Program-made: the position numbers and the translations under genes
Part shown: positions 1 through 64,000 of the stretch, piece after piece
How the letters are laid out: each line of letters opens with the position of its first letter
How positions within the stretch are numbered: the first letter of the stretch is position 1
From: Candidatus Hodarchaeota archaeon
GTDB lineage: Archaea; Asgardarchaeota; Lokiarchaeia; Sigyniarchaeales; SOKP01
Reading direction: 5' to 3'
NCBI GenBank assembly: GCA_048886685.1
Contig: JBHLKM010000008.1
Coordinates: 32,001 to 96,000 of the forward strand
Length of the DNA stretch: 64,000 nucleotides
The notes under the pieces: generated by a model
Seen by the model: the letters and a program-made list of their open reading frames with translations, nothing else
The model's database searches: none
What the model was told of the DNA's origin: nothing

Positions 1-1050
1 GCCTACAGGAACATCCTTTTGGAAAAAAGGACCAAGTAAGTACCCACCTCCATCAACTGCGCCATAAAATTCATTTATCTCTATATTGAAACGCTTCTCA
101 AATGGTATAACTAATTCTTTAGGACACGCAGCTGAAATTATCAATTTAACATCATTTTCACCATCATTAGGACGCTCTGGTTGTTTTAATAAAAATTGTG
201 GCATGGCACCTAATAAGTTAAAGGACGTAACCTTGTATTTTCTGCATATATCCCAATGTCGGCTCGCACTAAATCTTTTAGAAATGACTACAGGAGTTTC
301 TGTCATATATCCCGGCATTGTTGTTATTTGGAGAGCATTTCCGTGAAATAATGGTAAACATGTGAATAATACATTATCTCCACCTCCAAGAAATATTCTT
401 ACTAAACCAGCGGATGTTTGTAGAGCATTTCCTGCAAGTGTGCGATTATAAATAAATGTAGTAGCTTTTGGAGGTCCTGTAGTACCTGAAGTATACATGA
501 GATAACATTTTTCTTTAAAATCAATTTCGGCTTCAATATCATCATCAGGTGATTTCATAAGTTCTTGAAATGAAATCATGCCATCTGGAAGCTTAAAGTC
601 TGCCGGTGCTTCATTTATTTCCACTATAACATGCTTAATTTTGGGTAATTGATCTTTAATGTCCAAGTAAGCATCAATCATACTCCAATGTATCATTAAA
701 ATCTCTGAATCACTATGATCAATAACATATTGTAATGTTATCCCCCTTAAAGCAGTATTAATTAACACAGCATACCCTCCAAGTTTCCATGTCGCAAATA
801 AAGTAAATAAAAATTCGGGAGAATTAATTTCCATTAATGAAAGACCAACTCCTGGTTTCAATCCAAATTTTGATAATCCATTTGCCAACCGATTTGAATA
901 TACATGCATATCTCGATATGTATATTTTTCATCGATTCCTTTATCAAAATCCCGAACATAAGTTAAAAATACCTTGTCGCCTACAGTATCAGCTTTATTT
1001 TTCACAACATCATTAAATGTTGTTGTTGCTGTTATTTTAAAATCAGACAT
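1..1050 (-). CDS. Acyl-CoA synthetase (CaiC-like ATP-dependent CoA ligase), 3' end truncated by window edge
   Basis: Not in ORF track. Manual translation from ATG at 1050: MSDFKITATTTFNDVVKNKADTVGDKVFLTYVRDFDKGIDEKYTY... with AMP-binding motif YTSGTTGPPKA and LPLFHGNAL; GGTGA RBS just upstream; paralogue of 1309-3018 and 10912-12585. Confidence 0.92.
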   Translation of the reverse strand, partial: MSDFKITATTTFNDVVKNKADTVGDKVFLTYVRDFDKGIDEKYTYRDMHVYSNRLANGLSKFGLKPGVGLSLMEINSPEFLFTLFATWKLGGYAVLINTALRGITLQYVIDHSDSEILMIHWSMIDAYLDIKDQLPKIKHVIVEINEAPADFKLPDGMISFQELMKSPDDDIEAEIDFKEKCYLMYTSGTTGPPKATTFIYNRTLAGNALQTSAGLVRIFLGGGDNVLFTCLPLFHGNALQITTMPGYMTETPVVISKRFSASRHWDICRKYKVTSFNLLGAMPQFLLKQPERPNDGENDVKLIISAACPKELVIPFEKRFNIEINEFYGAVDGGGYLLGPFFQKDVPVG

Positions 1051-1214
1051 TATTTTCACCCTTTCAATTTTCAAACTTTTCTTATAAGAGATTGTTATAT
1101 TTACTTTAAATAAAAAAATAATAAAAATCTATTTAATAAAAAATTATCTTTTTAATTCATAGTATTTTTCTGGTATTTACAGAATAGTCATGTGAATTTT
1201 TAATCTAAAAAACT

Positions 1215-1254
1215 GTTAATCTCGCTCACAACAAGATTAACCAATAAGATTGGT
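1215..1254. promoter_or_regulatory. Adjacent inverted repeats in the intergenic region upstream of the first CoA ligase (possible operator or terminator)
   Basis: GTTAATCT-N11-AGATTAAC (1215-1241) overlapping ACCAAT-AAG-ATTGGT (1240-1254). Confidence 0.35.
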
Positions 1255-1308
1255 ATAATTTTATATCTGGAAAAAATTTTTAAAAAAAAGATTAAAATCC
1301 TATTACGT

Positions 1309-3018
1309 TTATCTCTTTATTTCATAACCTGCTTTTTCACGATCATAAGTTGTTTCGACTACTCCACGTTCTTTAAGAAACCTCTTCATTATTCTATGAA
1401 CTTTCGACTTTGGCAACTCATCTACAAAATCTATGAATCGTGGTATTTGGAAATAAGCGAGTTTATCTTGGAGGTAATCTAACAACTCTTCAGGAGTCAT
1501 CGTCTCATTGGGTTGTAATACTACAGCAACCATAACCTCATCTTCGGCATAATCCTCTCCAACTTGATGACCTTTTATACCATAGGCAGCAGATTCCAAT
1601 ACCTTATCATGACCATTAATCGCGCGTTCTACAGTCCAAGCTGCTATGTTTTCTCCACGGCGTCGAATCGAATCTTTCTTTCGATCCACAAAAAAGAACC
1701 AGCCATTTTCATCCTTAGTTGCTAAATCTCCTGTGAGAAACCAAGACCTACCATCGGGAGCTGTTTGGATCCGCGCTGCGGATGCTTCTGGATTTTTATA
1801 GTAAGTTACTTTTCTCATTTCTTTTTCTTTTTCTTTGACAAAAAATACCAATTCCCCAATCTCATTAGGCTCTAAGATATTTAAATCATCGTCCATAATT
1901 TCTGCTATAGCACCTGATATCGGTTTTCCCATTGAACCTACAGGAGCGTCAGGATTACCCTCAGTACTTAAACTAAAATTACTACCATCAACTGCTCCAT
2001 AGCCTTCATGCAATTTTACATTGAACCGTTCCTCGAAATCCCTAACAAGTTCTTTTGGAGCAGCAGCAGAAGAAACTACACGTACTTTATGAGCTTTATC
2101 ATTTAGACGTTCTGGTTGCTTCATAAGATACTGTGGCATTGAGCCTAAAGTGTTAAAAGTTGTAACTTCATATTTTCGTATTATATCCCAAAATCTAGAT
2201 GCTGAAAATCTTTTAGAAAGTACTACAGGGATTTCAGCATAATATCCAGGCATAGTGCATAATTGAAGGGCATTTCCATGAAATAATGGTAAACATGTAT
2301 ATAATTTAGCTCCTGGTTCTTTCCATCTAAGGGCCCATAGAAGTACACCAAGGAGTGCTTCTCCATATACACTTCTCTGAAAAAATGTCGTTGCTTTTGG
2401 CAAACCTGTAGTTCCAGATGTATACATTAATGTTAACATGTCATCTGGTCTTATATCTACTTTAGGATCATCTTCTGACTCATCTTTCATTAATTTCTGA
2501 AGAGATAAAATGCCTTCAGGTAATTTAAAATCAGCTGGAGCTTCATTGGTATCTACAATAACATGCTTAATTTTTGGTAACTGATCTTTTATATTTAAAT
2601 AATTCTCTATTAAAGTCCAATGTAGTACCAATGTTTTACTATCACTATGATCAATGATATATTGCAATCCCTCTCCTTTTAATCCTGTATTCACCAATAC
2701 TACATAATTCCCTATTTTCCATGCGCCAAACAATACAAATAAAAATTCGGGACTATTAATTTGATAAAGAGAAAGGCCTTCACCTCGATTTATTCCTATT
2801 TTTTGTAGGGCGTTTGAAAAACGATTGGATTTTAAGTACATATCTCTATAAGTATATTTTTCATCAATTCCCTTATCAAAATCTCTAATAAATGTTAGGA
2901 AAACTTTATCGCCGGCAACCTCTGCTTTTCGTTTTACAAGGTCAGCAAAAGTGGAGGTGGGGGTAATATTATTCCTTTCTCTTAAATTTTTCCTGAGTGT
3001 TTCAATCGGTATTGACAT
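1309..3018 (-). CDS. Acyl-CoA synthetase (CaiC-like, AMP-binding)
   Basis: YTSGTTGLPK, LPLFHGNAL, EGYG, TGDL, DRKKDSIRRRGENI motifs. Confidence 0.95.
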   Translation of the reverse strand: MSIPIETLRKNLRERNNITPTSTFADLVKRKAEVAGDKVFLTFIRDFDKGIDEKYTYRDMYLKSNRFSNALQKIGINRGEGLSLYQINSPEFLFVLFGAWKIGNYVVLVNTGLKGEGLQYIIDHSDSKTLVLHWTLIENYLNIKDQLPKIKHVIVDTNEAPADFKLPEGILSLQKLMKDESEDDPKVDIRPDDMLTLMYTSGTTGLPKATTFFQRSVYGEALLGVLLWALRWKEPGAKLYTCLPLFHGNALQLCTMPGYYAEIPVVLSKRFSASRFWDIIRKYEVTTFNTLGSMPQYLMKQPERLNDKAHKVRVVSSAAAPKELVRDFEERFNVKLHEGYGAVDGSNFSLSTEGNPDAPVGSMGKPISGAIAEIMDDDLNILEPNEIGELVFFVKEKEKEMRKVTYYKNPEASAARIQTAPDGRSWFLTGDLATKDENGWFFFVDRKKDSIRRRGENIAAWTVERAINGHDKVLESAAYGIKGHQVGEDYAEDEVMVAVVLQPNETMTPEELLDYLQDKLAYFQIPRFIDFVDELPKSKVHRIMKRFLKERGVVETTYDREKAGYEIKR

Positions 3019-3172
3019 AATTTTTTAATAACTAGCAGTAATATTACTTTTAAAAATAGTGTAAAATATAATAAATTGATGATTTGCCATACATTAATAT
3101 GACTTGTTTTATTCCCCTTTTATCTTTCTGAGATCTAAACCAATTTTATTTGTATTTTATTTTTTTGAAGTT

Positions 3173-3658
3173 TTAACATCGATTCCAATATTCTTTCAAA
3201 CGTACTGATACAGACTGTGAAGTAGAAAATATTTTACCTAATGAGTGGATATATATTGGGTCTATCCTTTTTATGAGCAAAATTTTATCAAAATCTATAT
3301 CATGACAATAAATCTCTTGAATTTTGTTTTCTGGTAAACTTGCCACAATTAAGGAGCCCCTTCCTCCAGTTCCATATTGTTCAGCGATCTCAAATCCACG
3401 TAAGATTGAAGATGTAGAAATATCGAGTACATTGATATTTTTCGAGTCAAAAATGGCAATTAACCTTTTTTTAACCTCAACCTCTTTATAGTTAAATGCT
3501 TTAACTAAGGCATGAAAACATTCCATGAATACTATTGATGGGATGCTCACGAGTTCTTTTCCATTAACTATATTTATTAAAAGTCCTTTACAAGGTAAAT
3601 GTTCAGTAAGATCTTTATTTAAAGCATACACAAGGATGTTCGAATCAATTCCCCTCAT
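3173..3658 (-). CDS. vapC: PIN-domain (VapC-like) toxin, possibly catalytically impaired
   Basis: IDSNILVYA, VFMEC, HDIDFD PIN motifs; likely start ATG at 3658 overlapping the upstream gene's stop (ATGA); ORF track start is 3667. Confidence 0.8.
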   Translation of the reverse strand: MRGIDSNILVYALNKDLTEHLPCKGLLINIVNGKELVSIPSIVFMECFHALVKAFNYKEVEVKKRLIAIFDSKNINVLDISTSSILRGFEIAEQYGTGGRGSLIVASLPENKIQEIYCHDIDFDKILLIKRIDPIYIHSLGKIFSTSQSVSVRLKEYWNRC

Positions 3659-3870
3659 GATTTCCACATACTCTTGCTTGCTTTTATTACATCTACGTTT
3701 TTTAAACCATCCGATAATGGAGTCTCTAAAATTTTCAGAATCTTATCTTTATTATCCATCTTTTTTCTAAGATCATGACAGAAAATAACGTAATCACCAA
3801 TTTTCATATTGAGACGATCTGCTTCTTTTTTGATCTCCCACCATTTATCATTTTGAGGGAATTTTTTCAC
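3655..3870 (-). CDS. Putative antitoxin (small protein translationally coupled to the PIN toxin)
   Basis: 71 aa, immediately upstream of and overlapping the PIN gene; IKKEADRLNMKIGDYV resembles RHH/CopG helices. Confidence 0.6.
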   Translation of the reverse strand: MKKFPQNDKWWEIKKEADRLNMKIGDYVIFCHDLRKKMDNKDKILKILETPLSDGLKNVDVIKASKSMWKS

Positions 3871-3980
3871 AAAAAATATAGGATTTTTTAAGAATTCTAT
3901 AAAGTTTAAAATATTGCTAATTTAATATTTTATAACTTAATATTTTAGTCAATATAAGAAATTAATAGAGAGTATAAATT

Positions 3981-5033
3981 ATGCCATGGGAAAATGTAGA
4001 ACATATTTTGCGACCCAATATGGATGAAATTCATATGGGTGTTATGAAAGTAGATGAAGATAAATGTAATAAATGTGGATTATGCATGGATAACTGCCCA
4101 TTTCGATGTTGGGAAAAAAATGAGGAAGATTTTCCTGTAATGAAGGAGGATTATGCTTGTTTCAGTTGTTATAACTGCAAAGTAGCCTGTCCAAATGATG
4201 CTGTCAATATAATAGATAGTTACCATGTAGATGATGGATTCTGGAAGACTGAACCTCATCCTCTACCTGCTAAATTGCCACTTGAGGCAAAAGATGAGGA
4301 AGGAAATCCAAAAGAATGGAATGAAATTGAAAAAGCGGTTTTTACTCGTCGAAGCGTAAGAAATTATAAGGATAAACCTATACCAGAGACGTTGATTCAG
4401 AGAGTTCTGGAAGCCGGAAGATTTGCCCCAAGTGCTGGAAATTGTCAACCTTGGAGATTCATTGTTATCACTGATAAAGCATTACTTGCTGAAATTGACA
4501 AAACAACTAAGAATTTACTAGCGAATTTATATAATATGTATGTAAATGATAAAACAGTAAAGGGATTAGCATCTATGGTAGAGGGTCCTCCATTCAGTGT
4601 TGCAGCATTTGATCCTCGGGTTATGCTTGGAGGTTTTGGTGTAATGGCTAAACATAAAGAACTTTATCCAAGTATGGATGCACCTGCTGTGATATTATTA
4701 CTCGCTGACGAAAGATCTATAGGAAGTGCTGAATTAAATATTGGTATATGCGGACAGAATATGAATTTAGTCGCAAATTCTTTAGGAATAAAAGCCTGTT
4801 GGAATGGATTTATTGCTGCGGGTATTAATTTTTTCCAACCAATAAAGAAAAAATTAGGTATTAAAAAACCCTGGTCTGTAGCTAGTTCATTATGTCTTGG
4901 TTACCCGAGATTTAAACAAGAAGGGATGGTACCACGTGAATTCAGACCAGTAACTTGGTTTAGAGAAGGTGCAGAGGGTCCTGAAATACAAGAAGAGGCA
5001 AGTATTCCACAAGCAGGAAAACAAGAGGTATAA
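3981..5033 (+). CDS. Nitroreductase family protein with N-terminal 2[4Fe-4S] ferredoxin domain
   Basis: CNKCGLCMDNCP and CFSCYNCKVACP; RRSVRNY and APSAGNCQPWRF nitroreductase motifs. Confidence 0.93.
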   Translation: MPWENVEHILRPNMDEIHMGVMKVDEDKCNKCGLCMDNCPFRCWEKNEEDFPVMKEDYACFSCYNCKVACPNDAVNIIDSYHVDDGFWKTEPHPLPAKLPLEAKDEEGNPKEWNEIEKAVFTRRSVRNYKDKPIPETLIQRVLEAGRFAPSAGNCQPWRFIVITDKALLAEIDKTTKNLLANLYNMYVNDKTVKGLASMVEGPPFSVAAFDPRVMLGGFGVMAKHKELYPSMDAPAVILLLADERSIGSAELNIGICGQNMNLVANSLGIKACWNGFIAAGINFFQPIKKKLGIKKPWSVASSLCLGYPRFKQEGMVPREFRPVTWFREGAEGPEIQEEASIPQAGKQEV

Positions 5034-5075
5034 AGGAAAATTATAAAAGAAAATAAAAAAAAAATACAATTTTAT

Positions 5076-6314
5076 TTAAGAAAGAGATTCTAAAATTAAC
5101 TCAACTAAATCAGTCATCTTAAGATTTGAATTTAGTTCTTGTATAGCATCAGAAAGATTTCGATAACAGAAGGGACAAGTGCTAACTAGATAATCTGCAC
5201 CTGTTTCTTCAGCTTCTTTAACCCTATTTTTAGCCAAATCCATAGATAATTCTGGAAATCCTTTTCTCACTCCACCTCCAGCTCCACAGCACATTGCCCC
5301 TATACGATTCGTTTTCATCTCTGTTAAATTTGAAATTTTCTTTAATATATCTCTTGGTTCTTCATATAAACCCATATGTCTTCCGATATGACAAGGATCA
5401 TGGTATGTGGTTTTTATATCCAAGTTTTTTAGCTTTACATCTTTTTCTGCTACAATTTTGTTTAAAAATTCCACTGAATGGAGTATCTTGATGCCTTCTA
5501 ATCTATCTCCATAATCCTTTTTAAATGTTCTATAACAACCAGCACAACTTGTGACAATTGTTTTTATTCCTCTATCGTTAAAAAACCTAACATTCTCTTC
5601 TACAACTTTTTCAAATGACTTTCTATCTCCAGTTCGCATAGCTACACTCCCGCAACAAACTTCATGTTCTCCAAAAACTGAAAAATCTATACCCAATTTA
5701 TCAAATATTTTTGCGGTAGCTATTGCAACACGATGGATTAGAGGTGTTAAAGCCGAGGTACATCCAACGAAGTAAAGGGATTCAGCATCTTCTTTGCTTG
5801 CATCTTTAACTTTAAAATCTAGTTCTTTAGTCCAGTCAATTTTGTCTTTATTATCTCGTTCATATGGATTCAATAATTCAAACATTGCTTTATTCATAGG
5901 AACTTGAGACTCAATTGGATATCCAGCTTCAACTAAGTCAGCTCTTAGGGCTTCATATACATTGACATGGTCCATAATTGTCTTCATGGGAAAATCAAAA
6001 TTCTCATTTTGAGAGTTAAAACATAATTCTTCACAGAGTCCGCAAAGTGTACACTGAAATATTAGATTGCTTATTTCTTGGCTTAGTTTTAAATCTCCCC
6101 TAAAAAGTCCTTTTAGAATAACATTTTTACCTCGAGGGTTAAATGGTTCAAATTTTGGCACAATATCTGATTTATACACAGGACAACTATAAAAAATTCC
6201 TTTTGATGGCCAATTAGCAACTCGACATTGTCCACATTGAGCACATGCTATGGCTGCATCTTCAAACACGCTTAAATTCTTTAAACCTTTTTTTATTTCA
6301 GTCATTTTTAACAC
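5076..6314 (-). CDS. Fe-S oxidoreductase with two CCG domains (GlcF/HdrD-like)
   Basis: CAQCGQC, CTLCGLCEELC, YFVGC, CCGS, SCAGC, YHDPCH, CCGAGGG, CPFC. Confidence 0.92.
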   Translation of the reverse strand: MLKMTEIKKGLKNLSVFEDAAIACAQCGQCRVANWPSKGIFYSCPVYKSDIVPKFEPFNPRGKNVILKGLFRGDLKLSQEISNLIFQCTLCGLCEELCFNSQNENFDFPMKTIMDHVNVYEALRADLVEAGYPIESQVPMNKAMFELLNPYERDNKDKIDWTKELDFKVKDASKEDAESLYFVGCTSALTPLIHRVAIATAKIFDKLGIDFSVFGEHEVCCGSVAMRTGDRKSFEKVVEENVRFFNDRGIKTIVTSCAGCYRTFKKDYGDRLEGIKILHSVEFLNKIVAEKDVKLKNLDIKTTYHDPCHIGRHMGLYEEPRDILKKISNLTEMKTNRIGAMCCGAGGGVRKGFPELSMDLAKNRVKEAEETGADYLVSTCPFCYRNLSDAIQELNSNLKMTDLVELILESLS

Positions 6315-6317
6315 CTT

Positions 6318-7829
6318 TTAATAGTTTTCAGTTAGATAAAATTTGCCAGGAGATAGAATTCCGTTAGGGTCAAGCGCTTTCTTTATGGTAATCATGAAGT
6401 TGTAATATTCTTCTGATAATGCTCCTGAATCAACTAAGCTTCTTCCTATAATTTCACCCATCCAGTAGTGTACTGCCCCTAACTCTTTTATCTGAGTAAT
6501 TAAAAAGTCTTTCCATAATTCTATTTGAGCCTCTCTGTGTTCTACACTGCTTAAAACACCAGCCCCACCCGCAACATCAATATATGTTGGATTAACTCCA
6601 AATGCTACGAATTCCGCACCGCCGCCTATCCCTCCCATTTCTGCCATTTTTGCAAAATTACGTTTAATCCAATTATCATACATTATTCTGTACTCTGGTA
6701 ATTGATACGTAGGGCATTTCACACATCCCCCCATACCAAATAAATATCCTCCCGCCCAACTGTGATTAGACCACTGCCACCTTCCATCTTCTTCATAAAA
6801 CCACTTTCCAATATTACCTTCTTCCACAGTAGGACCTAATTTCTCAAATTCTGCATCTTGAGCAATTTTTTCGATTCTTTCCACATTATAGTCTAATTGT
6901 TTTTGAGTATCTGCGACCGTAGTATAAAATAAAGTCGCACCTCTAACTTTTGCATCAATTAAAGGCTTGGCAATTTTTTGTCCTTTTAGTGAGTTTACAG
7001 TAGATTGAGTATAATAAAAGAAATCGTGCAACGGTAATTTATCATGTTGCCATTTGATCATTACCTTCGAAGCTCGTTCTGGTGGAGTCATTTCCTTGGT
7101 TCTTTTAATTACATATGTTGCATATCCTGCATATTCTGGAAGAGAATATATATTCAAAGAGGCTTTTGTCTTTATTCCATGTATTCCAACATCACCTAAA
7201 AATATGCCAGAATAGTCAGCTCCTAACCCAAACCTAGTAAAAGGTTTATCACGAAACGTATTAGCCTTTGCCCCTGTATAAATTATCTCTCCTGTAGGTA
7301 GGACAACCTCTAATCCTACACATTGTTCAGTTACGGCTCCATACATAGCAGCACCCCCACCCCCTACTGTATTATTTGAAAGTCCACCCCCAATAGTTGC
7401 AGAGAATCCAGAAGCAGGACCAGTCGATCCTGTATAATATCCGATTCCTACATTGCTTAATTGCTCACATAATTCACTCCAAGAGATCCCAACTTCAACA
7501 GTGACAATTCGGTTTTCTTCATCAATATCTAATATTTTATTCATACGAGTAACATCTAGAACAATTCCCCCATCGCCAATTGGTTTTGCACCCCCTGTTA
7601 AATCTGCACCATTCCCTCTGGGGATTATCTTTGTCCCGTATTTATTTGCAACTTTTAGGATTTCAGAAATTTCCTCTACAGTTATTGGTTTTACAACAAT
7701 ATCTGGGATGCCTTGTAATGTAAAATCACAATTCATTGAATAAGAATAACAAACTGGTTCAGAATCAGAAACGTATTTAGTACCTACGATGTTTTCTATT
7801 TCTTCATACACATTTTGAGTTTCATTCAT
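6318..7829 (-). CDS. FAD-binding oxidoreductase (VAO/GlcD/AGPS-like family), paralogue 1
   Basis: PRGNGADLTGG, ATIGG, GLEVVLPTGEI, IKKALDPNGILSPGK; C-terminal GAVHYWMGE. Confidence 0.9.
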   Translation of the reverse strand: MNETQNVYEEIENIVGTKYVSDSEPVCYSYSMNCDFTLQGIPDIVVKPITVEEISEILKVANKYGTKIIPRGNGADLTGGAKPIGDGGIVLDVTRMNKILDIDEENRIVTVEVGISWSELCEQLSNVGIGYYTGSTGPASGFSATIGGGLSNNTVGGGGAAMYGAVTEQCVGLEVVLPTGEIIYTGAKANTFRDKPFTRFGLGADYSGIFLGDVGIHGIKTKASLNIYSLPEYAGYATYVIKRTKEMTPPERASKVMIKWQHDKLPLHDFFYYTQSTVNSLKGQKIAKPLIDAKVRGATLFYTTVADTQKQLDYNVERIEKIAQDAEFEKLGPTVEEGNIGKWFYEEDGRWQWSNHSWAGGYLFGMGGCVKCPTYQLPEYRIMYDNWIKRNFAKMAEMGGIGGGAEFVAFGVNPTYIDVAGGAGVLSSVEHREAQIELWKDFLITQIKELGAVHYWMGEIIGRSLVDSGALSEEYYNFMITIKKALDPNGILSPGKFYLTENY

Positions 7830-8050
7830 AATTTATCAATTGTTCACAATCTATTTAATAATTTTTTCAAAATTTTGATAACAAAAAAAGAAGAAAACTT
7901 ATTATTTATTTTTTATATTTTAAAATAGTTGAATAGTTCAATTAAGGGTGATTTTAAAACAAAATTTTATAAATATTAAAACTCAATTATAAAACGGAAT
8001 CTAAAAAATAAATTATAAAATTCATAAAAACAGAATATTTAGGAGTTGTA

Positions 8051-8491
8051 ATGAAAATGGTTGATATGAATTTGGCAAATGAAGTTAGAGAAATGAATGA
8101 AAGTAAGACTATGATGGATGATCCAAAGAATGTTCTTAAATTAATGGAACTTGTGAAGCAAGTAGCAGCTGAAGATGAGGAATTAAAAGAAGAATTAGAG
8201 GATATGGATAAAATTGTTGGACAGATGGTCGTTACAGACAAAGATTTCTCGTGGTGGCTTGCCGCTGGTGAAAGTGCTTTTGATTACGGTGAAGGACAGA
8301 CAGATGATCCTAACTTTACAATGAAAGCTAATTGGGAAACATTAGGGGGAATAATGTCTGGAGATATTGATGGTACTTCCGCCTATATGTCAGGAGATCT
8401 AGTTATTGAAGGGAATCTCCAAGATGTAATGGGTTATGCCGAGTTTATGCGAATAGCTGTTGAGGCTATGGAAAGACTTGCTGATGGATAA
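8051..8491 (+). CDS. SCP2 sterol/lipid-binding domain protein
   Basis: C-terminal GEGQTDDPNFTM...IMSGDIDGTSAYMSGDLVIEGNL matches the SCP2 signature. Confidence 0.85.
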   Translation: MKMVDMNLANEVREMNESKTMMDDPKNVLKLMELVKQVAAEDEELKEELEDMDKIVGQMVVTDKDFSWWLAAGESAFDYGEGQTDDPNFTMKANWETLGGIMSGDIDGTSAYMSGDLVIEGNLQDVMGYAEFMRIAVEAMERLADG

Positions 8492-8598
8492 TCCGATTAA
8501 GTAAAATATAATAATTATATTTAATTTCTTTTTTTTTTTATAAAAGCGAAACTGATAATAATATAGCATTATTTTCTTGTATTAATTAGTTTAATTAA

Positions 8599-9849
8599 GT
8601 GATGATTATAAGCGATAAAGTCTATGTATATAGTGTAGGAATGACTAAATTTGGCAAGTTTCTTGATAAGAGCATTAAAGATTTGACTAAGGAGGCACTT
8701 AAATCCCTCCAAGATGACAACGATTTCGATTTAACCAATATTGAAGCTGCATGGTTTTCCAATACTGGTTGGGGAATGACAGATTTTCAGCATAGCATCC
8801 GAGGGCAAGTAGCACTTACTCCTAATGGAGTAGATAAAGTTCCAATAACAAATGTAGAAAATGCATGTGCTAGTGGAAGTACAGCATTCAACGGGGCATG
8901 GACTGCTATTAAAGCTGGAGTATTCGATTGTACCTTAGCTATTGGTACTGAAAAAGTATATCAAGAAGATCGAGCTAAAATGATGGGAGGTTTCATAGCC
9001 TATACAGACGTCGAAATGACAAGAAATCTGATAGCACAAATGCAAAAAGCAGCTAAAGAAAGAGCAGAAAAAGCAGCAAAAAGTGGAGAAAAGAAGGAAG
9101 GGAAGAAGGGAAGTCATTCAGTCTTCATGGATTTCTATGCAGCAGGAGCACGAGCTCACATGAAAGCATATGGAACGACACAGCGACAACTTGCAGCAAT
9201 TGCAGCAAAAAACCATAACAATTCCACCATGAATCCGCTTGCTCAATATACTTTCCCTATGACAGTTGATCAGGTTATGGAAGATTATGAAGTTGCGTAT
9301 CCATTAACTAGAGCAATGTGCGCCCCGGTAGGTGATGGATCGGCTGCTGCAATTCTGTGTTCTGAAAAATTTTTAAAAGAGCACCCTAATGATAAAGCAA
9401 TCCTAGTAAGAGCCTCAATTCTTCGGTCTGGTTCTTGGCAAAAAGATAATGTGTCTGAACGAGCTTCTACAGCTGCTTATAAAATGGCATCTCTTAACCC
9501 AAAAGATATAAATGTTGCTGAAGTTCATGATGCTACGGCTTATGGAGAACTCGAACAGATTGAACAAATGGGATTTTGCCCGGTAGGAAAAGGAGGTCCA
9601 TTTACCGAGAGTGGAGAAACAGAGCTTGGAGGTAAGATTCCAGTAAACCCAAGTGGTGGTTTATTATCTCGTGGACATCCTTTAGGCGCCTCTGGTTTAG
9701 CACAAATCTATGAACTTGTGACTCAGTTACGTGGAGACGCCGGCAAAAGACAAGTTGACAATCCTAAATTTGCCCTAGCTGAAAATGGTGGAGGAACAAT
9801 TGGTTCAGGGCCAGCAGCTATGTGTGTGCATATATTAGAAGCGATTTAA
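8599..9849 (+). CDS. Thiolase, SCP2/SCPx-type
   Basis: ENACASG catalytic Cys, EVHDAT, GGLLSRGHPLGASG, ENGGG. Confidence 0.93.
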   Translation: MMIISDKVYVYSVGMTKFGKFLDKSIKDLTKEALKSLQDDNDFDLTNIEAAWFSNTGWGMTDFQHSIRGQVALTPNGVDKVPITNVENACASGSTAFNGAWTAIKAGVFDCTLAIGTEKVYQEDRAKMMGGFIAYTDVEMTRNLIAQMQKAAKERAEKAAKSGEKKEGKKGSHSVFMDFYAAGARAHMKAYGTTQRQLAAIAAKNHNNSTMNPLAQYTFPMTVDQVMEDYEVAYPLTRAMCAPVGDGSAAAILCSEKFLKEHPNDKAILVRASILRSGSWQKDNVSERASTAAYKMASLNPKDINVAEVHDATAYGELEQIEQMGFCPVGKGGPFTESGETELGGKIPVNPSGGLLSRGHPLGASGLAQIYELVTQLRGDAGKRQVDNPKFALAENGGGTIGSGPAAMCVHILEAI

Positions 9850-9915
9850 AATATTTTCACATTTCTTTCTTTATTCTCAAATTTTATTTTTCACCTTAAA
9901 ATTCCAAATTGAAGA

Positions 9916-10903
9916 TTGATGAAATTAGACCACTCCGAACCAATAACCATAATCTACGATACAGATATGGATTTGGATTGTGATGATGCAAGAGCTCTTG
10001 CAATGCTTCATGCCTTAATGGATTTTAAGGAAGCTAAGATTTTAGGAGTTATAGTTGACGTTCCATTTGAAGCTTCGGCGAAATGTGTTATGATAATTAA
10101 TAATTATTACTACTGTCCTGAAATTCAAGTTAGATTATTAGAAGATAGAGACTATAAGATGGGGGAAAAAATATCAATTATACCGTGATACTAAAAAGCA
10201 ACTTGCTAAATATGTAAACTATTACGCTGGTAAGATTGTAGAACATTACTCATCAGATATTACAAAAAGTCAAAAGATATGGGAATTCGTTACTTTATAT
10301 CGACATTTATTATCAAACTCCGAAAATCATTCTGTTGTTATTATCGCGGTAGGATTGCTTATTGCATTAAAAGCTCTTTTAGATTCACCTCCAGATAATC
10401 TCTCTCCTCTAAATGGGACAGGTCTTGTGAAACTAAAAGTAAAAAAACTTGTTACTATGGGGATCGGGAGGTTTCCAAGTACTCAAGCAGAATTTAATTG
10501 GTTAATGGACTGGGAAAGTGCGCGTTTTGTTATCATTCATTGGCCTACTGAACTTGTAGTACAATCTAATGGTACTGAGTTCTTTATTGGAAATAAATTG
10601 TCCATTAAAACACCAGAATCAAACCCAGTTCGCAAAATTTATGAAACATGCCTAAAAGATCCTAAAAGAGGGAATTCTAGTTGGGATCTCATAGCAACTT
10701 TCTATGGCGTTAGAGGGTGTGATGTGTACCTCGAAGAAAAAAGAGATTACCGTATAACTCTTGAATCTGAACGCGGGAAAAATCATTGGGTTTCAGATAA
10801 AAATAATGAATTTAATCACTTATTTTTAACTTAAGTACCTCCAATAATAAAATTTAAGGAAGTTCTAGAAGATCTCCTAACTAAACAACCAAATAAAATA
10901 TAA
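9916..10903 (+). pseudogene. Nucleoside hydrolase family pseudogene (frameshift plus premature stop)
   Basis: DTDMDLDCDD motif in 9916-10188. An extra base in the G5A6 run (~10161-10171) shifts the reading frame to the one continuing KYQLYRD...SVVIIAVGLL...AEFNW...SSWD. In-frame TAA at 10832-10834 is followed by a plausible C-terminal helix VPPIIKFKEVLEDLLTKQPNKI ending at 10903. Confidence 0.8.
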
Positions 10904-10911
10904 AGATAATT

Positions 10912-12585
10912 TTAGTCTCTTTTTATCTCGTATCCCGCTTTTTCTCTGTCATACGTAGTATCTGTTATACCACGTTCTTTAAGGAAACGCTTCATTATTC
11001 TATGTACTTCACTCTTCGGTAATTTTTCTACAAAATCAATGTATCGTGGTATCATAAAATATGCCATTTTGCCTTGGCAGAAATCTAAAAGCTCTTCAGG
11101 AGTCATCGATTCTCCTGGTTTCAAAACTACAGCAACCATCACTTCATCTTCTCCTAATTCTGATTTAACACCATAAGCAGCACACTCTAGAACTTTATCA
11201 TGTAAATTTATTACTTTTTCAATGCTAAACGATGCAATGTTTTCGCCACGCCTTCTAATAGAATCTTTCTTTCTGTCTACGAAGAAATACCAACCATCTT
11301 TATCTTTATATGCCATATCACCTGTATGGAACCATTTTTGACCATCCTTCCCTTCCCGTATTAAGTTTTTTGATGCTTCTTCGTCCTTATAATATTTCAC
11401 TTGCCGTTCTTTCACTTCCGTATCTTTTACGAGAAACACTAATTCCCCAATTTTTTCAGGTTCTTCAAGTATCACTCCGTTATCATCCATGATTCCTGCT
11501 ACAGCACCCATAGCTGGTTTTCCCATCGATCCAACAGGTACTTTATCCGATCCTTGGGCACCTAGAGTAAAACCAGCTCCATCCGTTGCCCCATAACCTT
11601 CATTAATTTTTACACCAAATCGTTCTTCAAAAGCTACCCATAATTCTCTAGGACAAGCAGCTGAACCAATGTTTCTCACATTATGTTCTTCATCATTCGG
11701 TCTTTCTGGCTGTTTCATTAGTATGGGAATCATAGCTCCAAGTGTGTTAAAAGTAGTCACACCATACTTCCGACAAATATCCCAATGACGACTTGCACTA
11801 AATCTTTTACCAAGAATTAAAGGTCTCTCAGCAAAATATGCTGATAAAGTTGTTAAGAATAACGCATTTGAATGAAATAAAGGTAGACTTGTAAAAAGAA
11901 CTTCGTCTTTGGGGATCCTAAAACTAGCAAAAGCTATTAGAGTTTGAAGGTTAAGACCTACGAGCAACCTGCCTTGCCAAAACATTATTGCCTTTGGTAG
12001 ACCTGTAGTGCCAGCTGTATACATAAGCATGCATAGATCATCTACGCTAATCTCAACTTCAATATCTTCTTCAGATGTCTTCATTACTTCTTGAAAAGAA
12101 AAAATTCCTTCTGGTAATTTAAAATCTTCAGCTGCTTCACTGGTGTCAACTATAATATATTTTACCTTAGGTAATTGGGTCCTAATATCTAAAATCGCGT
12201 TTAAGAAAGACCAATGGACAACAACGGCTTTAGCATCTGAATGATCTATTATATATCTTAGCCCTTCTCCCCTTAATGAGATATTAACTAATACAGAATA
12301 CATTCCGGCTTTGAATGTAGCAAATATTGTATATAAAAACTCAGGAGAATTGATTTCCATTAAAGCCACGCCGTCACCCTTTTTAAGTCCTATGTTATAT
12401 AAACCATTTGCTAAACGGTTTGACATTAAATGCATATCCTTATAAGTGTATTTTTCATCGATTCCTTTATCAAAGTCCCTAATGTACGTCATAAAAACCT
12501 TATCTCCTACAGTTTCTGCCTTATTTTTCACAACTTCCCTTAATATTGTATCACTTTTTACTACAAATTTTTCAGTTGTCGACAT
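10912..12585 (-). CDS. Acyl-CoA synthetase (CaiC-like, AMP-binding)
   Basis: YTAGTTGLPK, LPLFHSNAL, EGYGATD, HTGD, DRKKDSIRRRGENI. Confidence 0.95.
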   Translation of the reverse strand: MSTTEKFVVKSDTILREVVKNKAETVGDKVFMTYIRDFDKGIDEKYTYKDMHLMSNRLANGLYNIGLKKGDGVALMEINSPEFLYTIFATFKAGMYSVLVNISLRGEGLRYIIDHSDAKAVVVHWSFLNAILDIRTQLPKVKYIIVDTSEAAEDFKLPEGIFSFQEVMKTSEEDIEVEISVDDLCMLMYTAGTTGLPKAIMFWQGRLLVGLNLQTLIAFASFRIPKDEVLFTSLPLFHSNALFLTTLSAYFAERPLILGKRFSASRHWDICRKYGVTTFNTLGAMIPILMKQPERPNDEEHNVRNIGSAACPRELWVAFEERFGVKINEGYGATDGAGFTLGAQGSDKVPVGSMGKPAMGAVAGIMDDNGVILEEPEKIGELVFLVKDTEVKERQVKYYKDEEASKNLIREGKDGQKWFHTGDMAYKDKDGWYFFVDRKKDSIRRRGENIASFSIEKVINLHDKVLECAAYGVKSELGEDEVMVAVVLKPGESMTPEELLDFCQGKMAYFMIPRYIDFVEKLPKSEVHRIMKRFLKERGITDTTYDREKAGYEIKRD

Positions 12586-12715
12586 GCTTAATAACCTAAA
12601 TTTGAATTTTTTAAAATTAATTGAGATTCTATGGTAATTAGTTTTTTATTTTAGAAATTAATGAAGATTTTTATCTTTATTGAAAGCCCTGTTAATTAGG
12701 TTTAAAATACTATTT

Positions 12716-14569
12716 CTAGGTAAAAATTTCTTTTATCAATGATTCTAAGAAAGGAAAGTCTTTTAATTCAAGAACTTGACCTGTCTTGTAATATTTATTT
12801 AGAATTTTTTGAACGGAAGCATCTTTTTGGATTAGTAAGGCAAACTTATCTAATTTTTGGATAGCTTTGTAAGATTGTCCTTTGAATAGATAGCATATTA
12901 AGAAAGGTTTATTTGATCTCATGAGCGCCGTTTGTTGACCAAATTTAACCCGGTCAATCCCTTCAGAGAAGAACTCATCACTTATAGAATTAAATACGGT
13001 TAAAAAACTTCCAAAAAGCTCGTTATCGCGATTCCATTCGTTCACAAAAGGATACGAGAACGTGAGAATACCTCCTTCGGATACAATCAAGAGTAACAAT
13101 GGAGATTCATCGCTTAACTCAGGTGGTTTTATAGCAAGTCTTCCTTGCATCCTATCAACGGTATTGTCTAATAATGCTAAGTCCATTCGCTCAGAAATTG
13201 GTGCTTTAGTGCTTTTAAGAGTTTCCCATTTGTTTAACTGTTCTAATAATCTATCATGTTCACTTGAGATTGCTCGAGCTAATAATTGGAGACCATAAGA
13301 CTCTGCGATATCTTGTGCTTTAGTTAAATACCTTCTTGCATCTCCCATGTTCATTTGAAGCAAGGAAATTTGTCCCTGCAACAAAAGAGTATGACTATGT
13401 AATGAAATGGATTTAGTGCGTTTTGTTTCCTTTAGTAATTTATCGATCAGAGGTATAATATCATCCAGAATTCCCAGGTCATTAGTTGAGCGTAATTCTT
13501 CAAGGTAATAATCGCAAAGTTCAACTATCGGATAATTTGGCCACGCTGATAGGACACCAAGAGTACTACTACTTTTTATTTTATCACGTCTTTCAATTTC
13601 TTGAATAAGAAATCTTTCAGCTTCGGCTCTCTCTCGAGTTCGAGTACTCCTTCGCAATATCCGTGCTTTTGATAATAAATACATGGGAAAATCCTCAGGA
13701 ATTTTGTTTTTTTCAAAGTATTCACGGTATCGTCTTAAATATTTCTGAGCTTGCTCAAACGACTTCTTATCTAACGCGATTTTAATCAGAGAATCATATC
13801 TCCAACCAACCTCATGAAGAAATACGGGAATATTTATGCTTTCAAAAAAAGGAAGACTCTTTTCAATATATTCAATTGCTAAATCTAATTTCCCTTGTTG
13901 ATAGTAAACATTTCCGATGCCATTTAAATTAGAAGCAATAATTCCTTTAGATAATAAATCTTGTCCCTTAGATATGTCTAAGCTTCTCAAGAGATACTTT
14001 AAGGCTTCATCTAATTCTCCTTTTTCTTCATACGAAATTCCGATTAAATATAAGGAAAAAGGTACAAGTCCAGCAAATGACAGAATTTTTTCAAAGGTTA
14101 GAAGACTCTTTTTTTGGTGCTCTATAGCAAGATCATATTTCTGTTCCCACCAATAAAAAAGACCCTTAATGAACGACACTCTAGCTTCCCCCTCTTCAAA
14201 TTCAGAAGAAGGTTCTTGCGCGGCAGATTGGAGCAATATTTCAAAAGTTTCAAGGTCTTTTGAAAATTCCTGAGGTCGCCCAAGAAAGTATAATGCCCAG
14301 AATTTAATCCAAAGCGACGCAATTGAAAGAAGCGGTTTACCTAACTTTTGACTTTCTTGATAAAGTTGTTCCCCAATACTAAGACTTTTTACGAATTCTG
14401 TTTGGTTTAGTTTAACATCCCCTTTAAAAATCTTGAGTCTGAGTTCCTCTGTGGGTGTAAGGTTCATTTTTTCTTTAAAATCGTCTATTAACTGTATAGC
14501 TTCTTTATATTTTGCTTCAATTAGAAGGCGATAACCACGCTCCAGTACTTTATCAAATGAATCGGACAT
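12716..14569 (-). CDS. Tetratricopeptide repeat protein with C-terminal longin-like domain (Asgard-type)
   Basis: TPR units (SLYLIGISYEEKGELDEALKYLLRSL; NLNGIGNVYYQQGKLDLAIEYIEKSL); C-terminal LLIVSEGGILTFSY...LFGSFLTVFNSISDEFF...FLICYLF longin-like beta-beta-alpha-beta pattern. Confidence 0.75.
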   Translation of the reverse strand: MSDSFDKVLERGYRLLIEAKYKEAIQLIDDFKEKMNLTPTEELRLKIFKGDVKLNQTEFVKSLSIGEQLYQESQKLGKPLLSIASLWIKFWALYFLGRPQEFSKDLETFEILLQSAAQEPSSEFEEGEARVSFIKGLFYWWEQKYDLAIEHQKKSLLTFEKILSFAGLVPFSLYLIGISYEEKGELDEALKYLLRSLDISKGQDLLSKGIIASNLNGIGNVYYQQGKLDLAIEYIEKSLPFFESINIPVFLHEVGWRYDSLIKIALDKKSFEQAQKYLRRYREYFEKNKIPEDFPMYLLSKARILRRSTRTRERAEAERFLIQEIERRDKIKSSSTLGVLSAWPNYPIVELCDYYLEELRSTNDLGILDDIIPLIDKLLKETKRTKSISLHSHTLLLQGQISLLQMNMGDARRYLTKAQDIAESYGLQLLARAISSEHDRLLEQLNKWETLKSTKAPISERMDLALLDNTVDRMQGRLAIKPPELSDESPLLLLIVSEGGILTFSYPFVNEWNRDNELFGSFLTVFNSISDEFFSEGIDRVKFGQQTALMRSNKPFLICYLFKGQSYKAIQKLDKFALLIQKDASVQKILNKYYKTGQVLELKDFPFLESLIKEIFT

Positions 14570-14643
14570 GTTAATTATTTGACATTTTTGTTTTCAAAAC
14601 AATAAAAATATAAAAAAAGATAGAATAAAAATATTGCTTATTA

Positions 14644-16179
14644 TTAATCTTCTACGAGATGTTCTGTATAATCATGGTCGTAAGAATATAAATGGAACTT
14701 ATTTGGGCTCAAGAGGTAGTTTGGATCAACCGCCTTTTTCATGTCTTTAAAGAATTGCATAAATTCGGGAGTATAGGCCCCCGCTTCTACAATTGACTGA
14801 CTAATAGATTCTCCTAACCAGTAATGCGCGCCACCATACCGAACTTGATGCCGGATCTTCTTATGCCAAATGTTCATAGTCGCTTCACGGTTTTCATCAG
14901 TGTTGTCACCTCCGAGACCTCCTACAATCACACAGTTTCCATTGGGCAAAAACATTAAGAATGCGGCAAAAACGGGGTATGGGGGATTCCCCGGTGGAAA
15001 TTCTTTCGCATTGCTTATATTGAATTGTACTCCTTTTTGAACACTTTCATTTAACCTGGAAATCGCAACCTTGTGACATGTTGTACATGAGATTTTAGGT
15101 GGGGCAGTTGAGATATATTTTTGAAAGAAGTTGAACTCTTCTTTTAGTGTGAACTTCCAGTCTTTTGACAATTTCATGTCTAAATCAATCTCCTGCCATT
15201 CAAATGGTCGACACACATCATCTTGTAACATAATCTCATTAGTTTTTTCAAGATAGATATCTAAAATTCGTTGATCAGTTGCTTCTAATGTCACTGAAAA
15301 TACTGGTCCGGTTATTTTTGGTCTTTTACTGGGTTTATTTACAACTTGAGTTGATAATAGTTGAAACAATATGGATGGCCATACCATTAAATCATTTAAA
15401 CCATCCCCCACTTCTTTGCGTAGTTTATGACCAATCTTAAATACCTGATTATAGTCATCCTTTAAAAGCATATAATATCTCCGTACTTTAAATGGAGGAT
15501 CTGGGAATAATCTTAGGAATGCTTTGCATTTAATTCCCATAGTGCCAACATCTCCCATAAATAATCCTGTAAAATCTGGGGCAACACCATATCGGCAGAA
15601 AGGAGTAGCATATTGGTTTGCTGCTGACCCTGTTCTTACAATTGTTCCTTGGGGATTAGGAAGTACTACTTCAACTCCAAGACATATGTCTGGTACTATA
15701 CCATATTTCGTAGAACTAAATCCTACTGTAGCATTTGAGAGTCCTCCACCGATTGTCGCTGAATAACCGCTTCCAGGTCCAAGAATTCCTGTAGTCATCC
15801 CTTTTTTCTGTAATTCTGAGAGCATAGACCCCCATGTGATCCCACATCCAACGATGCAGTAATAATCATCCACGTTAATTTCATGGATTTGGTTCATTCG
15901 GGTAAGGTCGATAAGAATACCTCCTTCAGTAGTTGATCCCCCAACAAGATCTGCACCTCCACCTCGAGGAACCATGGGAATTTTGTATTTATTAGCAATT
16001 TTTACGATTTCAGATACTTCTTCCGTTGTTTCTGGCTTTACAATTATATCAGCCCAGCGGTCAGGAAAAGCAGGATCGACACCTCTCGAGTATGCTGCTT
16101 TCATAAAATCCGCATCGGATATGAAGTCTGATCCAATGACATCTTCTATTTCTTTATACGCATTTTTAACCTTGGACAT
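14644..16179 (-). CDS. FAD-binding oxidoreductase, paralogue 2
   Basis: PRGGGADLVGG, ATIGGGLSN, GVEVVLP, GGAHYWLGE, MKKAVDPNYLLSPNK. Confidence 0.9.
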   Translation of the reverse strand: MSKVKNAYKEIEDVIGSDFISDADFMKAAYSRGVDPAFPDRWADIIVKPETTEEVSEIVKIANKYKIPMVPRGGGADLVGGSTTEGGILIDLTRMNQIHEINVDDYYCIVGCGITWGSMLSELQKKGMTTGILGPGSGYSATIGGGLSNATVGFSSTKYGIVPDICLGVEVVLPNPQGTIVRTGSAANQYATPFCRYGVAPDFTGLFMGDVGTMGIKCKAFLRLFPDPPFKVRRYYMLLKDDYNQVFKIGHKLRKEVGDGLNDLMVWPSILFQLLSTQVVNKPSKRPKITGPVFSVTLEATDQRILDIYLEKTNEIMLQDDVCRPFEWQEIDLDMKLSKDWKFTLKEEFNFFQKYISTAPPKISCTTCHKVAISRLNESVQKGVQFNISNAKEFPPGNPPYPVFAAFLMFLPNGNCVIVGGLGGDNTDENREATMNIWHKKIRHQVRYGGAHYWLGESISQSIVEAGAYTPEFMQFFKDMKKAVDPNYLLSPNKFHLYSYDHDYTEHLVED

Positions 16180-16395
16180 TTATTTCACCAATTTTTAAAA
16201 ATATAATAATTAAAAGATAGACCTAATATCCTAATAAACGTTACTTACATAATCGGTAACTTATTAGAATAAGTTTGAAAATATTTGTAAGATTTAAGAA
16301 CTATATATATATTAATTCAAATAAAAGATGAATATAATGAGAATTATAATTAAGATTTTTCGCTGTTTTATTCATGAACCTTTGAGGGGGGGATC

Positions 16396-17478
16396 ATGCC
16401 TGCAGTAAGACCGTCGGATGGTCCGGTTGCGGTGACAGGTGCCTCGGGTTATGTCGGTTCCCATGTGGTGACCGCGTTGATGAGGCATGGGTATACTATA
16501 CATGCTTGTGTGAGAGATCCGAACAACCCTGATAAGACTGACCATTTATTGGCACTTAATGAAGGCGATTACCCTGGTCATTTGGAACTATTTACTGCCA
16601 ATCTACTCGATGAGGGTAGTTATGATACAGCATTTAAAGATTGTAGTGCCGTGCTTCATGTTGGCACACCTATGGGTTATGGCGGCGATAATAATCCCCG
16701 ACAGATTTACAATGGTGCAATAAATGGCACCAAGAACGTCCTCAATTCAGTTAAGAAAGTGGGTACGGTTAAGCGGTTTATTTATACGAGCTCTTTTTCA
16801 GCAATCCATCACCCAATGAAGTCTGGATATATCTTTACTGAGAAAGATTGGGCTTCAGACAATCGTGAGAACGATCCGACCTGGAGTAAAGACAGGATCG
16901 ACCTAGATGGGGAGATGGCTTATTCGATGGCCAAAGTTGAGACCGAGAAAATGGCCTACAAATTTGCTGAGGATGATGGTCGTTTCGATGTTATTTCTGT
17001 CTGTCCCATTGCCGTGTTGGGGCCACTTCTCTCCCGGGTGCATGAGCGACCGGGTTCTTGGCAATGGGAGCTTGGTCGTATGCTAGAGGGCAAAACTGTC
17101 CAACGTGCTTGGAATTGGTTGTGGAATATCGTTGATGTACGCGATGTTGGCGAATCACAGACGCTAATGATCGAGAGTAACGTCTGTAAGAATGGATGGC
17201 GCTATATCTTGAGTGCTACAGACGAATCAGGAGAACTTAACGCGTTACAACTTCAAACGCACCTGCAAAAGTTATTCCCACAAATCGATGTGGGCGGTCC
17301 TCCTGATGAAATCAATGTGATCATCGAAAAATATGGCAATGTCTACCAATCGCCACTCGCCCATTGTGATCGAGCCCGAGAGGAACTTGGTCTCAAGACT
17401 CATGCTATCGAGGATACATTGCGAGAGACTGGGCAAACTATGATCGATTTTGGTCTGGTGAAGCCAGCTTTGAAGTAG
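16396..17478 (+). CDS. NAD-dependent epimerase/dehydratase (dihydroflavonol reductase-like extended SDR)
   Basis: VTGASGYVGSH, YTSSFSA, YSMAK, VDVRDV; visibly higher GC than flanks. Confidence 0.9.
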   Translation: MPAVRPSDGPVAVTGASGYVGSHVVTALMRHGYTIHACVRDPNNPDKTDHLLALNEGDYPGHLELFTANLLDEGSYDTAFKDCSAVLHVGTPMGYGGDNNPRQIYNGAINGTKNVLNSVKKVGTVKRFIYTSSFSAIHHPMKSGYIFTEKDWASDNRENDPTWSKDRIDLDGEMAYSMAKVETEKMAYKFAEDDGRFDVISVCPIAVLGPLLSRVHERPGSWQWELGRMLEGKTVQRAWNWLWNIVDVRDVGESQTLMIESNVCKNGWRYILSATDESGELNALQLQTHLQKLFPQIDVGGPPDEINVIIEKYGNVYQSPLAHCDRAREELGLKTHAIEDTLRETGQTMIDFGLVKPALK

Positions 17479-17539
17479 ATTTGGAAGTTAGGTAGCTTTA
17501 TGTATAAATTTGGTAAAAATTAAATAAATTCCTTATTTT

Positions 17540-18202
17540 TTGAATGTAATGACAGATTTTAACGAAGAATTTAAAGATACATTAAAATCTACATTTTTTT
17601 TAGATTGGAAACATCCATCAGTCTTACAAAAAGCTAAAGAGCTGACAGATGGAATTGAAGATGATATTGGGAAGGCAATTAAACTTTTTTATTTTGTACG
17701 AGACGGGATAAGATATTCAGTTAAAGATTCTCCTTTGTCTTTTAACAAGGAAGAATGGAAACCGAGTTTAACTCTGGAAAAAGGATATGGATTTTGCATC
17801 CCTAAGGCGATTTTATTGGCATCATTAGCCAGAGCAGTTGGAATTCCTTCAAGACTTCATTTTGTTGATATTGTTAACCATATGACTAGTGAGAGGCTCA
17901 AAAAAGATATGGGGAGCAACCTTTTCATATTTCATGGTTTCGTTGAACTTTTCTTAAATGGGAAATGGGTAGAAGCGAATTGTGCTTTTGATAAAGAGCT
18001 GTGTATAAGAAAAAATTTCCCATGGGTAGATTTTGATGGTGTAAAAGACGGACTTTTTGCAAGTACAACTGAAGACGGAGAACCATTTGTGGAGTATATC
18101 AAGGATCGAGGTGTTTACAATGATGCACCTCACCAAGAGATTATGGAAACGTGGGCTATGGAATATCCCAACCGTTATAAAAAGAGTGAGACACCTATTT
18201 AA
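17540..18202 (+). CDS. Transglutaminase-like family protein
   Basis: FYFVRDGIRY, GFCIPKAILLASLARAVGIPSRL, FHGFVELFLNGKWV. Confidence 0.88.
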   Translation: MNVMTDFNEEFKDTLKSTFFLDWKHPSVLQKAKELTDGIEDDIGKAIKLFYFVRDGIRYSVKDSPLSFNKEEWKPSLTLEKGYGFCIPKAILLASLARAVGIPSRLHFVDIVNHMTSERLKKDMGSNLFIFHGFVELFLNGKWVEANCAFDKELCIRKNFPWVDFDGVKDGLFASTTEDGEPFVEYIKDRGVYNDAPHQEIMETWAMEYPNRYKKSETPI

Positions 18203-18304
18203 TTCATATCTGAAAGCTTTTGGAAAAAAACTCTAAGAAGTAAATTTTATTAGTAGTTCAAATCTAATTCTTTATAACTCATATTAATAAAAATGGCTAT
18301 TACA

Positions 18305-19840
18305 ATGTCAAAAGTTAAAAGTGCATATAAAGAAATTGAAAATGTCATTGGAGAAGATTTTATAACTGATAAAGATTTTATGAAAGCGGCATATTCTCGG
18401 AACGTAGATCCGGCGTTTCCCGATCGATGGGCTGACATGATCGTGCGTCCTGAAACCACCGAAGAAGTGTCTGAGATTGTAAAAATTGCAAATAAATATA
18501 AAATACATATGGTTCCACGTGGGGGTGGAGCTGACCTTGTTGGGGGTTCAACTACTGAAGGTGGAATCCTTATTGATCTTACTCGAATGAATAAGATTTT
18601 GGAGATTAACGAAGATGATTACTATTACGTAGTTGAATGTGGAGTTACTTGGGGAGCATTATTATCAGAATTACATCCAAGAGGTCTAACTTCTGGAGTC
18701 ACAGGACCGGGAAGTGGATTCTCTGCTACGATTGGTGGGGGTCTATCTAATAGCACAGCTGGAGGAGGGTCAACAAAATATGGATTAGTTCCAGACGTAT
18801 GCTTAGGCGTGGAAGTGGTACTCCCTAATCCTCAAGGAACAATTATACGTACAGGATCAGCAGCTAACCAGTATGCTACACCGTTCTGTAGGTATGGCGT
18901 TGCTCCAGATTTCACAGGGCTCTTTATGGGAGATGTCGGCACCATGGGAATAAAGACGAAAGCATTTATGAGGCTTTTTCCAGATCCTCCATTTAAGGCA
19001 TCTCGGACTTATGTGTTTAACAAAAATGATTATAATAAAGTATTTGAGAAGGCTCATAAACTACGCAAAGAAGTGGGAGATGGATTACTTGGTTTAAGTG
19101 TTTTACCATATGAAATAACAATGATAATGGCAGCTCGAATGGCAGCAGAAGGAACTAAAAGGCCACGAATTAGAGGGCCTCTATTGGCGGTGTCATTGGA
19201 AGCTACAGATCAACGAATACTAGATGTATATATTGAGAAAGTTGATGATATAATGATAAAAGATGAATCTACTCGCCCTATTTCACTTGCGGAAATTGAT
19301 CCATCTAGAGCTCGACCTGATACATGGCAATATAACTTAAAAGCAAGTTTTAACTATTTTCACAATTTAATTTCTGTAGCGCCTCCGAAAGTTACCTGTA
19401 CAACATGCCACAAAGTACCAATGTCTGGGTTACCTGAATTATCAAAAAAAGCCCAACAATTTGATATTGACCATAATAAGACTTATCCTCCTGGTACTAT
19501 GGCTATTTGGGCCGGTGTTGTCGCTTTTATGCCTAATGGGAATTGTATATTTGTTGGTGGTTTTAACGCTGATAATGTTAAAGAAAAACGACAGCTCTCT
19601 ATGGATCTCTGGCATAAAAAAATAAGGTACCAAGTTCGATATGGAGGTGTTCACTACTGGCTTGGTGAATCTATCTCACAATCGATTACGGAATCAGGGG
19701 CTTTTACAGATAATTTTGAGCAATTTTTTAGAGATATGAAGAAGGCGGTTGACCCAAATTACTTGCTTTCTCCTAACAAGTTCCATTTGCATACTTATGA
19801 TTCAAAATTCGCAGATTATTATGTACCTGATAAAGAATAA
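18305..19840 (+). CDS. FAD-binding oxidoreductase, paralogue 3
   Basis: Same motifs as paralogue 2 (GGVHYWLGE); start placed at the MSKVK ATG shared with paralogues (ORF track start is 18293). Confidence 0.9.
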   Translation: MSKVKSAYKEIENVIGEDFITDKDFMKAAYSRNVDPAFPDRWADMIVRPETTEEVSEIVKIANKYKIHMVPRGGGADLVGGSTTEGGILIDLTRMNKILEINEDDYYYVVECGVTWGALLSELHPRGLTSGVTGPGSGFSATIGGGLSNSTAGGGSTKYGLVPDVCLGVEVVLPNPQGTIIRTGSAANQYATPFCRYGVAPDFTGLFMGDVGTMGIKTKAFMRLFPDPPFKASRTYVFNKNDYNKVFEKAHKLRKEVGDGLLGLSVLPYEITMIMAARMAAEGTKRPRIRGPLLAVSLEATDQRILDVYIEKVDDIMIKDESTRPISLAEIDPSRARPDTWQYNLKASFNYFHNLISVAPPKVTCTTCHKVPMSGLPELSKKAQQFDIDHNKTYPPGTMAIWAGVVAFMPNGNCIFVGGFNADNVKEKRQLSMDLWHKKIRYQVRYGGVHYWLGESISQSITESGAFTDNFEQFFRDMKKAVDPNYLLSPNKFHLHTYDSKFADYYVPDKE

Positions 19841-19946
19841 ATCTTTTTTTTCAGTTTTTTTTATTATATATTTTGAAGTAAATCAGTTATCAACTCAATT
19901 TGCTCTAATTCATTTAATGAAAGGATAGCAAATTATAGAAAGAGAT

Positions 19947-19980
19947 TTAAGAATAATTGTTAAATTTGATTCAACATTAA
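19947..19980 (+). promoter_or_regulatory. Conserved upstream block, copy 1 (duplicated promoter/operator)
   Basis: TTAAGAATAATTGTTAAATTTGATTCAACATTAA; a near-identical copy lies at 21601-21634. Confidence 0.55.
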
Positions 19981-20020
19981 TGGTAAATCAATTAATACTC
20001 AAAATGATGAATAGATAAAA

Positions 20021-21502
20021 ATGTCAAAAGTTAAAGAAGCATATAGTGAGATTGAGAGTGTTGTTGGGGAAGATTATGTATCCGATAAAGATTTCATGAA
20101 AGCAGCCTACTCTAGAAACGTCGATCCAGCGTTTCCTGACCGTTGGGCAGATATTATAGTAAGACCAGAAACTACTGAAGAAGTATCTGAGATTGTCAAA
20201 ATTGCGAATAAATACAAATTGCGTATGGTTCCTAGAGGTGGGGGTGCTGATCTGGTCGGGGGAAGTGTTACCGAAGAGGGGATACTAATTGATATGACAC
20301 GTATGAATAAGCTTGAAGAGTTTAATAAAGATGATTACTATATTGTAGTTGGAGTTGGAATTACGTGGGGAGATTTACTTTCTCAATTGGTACCTCAGGG
20401 GTATACAACAGGGATTACTGGTCCTGGGAGTGGATACTCTGCTACTATTGGGGGAGGTCTGTCGAATAGCACAGCGGGAGGAGGGTCAACTAAATACGGT
20501 CTCGTGCCTGACATCTGCCTTGGAGTTGAGGTGGTGCTTCCCAATCCAGAAGGAACGATAATTAGAACAGGTTCAGCAGCCAACAAATATGCAAAACCTT
20601 TTTGTAGGTATGGGGTTTCACCTGATTTTACAGGTCTGTTCATGGGTGACGTGGGCACCATGGGAATTAAATGCAAAGCATATTTACGAATATTCCGCGA
20701 ACACCCCTATAAAGCTAATCGTGTTTTTCTCCTCAAAGAATATGATTATAATAAAGTTTATTTGTTAGCTAAAAAAATTAGGTATGAAATTCCTGATGGT
20801 CTGCTTGGTTTAAGTGCATTTCCACCATTTTATTTTGCCCAATTTAAAATCCCAAACGCTAAAGGTCCAGGAATTTCAGTTACGCTAGAAGCTATGGAAA
20901 TGGAGATACTTAATATGTGCATTAAAAAACTTGAAGATATCATGAAGGAAGACACAATAATGATACCTGCCGCCCCTGGCGCTAACGCTGAACCTAATTT
21001 GAAAGCGGCTTTTCACTACTTTCAACCTTTGATTTCCCCGGTCCCTGGAAGAATTGCTATGGCAACATGTCATAAAATTCCAATCTCAACTTTAGGTAAA
21101 GTTCATGATGAGAATGTCGAGTGGAATAATAGGCATGCAAAAGATATACCAGGTTCAGTTATGCCAGGAGTATTTGAGGCAACACAGTACTTCTTACCCA
21201 ACGGAAATATGGTAGTCTTAGGAGGGGTAGCAGGAGAAAATAAGGATGAAATGCGGGAGAGGAATATGAAGCTATGGCATTCAAAAATTCGAACCCAAGT
21301 TCGATATGGTGGCGCTCATTATTGGCTAGGAGAATCTATTTCACAATCCCTTACCGAATCTGGAGCGTTTACACCGGAATATGAACAATTCTTCAGGGAT
21401 ATGAAGAAAACAGTTGATCCTAATTACCTTCTTTCGCCAAATAAGTTTCATCTGCATACTTACGATTCAAAGTTCGCAGATTATTATGTAGAACCGGATT
21501 AA
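20021..21502 (+). CDS. FAD-binding oxidoreductase, paralogue 4
   Basis: PRGGGADLVGG, GGAHYWLGE, MKKTVDPNYLLSPNK. Confidence 0.9.
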   Translation: MSKVKEAYSEIESVVGEDYVSDKDFMKAAYSRNVDPAFPDRWADIIVRPETTEEVSEIVKIANKYKLRMVPRGGGADLVGGSVTEEGILIDMTRMNKLEEFNKDDYYIVVGVGITWGDLLSQLVPQGYTTGITGPGSGYSATIGGGLSNSTAGGGSTKYGLVPDICLGVEVVLPNPEGTIIRTGSAANKYAKPFCRYGVSPDFTGLFMGDVGTMGIKCKAYLRIFREHPYKANRVFLLKEYDYNKVYLLAKKIRYEIPDGLLGLSAFPPFYFAQFKIPNAKGPGISVTLEAMEMEILNMCIKKLEDIMKEDTIMIPAAPGANAEPNLKAAFHYFQPLISPVPGRIAMATCHKIPISTLGKVHDENVEWNNRHAKDIPGSVMPGVFEATQYFLPNGNMVVLGGVAGENKDEMRERNMKLWHSKIRTQVRYGGAHYWLGESISQSLTESGAFTPEYEQFFRDMKKTVDPNYLLSPNKFHLHTYDSKFADYYVEPD

Positions 21503-21600
21503 AGATAAGATAAGACAAATTAAATTCTTTATTTTTCTTTTATTTTTTATTTTCAGCTAAATTTCTTTTTAAGGAAATCATAATGTAAATGGAATTTGAA

Positions 21601-21634
21601 TTAAGAATAACTATTAAATTAAATTCAACATTAA
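21601..21634 (+). promoter_or_regulatory. Conserved upstream block, copy 2
   Basis: TTAAGAATAACTATTAAATTAAATTCAACATTAA, at similar spacing from the SKVKEAYSEIE N-terminus. Confidence 0.55.
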
Positions 21635-21663
21635 AAAGAAATCAATACACATTAACAAAAAAA

Positions 21664-23205
21664 GTGATAAAAATTTCGAAAGTTAAAGAAGCATATAGTG
21701 AGATTGAAAATGTTGTTGGAGAAGACTATATAACTGATAAAGACTTTATGAAAGCAGCTTATTCAAGGAATGTTGATCCGGCATTCCCCGATAGATGGGC
21801 AGATATGATTGTACGGCCCGAATCTACTGAAGAAGTCTCTGAAATAGTCAAGATTGCCAATAAATATAAAATTCGAATGGTACCACGAGGTGGTGGTGCT
21901 GATCTCGTTGGAGGGTCCGTAACTGAAGGTGGGATTCTAATAGATCTTACAAGAATGAATCAAGTTATAGAATTCAATAAAGATGATTACTATATCGTAG
22001 TTGGATGTGGGATCACTTGGGGTGCCTTAATATCACACTTACACCCTACAGGTTATACTACTGGTATCATTGGTCCAGGAAGTGGGTTTTCTGCGACAAT
22101 CGGAGGTGGACTCTCTAATAGCACTGCAGGTGGGGGATCTACTAAGTACGGCCTTGTTCCTGATATTTGTTTAGGTGTTGAGGTAGTTCTTCCAAATCCT
22201 GAAGGGACTATTATAAGAACTGGATCAGCGGCAAATAAATATGCAAAACCTTTCTGTCGTTATGGGGTTTCCCCTGATTTCACTGGATTATTCATGGGAG
22301 ATGTAGGTACCATGGGAATTAAGTGTAAAGCATTCCTGCGATTGTTTCCTGATCCTCCCTACAAGCAGGCACGTATGTATGTCCTTAATAAAGAAGATTA
22401 TAACAAAGTATTTGAATTAACACATAAAATCCGGCATGAAATAAATGAGGGATTGAGAGATCTTTCTGTATTACCTGCAATTTTAATCCAAATGGCAGCT
22501 ACTCAATACCATCAACGAACTGGTGAAAGGATTAAAGCGAGGGGACCTCTAATGAATATAACAATAGAAACCATGGAGGAAAGTACATTAGAACTTAAAT
22601 TAGAGAAACTTGCAAAGATTATGGAGAATGATGCAGTTCAAGTACCTGGTTCATTGATAAATCCAGAATTTGATGATGAACCCAAATTTGGATATGATTT
22701 AGAAGGGACTTTTCATTTTTTTCAAGCATCTATTTCGCCAACACCATCTCAAATGGGAATGGCTACATGTCATAAAATTCCAATCTCACATATGGGTGAG
22801 GTATATAATAAGATCATTGATTTCAGTAAGAAACATGCTAGTGAGATGCAAGGTGCGATCTATCCTGGAATTTTTGCATCTATGCTTTATTTTCTCCCAA
22901 ATGGTAATTATGTAGTTTTAGGCCAAGCTACTGGGAAAAATGTAGAAGAAGAACGTGAAAAGAATATGGAAAGATGGCATAAAAAGATACGACATCAAGT
23001 TCGTTATGGAGGTGCTCACTACTGGCTAGGAGAGTCAATATCACAATCACTTACCGAGGCTGGAGCGTATACTCCAGAATATGAGCAATTCTTCAGAGAT
23101 ATGAAGAAAACCGTTGATCCCAACTATCTTTTAAGCCCAAATAAGTTCCATCTTCACACTTACGATTCGAAATTTAAGGATTATTATGTAGAAGAGGAGG
23201 ATTAG
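21664..23205 (+). CDS. FAD-binding oxidoreductase, paralogue 5 (start probably GTG 21664 or ATT 21673 rather than ATG 21589)
   Basis: Same motifs; the aligned start codon of paralogue 4 (ATG TCA AAA GTT) reads ATT TCG AAA GTT here. Confidence 0.88.
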   Translation: MIKISKVKEAYSEIENVVGEDYITDKDFMKAAYSRNVDPAFPDRWADMIVRPESTEEVSEIVKIANKYKIRMVPRGGGADLVGGSVTEGGILIDLTRMNQVIEFNKDDYYIVVGCGITWGALISHLHPTGYTTGIIGPGSGFSATIGGGLSNSTAGGGSTKYGLVPDICLGVEVVLPNPEGTIIRTGSAANKYAKPFCRYGVSPDFTGLFMGDVGTMGIKCKAFLRLFPDPPYKQARMYVLNKEDYNKVFELTHKIRHEINEGLRDLSVLPAILIQMAATQYHQRTGERIKARGPLMNITIETMEESTLELKLEKLAKIMENDAVQVPGSLINPEFDDEPKFGYDLEGTFHFFQASISPTPSQMGMATCHKIPISHMGEVYNKIIDFSKKHASEMQGAIYPGIFASMLYFLPNGNYVVLGQATGKNVEEEREKNMERWHKKIRHQVRYGGAHYWLGESISQSLTEAGAYTPEYEQFFRDMKKTVDPNYLLSPNKFHLHTYDSKFKDYYVEEED

Positions 23206-23216
23206 GTGAAATAAGA

Positions 23217-24422
23217 ATGACAGAGTTTGATCCAAAAGAAAAGTTTAAGCATTTGGCAAAAATTGGTCCAAATGTATTGCAATGTATTGCGTGCGGTGAT
23301 TGTAGAGAACAAACTGATTATACTGGCAATCCACCAAGATGGGGGGTATGCGTTGCCAAAGACCATACTTCTGGATTTGAACCCTATTTTGCAAGGGGGA
23401 AAATGCAGATTATTCGGTCTTTATGGCAGGGTAAATTAGAATTAAGCAAAGAAATGGCAGAAGTGATTTATCAATGTCCTACATGTAACACTTGTGCAGA
23501 AGCATGTGCGTATGATATGGATAATGTTGCATTGTATGAAGCACTAAGAGCCGAATTGGTAGATGCTGGTTGTGGTCTTGAAGTTCATATACCAATGAAT
23601 AAAGCCATGGTTGAACTGTTAAATCCTTATGAAAGAGATAATAAGCTTAAGGCCGAGTGGTTAAAAAAGCTAGATTTCAAGGTGAAGGATGCGAATACGG
23701 AACAAGCAGAAATTTTATATTTTGTTGGATGTACTGCAGCTTTAACTCCGGATATTGAGAATGTAGCAATTAATACTGCAAATATTCTTAAAAAACTAAA
23801 CATAGATTTTTCAGTATTTGGAGAACAAGAAGTTTGTTGTGGGAGCGTTGGAATGCGAACAGGAGACCTAAAAGCTTTTAATTCTGTAGCAACGAAGAAT
23901 TATGAAATGTTTAAGAAAAGTGGAGTGAAAACTATAATAACAAGCTGTGCAGGTTGTTATAGAACTTTAAAGAAAGATTATGCTGATCATATGGAAGATT
24001 TAGGAATTACTGTTTACCATACCATTGAATTCTTAAACAAATATATAAAAGAGAATAATATACAATTAAAGAATTTAGGTTTAAATACCACATATCATGA
24101 TCCATGTCATACAGGACGTCATATGGGTCTTTTCGAAGAACCACGAGAGATTTTGGGGAAGATTTCGAATTTAACTGAAATGAAGACTATAAAACAGAGC
24201 GCAAAGTGCTGCGGTGCTGGAGGAGGAGTTAAAAAGGGATTCCCAGAATTATCATTAGAGATCGCGAAAAGCAGAATAAAGGAAGCTGAGGAGACAGGAG
24301 CAGAATATTTAGTAAGTATGTGTCCTTTCTGTTTTAGGAACTTAGCAGATGCAATAGATGCAAGTGGTTCCAACCTAAAAATGGTTGATTTAACAGATTT
24401 AATAAATCAAGCTTTAGATTAA
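23217..24422 (+). CDS. Fe-S oxidoreductase with two CCG domains (GlcF/HdrD-like), paralogue of 5076-6314
   Basis: CIACGDC, CPTCNTCAEAC, YFVGC, CCGS, YHDPCH, CCGAGGG, CPFC; AGGTGA RBS. Confidence 0.92.
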   Translation: MTEFDPKEKFKHLAKIGPNVLQCIACGDCREQTDYTGNPPRWGVCVAKDHTSGFEPYFARGKMQIIRSLWQGKLELSKEMAEVIYQCPTCNTCAEACAYDMDNVALYEALRAELVDAGCGLEVHIPMNKAMVELLNPYERDNKLKAEWLKKLDFKVKDANTEQAEILYFVGCTAALTPDIENVAINTANILKKLNIDFSVFGEQEVCCGSVGMRTGDLKAFNSVATKNYEMFKKSGVKTIITSCAGCYRTLKKDYADHMEDLGITVYHTIEFLNKYIKENNIQLKNLGLNTTYHDPCHTGRHMGLFEEPREILGKISNLTEMKTIKQSAKCCGAGGGVKKGFPELSLEIAKSRIKEAEETGAEYLVSMCPFCFRNLADAIDASGSNLKMVDLTDLINQALD

Positions 24423-24487
24423 ATCTTTTTTTTATTTTTTATATTTTTTTTATTTAGACTTAAATTAATAAATCATACAAAGGTGAA

Positions 24488-26476
24488 ATGAGAAATATGC
24501 CAAGTATATCTGATCCAATTATTATAAGAGGAATGGAAGTAAAAAACCGATTCGGTTTTGCGCCTTGCCTTACCAGTTCATCCGATGCTATGGGACGCCC
24601 TACTCAAAGAACATTTAATGCATATGAAGTAAAAGCCCGTGGAGGAGTAGGGCTAATTACCTATGAAGGTACTGGTGTTGAACCCAGGTCTATTGGTGGG
24701 GCTGGTTCGAATATTGGGAGAGTCAAAAATATCCCAGAATACCGAAAAATGACCGATATGATTCATGAATACGGAGTGAAATGTGGAGTACAGTTAGCTG
24801 AGGGGGGAATAATAACTTTTGCGTTTGCGAAAGCGATGAATCTTTACATTCAACCTTTTGCACCTTCAAAAGTGGATTTATACGATGCAACTTCAGCATA
24901 TAAGTTATTAGTCCCAAATTGGAAAGAGCAGATTGAAAAAGATAATGCTGAAGTAAAAGTAATGAGTGTGGAAGATATTCATCGGGTACAAGATATGTTT
25001 GCTGCTGCTGCGAAAAATGCCATTGAAGCGGGATTTGATTTCATTGAGATACATTCTGCTCACGGGACATTGTATCATACCTTTTTATCGCCTTTTTTTA
25101 ATAAAAGAACTGATGAATATGGGGGATCCTATGAAAACCGGTGTCGTAATGTTCTTGAGACTGTTGGTAAAATAAGGAAGAATATTGGAGATAAATATCC
25201 TATCTTTGTTAGAATTTCCGCTGATGAGCTTTTAGATGACCCTGAAACTAACCATATTAAAGACACGATAGAGATTTCTAAAATTTTGGAAAAGGGAGGA
25301 GTGGATTGTATTGATGTAACTCAGGGTGTTATTTACCGAACACCTTACGGTATTACAATTCCTACCTATATAGATCATGGAGGTTTTATTCACTATGCTG
25401 AAGCAATTAAGAAAAATGTGAATATACCCGTGATAGGTGTAGGTAGAATCAATGATCCTAAAATGGCGGATGACTTTATCCGGCAAGGTAAAGCAGATAT
25501 TATCTATTTAGCTCGTCAATTAATTTGCGATCCTGAAACCCCAAATAAATATTTTGAGAATCGGTATGATGATATAATGAAATGTATTGGATGTTTAGTA
25601 GGATGTGGAAGTGTCTGCGTATTGGATGCATATAGCGGTCAAAATTATGAAGAACTTACCCCATCAAGCGACTTAAAGAAAATTGTAGTTTTGGGTGCTG
25701 GAATTGCGGGAATGGAAGCAGCAAGAGTTGCTAAACTCCGAGGTCATGAAGTCGAAATCTATGAAAAGACTGATAAAATAGGGGGATTAATGCCCCTTCT
25801 TGCTAAAGAATACAAAAAGGACGATTTTATTTTTATCTCTAATTATTTAAAAACTCAATTGAAAAAATTAAGGGTACCTATTCATCTCAATAAAGATTTA
25901 ACAAAAGAAGAAGTAGGTAGTTTGAATCCTGATATATTAGTTTTAGCAGCGGGATCTGAGCCAACAATTCCCGTAAATTTGAAAGGTAAATCAAATGTAT
26001 TAAATCAGGATGAAGCTATTCTAAAGAGTAAGCAGATTGGTAAGAACATAGTTATTTGGGGATTAAATGGCTATTGGCATGGAGGAGCAGAAACTATTCT
26101 TACATTTATCGAAGAGGGGTATAATGTAAAAGCTTTCATGGGACCAGAACCAGTAATCGCTCAAATACTTCCTGGGGGACGAAGATTATGGATTCTTGAA
26201 TATTTGAGAGATAAAAAAATACCTATATATACAAATGCAAAATTATTGGATGTCACTGAAAGCGGTGTAAAATTTCTGGACAAAGATCAAAAAGAGGTGT
26301 TTATTGAGGCAGATAGCTTTATCTACTGTGGTGCTCGTATTTCGAAGGGTAAGAAATTACAGGAAAAATTTGAAGGAGTTGCCCCTCGAATAGAGCTCAT
26401 AGGTGATTGTAAAAGTCCTCGAGATATTCAGTCTGCTATGACAGATGCTGAGAAGTTTGCGAGAGAATTAAATTAA
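24488..26476 (+). CDS. NADH:flavin oxidoreductase (OYE/2,4-dienoyl-CoA reductase/BaiH-like, with FAD/NAD-binding C-terminal domain)
   Basis: ARGGVGLI, EAGFDFIEIHSAHG, NKRTDEYGGS, CIGCLVGCGSVC, GAGIAGMEAA. Confidence 0.9.
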   Translation: MRNMPSISDPIIIRGMEVKNRFGFAPCLTSSSDAMGRPTQRTFNAYEVKARGGVGLITYEGTGVEPRSIGGAGSNIGRVKNIPEYRKMTDMIHEYGVKCGVQLAEGGIITFAFAKAMNLYIQPFAPSKVDLYDATSAYKLLVPNWKEQIEKDNAEVKVMSVEDIHRVQDMFAAAAKNAIEAGFDFIEIHSAHGTLYHTFLSPFFNKRTDEYGGSYENRCRNVLETVGKIRKNIGDKYPIFVRISADELLDDPETNHIKDTIEISKILEKGGVDCIDVTQGVIYRTPYGITIPTYIDHGGFIHYAEAIKKNVNIPVIGVGRINDPKMADDFIRQGKADIIYLARQLICDPETPNKYFENRYDDIMKCIGCLVGCGSVCVLDAYSGQNYEELTPSSDLKKIVVLGAGIAGMEAARVAKLRGHEVEIYEKTDKIGGLMPLLAKEYKKDDFIFISNYLKTQLKKLRVPIHLNKDLTKEEVGSLNPDILVLAAGSEPTIPVNLKGKSNVLNQDEAILKSKQIGKNIVIWGLNGYWHGGAETILTFIEEGYNVKAFMGPEPVIAQILPGGRRLWILEYLRDKKIPIYTNAKLLDVTESGVKFLDKDQKEVFIEADSFIYCGARISKGKKLQEKFEGVAPRIELIGDCKSPRDIQSAMTDAEKFARELN

Positions 26477-26488
26477 TTTTTTTTTTTT
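26477..26488 (+). terminator. Oligo-T terminator (representative; similar tracts follow 19840, 24422, 28575 and 49413)
   Basis: Long T run directly after the stop codon, as is typical for archaeal intrinsic termination. Confidence 0.55.
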
Positions 26489-26592
26489 AAAATAAAGTTT
26501 ACAAAAGAAATATTATTAGGACATTTTATAAGATTTTATCTTAAAGAAGAAAATAATAATTAGAAAAAAACATAAATGGAGCTTGAAAAAAT

Positions 26593-28575
26593 ATGGTAAA
26601 ATTATCAGATCCGATTACAATCAGAGGAATGACCGCAAAAAATAGGATAGGTTTTCCACCTATGTTAACATTTTCATCTGATGGGAAAGGAGGTCCTTCT
26701 CCCAGAACTTTTAATGTACATAGATTAAAAGCTCAAGGAGGAGTTGGAATGATAACATATGAGAATACCGGCCTTGAACCTGTGGCGGGGATGGGAAGTG
26801 CAAATATTGGCAAAGATGAACTTATTCCAGCTTACAAAAGTTTAACGGATATGGTGCATAGCCATGGTGCGAAAATAGGAATGCAAATTGGAAATGGGAG
26901 TTTAATAGGATTTTCTTTTGCGAACTTTTTGTTTAATATAAATCCTGGAAATCCTATAGGACCATCTAAAGTGGATTTAGCAAAAGCTACAGATGCATAT
27001 ACATTATATGATCCAACCTGGCCTGATAAACTAAGAAAAGAGAATTTTGAAATGCAAGTTCTTACTAAAGAGCAGATTCTGGCAATCGAAAATCTATTTG
27101 CAGAAGGAGCAAGAAGAGCAATCGAAGCTGGTTTCGATTATGTGGATATTCACTCTGGACATGGTATGTTACATGCTTCATTTTTATCTCCTTGGCTCAA
27201 TAAAAGGACTGATGAATATGGAGGTTCAATAGAAAATCGGTGCCGGTTTCATACCGAGACTATGCAAAAAATCAGAGAAAAAATTGGGGAAGAGCATCCA
27301 ATATTCATACGGTTTTCTGCTGATGAACTTATCGCTGAGGGAAATAGAATTGAAGACGGTATAAAGATAGCCAAAGCGTTAGAAAAAGGAGGAGCTGATT
27401 GTCTAGATATAACTCAAGGTATCATATATAGGAGTCCATTTGGAATTGAAATTCCATCCTACTGTAAACAAGGATGCTTCATTCGTTTACCCGAAGCAAT
27501 TAAGAAGGAGGTTAATATTCCTGTTATAGGGGTTGGGAGAATAACAAATCCAGCAATGGCAGATCAATTTATCCAAGAAGGAAAAGCTGATATTATATAT
27601 ATGGGAAGACAATTAATTTGTGACCCTGAGACACCCAATAAGTATTTCAGTGGACGTGCTGATGAAATCAGGTATTGTATGGGATGTCTACAGGATTGTA
27701 GTCGTGGATGCGTCCAAGATATTTTTGGAGGTCAAACTTACCGAGAGTTAACACCCTCTGAAGAACCAAAGAAAATTGTTATTTTAGGGGCAGGAATTGC
27801 TGGTTTAGAAGCTGCGAGACTTGCGAAACTTAGAGGTCATAAAGTTAAAATATATGAAAAAACGGATAAGGTTGGAGGACTAGTTAGGTTATTAGCAGCA
27901 GAGTATGGGAAATCAGATTACATAAACTCAGTAAATTATTCAGAATCACAATTAAAAAAATTGGGTGTTCCGATTAATTTAAATAAAGAGTTAACTAAAA
28001 ATGAGATTGTTAAGTTAAATCCTGATATTTTGGTTCTAGCAACTGGATCAGAAGCTACATTACCCGTGAAATTGAAAGATAAGCCAAATGTTATAACTCA
28101 AGATGAGTCGATACTTAAAAATAAGCCATTGGGTAAAGATATTGTCATTTGGGGATTAGAAGTTTACTGGCGGGGAGGACTTGAAACATGTATTTCACTT
28201 ATAGAGGAAGGATACAATGTGAAAGCTCTTATTGGTCCAGAAAAATCATTAGGAGAAACGATAAAAGGTCGTCAAGGAAGGAGATTCTGGTTACTCAATT
28301 ATCTAAAGAAAAATGATATTCCAATTTATAAAGAAGCCAAACTTCTAGAGGTAACTGAAAATGAAGTGAAATTCTTGGATGAAAATGAGGAAGAGCAATC
28401 AATCCAAGCAGACACTTTAGTATATTGTGGCTCACGTATTTCACATGGAAAGAAATTAAAAGAAGATTTTGAAGGTGTTGCTCCAGAGATTATTCTTATA
28501 GGAGACTGTAATAAACCAAGAGATATCAATACAGCAATAAGGGAAGCTCAAACTTTTGCTATGAAATTAAAATAA
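26593..28575 (+). CDS. NADH:flavin oxidoreductase, tandem paralogue
   Basis: AQGGVGMI, EAGFDYVDIHSGHG, NKRTDEYGGSIENR, CMGCLQDCSRGC, GAGIAGLEAA. Confidence 0.9.
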   Translation: MVKLSDPITIRGMTAKNRIGFPPMLTFSSDGKGGPSPRTFNVHRLKAQGGVGMITYENTGLEPVAGMGSANIGKDELIPAYKSLTDMVHSHGAKIGMQIGNGSLIGFSFANFLFNINPGNPIGPSKVDLAKATDAYTLYDPTWPDKLRKENFEMQVLTKEQILAIENLFAEGARRAIEAGFDYVDIHSGHGMLHASFLSPWLNKRTDEYGGSIENRCRFHTETMQKIREKIGEEHPIFIRFSADELIAEGNRIEDGIKIAKALEKGGADCLDITQGIIYRSPFGIEIPSYCKQGCFIRLPEAIKKEVNIPVIGVGRITNPAMADQFIQEGKADIIYMGRQLICDPETPNKYFSGRADEIRYCMGCLQDCSRGCVQDIFGGQTYRELTPSEEPKKIVILGAGIAGLEAARLAKLRGHKVKIYEKTDKVGGLVRLLAAEYGKSDYINSVNYSESQLKKLGVPINLNKELTKNEIVKLNPDILVLATGSEATLPVKLKDKPNVITQDESILKNKPLGKDIVIWGLEVYWRGGLETCISLIEEGYNVKALIGPEKSLGETIKGRQGRRFWLLNYLKKNDIPIYKEAKLLEVTENEVKFLDENEEEQSIQADTLVYCGSRISHGKKLKEDFEGVAPEIILIGDCNKPRDINTAIREAQTFAMKLK

Positions 28576-28641
28576 TACCTTTTTTTTGTAGTCAATTTTT
28601 TTTAAAGAAATTGTAAATAGGATTTCTATAGTTAATATAAT

Positions 28642-28983
28642 TTACATCCATGAAATTATTTTGGAGTTGTTGACAAGAATATCCACGAGATCATCATAAT
28701 CAATTCCTTTTATTTTGTCTCGCAAATTGTTTGGATTTATACTTCTTGCTTTAAGATCTGGGATTAAAGCATAAAAATTTATCGGCAAATTTAACAACGC
28801 AACTAACCCGGAAGGAATTATGCTTTTATTAGATGTGCCAATGACTCCATCATGAATTAATACGATGCTAATTTTACTTCCAATACTAATTTGTTCACTT
28901 ATTATTTTATTGAGATTTACTAGTAAAGAATTTTTTCTTGTACTAAATCCATATAAATAGACAAGAGAATTTGCTTCAATCAT
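28642..28983 (-). CDS. dsrH: DsrH/TusB family sulfur relay protein
   Basis: IVLIHDGV, YALIPDLKARSI, IDYDDLVDIL...IISW; last gene of an E-F-H operon (start ATG 28983 or TTG 28998). Confidence 0.82.
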   Translation of the reverse strand: MIEANSLVYLYGFSTRKNSLLVNLNKIISEQISIGSKISIVLIHDGVIGTSNKSIIPSGLVALLNLPINFYALIPDLKARSINPNNLRDKIKGIDYDDLVDILVNNSKIISWM

Positions 28984-29001
28984 GATTTTTTCCCTCAAAT
29001 T

Positions 29002-29370
29002 CTAATAATGGAAACATACTTCTGCTTTTTCTAATATTTGAGAAATTTCTTTTATACCAATAATTTTTAAATTTTCAATGGAAATAAGATCTGAATGGTT
29101 TAAACCCGCAATTTCAAGAGCCTCATCGTAGACGAAAATTTCTAAACCTGAAAGCTCAACCAACCTCATTATGTTGGTAAATGGTTCAATATTCAATGTT
29201 TCAGGATTTAAGTTTTTGCTAAGAAAATAGATGGCATCCCCCATAAAAATAACCTTACAATCTTCTATATCTCCAATTGCTAAAATTCCCGTAGCCATAC
29301 GGATGGATTCTACTACAGAATTTTTCCCGAAAGGAGAATCCTCACATATAATAACTATTGACTCAACCAT
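29002..29370 (-). CDS. dsrF: DsrF/TusC family protein
   Basis: SPFGKNSVVESIRMA, VIFMGDAIY; ATG at 29370 preceded by GAGGGTGA RBS (ORF track start is 29418). Confidence 0.82.
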   Translation of the reverse strand: MVESIVIICEDSPFGKNSVVESIRMATGILAIGDIEDCKVIFMGDAIYFLSKNLNPETLNIEPFTNIMRLVELSGLEIFVYDEALEIAGLNHSDLISIENLKIIGIKEISQILEKAEVCFHY

Positions 29371-29374
29371 GATA

Positions 29375-29743
29375 TCACCCTCCAGGACCAAAGAAAATAA
29401 CTCTATCAGAACGGACAATTAAATCAGAAAGTCCTCCTAATCCCTCTTGACATGCTCCTTCAATAAATTCTTCAGATTTCATTCCGGAAAAACTAATCCA
29501 GGTACTACACGCTGCTAATTTAGTTTTATGCGTTTTATGAAAGTTTACAAGGCGTTCTGGTAAATTTCGTAAAGAAACATCAGTAATTTCTCTCAGTTTA
29601 ATGCTATGTACACCGCTTCCATAAAAAAAGATTCCTAAGATTTCATGTCCTTTATTGATTATTGCCTCACCTAAATTAATCAATGTGTCTAAAGCTTCAT
29701 ATTTGTAGGGCTCTGCGCATACTACAAAAGTGAATGATACCAT
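29375..29743 (-). CDS. dsrE: DsrE/TusD family sulfurtransferase
   Basis: EPY, GHEILGIFFYGSGV, LAACS (active-site Cys equivalent), GLGGLSDLIVRSDRVIFF. Confidence 0.85.
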   Translation of the reverse strand: MVSFTFVVCAEPYKYEALDTLINLGEAIINKGHEILGIFFYGSGVHSIKLREITDVSLRNLPERLVNFHKTHKTKLAACSTWISFSGMKSEEFIEGACQEGLGGLSDLIVRSDRVIFFGPGG

Positions 29744-29873
29744 GATTTTGCATTTCCATTTTTAAAAATTATTAAATTGGTGATAAGTTTTAATATTTTT
29801 ATAGTTTAATCTTTTAGAATATAGTGATCTACATACTATGTGAAAATGAACCTTTAACATATTACGACTTATT

Positions 29874-30665
29874 ATGACAATTCTATACGAATCTTTTGGC
29901 AATTTTAATACAGGAGTACCGTCATATAGGTCATTTATCTCAAAGAGATCGCGAGGAGTTATAACATTAGACGAAAAGGCCTTATCTTTTGAATCCGAAG
30001 TAGATAAAATTGTATTTCATGTTAAACTTTCAAAAATTAAAGATTTTTTTATGAGATCCCGCTTTTCTATCCCTTATATTGAGCTCAATACAATTGATGA
30101 TACTACTTATATCTTATATCCATTGAGAAAACATAAAAATTCATATAGCAGTTCGCTTCTAATGACAGAAGAATTATTCAGACAATTAGCAAGATTAATT
30201 TGTAATAAAGACCAGGCAATATACTTCGATGCAATAGGGAGTCTTTATCCTGGTACTTCACAACGTTTTGATCTTAAAGAAAAATCTTTTCAGGGACATA
30301 TTTTCTTGACAGAAAATTATATTTTATTTAAATCCTTTCAAACTGGTGATATTACCAATATTGAAATAGTGGATATTAAATTAATCATAATAGAAATCAT
30401 AGATTCCACTAGATACGTTACCATTGAAATGTTAGAGGGTAGCGTTTTTTCTTTCTTAATCTTAAAAGAAAAGAGAAGAAAATTTGTCAAAGATAAAATT
30501 AAAACAGAGAAATTTTATGATGTTTTGAATAATGCTAAAATCTATAAAGATTCTGAGAGATTAATAGATATAAAAGAAGAAAGAAAAGAAACGAAATGCT
30601 TATTTTGTGGTAATCTAATCAGCCCTACTGAGACAACCTGCCCATATTGTGGAAATAATACATAA
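29874..30665 (+). CDS. Hypothetical protein: tandem PH/GRAM-like domains plus C-terminal zinc ribbon
   Basis: Internal duplication (RGVITLDEKALSFES / QGHIFLTENYILFKS, each followed by beta strands and a helix); CLFCG...CPYCG at the C-terminus. Confidence 0.6.
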   Translation: MTILYESFGNFNTGVPSYRSFISKRSRGVITLDEKALSFESEVDKIVFHVKLSKIKDFFMRSRFSIPYIELNTIDDTTYILYPLRKHKNSYSSSLLMTEELFRQLARLICNKDQAIYFDAIGSLYPGTSQRFDLKEKSFQGHIFLTENYILFKSFQTGDITNIEIVDIKLIIIEIIDSTRYVTIEMLEGSVFSFLILKEKRRKFVKDKIKTEKFYDVLNNAKIYKDSERLIDIKEERKETKCLFCGNLISPTETTCPYCGNNT

Positions 30666-30786
30666 GAATCTATCTTCTTATATTTTGAGCCTTAAAGGAA
30701 AGGATCAAGATCAACTTTAAATAAAATGTAATCTGTTTGAATAAGAACTAAACCCAATTTAATTTATTATCAGACTATGATTAAAA

Positions 30787-31947
30787 ATGGGGATTCAAAA
30801 CTTAAAAGATTCTACGTCTGAAGTAGACGTATATAGGCAATTACAACAAACTCTTGATGAAATGCCAATTGGATTTCCACCAACAGAATCAGGCGTAGAA
30901 ATACGTTTACTTAAACATCTGTTTACACCTGACGAGGCTAAAATCGCTGCAAAATTAAAATTTGCATGGAAACCTACAGAATCATTAGAGAAAATCTACG
31001 AGCGATTAAAACCAATGGGATACTCGAAAGAAGAATTAGAAAAATATCTAGATAACATGCTTAAGAAAGGGGCTATATTTGGTAGAAAAGAAGATAGTAA
31101 AAAATATTATGGATTAGCTTTGTTAGTTGTAGGAATTTATGAATATCAAGTAAATAAATTGACAAAAGAATTTCTTGAAACATTCCAGCAATATATCCAA
31201 GAAGCATGGGGAATGGAATTTATGAAAACAGGTATTCCCCAAATGCGTACAATTCCAATTGGGTTAGAAATTGACCATGAAATTGAAATAGCTAATTATG
31301 ATAATATTAAACAACTTTTCGAAAATGTTGAGGGTCCATTTGTATTAATCAATTGTATATGTCGCCAAGAACGTGAATTAATGGGAGAATCTTGCCATGC
31401 TACATCACGACTAGAAGCGTGCATGGGATTTGGCGTTATGGCTCAAACATACATCGATTTGGGCTGGGGCCGTGAAATTTCTAGGCAGGAAGCCCTTGAA
31501 ACCTTAAAAAAGAATGAGGAAGAAGGTTTAATTTTCCAACCAGGAAACGCTCAAAAGATAGACTTTGTGTGTTCATGTTGTAGTTGCTGTTGTGGTGGTT
31601 TAACTAGTTTAAAACAATTACCAAATCCAGCAGATTTTGTAACATCTAATTATTATGCTGAAATTGACCCTGACCTATGTACTGGATGTAAAACTTGTAT
31701 AGAACGCTGTCAAATGGACGCAATTTCACCAATAAATGAAATTTCTGAAGTAAATCGTAGACGTTGTATTGGGTGTGGTAATTGTGTTTATGTCTGCCCT
31801 TCAGATGCAATCAAACTCAATAAAAAAGATAGGCATCATGTACCACCGATGACAGAAATAGATTTGTATAATGAGATCGCTCAAGTCAAAGCTAAAAGAA
31901 TAGCTAAAGAACTAAGAAGGCAGAAAAGACGAGAAATAAGGAAATGA
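30787..31947 (+). CDS. 4Fe-4S dicluster domain protein with Cys-rich central domain
   Basis: CICR, CSCCSCCCG, CTGCKTCIERC, CIGCGNCVYVCP. Confidence 0.85.
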   Translation: MGIQNLKDSTSEVDVYRQLQQTLDEMPIGFPPTESGVEIRLLKHLFTPDEAKIAAKLKFAWKPTESLEKIYERLKPMGYSKEELEKYLDNMLKKGAIFGRKEDSKKYYGLALLVVGIYEYQVNKLTKEFLETFQQYIQEAWGMEFMKTGIPQMRTIPIGLEIDHEIEIANYDNIKQLFENVEGPFVLINCICRQERELMGESCHATSRLEACMGFGVMAQTYIDLGWGREISRQEALETLKKNEEEGLIFQPGNAQKIDFVCSCCSCCCGGLTSLKQLPNPADFVTSNYYAEIDPDLCTGCKTCIERCQMDAISPINEISEVNRRRCIGCGNCVYVCPSDAIKLNKKDRHHVPPMTEIDLYNEIAQVKAKRIAKELRRQKRREIRK

Positions 31948-32079
31948 ATTCATAGTCAGATTCAATTTCTTATTAAGTATTTTTTTTGATTTTCAGAATA
32001 TGCCCAAAAATTATAGATATACTCTATTTTTAATTAAAAGAAGTTAATTAAATAATAAAAAGAATTATTAAATAGCAAA

Positions 32080-32913
32080 TTATTTTTTCATTGCGGCAAC
32101 CTTGATACTTTCTATTTTTAGATTGGAAAAAATTGCTCCAGTAGAATCTTTTATTTCAACGTCTTTAAATCCAGCACTTTCTATTTTTTTAAGGTATTCA
32201 TCCTTTAAGATTGCCCCCGAGACACACGCTACATATGCATCAATAGAATTCTTAATATCTTCGGGTAGCTCCTCCTTAAGAACTATGTCAGATACCATTA
32301 ATTTACCACCTGGTTTCAATACACGGTAAGCTTCTTGAAAAACCTTATCTTTATCCGGTGAAAGATTAATAACACAGTTTGAAATTATAAGATCTGCGGT
32401 ATTATCGGCTACAGGTAAATTTTCAATCTCACCTAGTCTGAATTCTACATTCTCATAATTGCCTTTGTATGCATTTTCTCGTGCTGTATCAATCATCTGT
32501 GGCGTCATGTCTACACCAATTACTTTCCCTGTTTTTCCAACTTTATTTGCAGCTAAAAAACAGTCAAATCCTGCACCAGAACCTAGATCAACAACCGTTT
32601 CACCCTCCTTTATTGAAGCAAATGCCGTTGGGTTTCCACAACCTAAACCTAAATTCGAACCTTCGGGTACACTTTTTTGTTCTTCTTCTGTATACCCTAT
32701 TCTAGAGCTATAATTTTGTGATAAACTCGTATCCCCACAACAAGAGCTTGAAGAATTTATTTCAGGTGTTGTAGAAGGACCACAACAGCTTGAACAGCTC
32801 GTTTCCGGGACCGTAGATGGGCTACAACAACTATAACCTTGTGAGCGTTCCGCAATTTTTGCATATCGTTCTCTCACGATCCCCCGTATTTTATCATCTT
32901 GCATTTTTACCAT
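32080..32913 (-). CDS. arsM: Arsenite S-adenosylmethyltransferase
   Basis: NLGLGCGNP, VVDLGSGAGFDCFLAA, GVDMTPQM, ISNCVINLSPDK, ACVSGA. Confidence 0.93.
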   Translation of the reverse strand: MVKMQDDKIRGIVRERYAKIAERSQGYSCCSPSTVPETSCSSCCGPSTTPEINSSSSCCGDTSLSQNYSSRIGYTEEEQKSVPEGSNLGLGCGNPTAFASIKEGETVVDLGSGAGFDCFLAANKVGKTGKVIGVDMTPQMIDTARENAYKGNYENVEFRLGEIENLPVADNTADLIISNCVINLSPDKDKVFQEAYRVLKPGGKLMVSDIVLKEELPEDIKNSIDAYVACVSGAILKDEYLKKIESAGFKDVEIKDSTGAIFSNLKIESIKVAAMKK

Positions 32914-32954
32914 TTTCTTCCCTCCATTTCTTTTATTTTTTATAATTTAATTTC

Positions 32955-33758
32955 TTATTTCTTAATACCTTTGAATAGACAATACCCTAATTTGCCATCC
33001 AAGACTACCTTCACGAATTTTTGTTGATTTTTAAGTGCGATTTTTAATCCTTCCTCTCCATACTTTTGAGTTATATTGTTCATTAGAATTGCTAATTCGG
33101 ACTGGGTATATATGTCTGAAAAATCTTTTACGTCTCGATCTTTTCGAATTTTCCAAAACATTTCTGGCTTTGACCATTCATCAAACTCAGTTTCAATCTC
33201 CTTCACGCCTGCTTTCTTTAACATATTAATCCATTCATCATATTCCAAGGGAGTAGTACCATACCTTTCAGAAATTTCGTCTTTTTCTTCATCTGAGAGT
33301 TTCTTACGCCAAGTTGATTCATGAATTACGATTATACCTCCTTTTTTGGTAACTCGCACCATCTCATCCAATACCTTCTGAGAGTCATCTGGTATACCTA
33401 CAGCACATTCATTAATAGCTACATCAAAAGAATTATCTTCAAATGGTAAATCTTGCGAATCACCTATTTTAAATTCAGTTAAATCTTCAATATTCTCCCT
33501 CTTCGCATTTTCCATTGCTGATCCAACCATTTCTTCAGCTATATCTAGGCCAGTTACCTTAACACCATATTCTTTAGCATAAAAAATAGATTGTGTGCCT
33601 CTACCACTTGAGACATCCAAAATTTTCATCCCAGGTTGTAATTCCGCAAGTTCACCCGTTCGTTGCGTTAATGCCATCCCGCCGGGATGTAATGCTTCAA
33701 TACCACTTATTTCGATTATATCTTCTATTGTTGGTTTATACAATCCTTTCCTTTTCAT
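32955..33758 (-). CDS. Class I SAM-dependent methyltransferase
   Basis: LHPGG, ILDVSSGRG, LPFEDNSFD, EMVRVTKKGG. Confidence 0.9.
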   Translation of the reverse strand: MKRKGLYKPTIEDIIEISGIEALHPGGMALTQRTGELAELQPGMKILDVSSGRGTQSIFYAKEYGVKVTGLDIAEEMVGSAMENAKRENIEDLTEFKIGDSQDLPFEDNSFDVAINECAVGIPDDSQKVLDEMVRVTKKGGIIVIHESTWRKKLSDEEKDEISERYGTTPLEYDEWINMLKKAGVKEIETEFDEWSKPEMFWKIRKDRDVKDFSDIYTQSELAILMNNITQKYGEEGLKIALKNQQKFVKVVLDGKLGYCLFKGIKK

Positions 33759-33834
33759 ACCGATCTTCTTTTAGCTTTTCTAAGGATAATTAAAAATATG
33801 TTGATTAAGTATAAAATATAAATTTTCAGAAAAA

Positions 33835-33900
33835 ATCTTTTGATCCTAAATAATCAATATAAATATATAAAGGTTCCGGATATTTCGGATCCGAACAATA
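33835..33900. promoter_or_regulatory. Promoter of the methyltransferase-arsM unit with palindromic operator sites flanking a TATA box
   Basis: Perfect palindrome TTCGGATCCGAA (33884-33895); related site TTTTGATCCTAAATA (33838-33852); TTTATATA on the minus strand (~33864-33871) between them. Confidence 0.65.
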
Positions 33901-33944
33901 ATACAAAAATTAAAATTTAAATTTTCTATTCAAAACGACTAAAA

Positions 33945-34430
33945 TTAATAGCATTTTTCCAATCCATCTAATTCAAACGAGTTTGAAAGTTTATTTAACA
34001 AACTGGTTAACTTTTCTAAATCTTCAGATGTGAAACCTTCACAACAATTCTTCAAAATGATCTTTAGTGGGGGTGTAGTGGATTTCATTTCCTTTCCTTT
34101 TTCAGTAAGCTTAACAAGAACACTTCGTCTATCTTCAGGATTATTCTCTCTATATACTAAATCATTCTTCTCCATGGTATCTATTATTCCTGTTATAGTT
34201 GAGGGGGAGCAGCAACATGCAGAAGCCAGCTCTTTAAACTGCTTCCCATCAGATTTCCATAATTCCAATAATATTGAGTATTGGGGAGGAGTAAGATTTT
34301 CACTTTTTACAACTCGACGTTGTAATTTCTCAAATTTTTTGTTTAAAAGATTAATCAATTGGAAGATTTCAGAAAAATTAAGAGTGTCCCGATTACTATT
34401 TTCCAATTTAGAATCACACATTTCAGACAT
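33945..34430 (-). CDS. MarR family transcriptional regulator with Cys-rich putative metalloid site
   Basis: LTPPQYSIL, ELASACCCSPSTITGIIDTME, DRRSVLVKLTEKG, NCCEG. Confidence 0.92.
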   Translation of the reverse strand: MSEMCDSKLENSNRDTLNFSEIFQLINLLNKKFEKLQRRVVKSENLTPPQYSILLELWKSDGKQFKELASACCCSPSTITGIIDTMEKNDLVYRENNPEDRRSVLVKLTEKGKEMKSTTPPLKIILKNCCEGFTSEDLEKLTSLLNKLSNSFELDGLEKCY

Positions 34431-34444
34431 TTAAATTTAATAAA

Positions 34445-34464
34445 ATATTTAGGATCGAAATAAT
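34445..34464. promoter_or_regulatory. Putative MarR autoregulatory operator
   Basis: ATATTTAGGATCGAAATAAT; its reverse complement core TTTCGATCCTAAATA differs at one position from the 33838-33852 site. Confidence 0.6.
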
Positions 34465-34641
34465 TTATATCCTTAATAAATAATTTTAAGTAATCATTAT
34501 TATTCTTTTTGTTGATTATTTTTATTTCATAAGTATAAATATGATAAATCTAGACTCTAAAGATTTATATGTATGAAAGACATTAGAATATTTATATAAG
34601 ACAGAATGTTGTATAATTTTAAAAAAATAACGACAAAAAAT

Positions 34642-34757
34642 GGCTCCTGTCAATCCCCTGGATTTTTGTCTTTTGGTAGTGTAATTCGTTACACTTAAAA
34701 ATTTACCTTCTCCTACTTAATGGATTTGACCTCGTATTGAGGTTCTTGGCAGGAGCC
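34642..34757 (+). ncRNA. Candidate structured non-coding RNA (~116 nt), family unrecognised
   Basis: 12-bp terminal stem GGCTCCTGTCAA/TTGGCAGGAGCC; AGTGTAA-TTCG-TTACACT hairpin; GACCTC-GTATT-GAGGTT hairpin; G-U pairs favour the + strand; followed by CCCTTTT. Confidence 0.55.
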
Positions 34758-34817
34758 TCCCTTTATTATCAAACAATTTTAGTAATAGACTAATGTTTAA
34801 AAAGGCTCTTTAAAAAA

Positions 34818-35663
34818 TCATAATAATAGAAAGAGTTCTAACAAGTACATGTCTAAATTTAAATCTTTTAACAATTCCATGTTGTTAAAAATATAACTAT
34901 AAACGTTTTCTTCTCGAAAATATTTTAGGCATAAATTATCCCCTTTTACTTCTTTTAGTACATTAACAACTTGGGTAAGTAAATGTTTTAAACTATCGAT
35001 AACCAATTCTTTATCACATTTAATAAGATTAATATCTACTATATCAAACCAAGATTCTTTTGAGAAAGAAATATTTTTCAATTCTGGTTTTTCCTTACAT
35101 ACTTCTTGTTCTTGATAGGATTCGTAAACTAAATCTATGTGGTCCAATATTTCATTTTTTGATTTACTGTACATCTTATTTTCAATGACATTTCTCAGCA
35201 TAATGAAAATATTCTGAAATATTCCTAAGATATCAAAAAAATCTGCTGTTTGAGTTAGTGTTTCAACCTCCTCCCATTGCTTATAATAATCTTCAATTAG
35301 TTTTAGAAATGGGCGAAAAATGTTAATATCACCATCCCAATTATGTCCTTTCTTTTCCCAAACTGGATTAAATTCTTTTATAAACGCATTCTTAATGACT
35401 TCTAATCTAGTCTTTAAAGTATCTGTTTTCATCTCCTTTGTACCAGCTGCGACAAAGAGGAGATTGTATTTTGGTTCTACAATATATATCCATCTCAATC
35501 CACCCATTTCTATGGAATCAATGGATTGTTTGAATTCCATTATAGAAAATTGGTTAAATGCCGTAAGAAATCCAGAAACAATATCTTCATCGGCATCTGT
35601 TTTCAAAAATGATTTATATAACAGTTTTATCCCAGAGTCACTCTCAACGATCCAAATAATCAT
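34818..35663 (-). CDS. Hypothetical protein with N-terminal longin-like domain (Asgard-type)
   Basis: IWIVESDSGIKLLYKSF...DIVSGFLTAFNQFS...IDSIEMGGLRWIY...LLFVAA...LEVIKNAFIKEF longin pattern. Confidence 0.7.
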   Translation of the reverse strand: MIIWIVESDSGIKLLYKSFLKTDADEDIVSGFLTAFNQFSIMEFKQSIDSIEMGGLRWIYIVEPKYNLLFVAAGTKEMKTDTLKTRLEVIKNAFIKEFNPVWEKKGHNWDGDINIFRPFLKLIEDYYKQWEEVETLTQTADFFDILGIFQNIFIMLRNVIENKMYSKSKNEILDHIDLVYESYQEQEVCKEKPELKNISFSKESWFDIVDINLIKCDKELVIDSLKHLLTQVVNVLKEVKGDNLCLKYFREENVYSYIFNNMELLKDLNLDMYLLELFLLL

Positions 35664-35852
35664 GGTTTTATTTTGAGAAATATTAAACTTTAAGAAAATT
35701 ATTTTTTGTTTCTAAAAAATTATCTATAGTAATTTAATTTAACCTTTCAAGGGACTTTCTAACAAGATTTATAAAAACAATTAAAATCAGAGAGTTCTCA
35801 TTATAATAATTTATGAGTTTTATTAAGGATGATAAATATAATCATATAGATT

Positions 35853-36254
35853 ATGAATAATAAAAATCCTCTTCAAACTAAAGGCTTCCACCCCTATGGT
35901 GACTTAATTGGATTAATATTTGATAGGCTTGAAAAAGGCTTTTCTCAGTGTTCATTAAAAGTAGAAAGGAAATTAATGAACCCGCATGGATTTTTACATG
36001 GAGGCGTTTTGTATTCAATGGCAGATACAGGTATGGGAGCAGCATTATATTCATTATTGGAAGAAAATGAACTCTGTGCAACGGTTGAAGTTAAAATTGC
36101 TTATTTTAAGCCAGTTAAGGAAGGGACTTTAAAATGTGAAACAAAAGTAATTCATAAAGGAAAAAACATCAGCGTTCTTGAATCTGAAATTATGAATGGC
36201 GAAGATATTATTAGTAAAGCAATGGGGACTTTTTCTATATTCAAAATAAAATGA
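35853..36254 (+). CDS. PaaI family thioesterase
   Basis: MNPHGFLHGGVLYSMADTGMG, ATVEVKIAYFKP. Confidence 0.93.
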   Translation: MNNKNPLQTKGFHPYGDLIGLIFDRLEKGFSQCSLKVERKLMNPHGFLHGGVLYSMADTGMGAALYSLLEENELCATVEVKIAYFKPVKEGTLKCETKVIHKGKNISVLESEIMNGEDIISKAMGTFSIFKIK

Positions 36255-36281
36255 TAAAATTTTGAATCCGAATAGAAAACA

Positions 36282-37334
36282 TCATTTAAGTAATTTTTCA
36301 ACAAATTCCCTCGCTTTAGAGAATGCTTCTTCTGATTCTGGTAAATCATATATTTGAAATTCATGTAAAGTATCATCCCAAGTTTGCAATGTAGCTTCTA
36401 TACCCGCGTTTTTTGCTTTTTCGAAAAATTTCCTCGCATCATCAAAAAGCATTTCACTTGTACTTGCTTGAATTAAAATTGGTGGAAGAATTTTTAAATC
36501 CGCATATAGAGGAGAGACTTCTGGGCTAAAAGGATTCGCTCCTGCTAAATAACATTCCACCCACCAATATATTCCTAAGTCGGCAAGAATAGGATCAGTT
36601 GAAGAATTCGTTTTAAAAGAATCACTGGTCATTGCTAAATCAGTTGCTGGAGAAAAGACTATAGCACCTGCTGGTAAGGGAAGACCTCTATTTCGGAGTG
36701 TTATAAGTGTCATTAATGTATAATAACCCCCACCAGAATCTCCAGATATAATAATATTTTTTGGATCTAAACCTTTCGATAAAAGCCATTTATAAGAGGT
36801 TATGCAATCTTCTAGACCTTTAGGATATGGATGCTCAGGCGCGAGACGATAATCAATACTTAAAACACATATTTTCGTTGTCATTCCTAGTCTAACAGAA
36901 ATCAATCGTGTAAAATTTGGAGATCCCATTATATAACCCCCACCATGAAAATATAAAATAACTTTATCCTCAGCAACTTCAGGGAAAATTTCCCATTCAG
37001 CAGGTACACCATTAGCATCTACAAGTTCAATATTTACTTCCTTCATAAATGATGCATGCTTTTGATGGTAGTTGGATCGGTATTCTACCACAAATCGATG
37101 TTGTTTTGCTATAAAGAGCATTTCCTCCATGGATAATAAACCTTGCGTATCTTCATCATTGAACCACCGAATGTTGCCCTCAGTAACTTTCTCCCAAAGG
37201 CTGGGAAAATTAATTACTTGATTTTTTTCATCATTGAAAAATTCAGTGGTTGCTTGATCACGTAATTTATCCCGTAATTGAAGAGCTTTTAAAATCTCAG
37301 GTCTTTGAATTTTTGATATGTCGAATATGGGCAT
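36282..37334 (-). CDS. Alpha/beta hydrolase, HSL family esterase
   Basis: YFHGGGY, DYRLAPEHPYP, GDSGGG, DD...H catalytic residues. Confidence 0.92.
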   Translation of the reverse strand: MPIFDISKIQRPEILKALQLRDKLRDQATTEFFNDEKNQVINFPSLWEKVTEGNIRWFNDEDTQGLLSMEEMLFIAKQHRFVVEYRSNYHQKHASFMKEVNIELVDANGVPAEWEIFPEVAEDKVILYFHGGGYIMGSPNFTRLISVRLGMTTKICVLSIDYRLAPEHPYPKGLEDCITSYKWLLSKGLDPKNIIISGDSGGGYYTLMTLITLRNRGLPLPAGAIVFSPATDLAMTSDSFKTNSSTDPILADLGIYWWVECYLAGANPFSPEVSPLYADLKILPPILIQASTSEMLFDDARKFFEKAKNAGIEATLQTWDDTLHEFQIYDLPESEEAFSKAREFVEKLLK

Positions 37335-37358
37335 TTTACAATATAATACTTATTAATA

Positions 37359-39029
37359 TTAGTCTGTTGAATAGATATTTTTATATTCATTTCGCATTAC
37401 TTTTTTATCGAGTTTCCCTACACTTGTTCTTGGAAGCGATTCGATAAATAAAATCTCATCAGGGAGCTGCCATTTAGCGAAGGTATTGGAAAGATGTTTA
37501 CGGATCTCATCTTGGTCAACTGATTTATATCCTTCTCGTAATACAATTAATGCCAGAGGTCTCTCCTCCCATTTTGGGTGTGGAACTCCAACGACAGCAG
37601 CTTCAAGAACTCCTGGATGAGAGACCAATACGTTCTCCATATCGATTGAACTAATCCACTCACCACCACTTTTTATTACATCTTTTATCCTATCTGTTAT
37701 TTTTAAGTATCCTTCTGGATCAAGAGTACCTGCATCACCAGTTCTGAAATATCCATCTTCCGTAAAACTATCTTTAGTTGAAGGCGCATTGTGATAATCC
37801 GTTAAAATCCAAGGCCCTCGTAGAAGAATCTCACCAGAAAATTTCCCATCATGCGATAATTCATTCCCAACTTCATCCACAATTTTTATATCAAGCCCAG
37901 AAACAATTGTTCCTTGTTTTTTCTTAAGATTCCATATTTCTTCCTCAGATAGTTCACTTTTAAGCCAAGGTTTGAAAAAATTCAATGTCGTGATTGCCAT
38001 TGCCTCAGTGGAACCGTAAGAGTGAATTATTTCACCGCCAGTCTCATCCCATAAACCACGCATCAAAGCAATTGGAGGCTCTGAACCTCCACAAACTAAT
38101 CGAGTACTTGAAAAATTTGGTTTTTGATCCATCTTTCGTATAATTTCGAGCATAGCCATAAACACAGCAGGAACACCCCCAGAAAGCGTAACTTTTTCCT
38201 GAACCATTAAGTTTGTTAGCTCTTCAAGGTCATCCAAAGTCCATCTTCCAGAAAAAACTATTTTAGAACCTGCGTAAGCTGATGCTTGTGGTTTAGACCA
38301 TCCAAGAACATGAAACATTGGAACCAACTGAAAAACAACATCATTTACAGTCATCGATAATTGAGCCGTAAAAGCAAGTGATTGAAGATATACATAACGG
38401 TGTGAATAATAAACTCCTTTAGGCTTACCAGTTGTACCAGTTGTATAACAAGCAGCATACGCAGAATTTTCATCTAGATACGGCCATTCATAATAGGAAG
38501 AGGCATTGTTTAAAAGTTCTTCATAGCTGTAAATTGGTACCAATTTTGTTTCTATTTCACTTAAATCTTTATCAGTAATGATAATAAAACCTTTGAGCTT
38601 TTTACATGAGGGTAAAATTGATTCGGCCACATGTATTAGATCTTCATCAACAATTAAAAGTGAAGTATTTGAATGATTTACAACATATGATAAATCTTGA
38701 GGAGAAAGACGTAGATTTAGTGTGATCATTACTGCTCCCGTTCCAGGAAGCCCAAAATATATCTCAAAATGCTGATAATGGTTCCATGCTAAAACTCCTA
38801 TTCTGTCACCTACTTTAACTCCAATAGATTTCAAAGCATTAGCTAGCTGCTGCATTCTTGTATAAGAATCTTTATATGTATAGCGAAACAAACTCCCATC
38901 CATTTTTCTGCTAACAATTTCTTGTCTAGAAAAATTCCTTATTGCATGTTTCATGATATTTATAGTGTTTAATTGGTAATTTCCTCGCTGATTTGTCATA
39001 AATCCTTTCACAATCTTCATGAACTTCAC
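37359..39029 (-). CDS. Medium/long-chain fatty acid-CoA ligase (AlkK-like)
   Basis: YTTGTTGKPKGV, VPMFHV, FRTGD, DRIKDVIKSGGEWISSIDME, HPKWEERP. Confidence 0.93.
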   Translation of the reverse strand: MKFMKIVKGFMTNQRGNYQLNTINIMKHAIRNFSRQEIVSRKMDGSLFRYTYKDSYTRMQQLANALKSIGVKVGDRIGVLAWNHYQHFEIYFGLPGTGAVMITLNLRLSPQDLSYVVNHSNTSLLIVDEDLIHVAESILPSCKKLKGFIIITDKDLSEIETKLVPIYSYEELLNNASSYYEWPYLDENSAYAACYTTGTTGKPKGVYYSHRYVYLQSLAFTAQLSMTVNDVVFQLVPMFHVLGWSKPQASAYAGSKIVFSGRWTLDDLEELTNLMVQEKVTLSGGVPAVFMAMLEIIRKMDQKPNFSSTRLVCGGSEPPIALMRGLWDETGGEIIHSYGSTEAMAITTLNFFKPWLKSELSEEEIWNLKKKQGTIVSGLDIKIVDEVGNELSHDGKFSGEILLRGPWILTDYHNAPSTKDSFTEDGYFRTGDAGTLDPEGYLKITDRIKDVIKSGGEWISSIDMENVLVSHPGVLEAAVVGVPHPKWEERPLALIVLREGYKSVDQDEIRKHLSNTFAKWQLPDEILFIESLPRTSVGKLDKKVMRNEYKNIYSTD

Positions 39030-39134
39030 TTTATATTTTATTGTACTTTGAATCTTATTTGTATTAAAATTTATTATTTTTTAAATAGGTAATTTATACG
39101 TATATAAATTGCTACAGCAAATAAGTTAGGATTA

Positions 39135-39193
39135 TTGGCTGAAAATCTGAAAAACAGTTTAATAGAATCTCAATCCGCTGAGTTTCCAGCCAA
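39135..39193 (-). other. Long imperfect hairpin in intergenic region
   Basis: Minus strand UUGGCUGGAAA...UUUUCAGCCAA outer stem with inner AGCGG/CUGUU stem. Confidence 0.4.
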
Positions 39194-39296
39194 AAAACTG
39201 AAATCTAAAAAAAATAATCCCTTTTCATTTTAAATAAATTGAATTAATTTTAAGTACTAAATTAGAAGCAATAATTGCTAATATCGATAAGGTAAA

Positions 39297-40046
39297 TTAG
39301 AATAAATTAGACTTAAAATTTTGAAAATTATTTCTTTTTTTCCACCAATGTGGAATTTCCACAGGCTTTATTTCACCATAATCTAAAAGGAGAATATGAT
39401 CTTTTTCAATGGAAAATGCAAAACCCCCATTAAAGTTTACCCATCTCTCATCAGGAGGAAGAGCAAACCATCCAAATCTTAACGTCATTAAATGCCAATC
39501 ATGAGTGACATGTATATCAATGCCATTTTCAGGAGCATCTTTGAGTTGATTCCAAATAAGATGAGCAGCATTTTGAGTGTATTGTATAAACGGCGTCCAT
39601 TCTTTTGGAAGATAAAAACCTGATGCCCATCGGAGCAAAACTTCACTAAAGTGATATTTATTAATGTGTTCTAAAAAGGAATCATTATCTATTCCTATTT
39701 CATAGAGAGGTAAAAATTCTCCGATTAACTCACTCTTACCACCTATACTTTTAAATCCATTATGAATATTTTCGGCTGTTTCTTCGCATCGCCAGATAAT
39801 ACTATGAAATAATCTAATCGGTCTGCTTTTAGGTAAGCTTTCACCAAACTTCTTTGCAATTGCATGGCCTTTTGGTGTTAATCTTAATTTATGAACTTTT
39901 TCATTAATTCCCTGGGGTTCATTTCTATGAGAATGCCTTAAAACCAAAATTAACTTCGAATCTTCTGGAAATTTATTTAGGTTCTCTATAATAGCTCGAG
40001 CATGAGAAGTCCAGTTTTCTTCTTTCCAGATTTTTTCTACATCCAT
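39297..40046 (-). CDS. Histidine phosphatase family protein
   Basis: LRHS, LTPKG, RCEETA, VTHD. Confidence 0.88.
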   Translation of the reverse strand: MDVEKIWKEENWTSHARAIIENLNKFPEDSKLILVLRHSHRNEPQGINEKVHKLRLTPKGHAIAKKFGESLPKSRPIRLFHSIIWRCEETAENIHNGFKSIGGKSELIGEFLPLYEIGIDNDSFLEHINKYHFSEVLLRWASGFYLPKEWTPFIQYTQNAAHLIWNQLKDAPENGIDIHVTHDWHLMTLRFGWFALPPDERWVNFNGGFAFSIEKDHILLLDYGEIKPVEIPHWWKKRNNFQNFKSNLF

Positions 40047-40180
40047 CGTAATTCTATCGAAAATGATTTGAATTAAAAAATTAAGAAATAGATTTGAATT
40101 TTTTTATTCTTAAATTAAATTTAAGAATTGAATATAGTAGGTAGAAATAAATTTTAGTTTTAATTAAATATTAATTTCAA

Positions 40181-41443
40181 TCAAGGATATGGATTAGTAG
40201 CTTTAGGTTTTGGTTTCCTCATTTTAAGAAATTCTCCTGATTTCATTAGATCGCATGGTTTAAAATAGTCCTTTCCTGAATTTTTTGCTAACTCTTCTAA
40301 CTTAACGCAGAGATTTCCATAAATCCTTTTACCTGTTATAAAAGGACCAGGCGATTGCTCTCTTGAACCAATATACATGATATCATCAATGGTTTGATAC
40401 CCTGATATAACGCCTTCTTGTAAAAGTTTACAGCCTTCATTTATTTCAATAGCAATAATGGTTTCTAAATCAAGTAATCCCGCTTTTTTCGAACGATCCG
40501 TTTTTGGACGCCATTCCTTATTCCATTCAAAGAAGTACCTTCTCCCTTTAGGCCATTCGTAAAAACCCTTACCTGTTTTTGCTCCAAGTTCTCCTTTCTT
40601 AACCTTTTCCAGAAAAACTCCGCTTGTTATTGCAAAGTCTGGAGAAAGATATTCTTTTAAATAATTCATGCTGTCATATGCTACGTCTAGTCCAATGTAA
40701 TCCCAAGTTTCACACAATCCCATAGAATCTTTATTTAAAACGATGTCAGCATCTAATTGTTCCCATGGAATATTTTTTTCAATTGCTTTATCGGCAACCC
40801 AACTAAAGTAAAGGCCCACTGCACAAAGTAATCTATTTAAAATGAAACCTGGACTCCATTTTTCAATACGTACTATAAAACGATCACCACTAACACAGGG
40901 TAGCTTTTCTCCTAAAGCAGAGCAAATACCCCACGTTTCATTTGAAGTTTTAAAACCTTTAGTTACTTCAATTACTCTACTAGAAATAATAGGAGGAATA
41001 AAATGCATTCCTACTACTTTTTCTGGTTTTCCCGAAGCCTCTCCTAATTTAGATATATCCATAAATGAGGTATTTGATGCTATAATTGTATTTTTTGGAG
41101 CATATTCACCTAATTTTCTATATATTTCCATTTTAAGATCCAATCTTTCTGGAACGGCTTCAATTATAAAATCTGCATTTTCTACAGCTTTTTTCAAATC
41201 TAATTCCTTAACCAATCTTGCCATCAGACTTTTTGTTGTAGTACCCTCAGGTAGTTTTCCCATTTCTTCACATTTTAAGAGTCCAATTTCAATTTGTTTT
41301 GCGGCATTATCTAGTGACTCTTTTTTAATATCATTTAGAATAATTTTATTAAAACCAGCTAGTAAAACAACATGAGCAATACCATATCCCATAAATCCAG
41401 TACCAACAACAGTAATATTTTTAATATTACTAATGTCTCTCAT
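40181..41443 (-). CDS. 3-hydroxyacyl-CoA dehydrogenase
   Basis: GTGFMGYGIA, IIEAVPERLDLK, ASNTS, GMHF, PGFILNRL, GAKTGKGFY. Confidence 0.93.
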   Translation of the reverse strand: MRDISNIKNITVVGTGFMGYGIAHVVLLAGFNKIILNDIKKESLDNAAKQIEIGLLKCEEMGKLPEGTTTKSLMARLVKELDLKKAVENADFIIEAVPERLDLKMEIYRKLGEYAPKNTIIASNTSFMDISKLGEASGKPEKVVGMHFIPPIISSRVIEVTKGFKTSNETWGICSALGEKLPCVSGDRFIVRIEKWSPGFILNRLLCAVGLYFSWVADKAIEKNIPWEQLDADIVLNKDSMGLCETWDYIGLDVAYDSMNYLKEYLSPDFAITSGVFLEKVKKGELGAKTGKGFYEWPKGRRYFFEWNKEWRPKTDRSKKAGLLDLETIIAIEINEGCKLLQEGVISGYQTIDDIMYIGSREQSPGPFITGKRIYGNLCVKLEELAKNSGKDYFKPCDLMKSGEFLKMRKPKPKATNPYP

Positions 41444-41555
41444 ATTTATTGACTCTCTTTAAATTTTGAAATTAAAAATTTGCATTATTTTGATTACCTT
41501 ATAAATTATTACCTAGTATTTAATTATTATTTTCGATTCTTGCTATAGAGGAATG

Positions 41556-42482
41556 TTAGGTAATAATAGAAATGCCAAGATCCTTTAACAACGGTGTTAG
41601 AAAGCTATTAAAGAAATCCTTAATCCCAAGTGTAGTGGCCAAATATAGGTCTAAAAAGCTCTGGATCTCATGATTAATTTTCTCGATCTCTATAAAATTA
41701 TAATCTGGTTCAATTTTAATGTTATGTAAATCTAAGGGCTTCAAATGTTTCATGACTAAATAAAACATAAAGCGAATATAAGAAGTTTCTATAATATTTT
41801 CTTCTTCTTCGGATAATTCATGAACCTCATGAACAATAGTATTTCTTAATGCTCTTATATTTTCAATTAGTCTTTCCAGATCTTGAGGTAAATTTAACTC
41901 TAAAATTTTCTCTGTCATATCTTTATTTTTATAATCCTCAATCTGAGCATTGCAATAATCTTCTAAATTTGAATAAAATTGAATTAAGAATTTAAAGGCA
42001 TCAAAATTTTTGTTATGCTTCCATTCTCGATACGGATTTCCCCAATTGAGAAAATTTATTTCATCTAACGCATTTTTAATTTTGTTTTTAATATTATCAA
42101 CCTTCTGAATGAAATAATCTAGATAATCCATGTAGGGTTTCTCTTGAGGAGCAAAATTATATTTATAAGTCCTCCCAAATTCCTTAAAAGCGCCCAATTT
42201 TTTTATTAGGGATGGATCTTCCAATATTTCCTTTTTTCCAACTTCAGCAGCAAATTTGAGCATAAACCTACATTCGGGACAATAAGTTACCCATGATCCT
42301 TTAAGTGAAGAATATGGCTTAACAACAATTTGGTGTTTTTTATTCTGGAATTGCATTAGTTCACCCTTAGATTCAATTACATCATAATGAGTCTTCTCAA
42401 TATGAAATGCTTCTGGGATGAATTCGAAATTACAAATAGGGCACTTAATTTTTTTATCTGAAGGAGCTTTATTCTTTACCAT
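41556..42482 (-). CDS. Hypothetical protein: N-terminal zinc ribbon plus HEPN-like domain
   Basis: CPIC...CPEC; helical C-terminus with LRNTIVHE (Rx4H). Confidence 0.55.
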   Translation of the reverse strand: MVKNKAPSDKKIKCPICNFEFIPEAFHIEKTHYDVIESKGELMQFQNKKHQIVVKPYSSLKGSWVTYCPECRFMLKFAAEVGKKEILEDPSLIKKLGAFKEFGRTYKYNFAPQEKPYMDYLDYFIQKVDNIKNKIKNALDEINFLNWGNPYREWKHNKNFDAFKFLIQFYSNLEDYCNAQIEDYKNKDMTEKILELNLPQDLERLIENIRALRNTIVHEVHELSEEEENIIETSYIRFMFYLVMKHLKPLDLHNIKIEPDYNFIEIEKINHEIQSFLDLYLATTLGIKDFFNSFLTPLLKDLGISIIT

Positions 42483-42628
42483 GAAGTATTACACATTTTG
42501 TTGTGTGTAGGTACAAAATTAATTAATTAGATAAGATGAAATCTTCATATATTAGGTTTATCGAAAATTCATAATTTCTTTACTAAAAAAAGTAAAAAAA
42601 TATTAAAAAAAAGATATTAATGAAAATG

Positions 42629-43576
42629 TTAAATTAGAGCAAAAATCATACCCAGAATTGAGAGTACTGTAGCAATTACTAGAATTGGTATTGAAATTAT
42701 ATCAGGTTTTATCTCTTCCTTTCTGCCTTCTATCTCCTTAAGTATGGCAAATTCATGTTCCATCTTTTTATGATTAATACGTGTAATCATTGCACTTGCA
42801 AGAACCATGCTTATAGTGGTAAGAGAAACCCCTAATGAGATATAAGATGCCTTTGCTTCAAGGATGTTCGCTTTTTCTGACTTAAAATTTTTCTGATCTT
42901 GAATTTCCCTTATTTGGGTGTAAAGAAAATAGTCTAAGACGGACTCAATACCACCTCCTTCAAAAATAAAGATTTCTAGACTGGTATCGGGATCATGGGG
43001 TCGAAACTGAGGTGCTTTAAGTTGAATTAAAGGATAACTAAAATATAATCCGTAATAGTCATAAGCAGTCCAAATATAGACAGGGGACCCATATAAACTA
43101 TTATAAGTCTGCCACATCTCATAAGTAATAAAGTAGTCATAACCATCAGCTTCCTCGAACGCGATCATAAAATCATCAGTAGAGATATTAAAGTGGCGAT
43201 ATAAATGGATAATTAGGAGTGTATTTTGCATACCTTGAGCGTATATTAATAACTCAACTATTTTTCTAATATAAACTTCTCTTTCATTTGGATTTAAACT
43301 AGTATTTAGTAGATCCAACTCATTATCAACTAGTGTAGCTTCAAAACGAATATCAATTGACTTATATGTATTTGCGATATCTCTATTAGTTAAAAAGAGA
43401 GCTTTAGCTTCCATCCTTTCGAGCGTATCTTGTAGATCAGCGACTTCTTGCTTAGCTAAGTTTGCTTCAGAAGTAAGATTCTCTTGTAATAACCCTGCAA
43501 TAAAGGCAGTGCCAGAAATAAATAAAATTATTCCGTATGCTGCTAAATATTTTGTACGAAATTTCATAATTATCAA
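42629..43576 (-). CDS. Hypothetical membrane protein (1 N-terminal and 2 C-terminal TM helices, coiled-coil stalks)
   Basis: Hydrophobic segments YLAAYGIILFISGTAFIAGLL, YISLGVSLTTISMVLASAMI, IISIPILVIATVLSILGMIFALI. Confidence 0.65.
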   Translation of the reverse strand: MIIMKFRTKYLAAYGIILFISGTAFIAGLLQENLTSEANLAKQEVADLQDTLERMEAKALFLTNRDIANTYKSIDIRFEATLVDNELDLLNTSLNPNEREVYIRKIVELLIYAQGMQNTLLIIHLYRHFNISTDDFMIAFEEADGYDYFITYEMWQTYNSLYGSPVYIWTAYDYYGLYFSYPLIQLKAPQFRPHDPDTSLEIFIFEGGGIESVLDYFLYTQIREIQDQKNFKSEKANILEAKASYISLGVSLTTISMVLASAMITRINHKKMEHEFAILKEIEGRKEEIKPDIISIPILVIATVLSILGMIFALI

Positions 43577-43733
43577 CCATGCTTTTTTCTAGATTATATT
43601 TGAAATTCACAAAAGATAATTATTCTTTTAATTATTTTGAATTTGAACTTCAGTGTTAAACGAAAAATGCACTCTTTTTATGAAAAAGAAGAGATAAAAT
43701 AGAGATTATTATATTTTTTAAAATTTCTTTATC

Positions 43734-45098
43734 TTAAAAATGTATATCCTTAAGCACCGTACTCTCGTCATTTGAACTTTTTTTCTTTTCAGCTTCTTTA
43801 GTTCTCAATAATTTCTCGTATGAATAGAGTCTAGGATGTTTTTTAACATCAATATATGCAAATATAAATAGTGTAATAGATAAAATCACATTTGTAGAGC
43901 CAATTAATTGATAAGAATTTAAGAATATAAAGCCAATGGTAAATCCACCAATCTGCAAAAACCAAGCTGCTATTAAGGGACTAAGAGTTTGAGAAATCGA
44001 TTGAATGTTCGTAGTCCATCCACTAATTGTTCCTTGTTTAGCTGGTCCTACTGCTTTGGTGATATTGCTTGATATTAGTGGGTATATTGATGACATACAT
44101 AAAGCATAAGGAACCATAAATACATACAACATCCAAAGCTCATTTAAATATGGATAAATCATAAAAACAATAATATATCCAATTATACTTGAAAAGAAAA
44201 TGCGTTTCTCTCCAATTTTTCGAATAATTCGTTTCATAAGAAATAATCCATAAACCAAAAGAACAGTACCCGTTATCGACATAATTGTTCCAATAATTAA
44301 GGGTGTTGCCTGAAATCTTTCATTTAGAATATATGCAAAACTTGACCCAAATATGATAGCTATTAAAGATTGTATGAAAACTTGAGTAAAACGAATACCA
44401 ACTTCTTTACTCCAAATCTTTTGATCAATATCAGAAGCGGATTTTCTCAACTGCCTTTTTTCTTTTAAATCCTTAATTCGTGCTTTTGGCATGCTCTCAA
44501 CTAATACTGTAAGAGTAAGGATCATAGAGAGAATTGTAAGAAAATATGCAAATAACATAGGGAACCACCATTCAATATTACCCAAAATTCCCCCTAATAA
44601 GGGTCCTATTATCATACCTCCTGTGAATCCGACCATAATCTTACCCATTTGGGATGCTCGAGTTTGCGGGGTGGTTACATCCGAAATATATGCTCTTATA
44701 ATAGGGAATTGCCCACTAAAAATTCCATCTAAAATACGCCCTGCAAAAATTATAGGAATCGAATTTGAAAATGCCAATAATAGAAATGCTGCCCCTGTAC
44801 CCGCTTGGGAAATAATTAAAATCGGTTTTCGACCATATCTATCACTTAATTTTCCCCAAAGGGGTCCAAATATTAATATCGCAACAGCATTTGAAGAAAT
44901 AATAAGGCCGTACGTTAGGGCAGTAGCACCAAGATTGGCTATGACTATTCTAGGTAATAATGGCATGACCATACTGAATCCAAACACATCAACAAGGATA
45001 CTGAGAATAATTGTGAATAAAGCACGACTAGGATTTATTTGAAATTGCCCTAAATATTCTTTATGTTCTTCAGGACTAGGATAACTTTGAGTATTCAT
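43734..45098 (-). CDS. MFS transporter (TetA/DHA1-like)
   Basis: GKLSDRYGRKPIL motif A, GRILDG, GPLLGG, ~12 TM helices. Confidence 0.93.
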   Translation of the reverse strand: MNTQSYPSPEEHKEYLGQFQINPSRALFTIILSILVDVFGFSMVMPLLPRIVIANLGATALTYGLIISSNAVAILIFGPLWGKLSDRYGRKPILIISQAGTGAAFLLLAFSNSIPIIFAGRILDGIFSGQFPIIRAYISDVTTPQTRASQMGKIMVGFTGGMIIGPLLGGILGNIEWWFPMLFAYFLTILSMILTLTVLVESMPKARIKDLKEKRQLRKSASDIDQKIWSKEVGIRFTQVFIQSLIAIIFGSSFAYILNERFQATPLIIGTIMSITGTVLLVYGLFLMKRIIRKIGEKRIFFSSIIGYIIVFMIYPYLNELWMLYVFMVPYALCMSSIYPLISSNITKAVGPAKQGTISGWTTNIQSISQTLSPLIAAWFLQIGGFTIGFIFLNSYQLIGSTNVILSITLFIFAYIDVKKHPRLYSYEKLLRTKEAEKKKSSNDESTVLKDIHF

Positions 45099-45219
45099 AA
45101 TATTGTCTTAAAAAAGTAGAAAATTATGGATTAAAAAATAAAGGAACACATATAAAATTCATTAAAGTTATTTTTTGCTTTATTCTTTTTTAAGGAACCC
45201 TTTGCCATAAATGTCTAAT

Positions 45220-47064
45220 TCAAAATTTTTTAATAATTGGCATATCGATAAATGAAGTATACTTCTTATTCATTTGAATGATATATGTTGGAGTACCTTC
45301 TGTGGGATATCCATCAAACGTATCTTTATCTGCTCCTGCGATAGCAACACGAATTTTATGACCTTTGCGAATCAAAACGGAAGTAGGTAAAAGGCCAAAT
45401 GAAATTTCTGTAATTTCACCTGGAACCATAGGCATAACATCTTTCTCTCTGAATGAATGATATGGAACCATAATTTTATAGGGTCCTTCTTCTTCCAAGA
45501 TTTTACGGTGAATTAAACGTAATTGTCCTTCGGTGATATATATTACTTTTCCTTTCTCATCCACATCTTCTAAGTAAGCAAAAATTGCACCATCTTCATG
45601 TGTAGAAGTTAAATACAAGGTAATTATTGCATGTCCTGTAATTTCAGTATCACATTCCAATGGTTCGGTTGTATATGTTAACAATTTCTTATCTATTTTT
45701 GCTCTATCTTTCATTTTCAACTTTTGATCATAGTGTACATGCCAACGATTTCCTTTTCCTGTTGAGACATTGAAATCTACAATATAATGGTCTTCACCTA
45801 TCTCATTTTGAGGATTTATTTGAGATAATGAATTATTCTCAGATAGATACCATCTTTGTAAAGTATGACCTGAAGGAGGCCAATAATCTGTTTTTTTCCA
45901 TTTTTCCTCTCCCATTGTGTAATAATACAAAACTTTTTCACTAAAATTGCCTTCTAAGCATAGATCAAAAAAATCTAAACGAGCATTCTGTTGAACCCTT
46001 TGACCAGGAAAGATTTTATATTTCTTATAAAAATATGGATTGGTTTTTCGATGGTTCTCATGATCCCAATCACCAATAATTGCTCTCATAGGATTTGAAT
46101 ATGTCATGAAACGTTTTATAATATGGTCGGCAACCGCAGCGTCTAACCAGCCTCCCCATAGACAGAACGGAACGTTAGATCTTTGAATCTTCTTTCTCTG
46201 AGTATAAACACTAGCTACATCAGCAACATCTCTATAATTAATATCAATATCACGTTCATTAGTTTCATGAACATATATATTGGATTTATGCTCGTTTAAA
46301 GCTTCTTTTAAAAGTTTCTTATCGCGATCTGACTCTACAGGTTTTACACCCTTTGTAAGGAAGAACATTACAGGTTGAAGAGTAAGAAAACTTTTGCTCC
46401 TATTTTGATCTAATTGCTTATCTAGTTCTCCCCAATCTCCCATGAAATAATAATTATATACGCCTCCTGGACAGGATACTTCTAAATAAACATCCCATTG
46501 ATTGCTTATTGGGAGAATTCCTTTAACAGCAGGATGCTTTAATGAAGCTAAATATTCAGCAGCAGTTCCTAAATATGAAACGCCCATGGTAACAACATTA
46601 CCATCTGACCATGATTGCTTGATTATCCAATCAACAATTTCACCTCCATCTTTAACCTCATTTGCCGACCAAGGCCATGGTCTAACCCCAAAAGAGGCTC
46701 CAGTACCTCTAACATCAACATATACGAACGCAAATCCACGATTTATGCCAATTTTATGTAAATACTTATTAAATCCAGTTGCATAATCTTTTATAAACCA
46801 TTTAAATGGAATTCTAAATTCATAATCTCTCCAATAACGTGTCTGCAACAAAATCGTTGGAAGTCTATGTTCAGGTAAGATATTTTTTGGTAAGAAAACT
46901 TCTACAGCAATCTTCACACCATCCCTCATTGTAAGATAATAGGAGCTTTTTTTAATCCCCTTAAATGAAGTATCGCGACGTTTTAAATCTTCAAAGTAAA
47001 AAGGATTTGCCTCTAAAATACCAATCCCATTCTTATCTTTATATTTCATGAATATATAGCCCAT
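45220..47064 (-). CDS. CocE/NonD family serine hydrolase
   Basis: MRDGVKIA, DVRGTGASFG, WSDGNV, GVSYLG, C-terminal PepX-like domain. Confidence 0.92.
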   Translation of the reverse strand: MGYIFMKYKDKNGIGILEANPFYFEDLKRRDTSFKGIKKSSYYLTMRDGVKIAVEVFLPKNILPEHRLPTILLQTRYWRDYEFRIPFKWFIKDYATGFNKYLHKIGINRGFAFVYVDVRGTGASFGVRPWPWSANEVKDGGEIVDWIIKQSWSDGNVVTMGVSYLGTAAEYLASLKHPAVKGILPISNQWDVYLEVSCPGGVYNYYFMGDWGELDKQLDQNRSKSFLTLQPVMFFLTKGVKPVESDRDKKLLKEALNEHKSNIYVHETNERDIDINYRDVADVASVYTQRKKIQRSNVPFCLWGGWLDAAVADHIIKRFMTYSNPMRAIIGDWDHENHRKTNPYFYKKYKIFPGQRVQQNARLDFFDLCLEGNFSEKVLYYYTMGEEKWKKTDYWPPSGHTLQRWYLSENNSLSQINPQNEIGEDHYIVDFNVSTGKGNRWHVHYDQKLKMKDRAKIDKKLLTYTTEPLECDTEITGHAIITLYLTSTHEDGAIFAYLEDVDEKGKVIYITEGQLRLIHRKILEEEGPYKIMVPYHSFREKDVMPMVPGEITEISFGLLPTSVLIRKGHKIRVAIAGADKDTFDGYPTEGTPTYIIQMNKKYTSFIDMPIIKKF

Positions 47065-47240
47065 TTTAACTTTTAGATAAATAGAATACAGAATAGTTAT
47101 TAATAAAGATAGTAATTTTTGGGCTGGTTTAAAACCTTTAAATTATATATTTTGATAATTTAAAATTGAGACCATATTTTCATCATATTCCACATTTCCC
47201 GTTCTTTATTTAATGGATCTTCCCAAATTTTTATAATTAA

Positions 47241-48614
47241 TTATTCTAGCAAATTATCTTCTTTTAATTCATCAGCCATTTGTTCAATTTGAGCTCTTTT
47301 TTTTCTTATAGCCTCTTTTTTTCTGCGTATTCTTTCATAAATATAAAGATTAGGATGATTTTTAATATCCAAATACCCAATTATTAAAAGGATAATAGCT
47401 AATATCACATTCAAAAATCCAATTAACTCATAAGAATCTAAATGTATGAAAGCGATAGTCAATCCTCCCATTTGTAAAAATGAAGTAGAGATTAATGGAG
47501 CGACCACTTGGGCAAAAGAACGAAGATTGAATGCTAGTCCACTTACTTCTCCTTGTCTGTTCGGAGAAACTGCTTTGGTGATATTAGTTGAGATTAGAGG
47601 TCTCATAAAGGATAACATGAAGGCAAATGCTAAAACGAAAGGAAAGACCATCCAAAAATCAAATAAATAAGGGTAAATTGCGAAAAGAACTATTGCTAAT
47701 ATAAAAGTAAGAATTAAAATACGTTTTTCTCCAAATTTTTTTAGCAAAGGTCTCATAATAATTAATCCATAAATTAAAAGACCTACTCCTGCAATGGCCA
47801 TAACATATCCCCTTACAGAAGCGTCTGCTCCGTATCGTTTATCGAGCACTAATGCATAACTTGACATAAACATTGAGGAAATCAATGAGACTAAAAGTGT
47901 TTGTCCAAACCGACTAACGATTTCTTTATTCCAAATACTATCTTGTTTTCTTGAAGGTCCAAGATTTTTTAGAAGTTCGGCTTTAATCTCCTCTCTTCTT
48001 TCCTTAGGCATACTTTCAACGATGATTTTTATTGTCATAAAAATTGTAAGGATTGTTAATATACTAGCTGCAAAAAATGGAAGACGCCAATTAATTACTC
48101 CTAAACTACCACCTATTATCGGTCCTGCGATCATACCACCAGTGTATCCTACCATTATTTTTCCCATATTTGAAGCTCTAGTTTCTGGGGTTGTTACATC
48201 AGTAATATATGCCCTAATAGCGGGCATTTGACCTCCAAACATACCATCCAAAATTCTCCCGAAAATTATAAAATAAAAAGAATTCGATAATCCTAACAAG
48301 AAAAATGAAAAAGCGGTACCCGCTTGCGAAATCAATAAAATTGGTTTACGTCCATATTTATCGCTTAGTTTTCCCCAAATGGGTATAAAAATTAATGCAG
48401 AAAATGAATTTGATGACATGAGAACCCCTATCATCAGATCTGATGCTTGAAAAGCTCCCGCAATATCCGGTAATAAAGGTAAAACCATAGAATAGCCAAA
48501 TGAGTCAAGAAGAATGCATAGAATTATAGTAAATAGAGCACGTTTCTGATTAATCTTAAAAGCTTCTAAATAATCAATATGCTCTTGTTTACTTCGAAAA
48601 TTTGGAGATGACAT
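47241..48614 (-). CDS. MFS transporter (paralogue of 43734-45098)
   Basis: GKLSDKYGRKPIL, GRILDG, RAYITDVT. Confidence 0.93.
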   Translation of the reverse strand: MSSPNFRSKQEHIDYLEAFKINQKRALFTIILCILLDSFGYSMVLPLLPDIAGAFQASDLMIGVLMSSNSFSALIFIPIWGKLSDKYGRKPILLISQAGTAFSFFLLGLSNSFYFIIFGRILDGMFGGQMPAIRAYITDVTTPETRASNMGKIMVGYTGGMIAGPIIGGSLGVINWRLPFFAASILTILTIFMTIKIIVESMPKERREEIKAELLKNLGPSRKQDSIWNKEIVSRFGQTLLVSLISSMFMSSYALVLDKRYGADASVRGYVMAIAGVGLLIYGLIIMRPLLKKFGEKRILILTFILAIVLFAIYPYLFDFWMVFPFVLAFAFMLSFMRPLISTNITKAVSPNRQGEVSGLAFNLRSFAQVVAPLISTSFLQMGGLTIAFIHLDSYELIGFLNVILAIILLIIGYLDIKNHPNLYIYERIRRKKEAIRKKRAQIEQMADELKEDNLLE

Positions 48615-48798
48615 TTAATGGTTATTCCTAAAAACATAAGATATATAGAACTGAAAATTATTCAACCAATTTAAGATTTCATTTAATGGAAATTTCATAT
48701 AAATTATTACAATTTATATTCTCTCCATCCTAGAAAATAAATATCAAAATTATTCAAAAATAATAAAAATCTAATTTTCAATATAGACTGGTGAAATA

Positions 48799-49413
48799 AT
48801 GTCTGAAAGAATTAGTTGGCATACGAAAGGCACATGGTATGAGGCTTGTGCTTCTGAAGGTCATTGCTCATTTTATTTCGGAAGAGACAGAGAGGAATCT
48901 TGTAAATCCTTTCAATTATTTGAATTCGACGAGGGGAATTTTGGGGACGTAGATATCAGTGGAGTATTAGCAATTTGCGTAATTGATTTATACTCTAATA
49001 AAGTTGCTGATTTGATGTTAAAGGGGGGAGAAGGAGGAGTGTATATAAGCGATAAGACTACAGAAGAACAGAGAAAATATTTAGAACCTTATTTTGTTAA
49101 AAATATCCCCGGGAATTCTATTCTTAGAAAAGTTCTCGGAGTCAGATATGTTGATATTGACTTCAAAAAAGAAGATGGGTCTTTTCATGTGACTATGTCT
49201 CATGGGGAAATGAAATTATCTTATTCCGTAGGACTCGACGGAAAAAATCCACAGAGACTTGAAAATTCTCCTTTTGGTGTGTTTTTTTCTGATATAAAAA
49301 TCTGTAATACTCATTTCTGGAAATATAATGACTTTGGGAAAAACTGGGAATTTAAGAATCGAAGTGGAACCATCGCAAGTTTCGATGGAAAAGGAAGATC
49401 AAAAGATTTCTAA
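48799..49413 (+). CDS. DUF1326 family protein
   Basis: WHTKGTWYEAC, EGNFGDVDISG, YISDKTTEEQR, W-x-F C-terminus; GGTGA RBS. Confidence 0.7.
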   Translation: MSERISWHTKGTWYEACASEGHCSFYFGRDREESCKSFQLFEFDEGNFGDVDISGVLAICVIDLYSNKVADLMLKGGEGGVYISDKTTEEQRKYLEPYFVKNIPGNSILRKVLGVRYVDIDFKKEDGSFHVTMSHGEMKLSYSVGLDGKNPQRLENSPFGVFFSDIKICNTHFWKYNDFGKNWEFKNRSGTIASFDGKGRSKDF

Positions 49414-49564
49414 AAAGTAATTTTTTTTTTAAATTTTTACAATAATATGATGGATTTTTCTCTTACAAATTGGGGTCAAATTATAAATAAAATTCTGTCA
49501 TATTGATTATATGAAATCTAATTTAAGAATAAAAACTTAAATATATTTTAAAATGTGAAAAAGT

Positions 49565-51070
49565 ATGGAAATAATGGCAATAATTGATACAAAATCTGGA
49601 AAAGTCCAGGGTTATAGCGAAAAGGGCGTAGAAGTATACAAAGGTATTCCTTATGCTGAACCTCCGATTGGTGATTTAAGATTTCGTCCACCTATTGCGA
49701 AAGAACCTTGGGATGGGGTGCTTGATGCGACTAAATATGGCCATTTTGCATTTCAAGGATATATTCTATTTGAAGATTTGTTTGGAAAGCTTGGACCAGA
49801 GAGTGAAGATTGCTTGACTCTTAACATATGGACACCTGCAGCAGATGATAAAAAGCGTCCCGTAATGTTTTGGATACATGGAGGTGCTTTCATTAGTGGA
49901 GGAGGAACATGGGAACTTTATGATGGTTCAGCTTTAGCTAAACGAGGAAATGTTGTAGTAGTTACCATTAACTATAGGTTAGGGGCTTTGGGTTTTTCAT
50001 ACATTCCAGATATTACTATAAATGTAGGAATACTTGATCAGGCTCTCGCACTTAATTGGGTGCATGATAATATTGAAGAGTTTGGTGGAAACCCAGATAA
50101 TATTACATTATTTGGGGAGTCAGCGGGAGGATATTCTGTCTTAACGTTACCAGTTATGTCACAAACTAAAGGAATGATTCGACGCGTAATTGCTCAAAGT
50201 GCTCCTAATATTGAACCTGAGGTAAGTTATAGAAATACTAGGGGTTTCATGCGAAAGTTAAAATTAAGAAAGGGAGATTTTGAAGCATTACGTACAATTC
50301 CTCCTGAAAGAATTATTGAAGCTCAGAATGAATTTATAGGAGCTGATCCAACTAGTCTAATGTCTTTTAGACCACTAGTTGATGGAGATACAATCCCTAA
50401 ACATCCCTTAAAAGCATTCCGAGATGGAGATTTAAAAAATATTGATTTTATGATAGGAACCAATATGGACGAGTCAAAATTGTTTACTTATCAGGATCCA
50501 GGTATCAATGCAATGGTTAAAGCCCAAGGTGAAAATGCGATAATCGCTTTATTGGGTACAAGTGGGGTAGATGTTAACAAAAGCAGAGAAATTATAGAAA
50601 TTTATAAAAATGCGAGAAAACAGAAGTATTCTATAGAACCAATGGATTTATTGGATGCTGTTGTATCTGATGGCATGTTTCGTGTCCCCACCATACGATT
50701 GCTTGAAGCTCAATTTCAACATCAACCTAATACGTTTACCTACATGTTTACCTTTCAATCTCCCAAATTCAATGGTGCGTACGGGTGCCCTCATTTTATA
50801 GATATCCCATTTGTATTTAACACATTTCACACCCCTGGTTTTCCTGAATTCGTCGGGAAAGGTCCTGATGTTGATAATCTTTGTGAAAAAGTAATGGATG
50901 CTTGGATTGCTTTTGCGCATACTGGAAATCCTAATCACGATGGACTTCCTGAATGGTCTTCGTATGATAATAAGAATCGATCAACAATGTTCCTCGGAAG
51001 AAAGTGCAAAATTGTTAATGCTCCTTTTGACAAAGAGAGAGAAGTCTGGGAGGGAGTCAACGAAATCTAA
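49565..51070 (+). CDS. Carboxylesterase type B (PnbA-like)
   Basis: KGIPYAEPP, SEDCLTLNIW, HGGAF, FGESAGG, E and H of the catalytic triad. Confidence 0.94.
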   Translation: MEIMAIIDTKSGKVQGYSEKGVEVYKGIPYAEPPIGDLRFRPPIAKEPWDGVLDATKYGHFAFQGYILFEDLFGKLGPESEDCLTLNIWTPAADDKKRPVMFWIHGGAFISGGGTWELYDGSALAKRGNVVVVTINYRLGALGFSYIPDITINVGILDQALALNWVHDNIEEFGGNPDNITLFGESAGGYSVLTLPVMSQTKGMIRRVIAQSAPNIEPEVSYRNTRGFMRKLKLRKGDFEALRTIPPERIIEAQNEFIGADPTSLMSFRPLVDGDTIPKHPLKAFRDGDLKNIDFMIGTNMDESKLFTYQDPGINAMVKAQGENAIIALLGTSGVDVNKSREIIEIYKNARKQKYSIEPMDLLDAVVSDGMFRVPTIRLLEAQFQHQPNTFTYMFTFQSPKFNGAYGCPHFIDIPFVFNTFHTPGFPEFVGKGPDVDNLCEKVMDAWIAFAHTGNPNHDGLPEWSSYDNKNRSTMFLGRKCKIVNAPFDKEREVWEGVNEI

Positions 51071-51169
51071 GATTTCTACTTAGTTAATTTTTTTTATCTT
51101 TTTTATATCTTAACTGGATTTCCATATTGGGGTATTTTTTAGAAATAAAATAAAAAAAAGTTATAATTA

Positions 51170-52006
51170 TTATTTACCTTGAAATTTAGGAGTTCTCTTT
51201 TGTAAGAAGGCACTAACTCCTTCAATGACGTCTTTCGATGTAGTATTCAAAGCATACCCCCAGTGTTCAAATTGTAATCCTACATTTAGAGGAACTTGAG
51301 TTCCATATTGAACGCATTTTTTTATGACAAATAACGCATTTGTAGGGGCGTTTCCTAACCAAGAAGCTTTTTCATGGACAAATTCCTCAAATTTATCATC
51401 GTCTACCAAAAATGAAATGAAACCCCATTCATACATTTCACTGGCACTAAAATGCTCGCCAAAATACATCATCCTGTTAACTCTTGTTTTGCCTATTTGC
51501 CTAATCATGCGTTGAGTCCCCCCATTACCAGGAAAGATCCCTCTCTTAATTTCAGGAAATCCAAATTCTGATCTTTTTGATGCAATAACTATATCACAGA
51601 CTAATACTAATTCTAAACCTCCTCCTAAAGCATATCCATCAACAGCAGCTATTAATGGTTTTGGGAATTCTTCAATTAAATCATAGGATTTGTGTCTTAA
51701 ATACATTGCATGGCTACGATGCCTGATATTTTCAGGATCAAGTCGAGAATCTCCTCGAGCTGCAAGATCAGCACCAGCAGAGAATGCAGGTTTTTTAGTA
51801 TATTCTTTAACTCCACGTAAAACCACACAGCGAACACTTTGATCAATCTCTATCATCTCTAAAGCCTCAGCAATTTCTCTTAAGGTTTGGTTTTGAAGTG
51901 CATTTAATCTATCAGGTCGAATTATTGATATAACAGCATAATTGCCTTCTTCAACTTTTTCTATCTTTACATGTTCAAACTTTTTTTCTGACATATTTTT
52001 AACCAT
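51170..52006 (-). CDS. Enoyl-CoA hydratase/isomerase
   Basis: AFSAGADL, GYALGGGLE, FGFPEIKRGIFPGNGGTQR. Confidence 0.93.
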   Translation of the reverse strand: MVKNMSEKKFEHVKIEKVEEGNYAVISIIRPDRLNALQNQTLREIAEALEMIEIDQSVRCVVLRGVKEYTKKPAFSAGADLAARGDSRLDPENIRHRSHAMYLRHKSYDLIEEFPKPLIAAVDGYALGGGLELVLVCDIVIASKRSEFGFPEIKRGIFPGNGGTQRMIRQIGKTRVNRMMYFGEHFSASEMYEWGFISFLVDDDKFEEFVHEKASWLGNAPTNALFVIKKCVQYGTQVPLNVGLQFEHWGYALNTTSKDVIEGVSAFLQKRTPKFQGK

Positions 52007-52114
52007 TTATTCACGTAATTCATGATTGTTTAGTGTATTAATTAAGGAATTATTATGAAAAAGAGTTACTAAAAATAGAAAAAAAAAGAAGAAAATTATA
52101 AATTTTGGAGAGAT

Positions 52115-53608
52115 TTAAAGAATACCATCCCACACTACTCTTTCATTTCCGTATGGGTCTTTTTCAATTGTGACCTGCTTATCAAAGAGTATTGTAGCTC
52201 TATTTTCTTTATCATAAGGAAGCAATTCTGGAATATTCTCATGATTTGGGTTGCCTGAACGAGCAAATGCAATCCAAGCATCCATCATTTGTTCTGATAA
52301 TCTCTGGGTTTCTTCTGTTTTGCGGGGAAATATACCTACATCCCTATCGAGTAAAAGATTGAATACAAAAGGAAGATCAAGAGCATGCATTGCTCCATAT
52401 TTTCCTCCACCTAAAGGACTCTGCCAGGTGAAAAGATACATATATGTGTTCTTTTGATATTTGGACTGTTCTTCAGCAAGGCGAATAGAAGGGATCCGAA
52501 ACGTATAATCTGCTAATATCGCATCCACGATATCTCTTGGGGTTTTTCTTAATTCTCGATATCCTTCTATTATCTCCTTAGCTTTACTTTCCTTCTGTTT
52601 TGTGATTCGCATAATTTCATTTACAGTCTTATTTAATCGTTCTTCTGTAAGTTCGAAAGCCTTTGGGTTCTGCATTACAAATATTTTATTTTCATCCAAA
52701 TTCGATCCTATGAATACATCGATATCTTTTGCAAATCCCTTAGAAATAGCATTTAATGGGTGATCTGGTAAAGTTTTTTTATCTACAACTGGTCCCACTC
52801 TTAATCCACGTGCTCGAAATCCAGTTCTATCAATCGGTGGAGCAATAAATTTCTCGGCTGGAAGTTCACGTAAGGCCTTTATATCTCCTTTTTTAATACC
52901 TAATTCTTGAATTAATTCTTCATAAACTTCAATCGCAGAGACAGGATTAAAACCGTATTTATTTGCAGCTCCAGATTGGAGGATTGCTCTATGAAACAAA
53001 CCTTTAGCTGAAGGCATAGCAAGTAAGGCTGCAACTGCTACACTCCCCGCAGATTCCCCAAAAATAGTGACGTTTTTAGGATCTCCTCCAAACTTTGAGA
53101 TATTTTTTTTTACCCATTCAAGTGCTGCAATCATATCAAGTAGTCCCACATTAGCAGTCGTATCATGCATATCTGGCATATAGAAAAAACCTAGATATCC
53201 AAGACGATAATTAATACTAACTACAACCACGTTCCCCCTAAGAACTAACCGCGCTCCATCATAAATAACAGCACTTCCTGTGATGAATCCTCCTCCATGG
53301 ATCCAAAACATAACGGGTTTATTACCATTATCTAAGCCTTGGGTCCATATATTTAAAGTTAAACATTCAGCTTCACTCTGAGGCCTAGGTTCTCCGAATT
53401 CGAGGTTTGAGGGGGGCTGAATTGAAACAGGGCTATATTGGGTTGCATCAAGCACATCACTCCAAGGTTCAACTGGAGCTGGAGGTTTAAAACGTAGATT
53501 TCCGACAGGGGGTGCTGCATAAGGGATCCCTTTGAATTTAATGACCCCTCTTCTACTATATCCCCTTATCTTTCCATGTGTTGTTTCTACTATATTATTT
53601 TCTTCCAT
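52115..53608 (-). CDS. Carboxylesterase type B
   Basis: FKGIPYAAPP, HGGGF, FGESAG, GAMHALDL. Confidence 0.94.
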   Translation of the reverse strand: MEENNIVETTHGKIRGYSRRGVIKFKGIPYAAPPVGNLRFKPPAPVEPWSDVLDATQYSPVSIQPPSNLEFGEPRPQSEAECLTLNIWTQGLDNGNKPVMFWIHGGGFITGSAVIYDGARLVLRGNVVVVSINYRLGYLGFFYMPDMHDTTANVGLLDMIAALEWVKKNISKFGGDPKNVTIFGESAGSVAVAALLAMPSAKGLFHRAILQSGAANKYGFNPVSAIEVYEELIQELGIKKGDIKALRELPAEKFIAPPIDRTGFRARGLRVGPVVDKKTLPDHPLNAISKGFAKDIDVFIGSNLDENKIFVMQNPKAFELTEERLNKTVNEIMRITKQKESKAKEIIEGYRELRKTPRDIVDAILADYTFRIPSIRLAEEQSKYQKNTYMYLFTWQSPLGGGKYGAMHALDLPFVFNLLLDRDVGIFPRKTEETQRLSEQMMDAWIAFARSGNPNHENIPELLPYDKENRATILFDKQVTIEKDPYGNERVVWDGIL

Positions 53609-53661
53609 TTAAAACAACTTGATTTACTTTCTATTTTTTTTGCTTATTAAAATTAAGTATC

Positions 53662-55161
53662 CTATAAAATATCTTCCCAAACAATCCTCTCATCTCCATA
53701 AGGATCATTTTGAATAGTAACATTCTTGTCAAAAATTATTGTAGATCTTTTTTCTAAATCATAGGGAGGTAATTTAGGGATATTCTCATGATTTGGGTTC
53801 CCGGTACGGGCGAATGCAATCCAAGCGTCCATCATTTTTCTAGATAACTCTTGGGTTTCTTCAGTTTTGCGTGCAAATATTCCTACATCTCTATCTAATT
53901 GAATTCCAAACACAAATGAGAGATCAAGAGCGTGCATTGCACCGTATTTTCCTCCATCCAAAGGAGTTTTCCAAGAAAATAAATACATAAATGTATTCGG
54001 TTGGTGTTGGGATTGGGCTTCAGCAAGGCGAATACAGGGAATCCGAAAACTATAATCAGTATCAATAGCATCAAAAATGTCATTTGGATTTTGTCTTGTT
54101 TTGCTATATATTTCAATTAATTCTTTAGATTTGCTCTCAACCTGATTTACATTTCGCATTATAGCATTTACTCTTTTCCTTAATCCTTCCTCTGTAAGAT
54201 TACTTTCTTCAGGAGTAAGCAGCGACCATAATTTAGTTTCATCTAAGTTTGAACCAACAAATAAGTCTATATCCTTAGCAAAACCGTTTCTAACAGCTTC
54301 GAGAGGGTGTTCAGGCAACGTTTTACTATCAGCCACAGGGCTAAAATTCTCAGTTCTGCGTCGTACTCTATCAAAACTAGTTAATTCTTTAAGAATTCGT
54401 TCAAAAGGAATATTTCTCAATGATTTAATATCTCCCTTTTTCAATCCTAAGTTCTTAATTAAAACTTCGTAAGCCTTTATCCCGGTTGTGGGATTACAAT
54501 TATATTTGGTTACATAATCAGATTGTAAAATAGCTCTTTTAAACAATCCTTTTGCAGCTGGCATTGTAAGCAAACAAGCTACAGCGAACGCTCCTGCGGA
54601 TTCGCCAAAAATAGTAATATTTTCAGGATTCCCTCCAAAAAAAGCAATGTTATCTCGCACCCATTTGAGTGCAGTAACCATATCAAGCAAACCCACATTC
54701 GCAGTCGCATCTGCTACATCCGGCATATAAAGAAAACCAAAAGGTCCAAGACGGTAATTGATACTTACAACTACTACATCACCCCTAAGAACTAAACGTG
54801 AACCATCCAAAGCTCGTCCACTACCAGTTAAAAAGGCACCGCCATGAATAAAAAACATAACTGGACGTTTGCCATCGTTTAGTTTTTGTGTCCATACGTT
54901 CAAGGTTAAAGAATCAGCTTCACTCTGAGGTAATGGGTCTGCAAACATATTTTCAAGTCCAGATGGAGGTTGAGGAAAAACGGGACTATAATTTGTTGCA
55001 TCATATATATCATCCCAGGGGTCAACTGGGACTGGTGGTTTGAAACGCAAATTACCAATTGGTGGTTTAGCATATGGAATCCCCTTAAATTTTATTACAC
55101 CTCTATTTTCATATCCTTGAATTTTACCTTTTGTAGTATTTATAATATATTTTTCTTCCAT
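53662..55161 (-). CDS. Carboxylesterase type B (tandem paralogue)
   Basis: FKGIPYAKPP, HGGAF, FGESAG, GAMHALDL. Confidence 0.94.
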   Translation of the reverse strand: MEEKYIINTTKGKIQGYENRGVIKFKGIPYAKPPIGNLRFKPPVPVDPWDDIYDATNYSPVFPQPPSGLENMFADPLPQSEADSLTLNVWTQKLNDGKRPVMFFIHGGAFLTGSGRALDGSRLVLRGDVVVVSINYRLGPFGFLYMPDVADATANVGLLDMVTALKWVRDNIAFFGGNPENITIFGESAGAFAVACLLTMPAAKGLFKRAILQSDYVTKYNCNPTTGIKAYEVLIKNLGLKKGDIKSLRNIPFERILKELTSFDRVRRRTENFSPVADSKTLPEHPLEAVRNGFAKDIDLFVGSNLDETKLWSLLTPEESNLTEEGLRKRVNAIMRNVNQVESKSKELIEIYSKTRQNPNDIFDAIDTDYSFRIPCIRLAEAQSQHQPNTFMYLFSWKTPLDGGKYGAMHALDLSFVFGIQLDRDVGIFARKTEETQELSRKMMDAWIAFARTGNPNHENIPKLPPYDLEKRSTIIFDKNVTIQNDPYGDERIVWEDIL

Positions 55162-55342
55162 TTAACACAGCTTTAAAAATGAATTTGTTTTACATATTCT
55201 ATTAACTTTAAATTTATTCCTTCCATAATAAAATCTTTTATTATTTTACTCAAATTTGTGTATTTTTCCTAATCTTACTTGTTCTAAACTCCTAGAAGAA
55301 ATAGCAATAGGTTTAATTCGAGCAATTGAATTAATTGACAAG

Positions 55343-56281
55343 TTACAATCCTATTAATTCTGCAATAGCTATTCCAGATTCACCCGCTATAGAATACAAT
55401 AAGAATGTTTTATCATTTTCTTCAAAAATTGCCGGATCACGTAATTGACAAACAGGTTCATTAATGGGTCCTCGAAAAGAGGGTTCGATTGGTAATTTTG
55501 CTCCTTCCCATTCTGTTTCTGGACGAAATATTTCAATTGGAGGACTTGCTTTCCATTTTAACCAATCATTTGAAAGATCAATTGTAGATAATAAAATTCT
55601 TTCAGGGGAATCACGCACTTGGGTCCAGAACACTTGTAGTTTATTTTTATACACTCTTAAAGCTGAATGACGCATATTTCTATTGAAAAGGATTGGACCT
55701 CTTTCAAAATTATCTAACCCGTTTAAGGACCTGTAGAATATTCCTGGCATACACATCCCATAATAATAATCATCGAACCTAAAAACTCGCAAATAAGAAT
55801 ATGAAATAATTTGTGGTTCTGCTTTAAAATGAATACCATCCTTAGAAAGTGCTATACGAGTCATTTGAGATCCATCTCTCTGCAAACCATGATAATACAT
55901 TCGGATCTCTTTTGTCTCATGATAAACATGGACATCGGGAGAAGCTATATGTGGTTTTGTTTCATCAGATCCATGCTTAACAGCACCTTTAGCATAATTA
56001 GGTACTTGAATTGAAGGTTTTGTAGGAAATAATGATTCTTCCAGTTGAAGTGTTCCATTTTTAAATATCTGCCAAGGACCTTCGATATTATCAGAATAAG
56101 CTAAATAAATGTAAGAACCTTTATGACTCGCAAAATAAAGGTAGTATCGTCCAAGCGGATTTTTAATCCATTCAGGTACGCGAATTAACGAAGGACCATT
56201 TATATTGCGATCTAGGCTGTCATCCATCTCAGGGTAAATAATTGGGTTATTTTTTAAACGAGTTACTTTAAAATTTGGCAC
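55343..56281 (-). CDS. Putative five-bladed beta-propeller glycoside hydrolase (GH43/GH32 clan-like)
   Basis: NPII, GPSLI...YYLYFA, LAYSDNIEGPW, ASPDV...MYYHG, LRDPAIF blade repeats. Confidence 0.65.
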   Translation of the reverse strand: MPNFKVTRLKNNPIIYPEMDDSLDRNINGPSLIRVPEWIKNPLGRYYLYFASHKGSYIYLAYSDNIEGPWQIFKNGTLQLEESLFPTKPSIQVPNYAKGAVKHGSDETKPHIASPDVHVYHETKEIRMYYHGLQRDGSQMTRIALSKDGIHFKAEPQIISYSYLRVFRFDDYYYGMCMPGIFYRSLNGLDNFERGPILFNRNMRHSALRVYKNKLQVFWTQVRDSPERILLSTIDLSNDWLKWKASPPIEIFRPETEWEGAKLPIEPSFRGPINEPVCQLRDPAIFEENDKTFLLYSIAGESGIAIAELIGL

Positions 56282-56422
56282 TAATAAGAATTTGTTTTAC
56301 ATTCAATATTAACTTTAGATTTATTCCCTCTATAATCGGATCTAAAATATTACTCTAATATATAAGAAATTAAAAAATAATAAATAAACTTGAAACGTAG
56401 AATTCATTAGAAACAAAAAAAT

Positions 56423-58390
56423 ATGAAAATTATGAAAAAAGATAAAAAAGTAATCGTTGTCGGTATGGACGCTCTTATGTTTCCACTTATGCGAACATTT
56501 GTCGATGAAGGTATTATGCCCAATTTCAAGAGAATGATCAAAGAGGGGTGTAGTTGTGAAGCACTTCCATGCATACCGGCATGGACACCAACTAATTGGG
56601 CTACTATAGCCACTGGGGCCTATGTTGGTACTAGTGGCACTTTTCTTTGGAGTAATAATCTCCCCATAGATCCCTTAGATAAACTTGCTCAATGGACATT
56701 CGACTCTCGTGGAGTAACAGCAGAATATATATGGGAAGCAGCTGACAGGGCCGGTAAAAAGACCATGTGTGTTTCCTATCCCGGTGCCTGGCCACCACGT
56801 GTAAAAGACAGTTATGTCATTGCACCATTAGATAGAGGTGTAATATCTAAGGCATTGGATCCTGGTAGAGAATATACAACCGACTCAACTAGACCTAATG
56901 TAGGTAAAGTACAATGGAGAGAAGCAAGCGGTTGGATCGGAATATCAGCTAACTGTCTCGAGACAGAGATATCCATAGGTTCAGGGATTACCCCGAGTGG
57001 GTTAGGTTGGGGGAAGGTTATCGACGGTATAGTGAAAGGTCCAAATGCTGTAGTCCCAGGTATATTTGAAGCAGCAGCAATAAAGCAAATAAGTCTCAAC
57101 ATGCTGGCAATTGACTCCAAAGGTCAAGGATGTGATCGTATTCTCATCTGTAATAGTAAGGATGCTTCTCAACCACTGGTTGATATTGGTGTTGGTGAGT
57201 GGAGCAACTGGATCTTTCTGGATTTTCCATATAATGGCGGGCAAATCACTGGTTCTCTACGATTTAAATTGCTTTCTCTTGGTCCGGATGGACAAAATTT
57301 CAGACTATTGCGCTCCATGGTTTATCCTGCTACTAATTGGGCATATCCAGAATCTCTAGAAAAGGAGCTTATCAAAGAAATAGGACCATACATTGAGTTC
57401 CCTTCCATCCCGATAAGAATTGCTTTTGGGGGTTTTGGTTTTGATGCAAGTGATAAGGGAAAGCTAGATACTTTGTTGTTAGATGCTTTTATAGATGAAC
57501 TGCGAGAACAGGCTTTATGGCTCCCCCGTGCAGCGAAATTTGTTCAGGATAAATACGGATGGGATATATATTACCAACACTGGCACTTTCCTGATGCCTT
57601 GAATCATGGTTTACTTTCCGATTTTGATCCTTCCTCACCTTTCTACAAAAAAGACACTGATGATTATTGGAATGTAGCAAGAAAAGTGTATATGATTGCT
57701 GACGAACAACTTGGTGCTTTCCTAGACATGGCTGATGAAAATACTTATGTTATTATGGTTACAGACCACGGAGCTACGCCAGATTCTAAAGGTGTAGTAA
57801 ATATGTTTCAATTCCTCAAGGATAGCGGTTTTGCCATTTCAAAAGATGGTCAACTTGACTGGTCAAAAACTAAAGCGTTTTCACATGGCCTTTTAGGGGT
57901 AGAGATAAACCTTAAGGGCAGGAATCCACATGGTATCGTACCTCAAGAAGATTATGAAAAATTACAAGAAGAAATCATTGATGCACTTTACTCATGGAAA
58001 GACCCTGATACAGGCAAACGCCCGGTTGCTTTTGCTTTGAAGAAGAAGGATACCCAACTTATTGATTTATGGGGCCCGACAGCCGCAGATGTGGTTGTTC
58101 TCTTCAACGATGGATTTGCAATTGCCCCTACACAAAAAGGCAAAAGTACTGGTCCACCAAGAAACTACTCCGAACATTGGTGTAAGCTTCCAACTGATAG
58201 AACTGAGGTTAGTTCTAACCTAGCAATGTTCATGATCAAAGGACCCGGTATAAAAGCAGGCTATGAGCGTGATCCTGAAAGGTTAGGTCTCGTGCGCTTA
58301 GTAGATGTGGTACCCACTATTTGCCATTTACTAGGATTTAGACCGCCAAAGCATTGCCAGGGTGCAGTTCTCTGGGATATGATCGAATAG
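56423..58390 (+). CDS. Alkaline phosphatase superfamily / type I phosphodiesterase-nucleotide pyrophosphatase
   Basis: VVGMDA, PAWTPTNWATIATG (Thr nucleophile), PDALNH, VTDHG, DVVPTI. Confidence 0.88.
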   Translation: MKIMKKDKKVIVVGMDALMFPLMRTFVDEGIMPNFKRMIKEGCSCEALPCIPAWTPTNWATIATGAYVGTSGTFLWSNNLPIDPLDKLAQWTFDSRGVTAEYIWEAADRAGKKTMCVSYPGAWPPRVKDSYVIAPLDRGVISKALDPGREYTTDSTRPNVGKVQWREASGWIGISANCLETEISIGSGITPSGLGWGKVIDGIVKGPNAVVPGIFEAAAIKQISLNMLAIDSKGQGCDRILICNSKDASQPLVDIGVGEWSNWIFLDFPYNGGQITGSLRFKLLSLGPDGQNFRLLRSMVYPATNWAYPESLEKELIKEIGPYIEFPSIPIRIAFGGFGFDASDKGKLDTLLLDAFIDELREQALWLPRAAKFVQDKYGWDIYYQHWHFPDALNHGLLSDFDPSSPFYKKDTDDYWNVARKVYMIADEQLGAFLDMADENTYVIMVTDHGATPDSKGVVNMFQFLKDSGFAISKDGQLDWSKTKAFSHGLLGVEINLKGRNPHGIVPQEDYEKLQEEIIDALYSWKDPDTGKRPVAFALKKKDTQLIDLWGPTAADVVVLFNDGFAIAPTQKGKSTGPPRNYSEHWCKLPTDRTEVSSNLAMFMIKGPGIKAGYERDPERLGLVRLVDVVPTICHLLGFRPPKHCQGAVLWDMIE

Positions 58391-58448
58391 ATGTAGTTAA
58401 TGACAAACAAGATGGAATAATTATTTAAATACTTTTTATTTCTTTTGA

Positions 58449-59003
58449 TTATTTTGATTTAAAGATGATAGAAGGTTTATATTGTTCATTAAATTGAAAT
58501 CCCTCAGCCTTCACATTTTTACCATATTTTTGTTGTAATTCTTCCATCGGTCCTACGTCTAAAGCATACATCGGACAAGATTCAACACAAATAGTTTGTT
58601 TACCTCTCTCTAATCTCTCTAAACAGAGATTGCACTTTCTCATTTTTGCATTTTTATTATCTTTAAATTGAGGAGCGTCCCAAGGACACACTTTTAAACA
58701 TTTTGCCCCACATTCACGTTTGCCTAAGCATAATTTTTCATCCATTACAACTATACCATCTTTATCTCTTTTTGATATTGCATTAACTGGACATGCTTTA
58801 ATGCATGGTGGGTTACCACAATGATTGCAAGCCATCGCGAGATAACTAAGAGATAGGTTTGGAAACTTTCCTTTTTCAATTGGAATTATACGCATCCAAT
58901 TTTCTGGTCCTGCTTCAATATCGTACCAGTCTTTACAAGCAACCGAGCAGGTATAACAACCAGTACATCTTGTTTGATCGAAATAAAATCCCAATTGTTT
59001 CAT
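58449..59003 (-). CDS. DMSO reductase-type iron-sulfur subunit (DmsB-like)
   Basis: GFYFDQTRCTGCYTCSVACKD, CNHCGNPPC, KCNLC, CVESCP; ATGA overlap with the upstream gene. Confidence 0.92.
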   Translation of the reverse strand: MKQLGFYFDQTRCTGCYTCSVACKDWYDIEAGPENWMRIIPIEKGKFPNLSLSYLAMACNHCGNPPCIKACPVNAISKRDKDGIVVMDEKLCLGKRECGAKCLKVCPWDAPQFKDNKNAKMRKCNLCLERLERGKQTICVESCPMYALDVGPMEELQQKYGKNVKAEGFQFNEQYKPSIIFKSK

Positions 59004-61297
59004 GACGCCCCCTCCGATTCTTTTTTAGAAAATAATTCCACTTGTACCAGAGCACTATTCATAGGAAAAGCACCACCAGGAGACCGTGAATCTTTGGTTA
59101 AAACATTTCCACAGCCTCCGAGGTCAACTCCTTTTTCATCAGGATTATACCATGCACCTTGATAAATAACAACTGCTCCAGGTATAACTCTTTCTGTAAC
59201 TTTCGCAGGAATCCTTACCCGACCCCTGTCATTAAAAATATCAACTAAATCCCCATATTCAATGCTTCTTGATTCAGCATCTATGGGATTTATCCATACC
59301 ATATGTGGTTCCACTTCCTCTAACCATGGAATCATACTTAAACTTGAATGGGTTCTCCTCTTATTATGAGGAGTCAGTAGTTGCAAAGGATATTTTTTGG
59401 CTAAAAAAGCATCATAATGTTCCTCATGACTTAAGTATTTAGGAATAGGAGGCATATTAGGGATGTCTAATTCTGCTATATGTTCACAATATATCTCAAT
59501 TTTTCCCGATAAGGTAGGGAAGGGATTATTCTCTGGATCTACTATTTGCTCTCTAAATGCAACAAAAGGTTCCTCCACTTTTACTTTATAAAATCCATCT
59601 CTTTTCATCTCATCATAACTCTTTATATCCTTACGAGGGGAACTAAACATGCGTAAAATTTGATCTTCTGATAAATTTAATAAACCAGGATCAACACCCA
59701 ATTTTGGTGCCAAAGCCTTACATATCTCTAAATCCGATTTTGAATCATATAGAGAACCAATTGCTTTATTTAAATAGATATAATAAGGGGATCCGAGCCA
59801 AGGTACAGCTATGTCATTACGTTCCATAAATGTATTTACTGGTAATAAAATGTCTGCAAACTTAGCAGTCGGAGTCATAAATTGTTCCAGAACTACAATG
59901 AACTCAAGAGACTTTAATGCTTTTACACCTTTATTAACATTGCAATATTGATTTAAACGATTTTCAGCGACAATGTACGCCATTTTTAAATCAGCGGGAA
60001 ATCCACCTTTTTTCCCTTGCAATATTGCATCATAGTATTCATTAAAATGAATACGAGTACTTACAGGATTAGTTCCTCCTCTCAATTTATATAGCGCATC
60101 TTTACGAGGAGGTGCCCTGAAGTCTACTGGATTTCCTCTAGGAGTTTGTTTCTTCTCCATTTCATTCTTTTCTTCTTGTTTTATAGGTCCTGATTTTTTC
60201 CTACCCGCTGAACCCACACTCTCTCTACTATAATATGCACGCATGAAACCGGAAGCATATCCGCCATTAATACCGATATTTCCAGTAATAGCGCATAACA
60301 CATTAGCAGCTCTGGAATATTGTTCTCCCAATGCGGTTCTAGCGGGACCCCATCCCGCCATAAGTGCAGCTGCCTTATTTGTAGCATACTCTCTTGCTAA
60401 GTTTATTATCATTTCTGCTGGTACTTTGGTAATCTCCTCCGCCCACTCTGGTGTTTTAGGAATCCCATCCTCATCTCCCATTATATAAGCCTTATATTTA
60501 TCAAATCCGACTGTGTATTTGTCAATGAAGTCCTGATCTTGAAGATTCTTAGTGATAATTACATATGCCATTGCACTAAGCATTGCAGCGTCAGTACCTG
60601 GTCGAATTGGTATCCATTGTTCTGCTAGAACAGCAGCAGAATCAGTAAAGATTGGATCGATATTTATAATTTTTATACCTTTTTCTCTCGCTTTCGCTAA
60701 CATTAAAGGTGTGCCTGGATCCCAAATAGTGCTAGCTGGATTCCAGCCCCACATGATGATGAGTTTAGAATTGAGTAAATCTTCACGAGCATTTCCAGTC
60801 ATCATGGTTCCATAAGTTGCCATAGACGCAAAGAGGGCCCCTTCATAGGAGGGTGCGCCCCACATTCGAGTGTATCCTCCAAATTGATTAAGCATTAAAC
60901 CTGAAGGTGTCACCCCATGGAGCATACCTTGATTTCCGGCACCGGGAACTAATAATATAGAAGAATTTCCATATTTCTCTTTAATTTCTTTCATTTTATT
61001 TGCTACTATATCCAATGCTTCATCCCATGATATTCTTTCAAATCTACCCTCACCACGTTCTCCAATACGACGCATGGGATATTTTAACCTATCTGGGTGA
61101 TAAACTTTTTGTCTGTATGCCCTTCCACGTAGACAAGCTCGTAATTGGGGTTCTTCCCCATTATCTGTTTCAAAACGTATTATCTTGCCGTCCTTAACAT
61201 GGGCTTTAAGAGTACAGCGACCTCCACAATCATGACAACAACCAGTATTAATTATTTTGATCTCGCTATCTTCTGATTTGATATTATTCTCACTCAT
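59000..61297 (-). CDS. Molybdopterin oxidoreductase, DmsA-like catalytic subunit, no Tat signal
   Basis: CCHDCGGRC...ACLRG Fe-S motif, RLKYPM, IRPGTDAAM, TLSGKIEI, RTHS, molybdopterin dinucleotide-binding C-terminus. Confidence 0.92.
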   Translation of the reverse strand: MSENNIKSEDSEIKIINTGCCHDCGGRCTLKAHVKDGKIIRFETDNGEEPQLRACLRGRAYRQKVYHPDRLKYPMRRIGERGEGRFERISWDEALDIVANKMKEIKEKYGNSSILLVPGAGNQGMLHGVTPSGLMLNQFGGYTRMWGAPSYEGALFASMATYGTMMTGNAREDLLNSKLIIMWGWNPASTIWDPGTPLMLAKAREKGIKIINIDPIFTDSAAVLAEQWIPIRPGTDAAMLSAMAYVIITKNLQDQDFIDKYTVGFDKYKAYIMGDEDGIPKTPEWAEEITKVPAEMIINLAREYATNKAAALMAGWGPARTALGEQYSRAANVLCAITGNIGINGGYASGFMRAYYSRESVGSAGRKKSGPIKQEEKNEMEKKQTPRGNPVDFRAPPRKDALYKLRGGTNPVSTRIHFNEYYDAILQGKKGGFPADLKMAYIVAENRLNQYCNVNKGVKALKSLEFIVVLEQFMTPTAKFADILLPVNTFMERNDIAVPWLGSPYYIYLNKAIGSLYDSKSDLEICKALAPKLGVDPGLLNLSEDQILRMFSSPRKDIKSYDEMKRDGFYKVKVEEPFVAFREQIVDPENNPFPTLSGKIEIYCEHIAELDIPNMPPIPKYLSHEEHYDAFLAKKYPLQLLTPHNKRRTHSSLSMIPWLEEVEPHMVWINPIDAESRSIEYGDLVDIFNDRGRVRIPAKVTERVIPGAVVIYQGAWYNPDEKGVDLGGCGNVLTKDSRSPGGAFPMNSALVQVELFSKKESEGAS

Positions 61298-61403
61298 ATC
61301 TATTTCATTCTCTATAAAATATTAATTACACAAAAATTTGGTATTACTTTAATTGTTATCGAGAAATTTTAAAAACAAATTTTATAATTACTTTATAACA
61401 TTT

Positions 61404-62717
61404 TTAAGACCCTATTAGATACATTAATCCTTCGGGGAGATGTTCTCGCCATGCAATATATTCATGTCCACCAGGATATTCTTCATAATAATGCTCATAT
61501 CCTTTTGTCAGGAGCATTTCACGAAATCTTTGGACCGAAGGCATAGTTCGAGTTTCAAGATTTCCCACGTTTACATAGAACTTTAACGGCAACTTTTCAC
61601 TTTTATAAAACTGCCTAATTATCCAATACGGTTCTTGTTCATCTTCCTTGTTCCACCATCGAACAAAATCATTTCCATAATAATAACGCATTCGCTGGAA
61701 AAATATATTTCCTGGAAACCAGCCATAAAATCCTGATTGTGATAAAATGTTTCTAAAAGTATTTGGGTATGAATATCCAATAAAAGCTGCTGCTAAGGCA
61801 CCAGAACTACTTCCCATTAATACTGCTTTGTTAGGATCAGAGGAAATATGATAATTTTGTCTAGCCCATGATACCAGTTCTTTAGCAATAAAATCTGCGA
61901 AGGGGGGATAGCAGTCTAAATCCTTTCCTCTTTGGAAACCACTGTAATTATGAATGAAAACAGCCACTAGGGGGGGAATTTTATTTTGAGCTATTAAATT
62001 ATCAAATATTATAGGGGATTGGGTAAAGTTAAGAAATGCCTTACCATCAAAAATTACTAAGAAATGATATTTTTCCTTAGTTTTTGTAAAATTAGGAGGA
62101 GTATATATCCAAATCTTACGAGTCATGTTTAATAATTTACTATAAATTTCAAGTTCCTCTACTCTTCCCGATGGTATATCATCGTTTTTTAACGTCCATA
62201 TACGAGGTTTTGTATCTGGCATTTCTAAAACAGAATATTCAATTTCAATCCGTTTTCCTTCTCTGTTATATCTTTGATAAAAATTTTTAGGGTTGAAAGG
62301 ATCAGGAGAACAGGTATGCCAATTAAGGATTATATTATCATAGAATCGATTATACCTTAGATTATTGTTCTTGCTGATACTATATATGGTACGAGTTCCA
62401 TTAAGCACTTTAAAAGTCTTATAGAAAAGATTAGTGTTTTCAATTTGTTCACAGACGTTATTTGTCAATACATCATCTTGATTTGCTAATGCTGTTATTA
62501 TTACTGCATTCTTAGTATCCTTTGATCCTTGAACAACAAAGGTTACAAGCTTGTAATTTTCATTATCTTCAAACGGCTCAATTATAGGTGTTCCCGTTTG
62601 TTTAATTTTTTCCCAAAATTCATTCAACGAGGATCTATTACCTTCAATTAAATCCTGTTCGAGTTTAGATATTATAGGGCTAGAAAAATAGTTTTTTCTT
62701 AACATTTTATCATACAA
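61404..62717 (-). CDS. Enterochelin esterase (Fes)-like alpha/beta hydrolase
   Basis: N-terminal FWEKI..GTPIIE (DUF3327-like), IWIYTPP, FDG, GSSSGA, YPGGHEY. Confidence 0.85.
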   Translation of the reverse strand: MYDKMLRKNYFSSPIISKLEQDLIEGNRSSLNEFWEKIKQTGTPIIEPFEDNENYKLVTFVVQGSKDTKNAVIITALANQDDVLTNNVCEQIENTNLFYKTFKVLNGTRTIYSISKNNNLRYNRFYDNIILNWHTCSPDPFNPKNFYQRYNREGKRIEIEYSVLEMPDTKPRIWTLKNDDIPSGRVEELEIYSKLLNMTRKIWIYTPPNFTKTKEKYHFLVIFDGKAFLNFTQSPIIFDNLIAQNKIPPLVAVFIHNYSGFQRGKDLDCYPPFADFIAKELVSWARQNYHISSDPNKAVLMGSSSGALAAAFIGYSYPNTFRNILSQSGFYGWFPGNIFFQRMRYYYGNDFVRWWNKEDEQEPYWIIRQFYKSEKLPLKFYVNVGNLETRTMPSVQRFREMLLTKGYEHYYEEYPGGHEYIAWREHLPEGLMYLIGS

Positions 62718-62788
62718 TAAGAATTATAAAAACGAATAGTATAGAAATATAATTAGATTTCTTTAATTCAAGAAGAATGAAAAAGTTT

Positions 62789-62879
62789 TCTAATCGTAAG
62801 GTTAGATTTATGATGATATAAGAAGCTTTGATATAAAAATTAGATAATTATATCCAACTGAGGGTTTTTTTTTTTTTTT
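62789..62879 (+). ncRNA. Candidate small RNA (GNRA hairpin, C/D-box-like module, T15 tract)
   Basis: TCTAATC-GTAA-GGTTAGA hairpin; ATGATGA at 62810-62816 and CTGA at 62858-62861; T15 at 62865-62879. Confidence 0.3.
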
Positions 62880-63018
62880 ATTCTTTGAGCAAGAATTTTT
62901 TTGTTTAGTAAAATTTTTTTTCTTAATTTATTTTTGTATTCTAACTATTAATCAATCAATTTATTTCTAAGGAAAAGAAATTATAGAATTTCATACTTCT
63001 CAAATAATCCTACCAATT

Positions 63019-64000
63019 ATGATAAAAACAATTCCAGATAAAATTCCTGAGCCGATAGTGGCAAACTTAGAAAAAGGAATTTATGACAAGATTATTTTAT
63101 TCGCCCTAGCGGTTTTTGGATCTCATAAATTAAAGGAACTTATAAATGATCCTAGCAAATCTATAGAAAATAGGATGGATAATACAATCTTCTATCAGTG
63201 GGCAGAAAAATTAAAAGAGGAGCAGTTTATAGAAGAGTTTGACTTAGATGGCGAGTCAAATTTTCGAATCACTTCTAAAGGTGAAGATGAATTACTAAAC
63301 TATGTAGAAAAATTAGGGATTTTAAAAATACTTGAGGAGACTATTGGTCCAATTGAAAAAGATAAAGAATTGTCTTCTAAATCTATTTCTGGTTATAGAA
63401 TTACATATAAAGATTATATTTTTGGCTTACTATCATTATTTTGGCGTATAGATTCATTTTTTATTGAAAAGGAATTCGAAAAAATAGGACCAGATAAAAA
63501 AGTGTCTCTTGGAAAGTGTTTAGAGCGAAATGCAATAAAATTTCCAAATAACAAAGCTCTTCTCTATGAGGAACAAGAATATACATATAAAGAACTAAAT
63601 GAATGGATCAATCGATATGCGAACTATTTTCTCTCTTTAGGTGTAAAAAAAGGAGAAGTAATTAATATCTTCTTAGAAAATAGACCTGAATTGATGTTTT
63701 TAATGGCAGCAATGTCAAAAATAGGTACAATAGGTTCTTTAATAAATACAAGACAACGGGCAGTAACACTTCGGCATAGTTTGAAACTAAATCAAGTGAG
63801 AATTTATGTTATCGGAGAGGAACTTATAGATGCTTTTGAAGAAGTAAAGGGGGATCTGGAATTATCACCAGAAGATAAGCTTTATTATGTTATGGATAAA
63901 GGTCAAAGAGATATACCAGAAGGATATATTGACTTTAAAGCTCAAATAAAGAATCAAACCGTTTTAAATCCTCTAACCACAGCCAATATATTAGGAAAAG
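63019..64000 (+). CDS. Long-chain acyl-CoA synthetase (FATP-like) with N-terminal winged-helix-like extension, truncated by window end
   Basis: Not in ORF track. Open frame from ATG 63019: MIKTIPDKIPE...FRITSKGEDEL...SLGKCLERNAIKFPNNKALLYEEQEYTYKELNEWINRYANYF...FLENRPE...KIGTIGSLINT. Confidence 0.85.
   Translation, partial: MIKTIPDKIPEPIVANLEKGIYDKIILFALAVFGSHKLKELINDPSKSIENRMDNTIFYQWAEKLKEEQFIEEFDLDGESNFRITSKGEDELLNYVEKLGILKILEETIGPIEKDKELSSKSISGYRITYKDYIFGLLSLFWRIDSFFIEKEFEKIGPDKKVSLGKCLERNAIKFPNNKALLYEEQEYTYKELNEWINRYANYFLSLGVKKGEVINIFLENRPELMFLMAAMSKIGTIGSLINTRQRAVTLRHSLKLNQVRIYVIGEELIDAFEEVKGDLELSPEDKLYYVMDKGQRDIPEGYIDFKAQIKNQTVLNPLTTANILGK

Follow-up and report, generated by a model that had tools for sequence, protein, structure and literature searches.

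The window, which is the entire 64,000-nt stretch of DNA analysed here, contains a 387-bp gap flanked by two open reading frames (ORFs), both located on the minus strand. One of these, at positions 33945-34430 (-), encodes a MarR-family regulator, and the other, at 34818-35663 (-), encodes a 281-aa product with no Pfam or NCBIfam match. Within the gap lies a 116-nt element on the plus strand that can be folded into a three-way junction, in which one long helix (P1) encloses two hairpins (P2 and P3) that are separated by the single-stranded junctions J1/2 and J2/3 (Table 1). A first-pass annotation had described the closing 12-bp stem with its single U-G pair (GGCUCCUGUCAA/UUGGCAGGAGCC), the UUCG hairpin, and the second hairpin, and each is present as described and forms part of the minimum free energy structure predicted by RNAfold (-39.3 kcal/mol). 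None of 200 dinucleotide-shuffled sequences folded equally well (average -22.5 +/- 3.4 kcal/mol), which corresponds to a z score of -4.96, whereas the minus strand yields a weaker fold with a z score of -3.78. The wobble pairs read as G-U on the plus strand, as had been pointed out, and this assigns the RNA to that strand. The proposal of a structured noncoding RNA gene that runs antiparallel to both neighbours also holds, and the element is intergenic and has its own U-tract end.

Table 1. Coordinates of the RNA element, its parts and flanks in the window, and of the four copies in the source genome.
Feature	Position	Strand	Evidence or remark
RNA core, A-type paralogue, P1/P2/P3 junction	34642..34757	+	Fold z score, covariance model scores, orthologues
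P1, 5' strand GGCUCCUGUCAA	34642..34653	+	Pairs with 34746-34757, one U-G
J1/2, near-invariant 22 nt CCCUGGAUUUUUGUCUUUUGGU	34656..34677	+	Sm-site-like AUUUUUG and a second U-tract
P2 hairpin AGUGUAA-UUCG-UUACACU, 7 bp, UUCG loop	34678..34695	+	Compensatory changes in 7/7 pairs
J2/3, variable pyrimidine-rich junction, window copy ...UUUACCUUCUCCUACUUAAUGGAUUU	34696..34727	+	Member alignments
P3 hairpin GACCUC-GUAUU-GAGGUU, 6 bp, 5-nt loop	34728..34744	+	Compensatory changes
P1, 3' strand UUGGCAGGAGCC	34746..34757	+	Pairs with 34642-34653; evidence as for the 5' strand
3' tail, probable terminator UCCCUUUAUUAUC	34758..34770	+	Family-wide CC(U/C)UUU flank after P1
Upstream block with TTTATATA, AAGACAGAAUGUUGU and TATAAT in this order	34591..34618	+	Recurs in closest orthologues
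A-rich spacer or possible 5' leader containing GACAAAAA (34632-34639)	34619..34641	+	A-run before P1
Paralogue A (window copy)	C8:66642-66757		Genome coordinates
Paralogue B	C24:17210-17319		Genome coordinates
Paralogue C	C7:79030-79139		Genome coordinates
Paralogue D, with a 30-nt insertion	C12:78085-78230		Genome coordinates

Other details of the earlier description require adjustment. The GC-richer island is real but modest, with a GC content of 0.31-0.36 compared to 0.14-0.24 just upstream, and the downstream sequence that was given as CCCTTTT actually reads UCCCUUUAUU. An extension of P2 by GGAUUUUUG/UAAAAAUUU can be formed in the lineage of the window copy, but not elsewhere, since other members read AUAGGAAUAACC or CUGAUUUCGCC there. 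Similarly, both strings of a suggested competing pairing, GACAAAAA and UUUUUGUC (34663-34670), do exist, but the pairing is lineage-specific and GACAAAAA is missing in the closest orthologues (L010-L012). An A-run before P1 is common to orthologues of the window copy, and its GAC is unique to the window copy. The upstream block recurs in L010-L012 and in L045 at variable distances from P1, and is a probable promoter region.

There are exactly four copies of the element in the 4.4-Mb source genome, as determined both by BLAST and with a covariance model (CM). The 22-nt J1/2 segment CCCUGGAUUUUUGUCUUUUGGU is identical in all four paralogues, with CC and a U-run after each of them. In contrast to this identity, the helices change in a compensatory manner: P1 reads, for example, GGCUCC.../...GGAGCC in one case versus GCCCCA.../...CGGGGC in another, and the GACCUC/GAGGUU pairing of P3 in the window copy is replaced by GACGC/GCGUC in paralogues B, C, and D. 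Approximately 26 full-length orthologues of the window copy (76-97% identity) were found within the same genus.

The three-helix structure is well supported by broader comparisons, and homologues were found in which all three helices are conserved by compensatory changes. RNAalifold, when applied to a MAFFT alignment of 29 members, recovers P1, P2, and P3 with seven pairs changed on both sides. In an alignment of 105 distinct sequences, which was fitted to the CM and is thus biased toward the modelled structure, 96.1% of cells are paired versus 80.2% after shuffling, compensatory changes are observed in 24 of 26 pairs, and 326 double-change cells are found versus 56 in the shuffled control. 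When pairing partners in this alignment are slid by one to three columns, pairing falls to about 22-57%. All 10 modelled pairs of P1 exhibit compensatory changes among these sequences, with 96.8% of cells paired, and the pairs of P2 vary, for instance, from A-U to U-A to G-C around a variable loop. A MI-APC scan, run independently, finds these three helices alone and lengthens P1 to 12 bp; it supports no helix internal to J2/3. The window copy scores 121.8 bits with the first model (CM R1) and 102.9 bits with the second (CM R2) on the plus strand, and antisense matches to other members, where reported, reach 31-36 bits versus 130-140 bits on the plus strand. The strongest evidence that the element is not a product of chance is comparative: paralogues and orthologues maintain three helices through compensatory changes. 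From its sequence and those of its relatives, the element is almost certainly a functional gene for a stable, structured noncoding RNA of about 116-120 nt.

Family members share an architecture in which P1, at 12-13 bp, joins the 5' and 3' ends, and CC plus a U-tract forms the 3' end. The flank that follows P1 can be summarized as CC(U/C)UUU across the family: a run of at least three T residues lies within 12 nt of P1 in 98 of 123 copies (80%) versus 31% of random genome windows, and CC occurs in the first 5 nt in 65% of copies versus 10% of such windows. J1/2 (consensus positions 15-36) has zero column entropy in an alignment filtered for the 17-nt core (101 members), and a few divergent or decaying copies do deviate within the 22-mer. 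J2/3 differs between paralogues and has a median pyrimidine fraction of 0.69. In the commonest form of the RNA, called D-type, P1 begins with GACUCCUGCC and J2/3 consists of GCCCUCCUCCCCCUAU followed by a U-rich run. CCUCC is present in J2/3 of 59 of 123 copies, and the window copy carries CUUCUCCUAC.

Among the genomes sampled, the RNA occurs only in a single family-level clade within the Lokiarchaeales (Promethearchaeota, Asgard archaea), which is the GTDB family of the window's genome, and it is nearly universal there. CM R1 yields matches in 121 of 129 sampled genomes of this clade, which represent 13 genera and carry 1-18 copies each; in other families of the order, the same search returned a single match on a 1.8-kb contig. 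CM R2, which was built from 73 diverse members, matches 24 of 24 genomes of the clade but none of the 125 genomes examined in 26 other families of the phylum. An exact 20-mer of the invariant segment was found at more than 100 loci in species-representative genomes, nearly all of which are titled as Promethearchaeota or Promethearchaeia metagenome-assembled genomes, and on at least 120 metagenome contigs. The window copy is a genus-specific paralogue, and the A-type lineage to which it belongs was found in the window's genus. Several genomes carry a single copy of the family, which is probably of the D-type, judged by its conserved position across genera.

Virus-borne copies were also considered and rejected. 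Two of three IMG/VR matches lie within a coding ORF on a genuine tailed-virus contig and, at 22 bits, are at the level of chance, and the nature of the 225-kb contig that holds the third is uncertain. The exact 20-mer on the head-tailed virus contig (L193:277-296 and L191) falls in a Lys/Pro-rich coding region, and this contig also encodes a portal protein and a ClpP-like maturation protease.

In some genomes (G135 and G122; loci L314-L343) the family has expanded to 12-18 copies, which take the form of dispersed units of ~250 bp and, in G135, of tandem pairs 290 nt apart. In the genome with 18 copies, the duplicated unit carries ~100-110 nt of upstream sequence. Several expanded copies have a 1-nt deletion within the otherwise invariant 22-mer and may be decaying. 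Such expansions, together with the 12-bp terminal inverted repeat that P1 would constitute, recall small mobile elements of the MITE or SINE type, and MITEs are likewise short, noncoding, and present in multiple copies in some genomes. The MITE alternative that had been raised earlier is contradicted by the copy number of only four in the source genome and by the orthologues that occupy conserved gene order, and a mobile or repeat element of any kind is a very improbable explanation. Copy number is low in most genomes, gene order around orthologues is retained between species and between genera, and the duplicated units include upstream sequence that is not palindromic. Furthermore, the family differs from MITEs in its RNA-type covariation, with G-U pairs on one strand only, and in its invariant internal block. 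No target-site duplication can be seen in the flanks of the window copy (AAAAAAU and UCCCUUU), and the neighbours of the four loci in the source genome include neither a transposase nor an integrase.

A role at the DNA level or in cis (as a riboswitch, a leader of the downstream gene, or a set of protein sites for the divergent upstream gene) was also weighed. The upstream neighbour is divergent for all four copies in the source genome and at 72 of 118 loci overall, and in the commonest form of the family 270-380 nt separate the RNA from a co-oriented tes gene downstream, both of which could be expected of such an element. However, the nearest downstream ORF is convergent at 60 of 109 loci, including that of the window copy, and neighbouring genes are unrelated between paralogues, on which grounds a riboswitch or other cis-acting leader was rejected. 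A probable U-tract terminator after P1 and RNA-type covariation with G-U pairs also speak against a cis-acting element, and there is very little chance that this explanation is correct.

The neighbours named across loci include the MarR regulator, a membrane protein, the Tes lipid synthase, and a helicase, and no protein family is common to all four paralogue loci. Neighbour orientation is not constant, and an ORF of at least 120 aa overlaps the element at only 2 of 147 loci. By contrast with these differences between paralogues, orthologous copies keep their gene order across species and genera. Orthologues share gene neighbours in 29-33 loci, and the 281-aa ORF is the constant convergent downstream neighbour of the A-type RNA (29 loci). 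The D-type RNA is situated between a gene for a small membrane protein and tes, and this order is kept across genera. The copies are demonstrably independent of neighbouring genes. As a separate observation, the gene downstream of the D-type paralogue (L174:6519-8267, equivalent to C12:78519-80267) encodes a tetraether lipid synthase (Tes), an assignment based on NF045702 at 452 bits against a cut-off of 450.

No known RNA family could be matched to the element, as the first-pass annotation had anticipated. A search of the whole window with Rfam 15 at gathering scores gave no matches, and a relaxed search around the element (E<=10) gave only matches at the level of chance (E 3.5-8.6), none of them on the strand of the element. 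Searching 20 diverse members at E<=5 produced one weak match that overlaps the RNA, to NEAT1_2, at 26.7 bits versus a cut-off of 60. Literature searches by topic and by motif found no description of the family or of its motif, and we regard this as an undescribed RNA family.

Several specific candidates were also tried and rejected. ARAGORN finds no tRNA in the window, and an intron-bearing tRNA is contradicted by P1 being one continuous 12-13-bp helix, by the 5-nt loop of P3 that is not a T-loop, and by the lack of CCA in the 3' flank. A divergent 5S rRNA was considered since RF00001 finds no genomic 5S gene, but a 5S-like locus with the motif CCGAACCCGGAAG is located elsewhere (C12), and the junction sequences of the element are unable to form 5S helices II and III. 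Mimicry of the 3' end of pre-16S rRNA, with which the RNA has CUGGAU, CCUCCU, and U-runs in common, was judged to be a coincidence of low-complexity sequence.

The most likely reading, to which we assign a probability of roughly 35%, is that of a trans-acting ribonucleoprotein RNA that is bound by Lsm proteins and uses J2/3 as a recognition arm. According to this model, a ring of Sm-like archaeal proteins would assemble on the AUUUUUG and CUUUUGG tracts of J1/2, on the U-tail at the 3' end, or on both, and P1 would protect both ends of the RNA. The exposed J2/3, which is rich in CCUCC in the commonest form and reads CUUCUCCUAC in the window copy, might then pair with purine-rich RNAs such as Shine-Dalgarno (SD) regions, and paralogues with different J2/3 sequences could address different targets. 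A protein partner, an action in trans, and the targets of the RNA are all parts that we infer. U-tracts of this kind are bound by Sm-fold rings, including archaeal SmAPs and eukaryotic Sm proteins, and the source genome has four ORFs with LSM domains, three of which are strong. No clade-specific Lsm paralogue was seen, and because the same LSM gene counts (3-4) occur in Lokiarchaeal families that lack the RNA, a partner specific to the clade is not indicated among these genes. Against this reading, any U-rich tract would resemble an Lsm site, and the 22 invariant nucleotides far exceed the need of an Sm ring, which suggests another or an additional partner.

Eukaryotic Sm-class snRNAs provide one point of comparison for this model. 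These RNAs carry an Sm site (RAU4-6GR) between stem-loops, and that of U7 is AAUUUGUCUAG. The invariant motif GAUUUUUGU at 34659-34667 likewise presents a single-stranded AUUUUUG between helices, in this case between P1 and P2, and the RNA shares a UUUGUCU stretch with the U7-type site. The host itself belongs to the Asgard archaea, the archaeal relatives of eukaryotes. However, the last position of the motif is U rather than the 3' purine of the consensus, there is no similarity to the U1, U2, U4, U5, or U7 families in Rfam, and no spliceosomal context is seen. Because the searches placed the RNA in a single Lokiarchaeal family and detected it in none of the other Asgard lineages sampled, it is not ancestral to eukaryotes as such.

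Complements of the 22-mer were also sought in the genome. No antisense complement with up to four mismatches exists there, including the contig with the 3' end of 16S rRNA and the start of the rRNA spacer. When wobble pairs are allowed, 288 matches are found versus 150-245 for shuffled sequences, which we judged to be none beyond chance. The lack of a long antisense target makes protein or tertiary contacts more likely than a guide role for this segment. It also weighs against an RNA that helps in the processing or modification of rRNA or tRNA, in the manner of snoRNAs or U3, through short or wobble-rich transient pairing with a conserved cellular RNA. In favour of such a helper, RNAs that touch rRNA or snRNA typically carry invariant single-stranded sequence, the assembly lacks most of the 16S rRNA, which therefore lies outside the target search, and the 5S rRNA of the clade is atypical. 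Yet the RNA has neither C/D nor H/ACA boxes and no match to snoRNA families in Rfam, and we find a helper of this type improbable.

Next in likelihood after the Lsm-bound reading, and doubtful in its own right, is an RNA that sequesters or scaffolds protein, working like Y RNA, 7SK, or 6S without belonging to any of these classes. Here, a protein that is present throughout the clade, but is not an Lsm protein, would dock on the 22-mer, and no target pairing would take place. This would account for the 22-nt invariance, the lack of an antisense target, and the near-universal presence in the clade, and it fits a shape reminiscent of Y RNAs. Y RNA (RF00019 and the bacterial Y-like RNAs) is similar in its size of ~100-115 nt, in ends that are paired in a long stem, in pyrimidine-rich internal loops, which are large in the present RNA, and in a U-rich 3' end. 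Beyond this, the resemblance to Y and vault RNAs noted in the earlier annotation is not supported. P1 runs on without interruption and covaries freely in sequence, with no conserved bulge such as that of the helix bound by Ro, no Y_RNA model match was obtained, and the gene for Ro60 (TROVE) is absent: a search of the 100%-complete genome with PF05731 was empty, and the same search detects its controls in Deinococcus and Bacteroides. For vault RNA, no vault repeat was found in the genome by a PF01505 search that was run without a positive control, and no match to the Vault CM was seen. Moreover, no conserved neighbouring gene (among the MarR regulator, membrane protein, Tes, and helicase genes) suggests itself as a partner for a scaffold, and a decoy would not need J2/3 to diversify between paralogues.

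In favour of the Lsm-bound reading, the 3' end of 16S rRNA is GGAUCACCUCCU, and GGAGG and GAGGU are enriched 4-5-fold upstream of long ORFs, so the CCUCC or CUCCU of J2/3 could pair with and mask ribosome-binding sites. Nevertheless, the motif that resembles an anti-SD sequence is degenerate in A-type copies, that of the window among them, and pairing with SD sites is expected of any pyrimidine-rich sequence and is not specific. The Lsm- or Hfq-associated trans-acting sRNAs of archaea and bacteria, including the C-rich, SD-masking sRNAs of the RsaE/RoxS type, are what we take to be a close system. They share with the present family a size of ~100 nt, an intergenic location with an own promoter (putative here) and a U-tract end, a U-rich single-stranded tract suited to an Sm-fold ring in a host with LSM genes, and a pyrimidine- or C-rich unpaired segment that is able to pair with GGAGG-type sites. 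In contrast, the present family has no sequence or CM similarity to described sRNAs, its termini are locked in a 12-13-bp helix, and its 22-nt invariant block is accompanied by multiple diverged paralogues in a genome and by an almost universal presence throughout the clade.

Sequences upstream of the core add a layer that the Lsm model does not include. In ~25-30 of 123 copies, a purine-rich box is complementary to the 3' part of J2/3 over 12-15 bp, with a few compensatory changes (U-A to C-G and A-U to U-A). In D-type copies the box is AAAUAAAAUAGGG, and A-type copies from other species have AGGCAGAAAUUUUC. Upstream complementarity to J1/2 is present in 52% of copies versus 23% of shuffles, and paralogues B and C show it at its longest, with 18 bp. 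In these two paralogues (L002:1430-1470 and L003), the box complementary to J1/2 is also a hairpin, the 3' arm of which, UUUUUUGUCUU, copies part of the invariant segment. A weaker tendency toward upstream complementarity with the single-stranded junctions is family-wide, unlike the specific pairing put forward in the first-pass annotation. These upstream features may represent a transcribed leader that forms a pseudoknot or a masking helix, or they may be promoter elements that happen to resemble the antisense of the junctions.

That upstream sequence travels with the duplicates and that boxes complementary to the junctions exist suggests a longer precursor or another layer outside the Lsm model. 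If so, the 116-nt core might be only part of a longer RNA, whose transcribed 5' leader pairs with J1/2 or J2/3 as a pseudoknot or as a masking helix that is processed off, and which could be a switch or a self-processing RNA. The distance between the box and P1, which varies from 11 to 37 nt, is unlike that of a TATA box, and the dispersed duplicates carry ~110 nt of upstream sequence. On the other hand, independent compensatory events are few, the pairing is absent or degenerate in paralogue D and many other copies, and the window copy has only a degenerate version of the complementarity. In some copies, such as L051, the boxes overlap the expected position of BRE/TATA elements, the sequence is A/U-rich and of low complexity, and no known ribozyme core or Rfam match is found. 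Such a longer RNA is, on balance, rather unlikely.

A bolder version of the Lsm-bound reading, which we hold to be quite unlikely, would make the RNA a subunit of a dedicated Sm-type ribonucleoprotein (RNP) in this Asgard lineage. A SmAP ring would occupy the near-invariant AUUUUUGUCUUUUGG of an RNA with locked ends, and a variable pyrimidine-rich arm would select RNA targets, creating a prokaryotic counterpart of Sm-class snRNPs in which the upstream boxes serve as a pseudoknot for maturation or autoregulation. Among known prokaryotes, Asgard archaea are the nearest relatives of eukaryotes. To our knowledge, their noncoding RNA content is almost unexplored, since few of these organisms have been cultured. 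The clade-wide presence, covariation, 22-nt core, and diversification of copies make this RNA a clear candidate for an important lineage-specific RNP, and it offers a concrete substrate with which the binding of archaeal Sm-like proteins can be tested in an Asgard organism. A genuine connection to Sm proteins would bear on how Sm-class RNPs originated; without one, the 22-mer would point to a partner other than those known. The CM and the motif can also be used as a marker for the clade in sediment metagenomes and to fill gaps in genome annotation.

Some observations on the rRNAs and tRNAs of these organisms were made along the way. This Lokiarchaeal family has an atypical 5S rRNA, with a 5S-like locus at C12:45321-45510 in the source genome. 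RF00001 at E<=0.001 returns nothing in this genome and only 25-29 bits (cut-off 38) in near-closed relatives (loci L170-L173), and the order of the two recognisable pieces of the 5S-like loci differs between L173 and L170/L172. ARAGORN reports only 35 tRNA genes in the whole genome. Genes for tRNA-Sec and tRNA-Pyl are among them, but those for Asn, Asp, Phe, Pro, and Trp are missing and probably have unusual introns or were left unassembled. The 16S rRNA gene is split across the end of contig C1 (422306-) and the end of contig C33 and is mostly unassembled, and the leader GAAGAAAGUUUAAUUAAGA pairs with the trailer UCUUAUUAAACUUUCUUC as expected for a processing stem.
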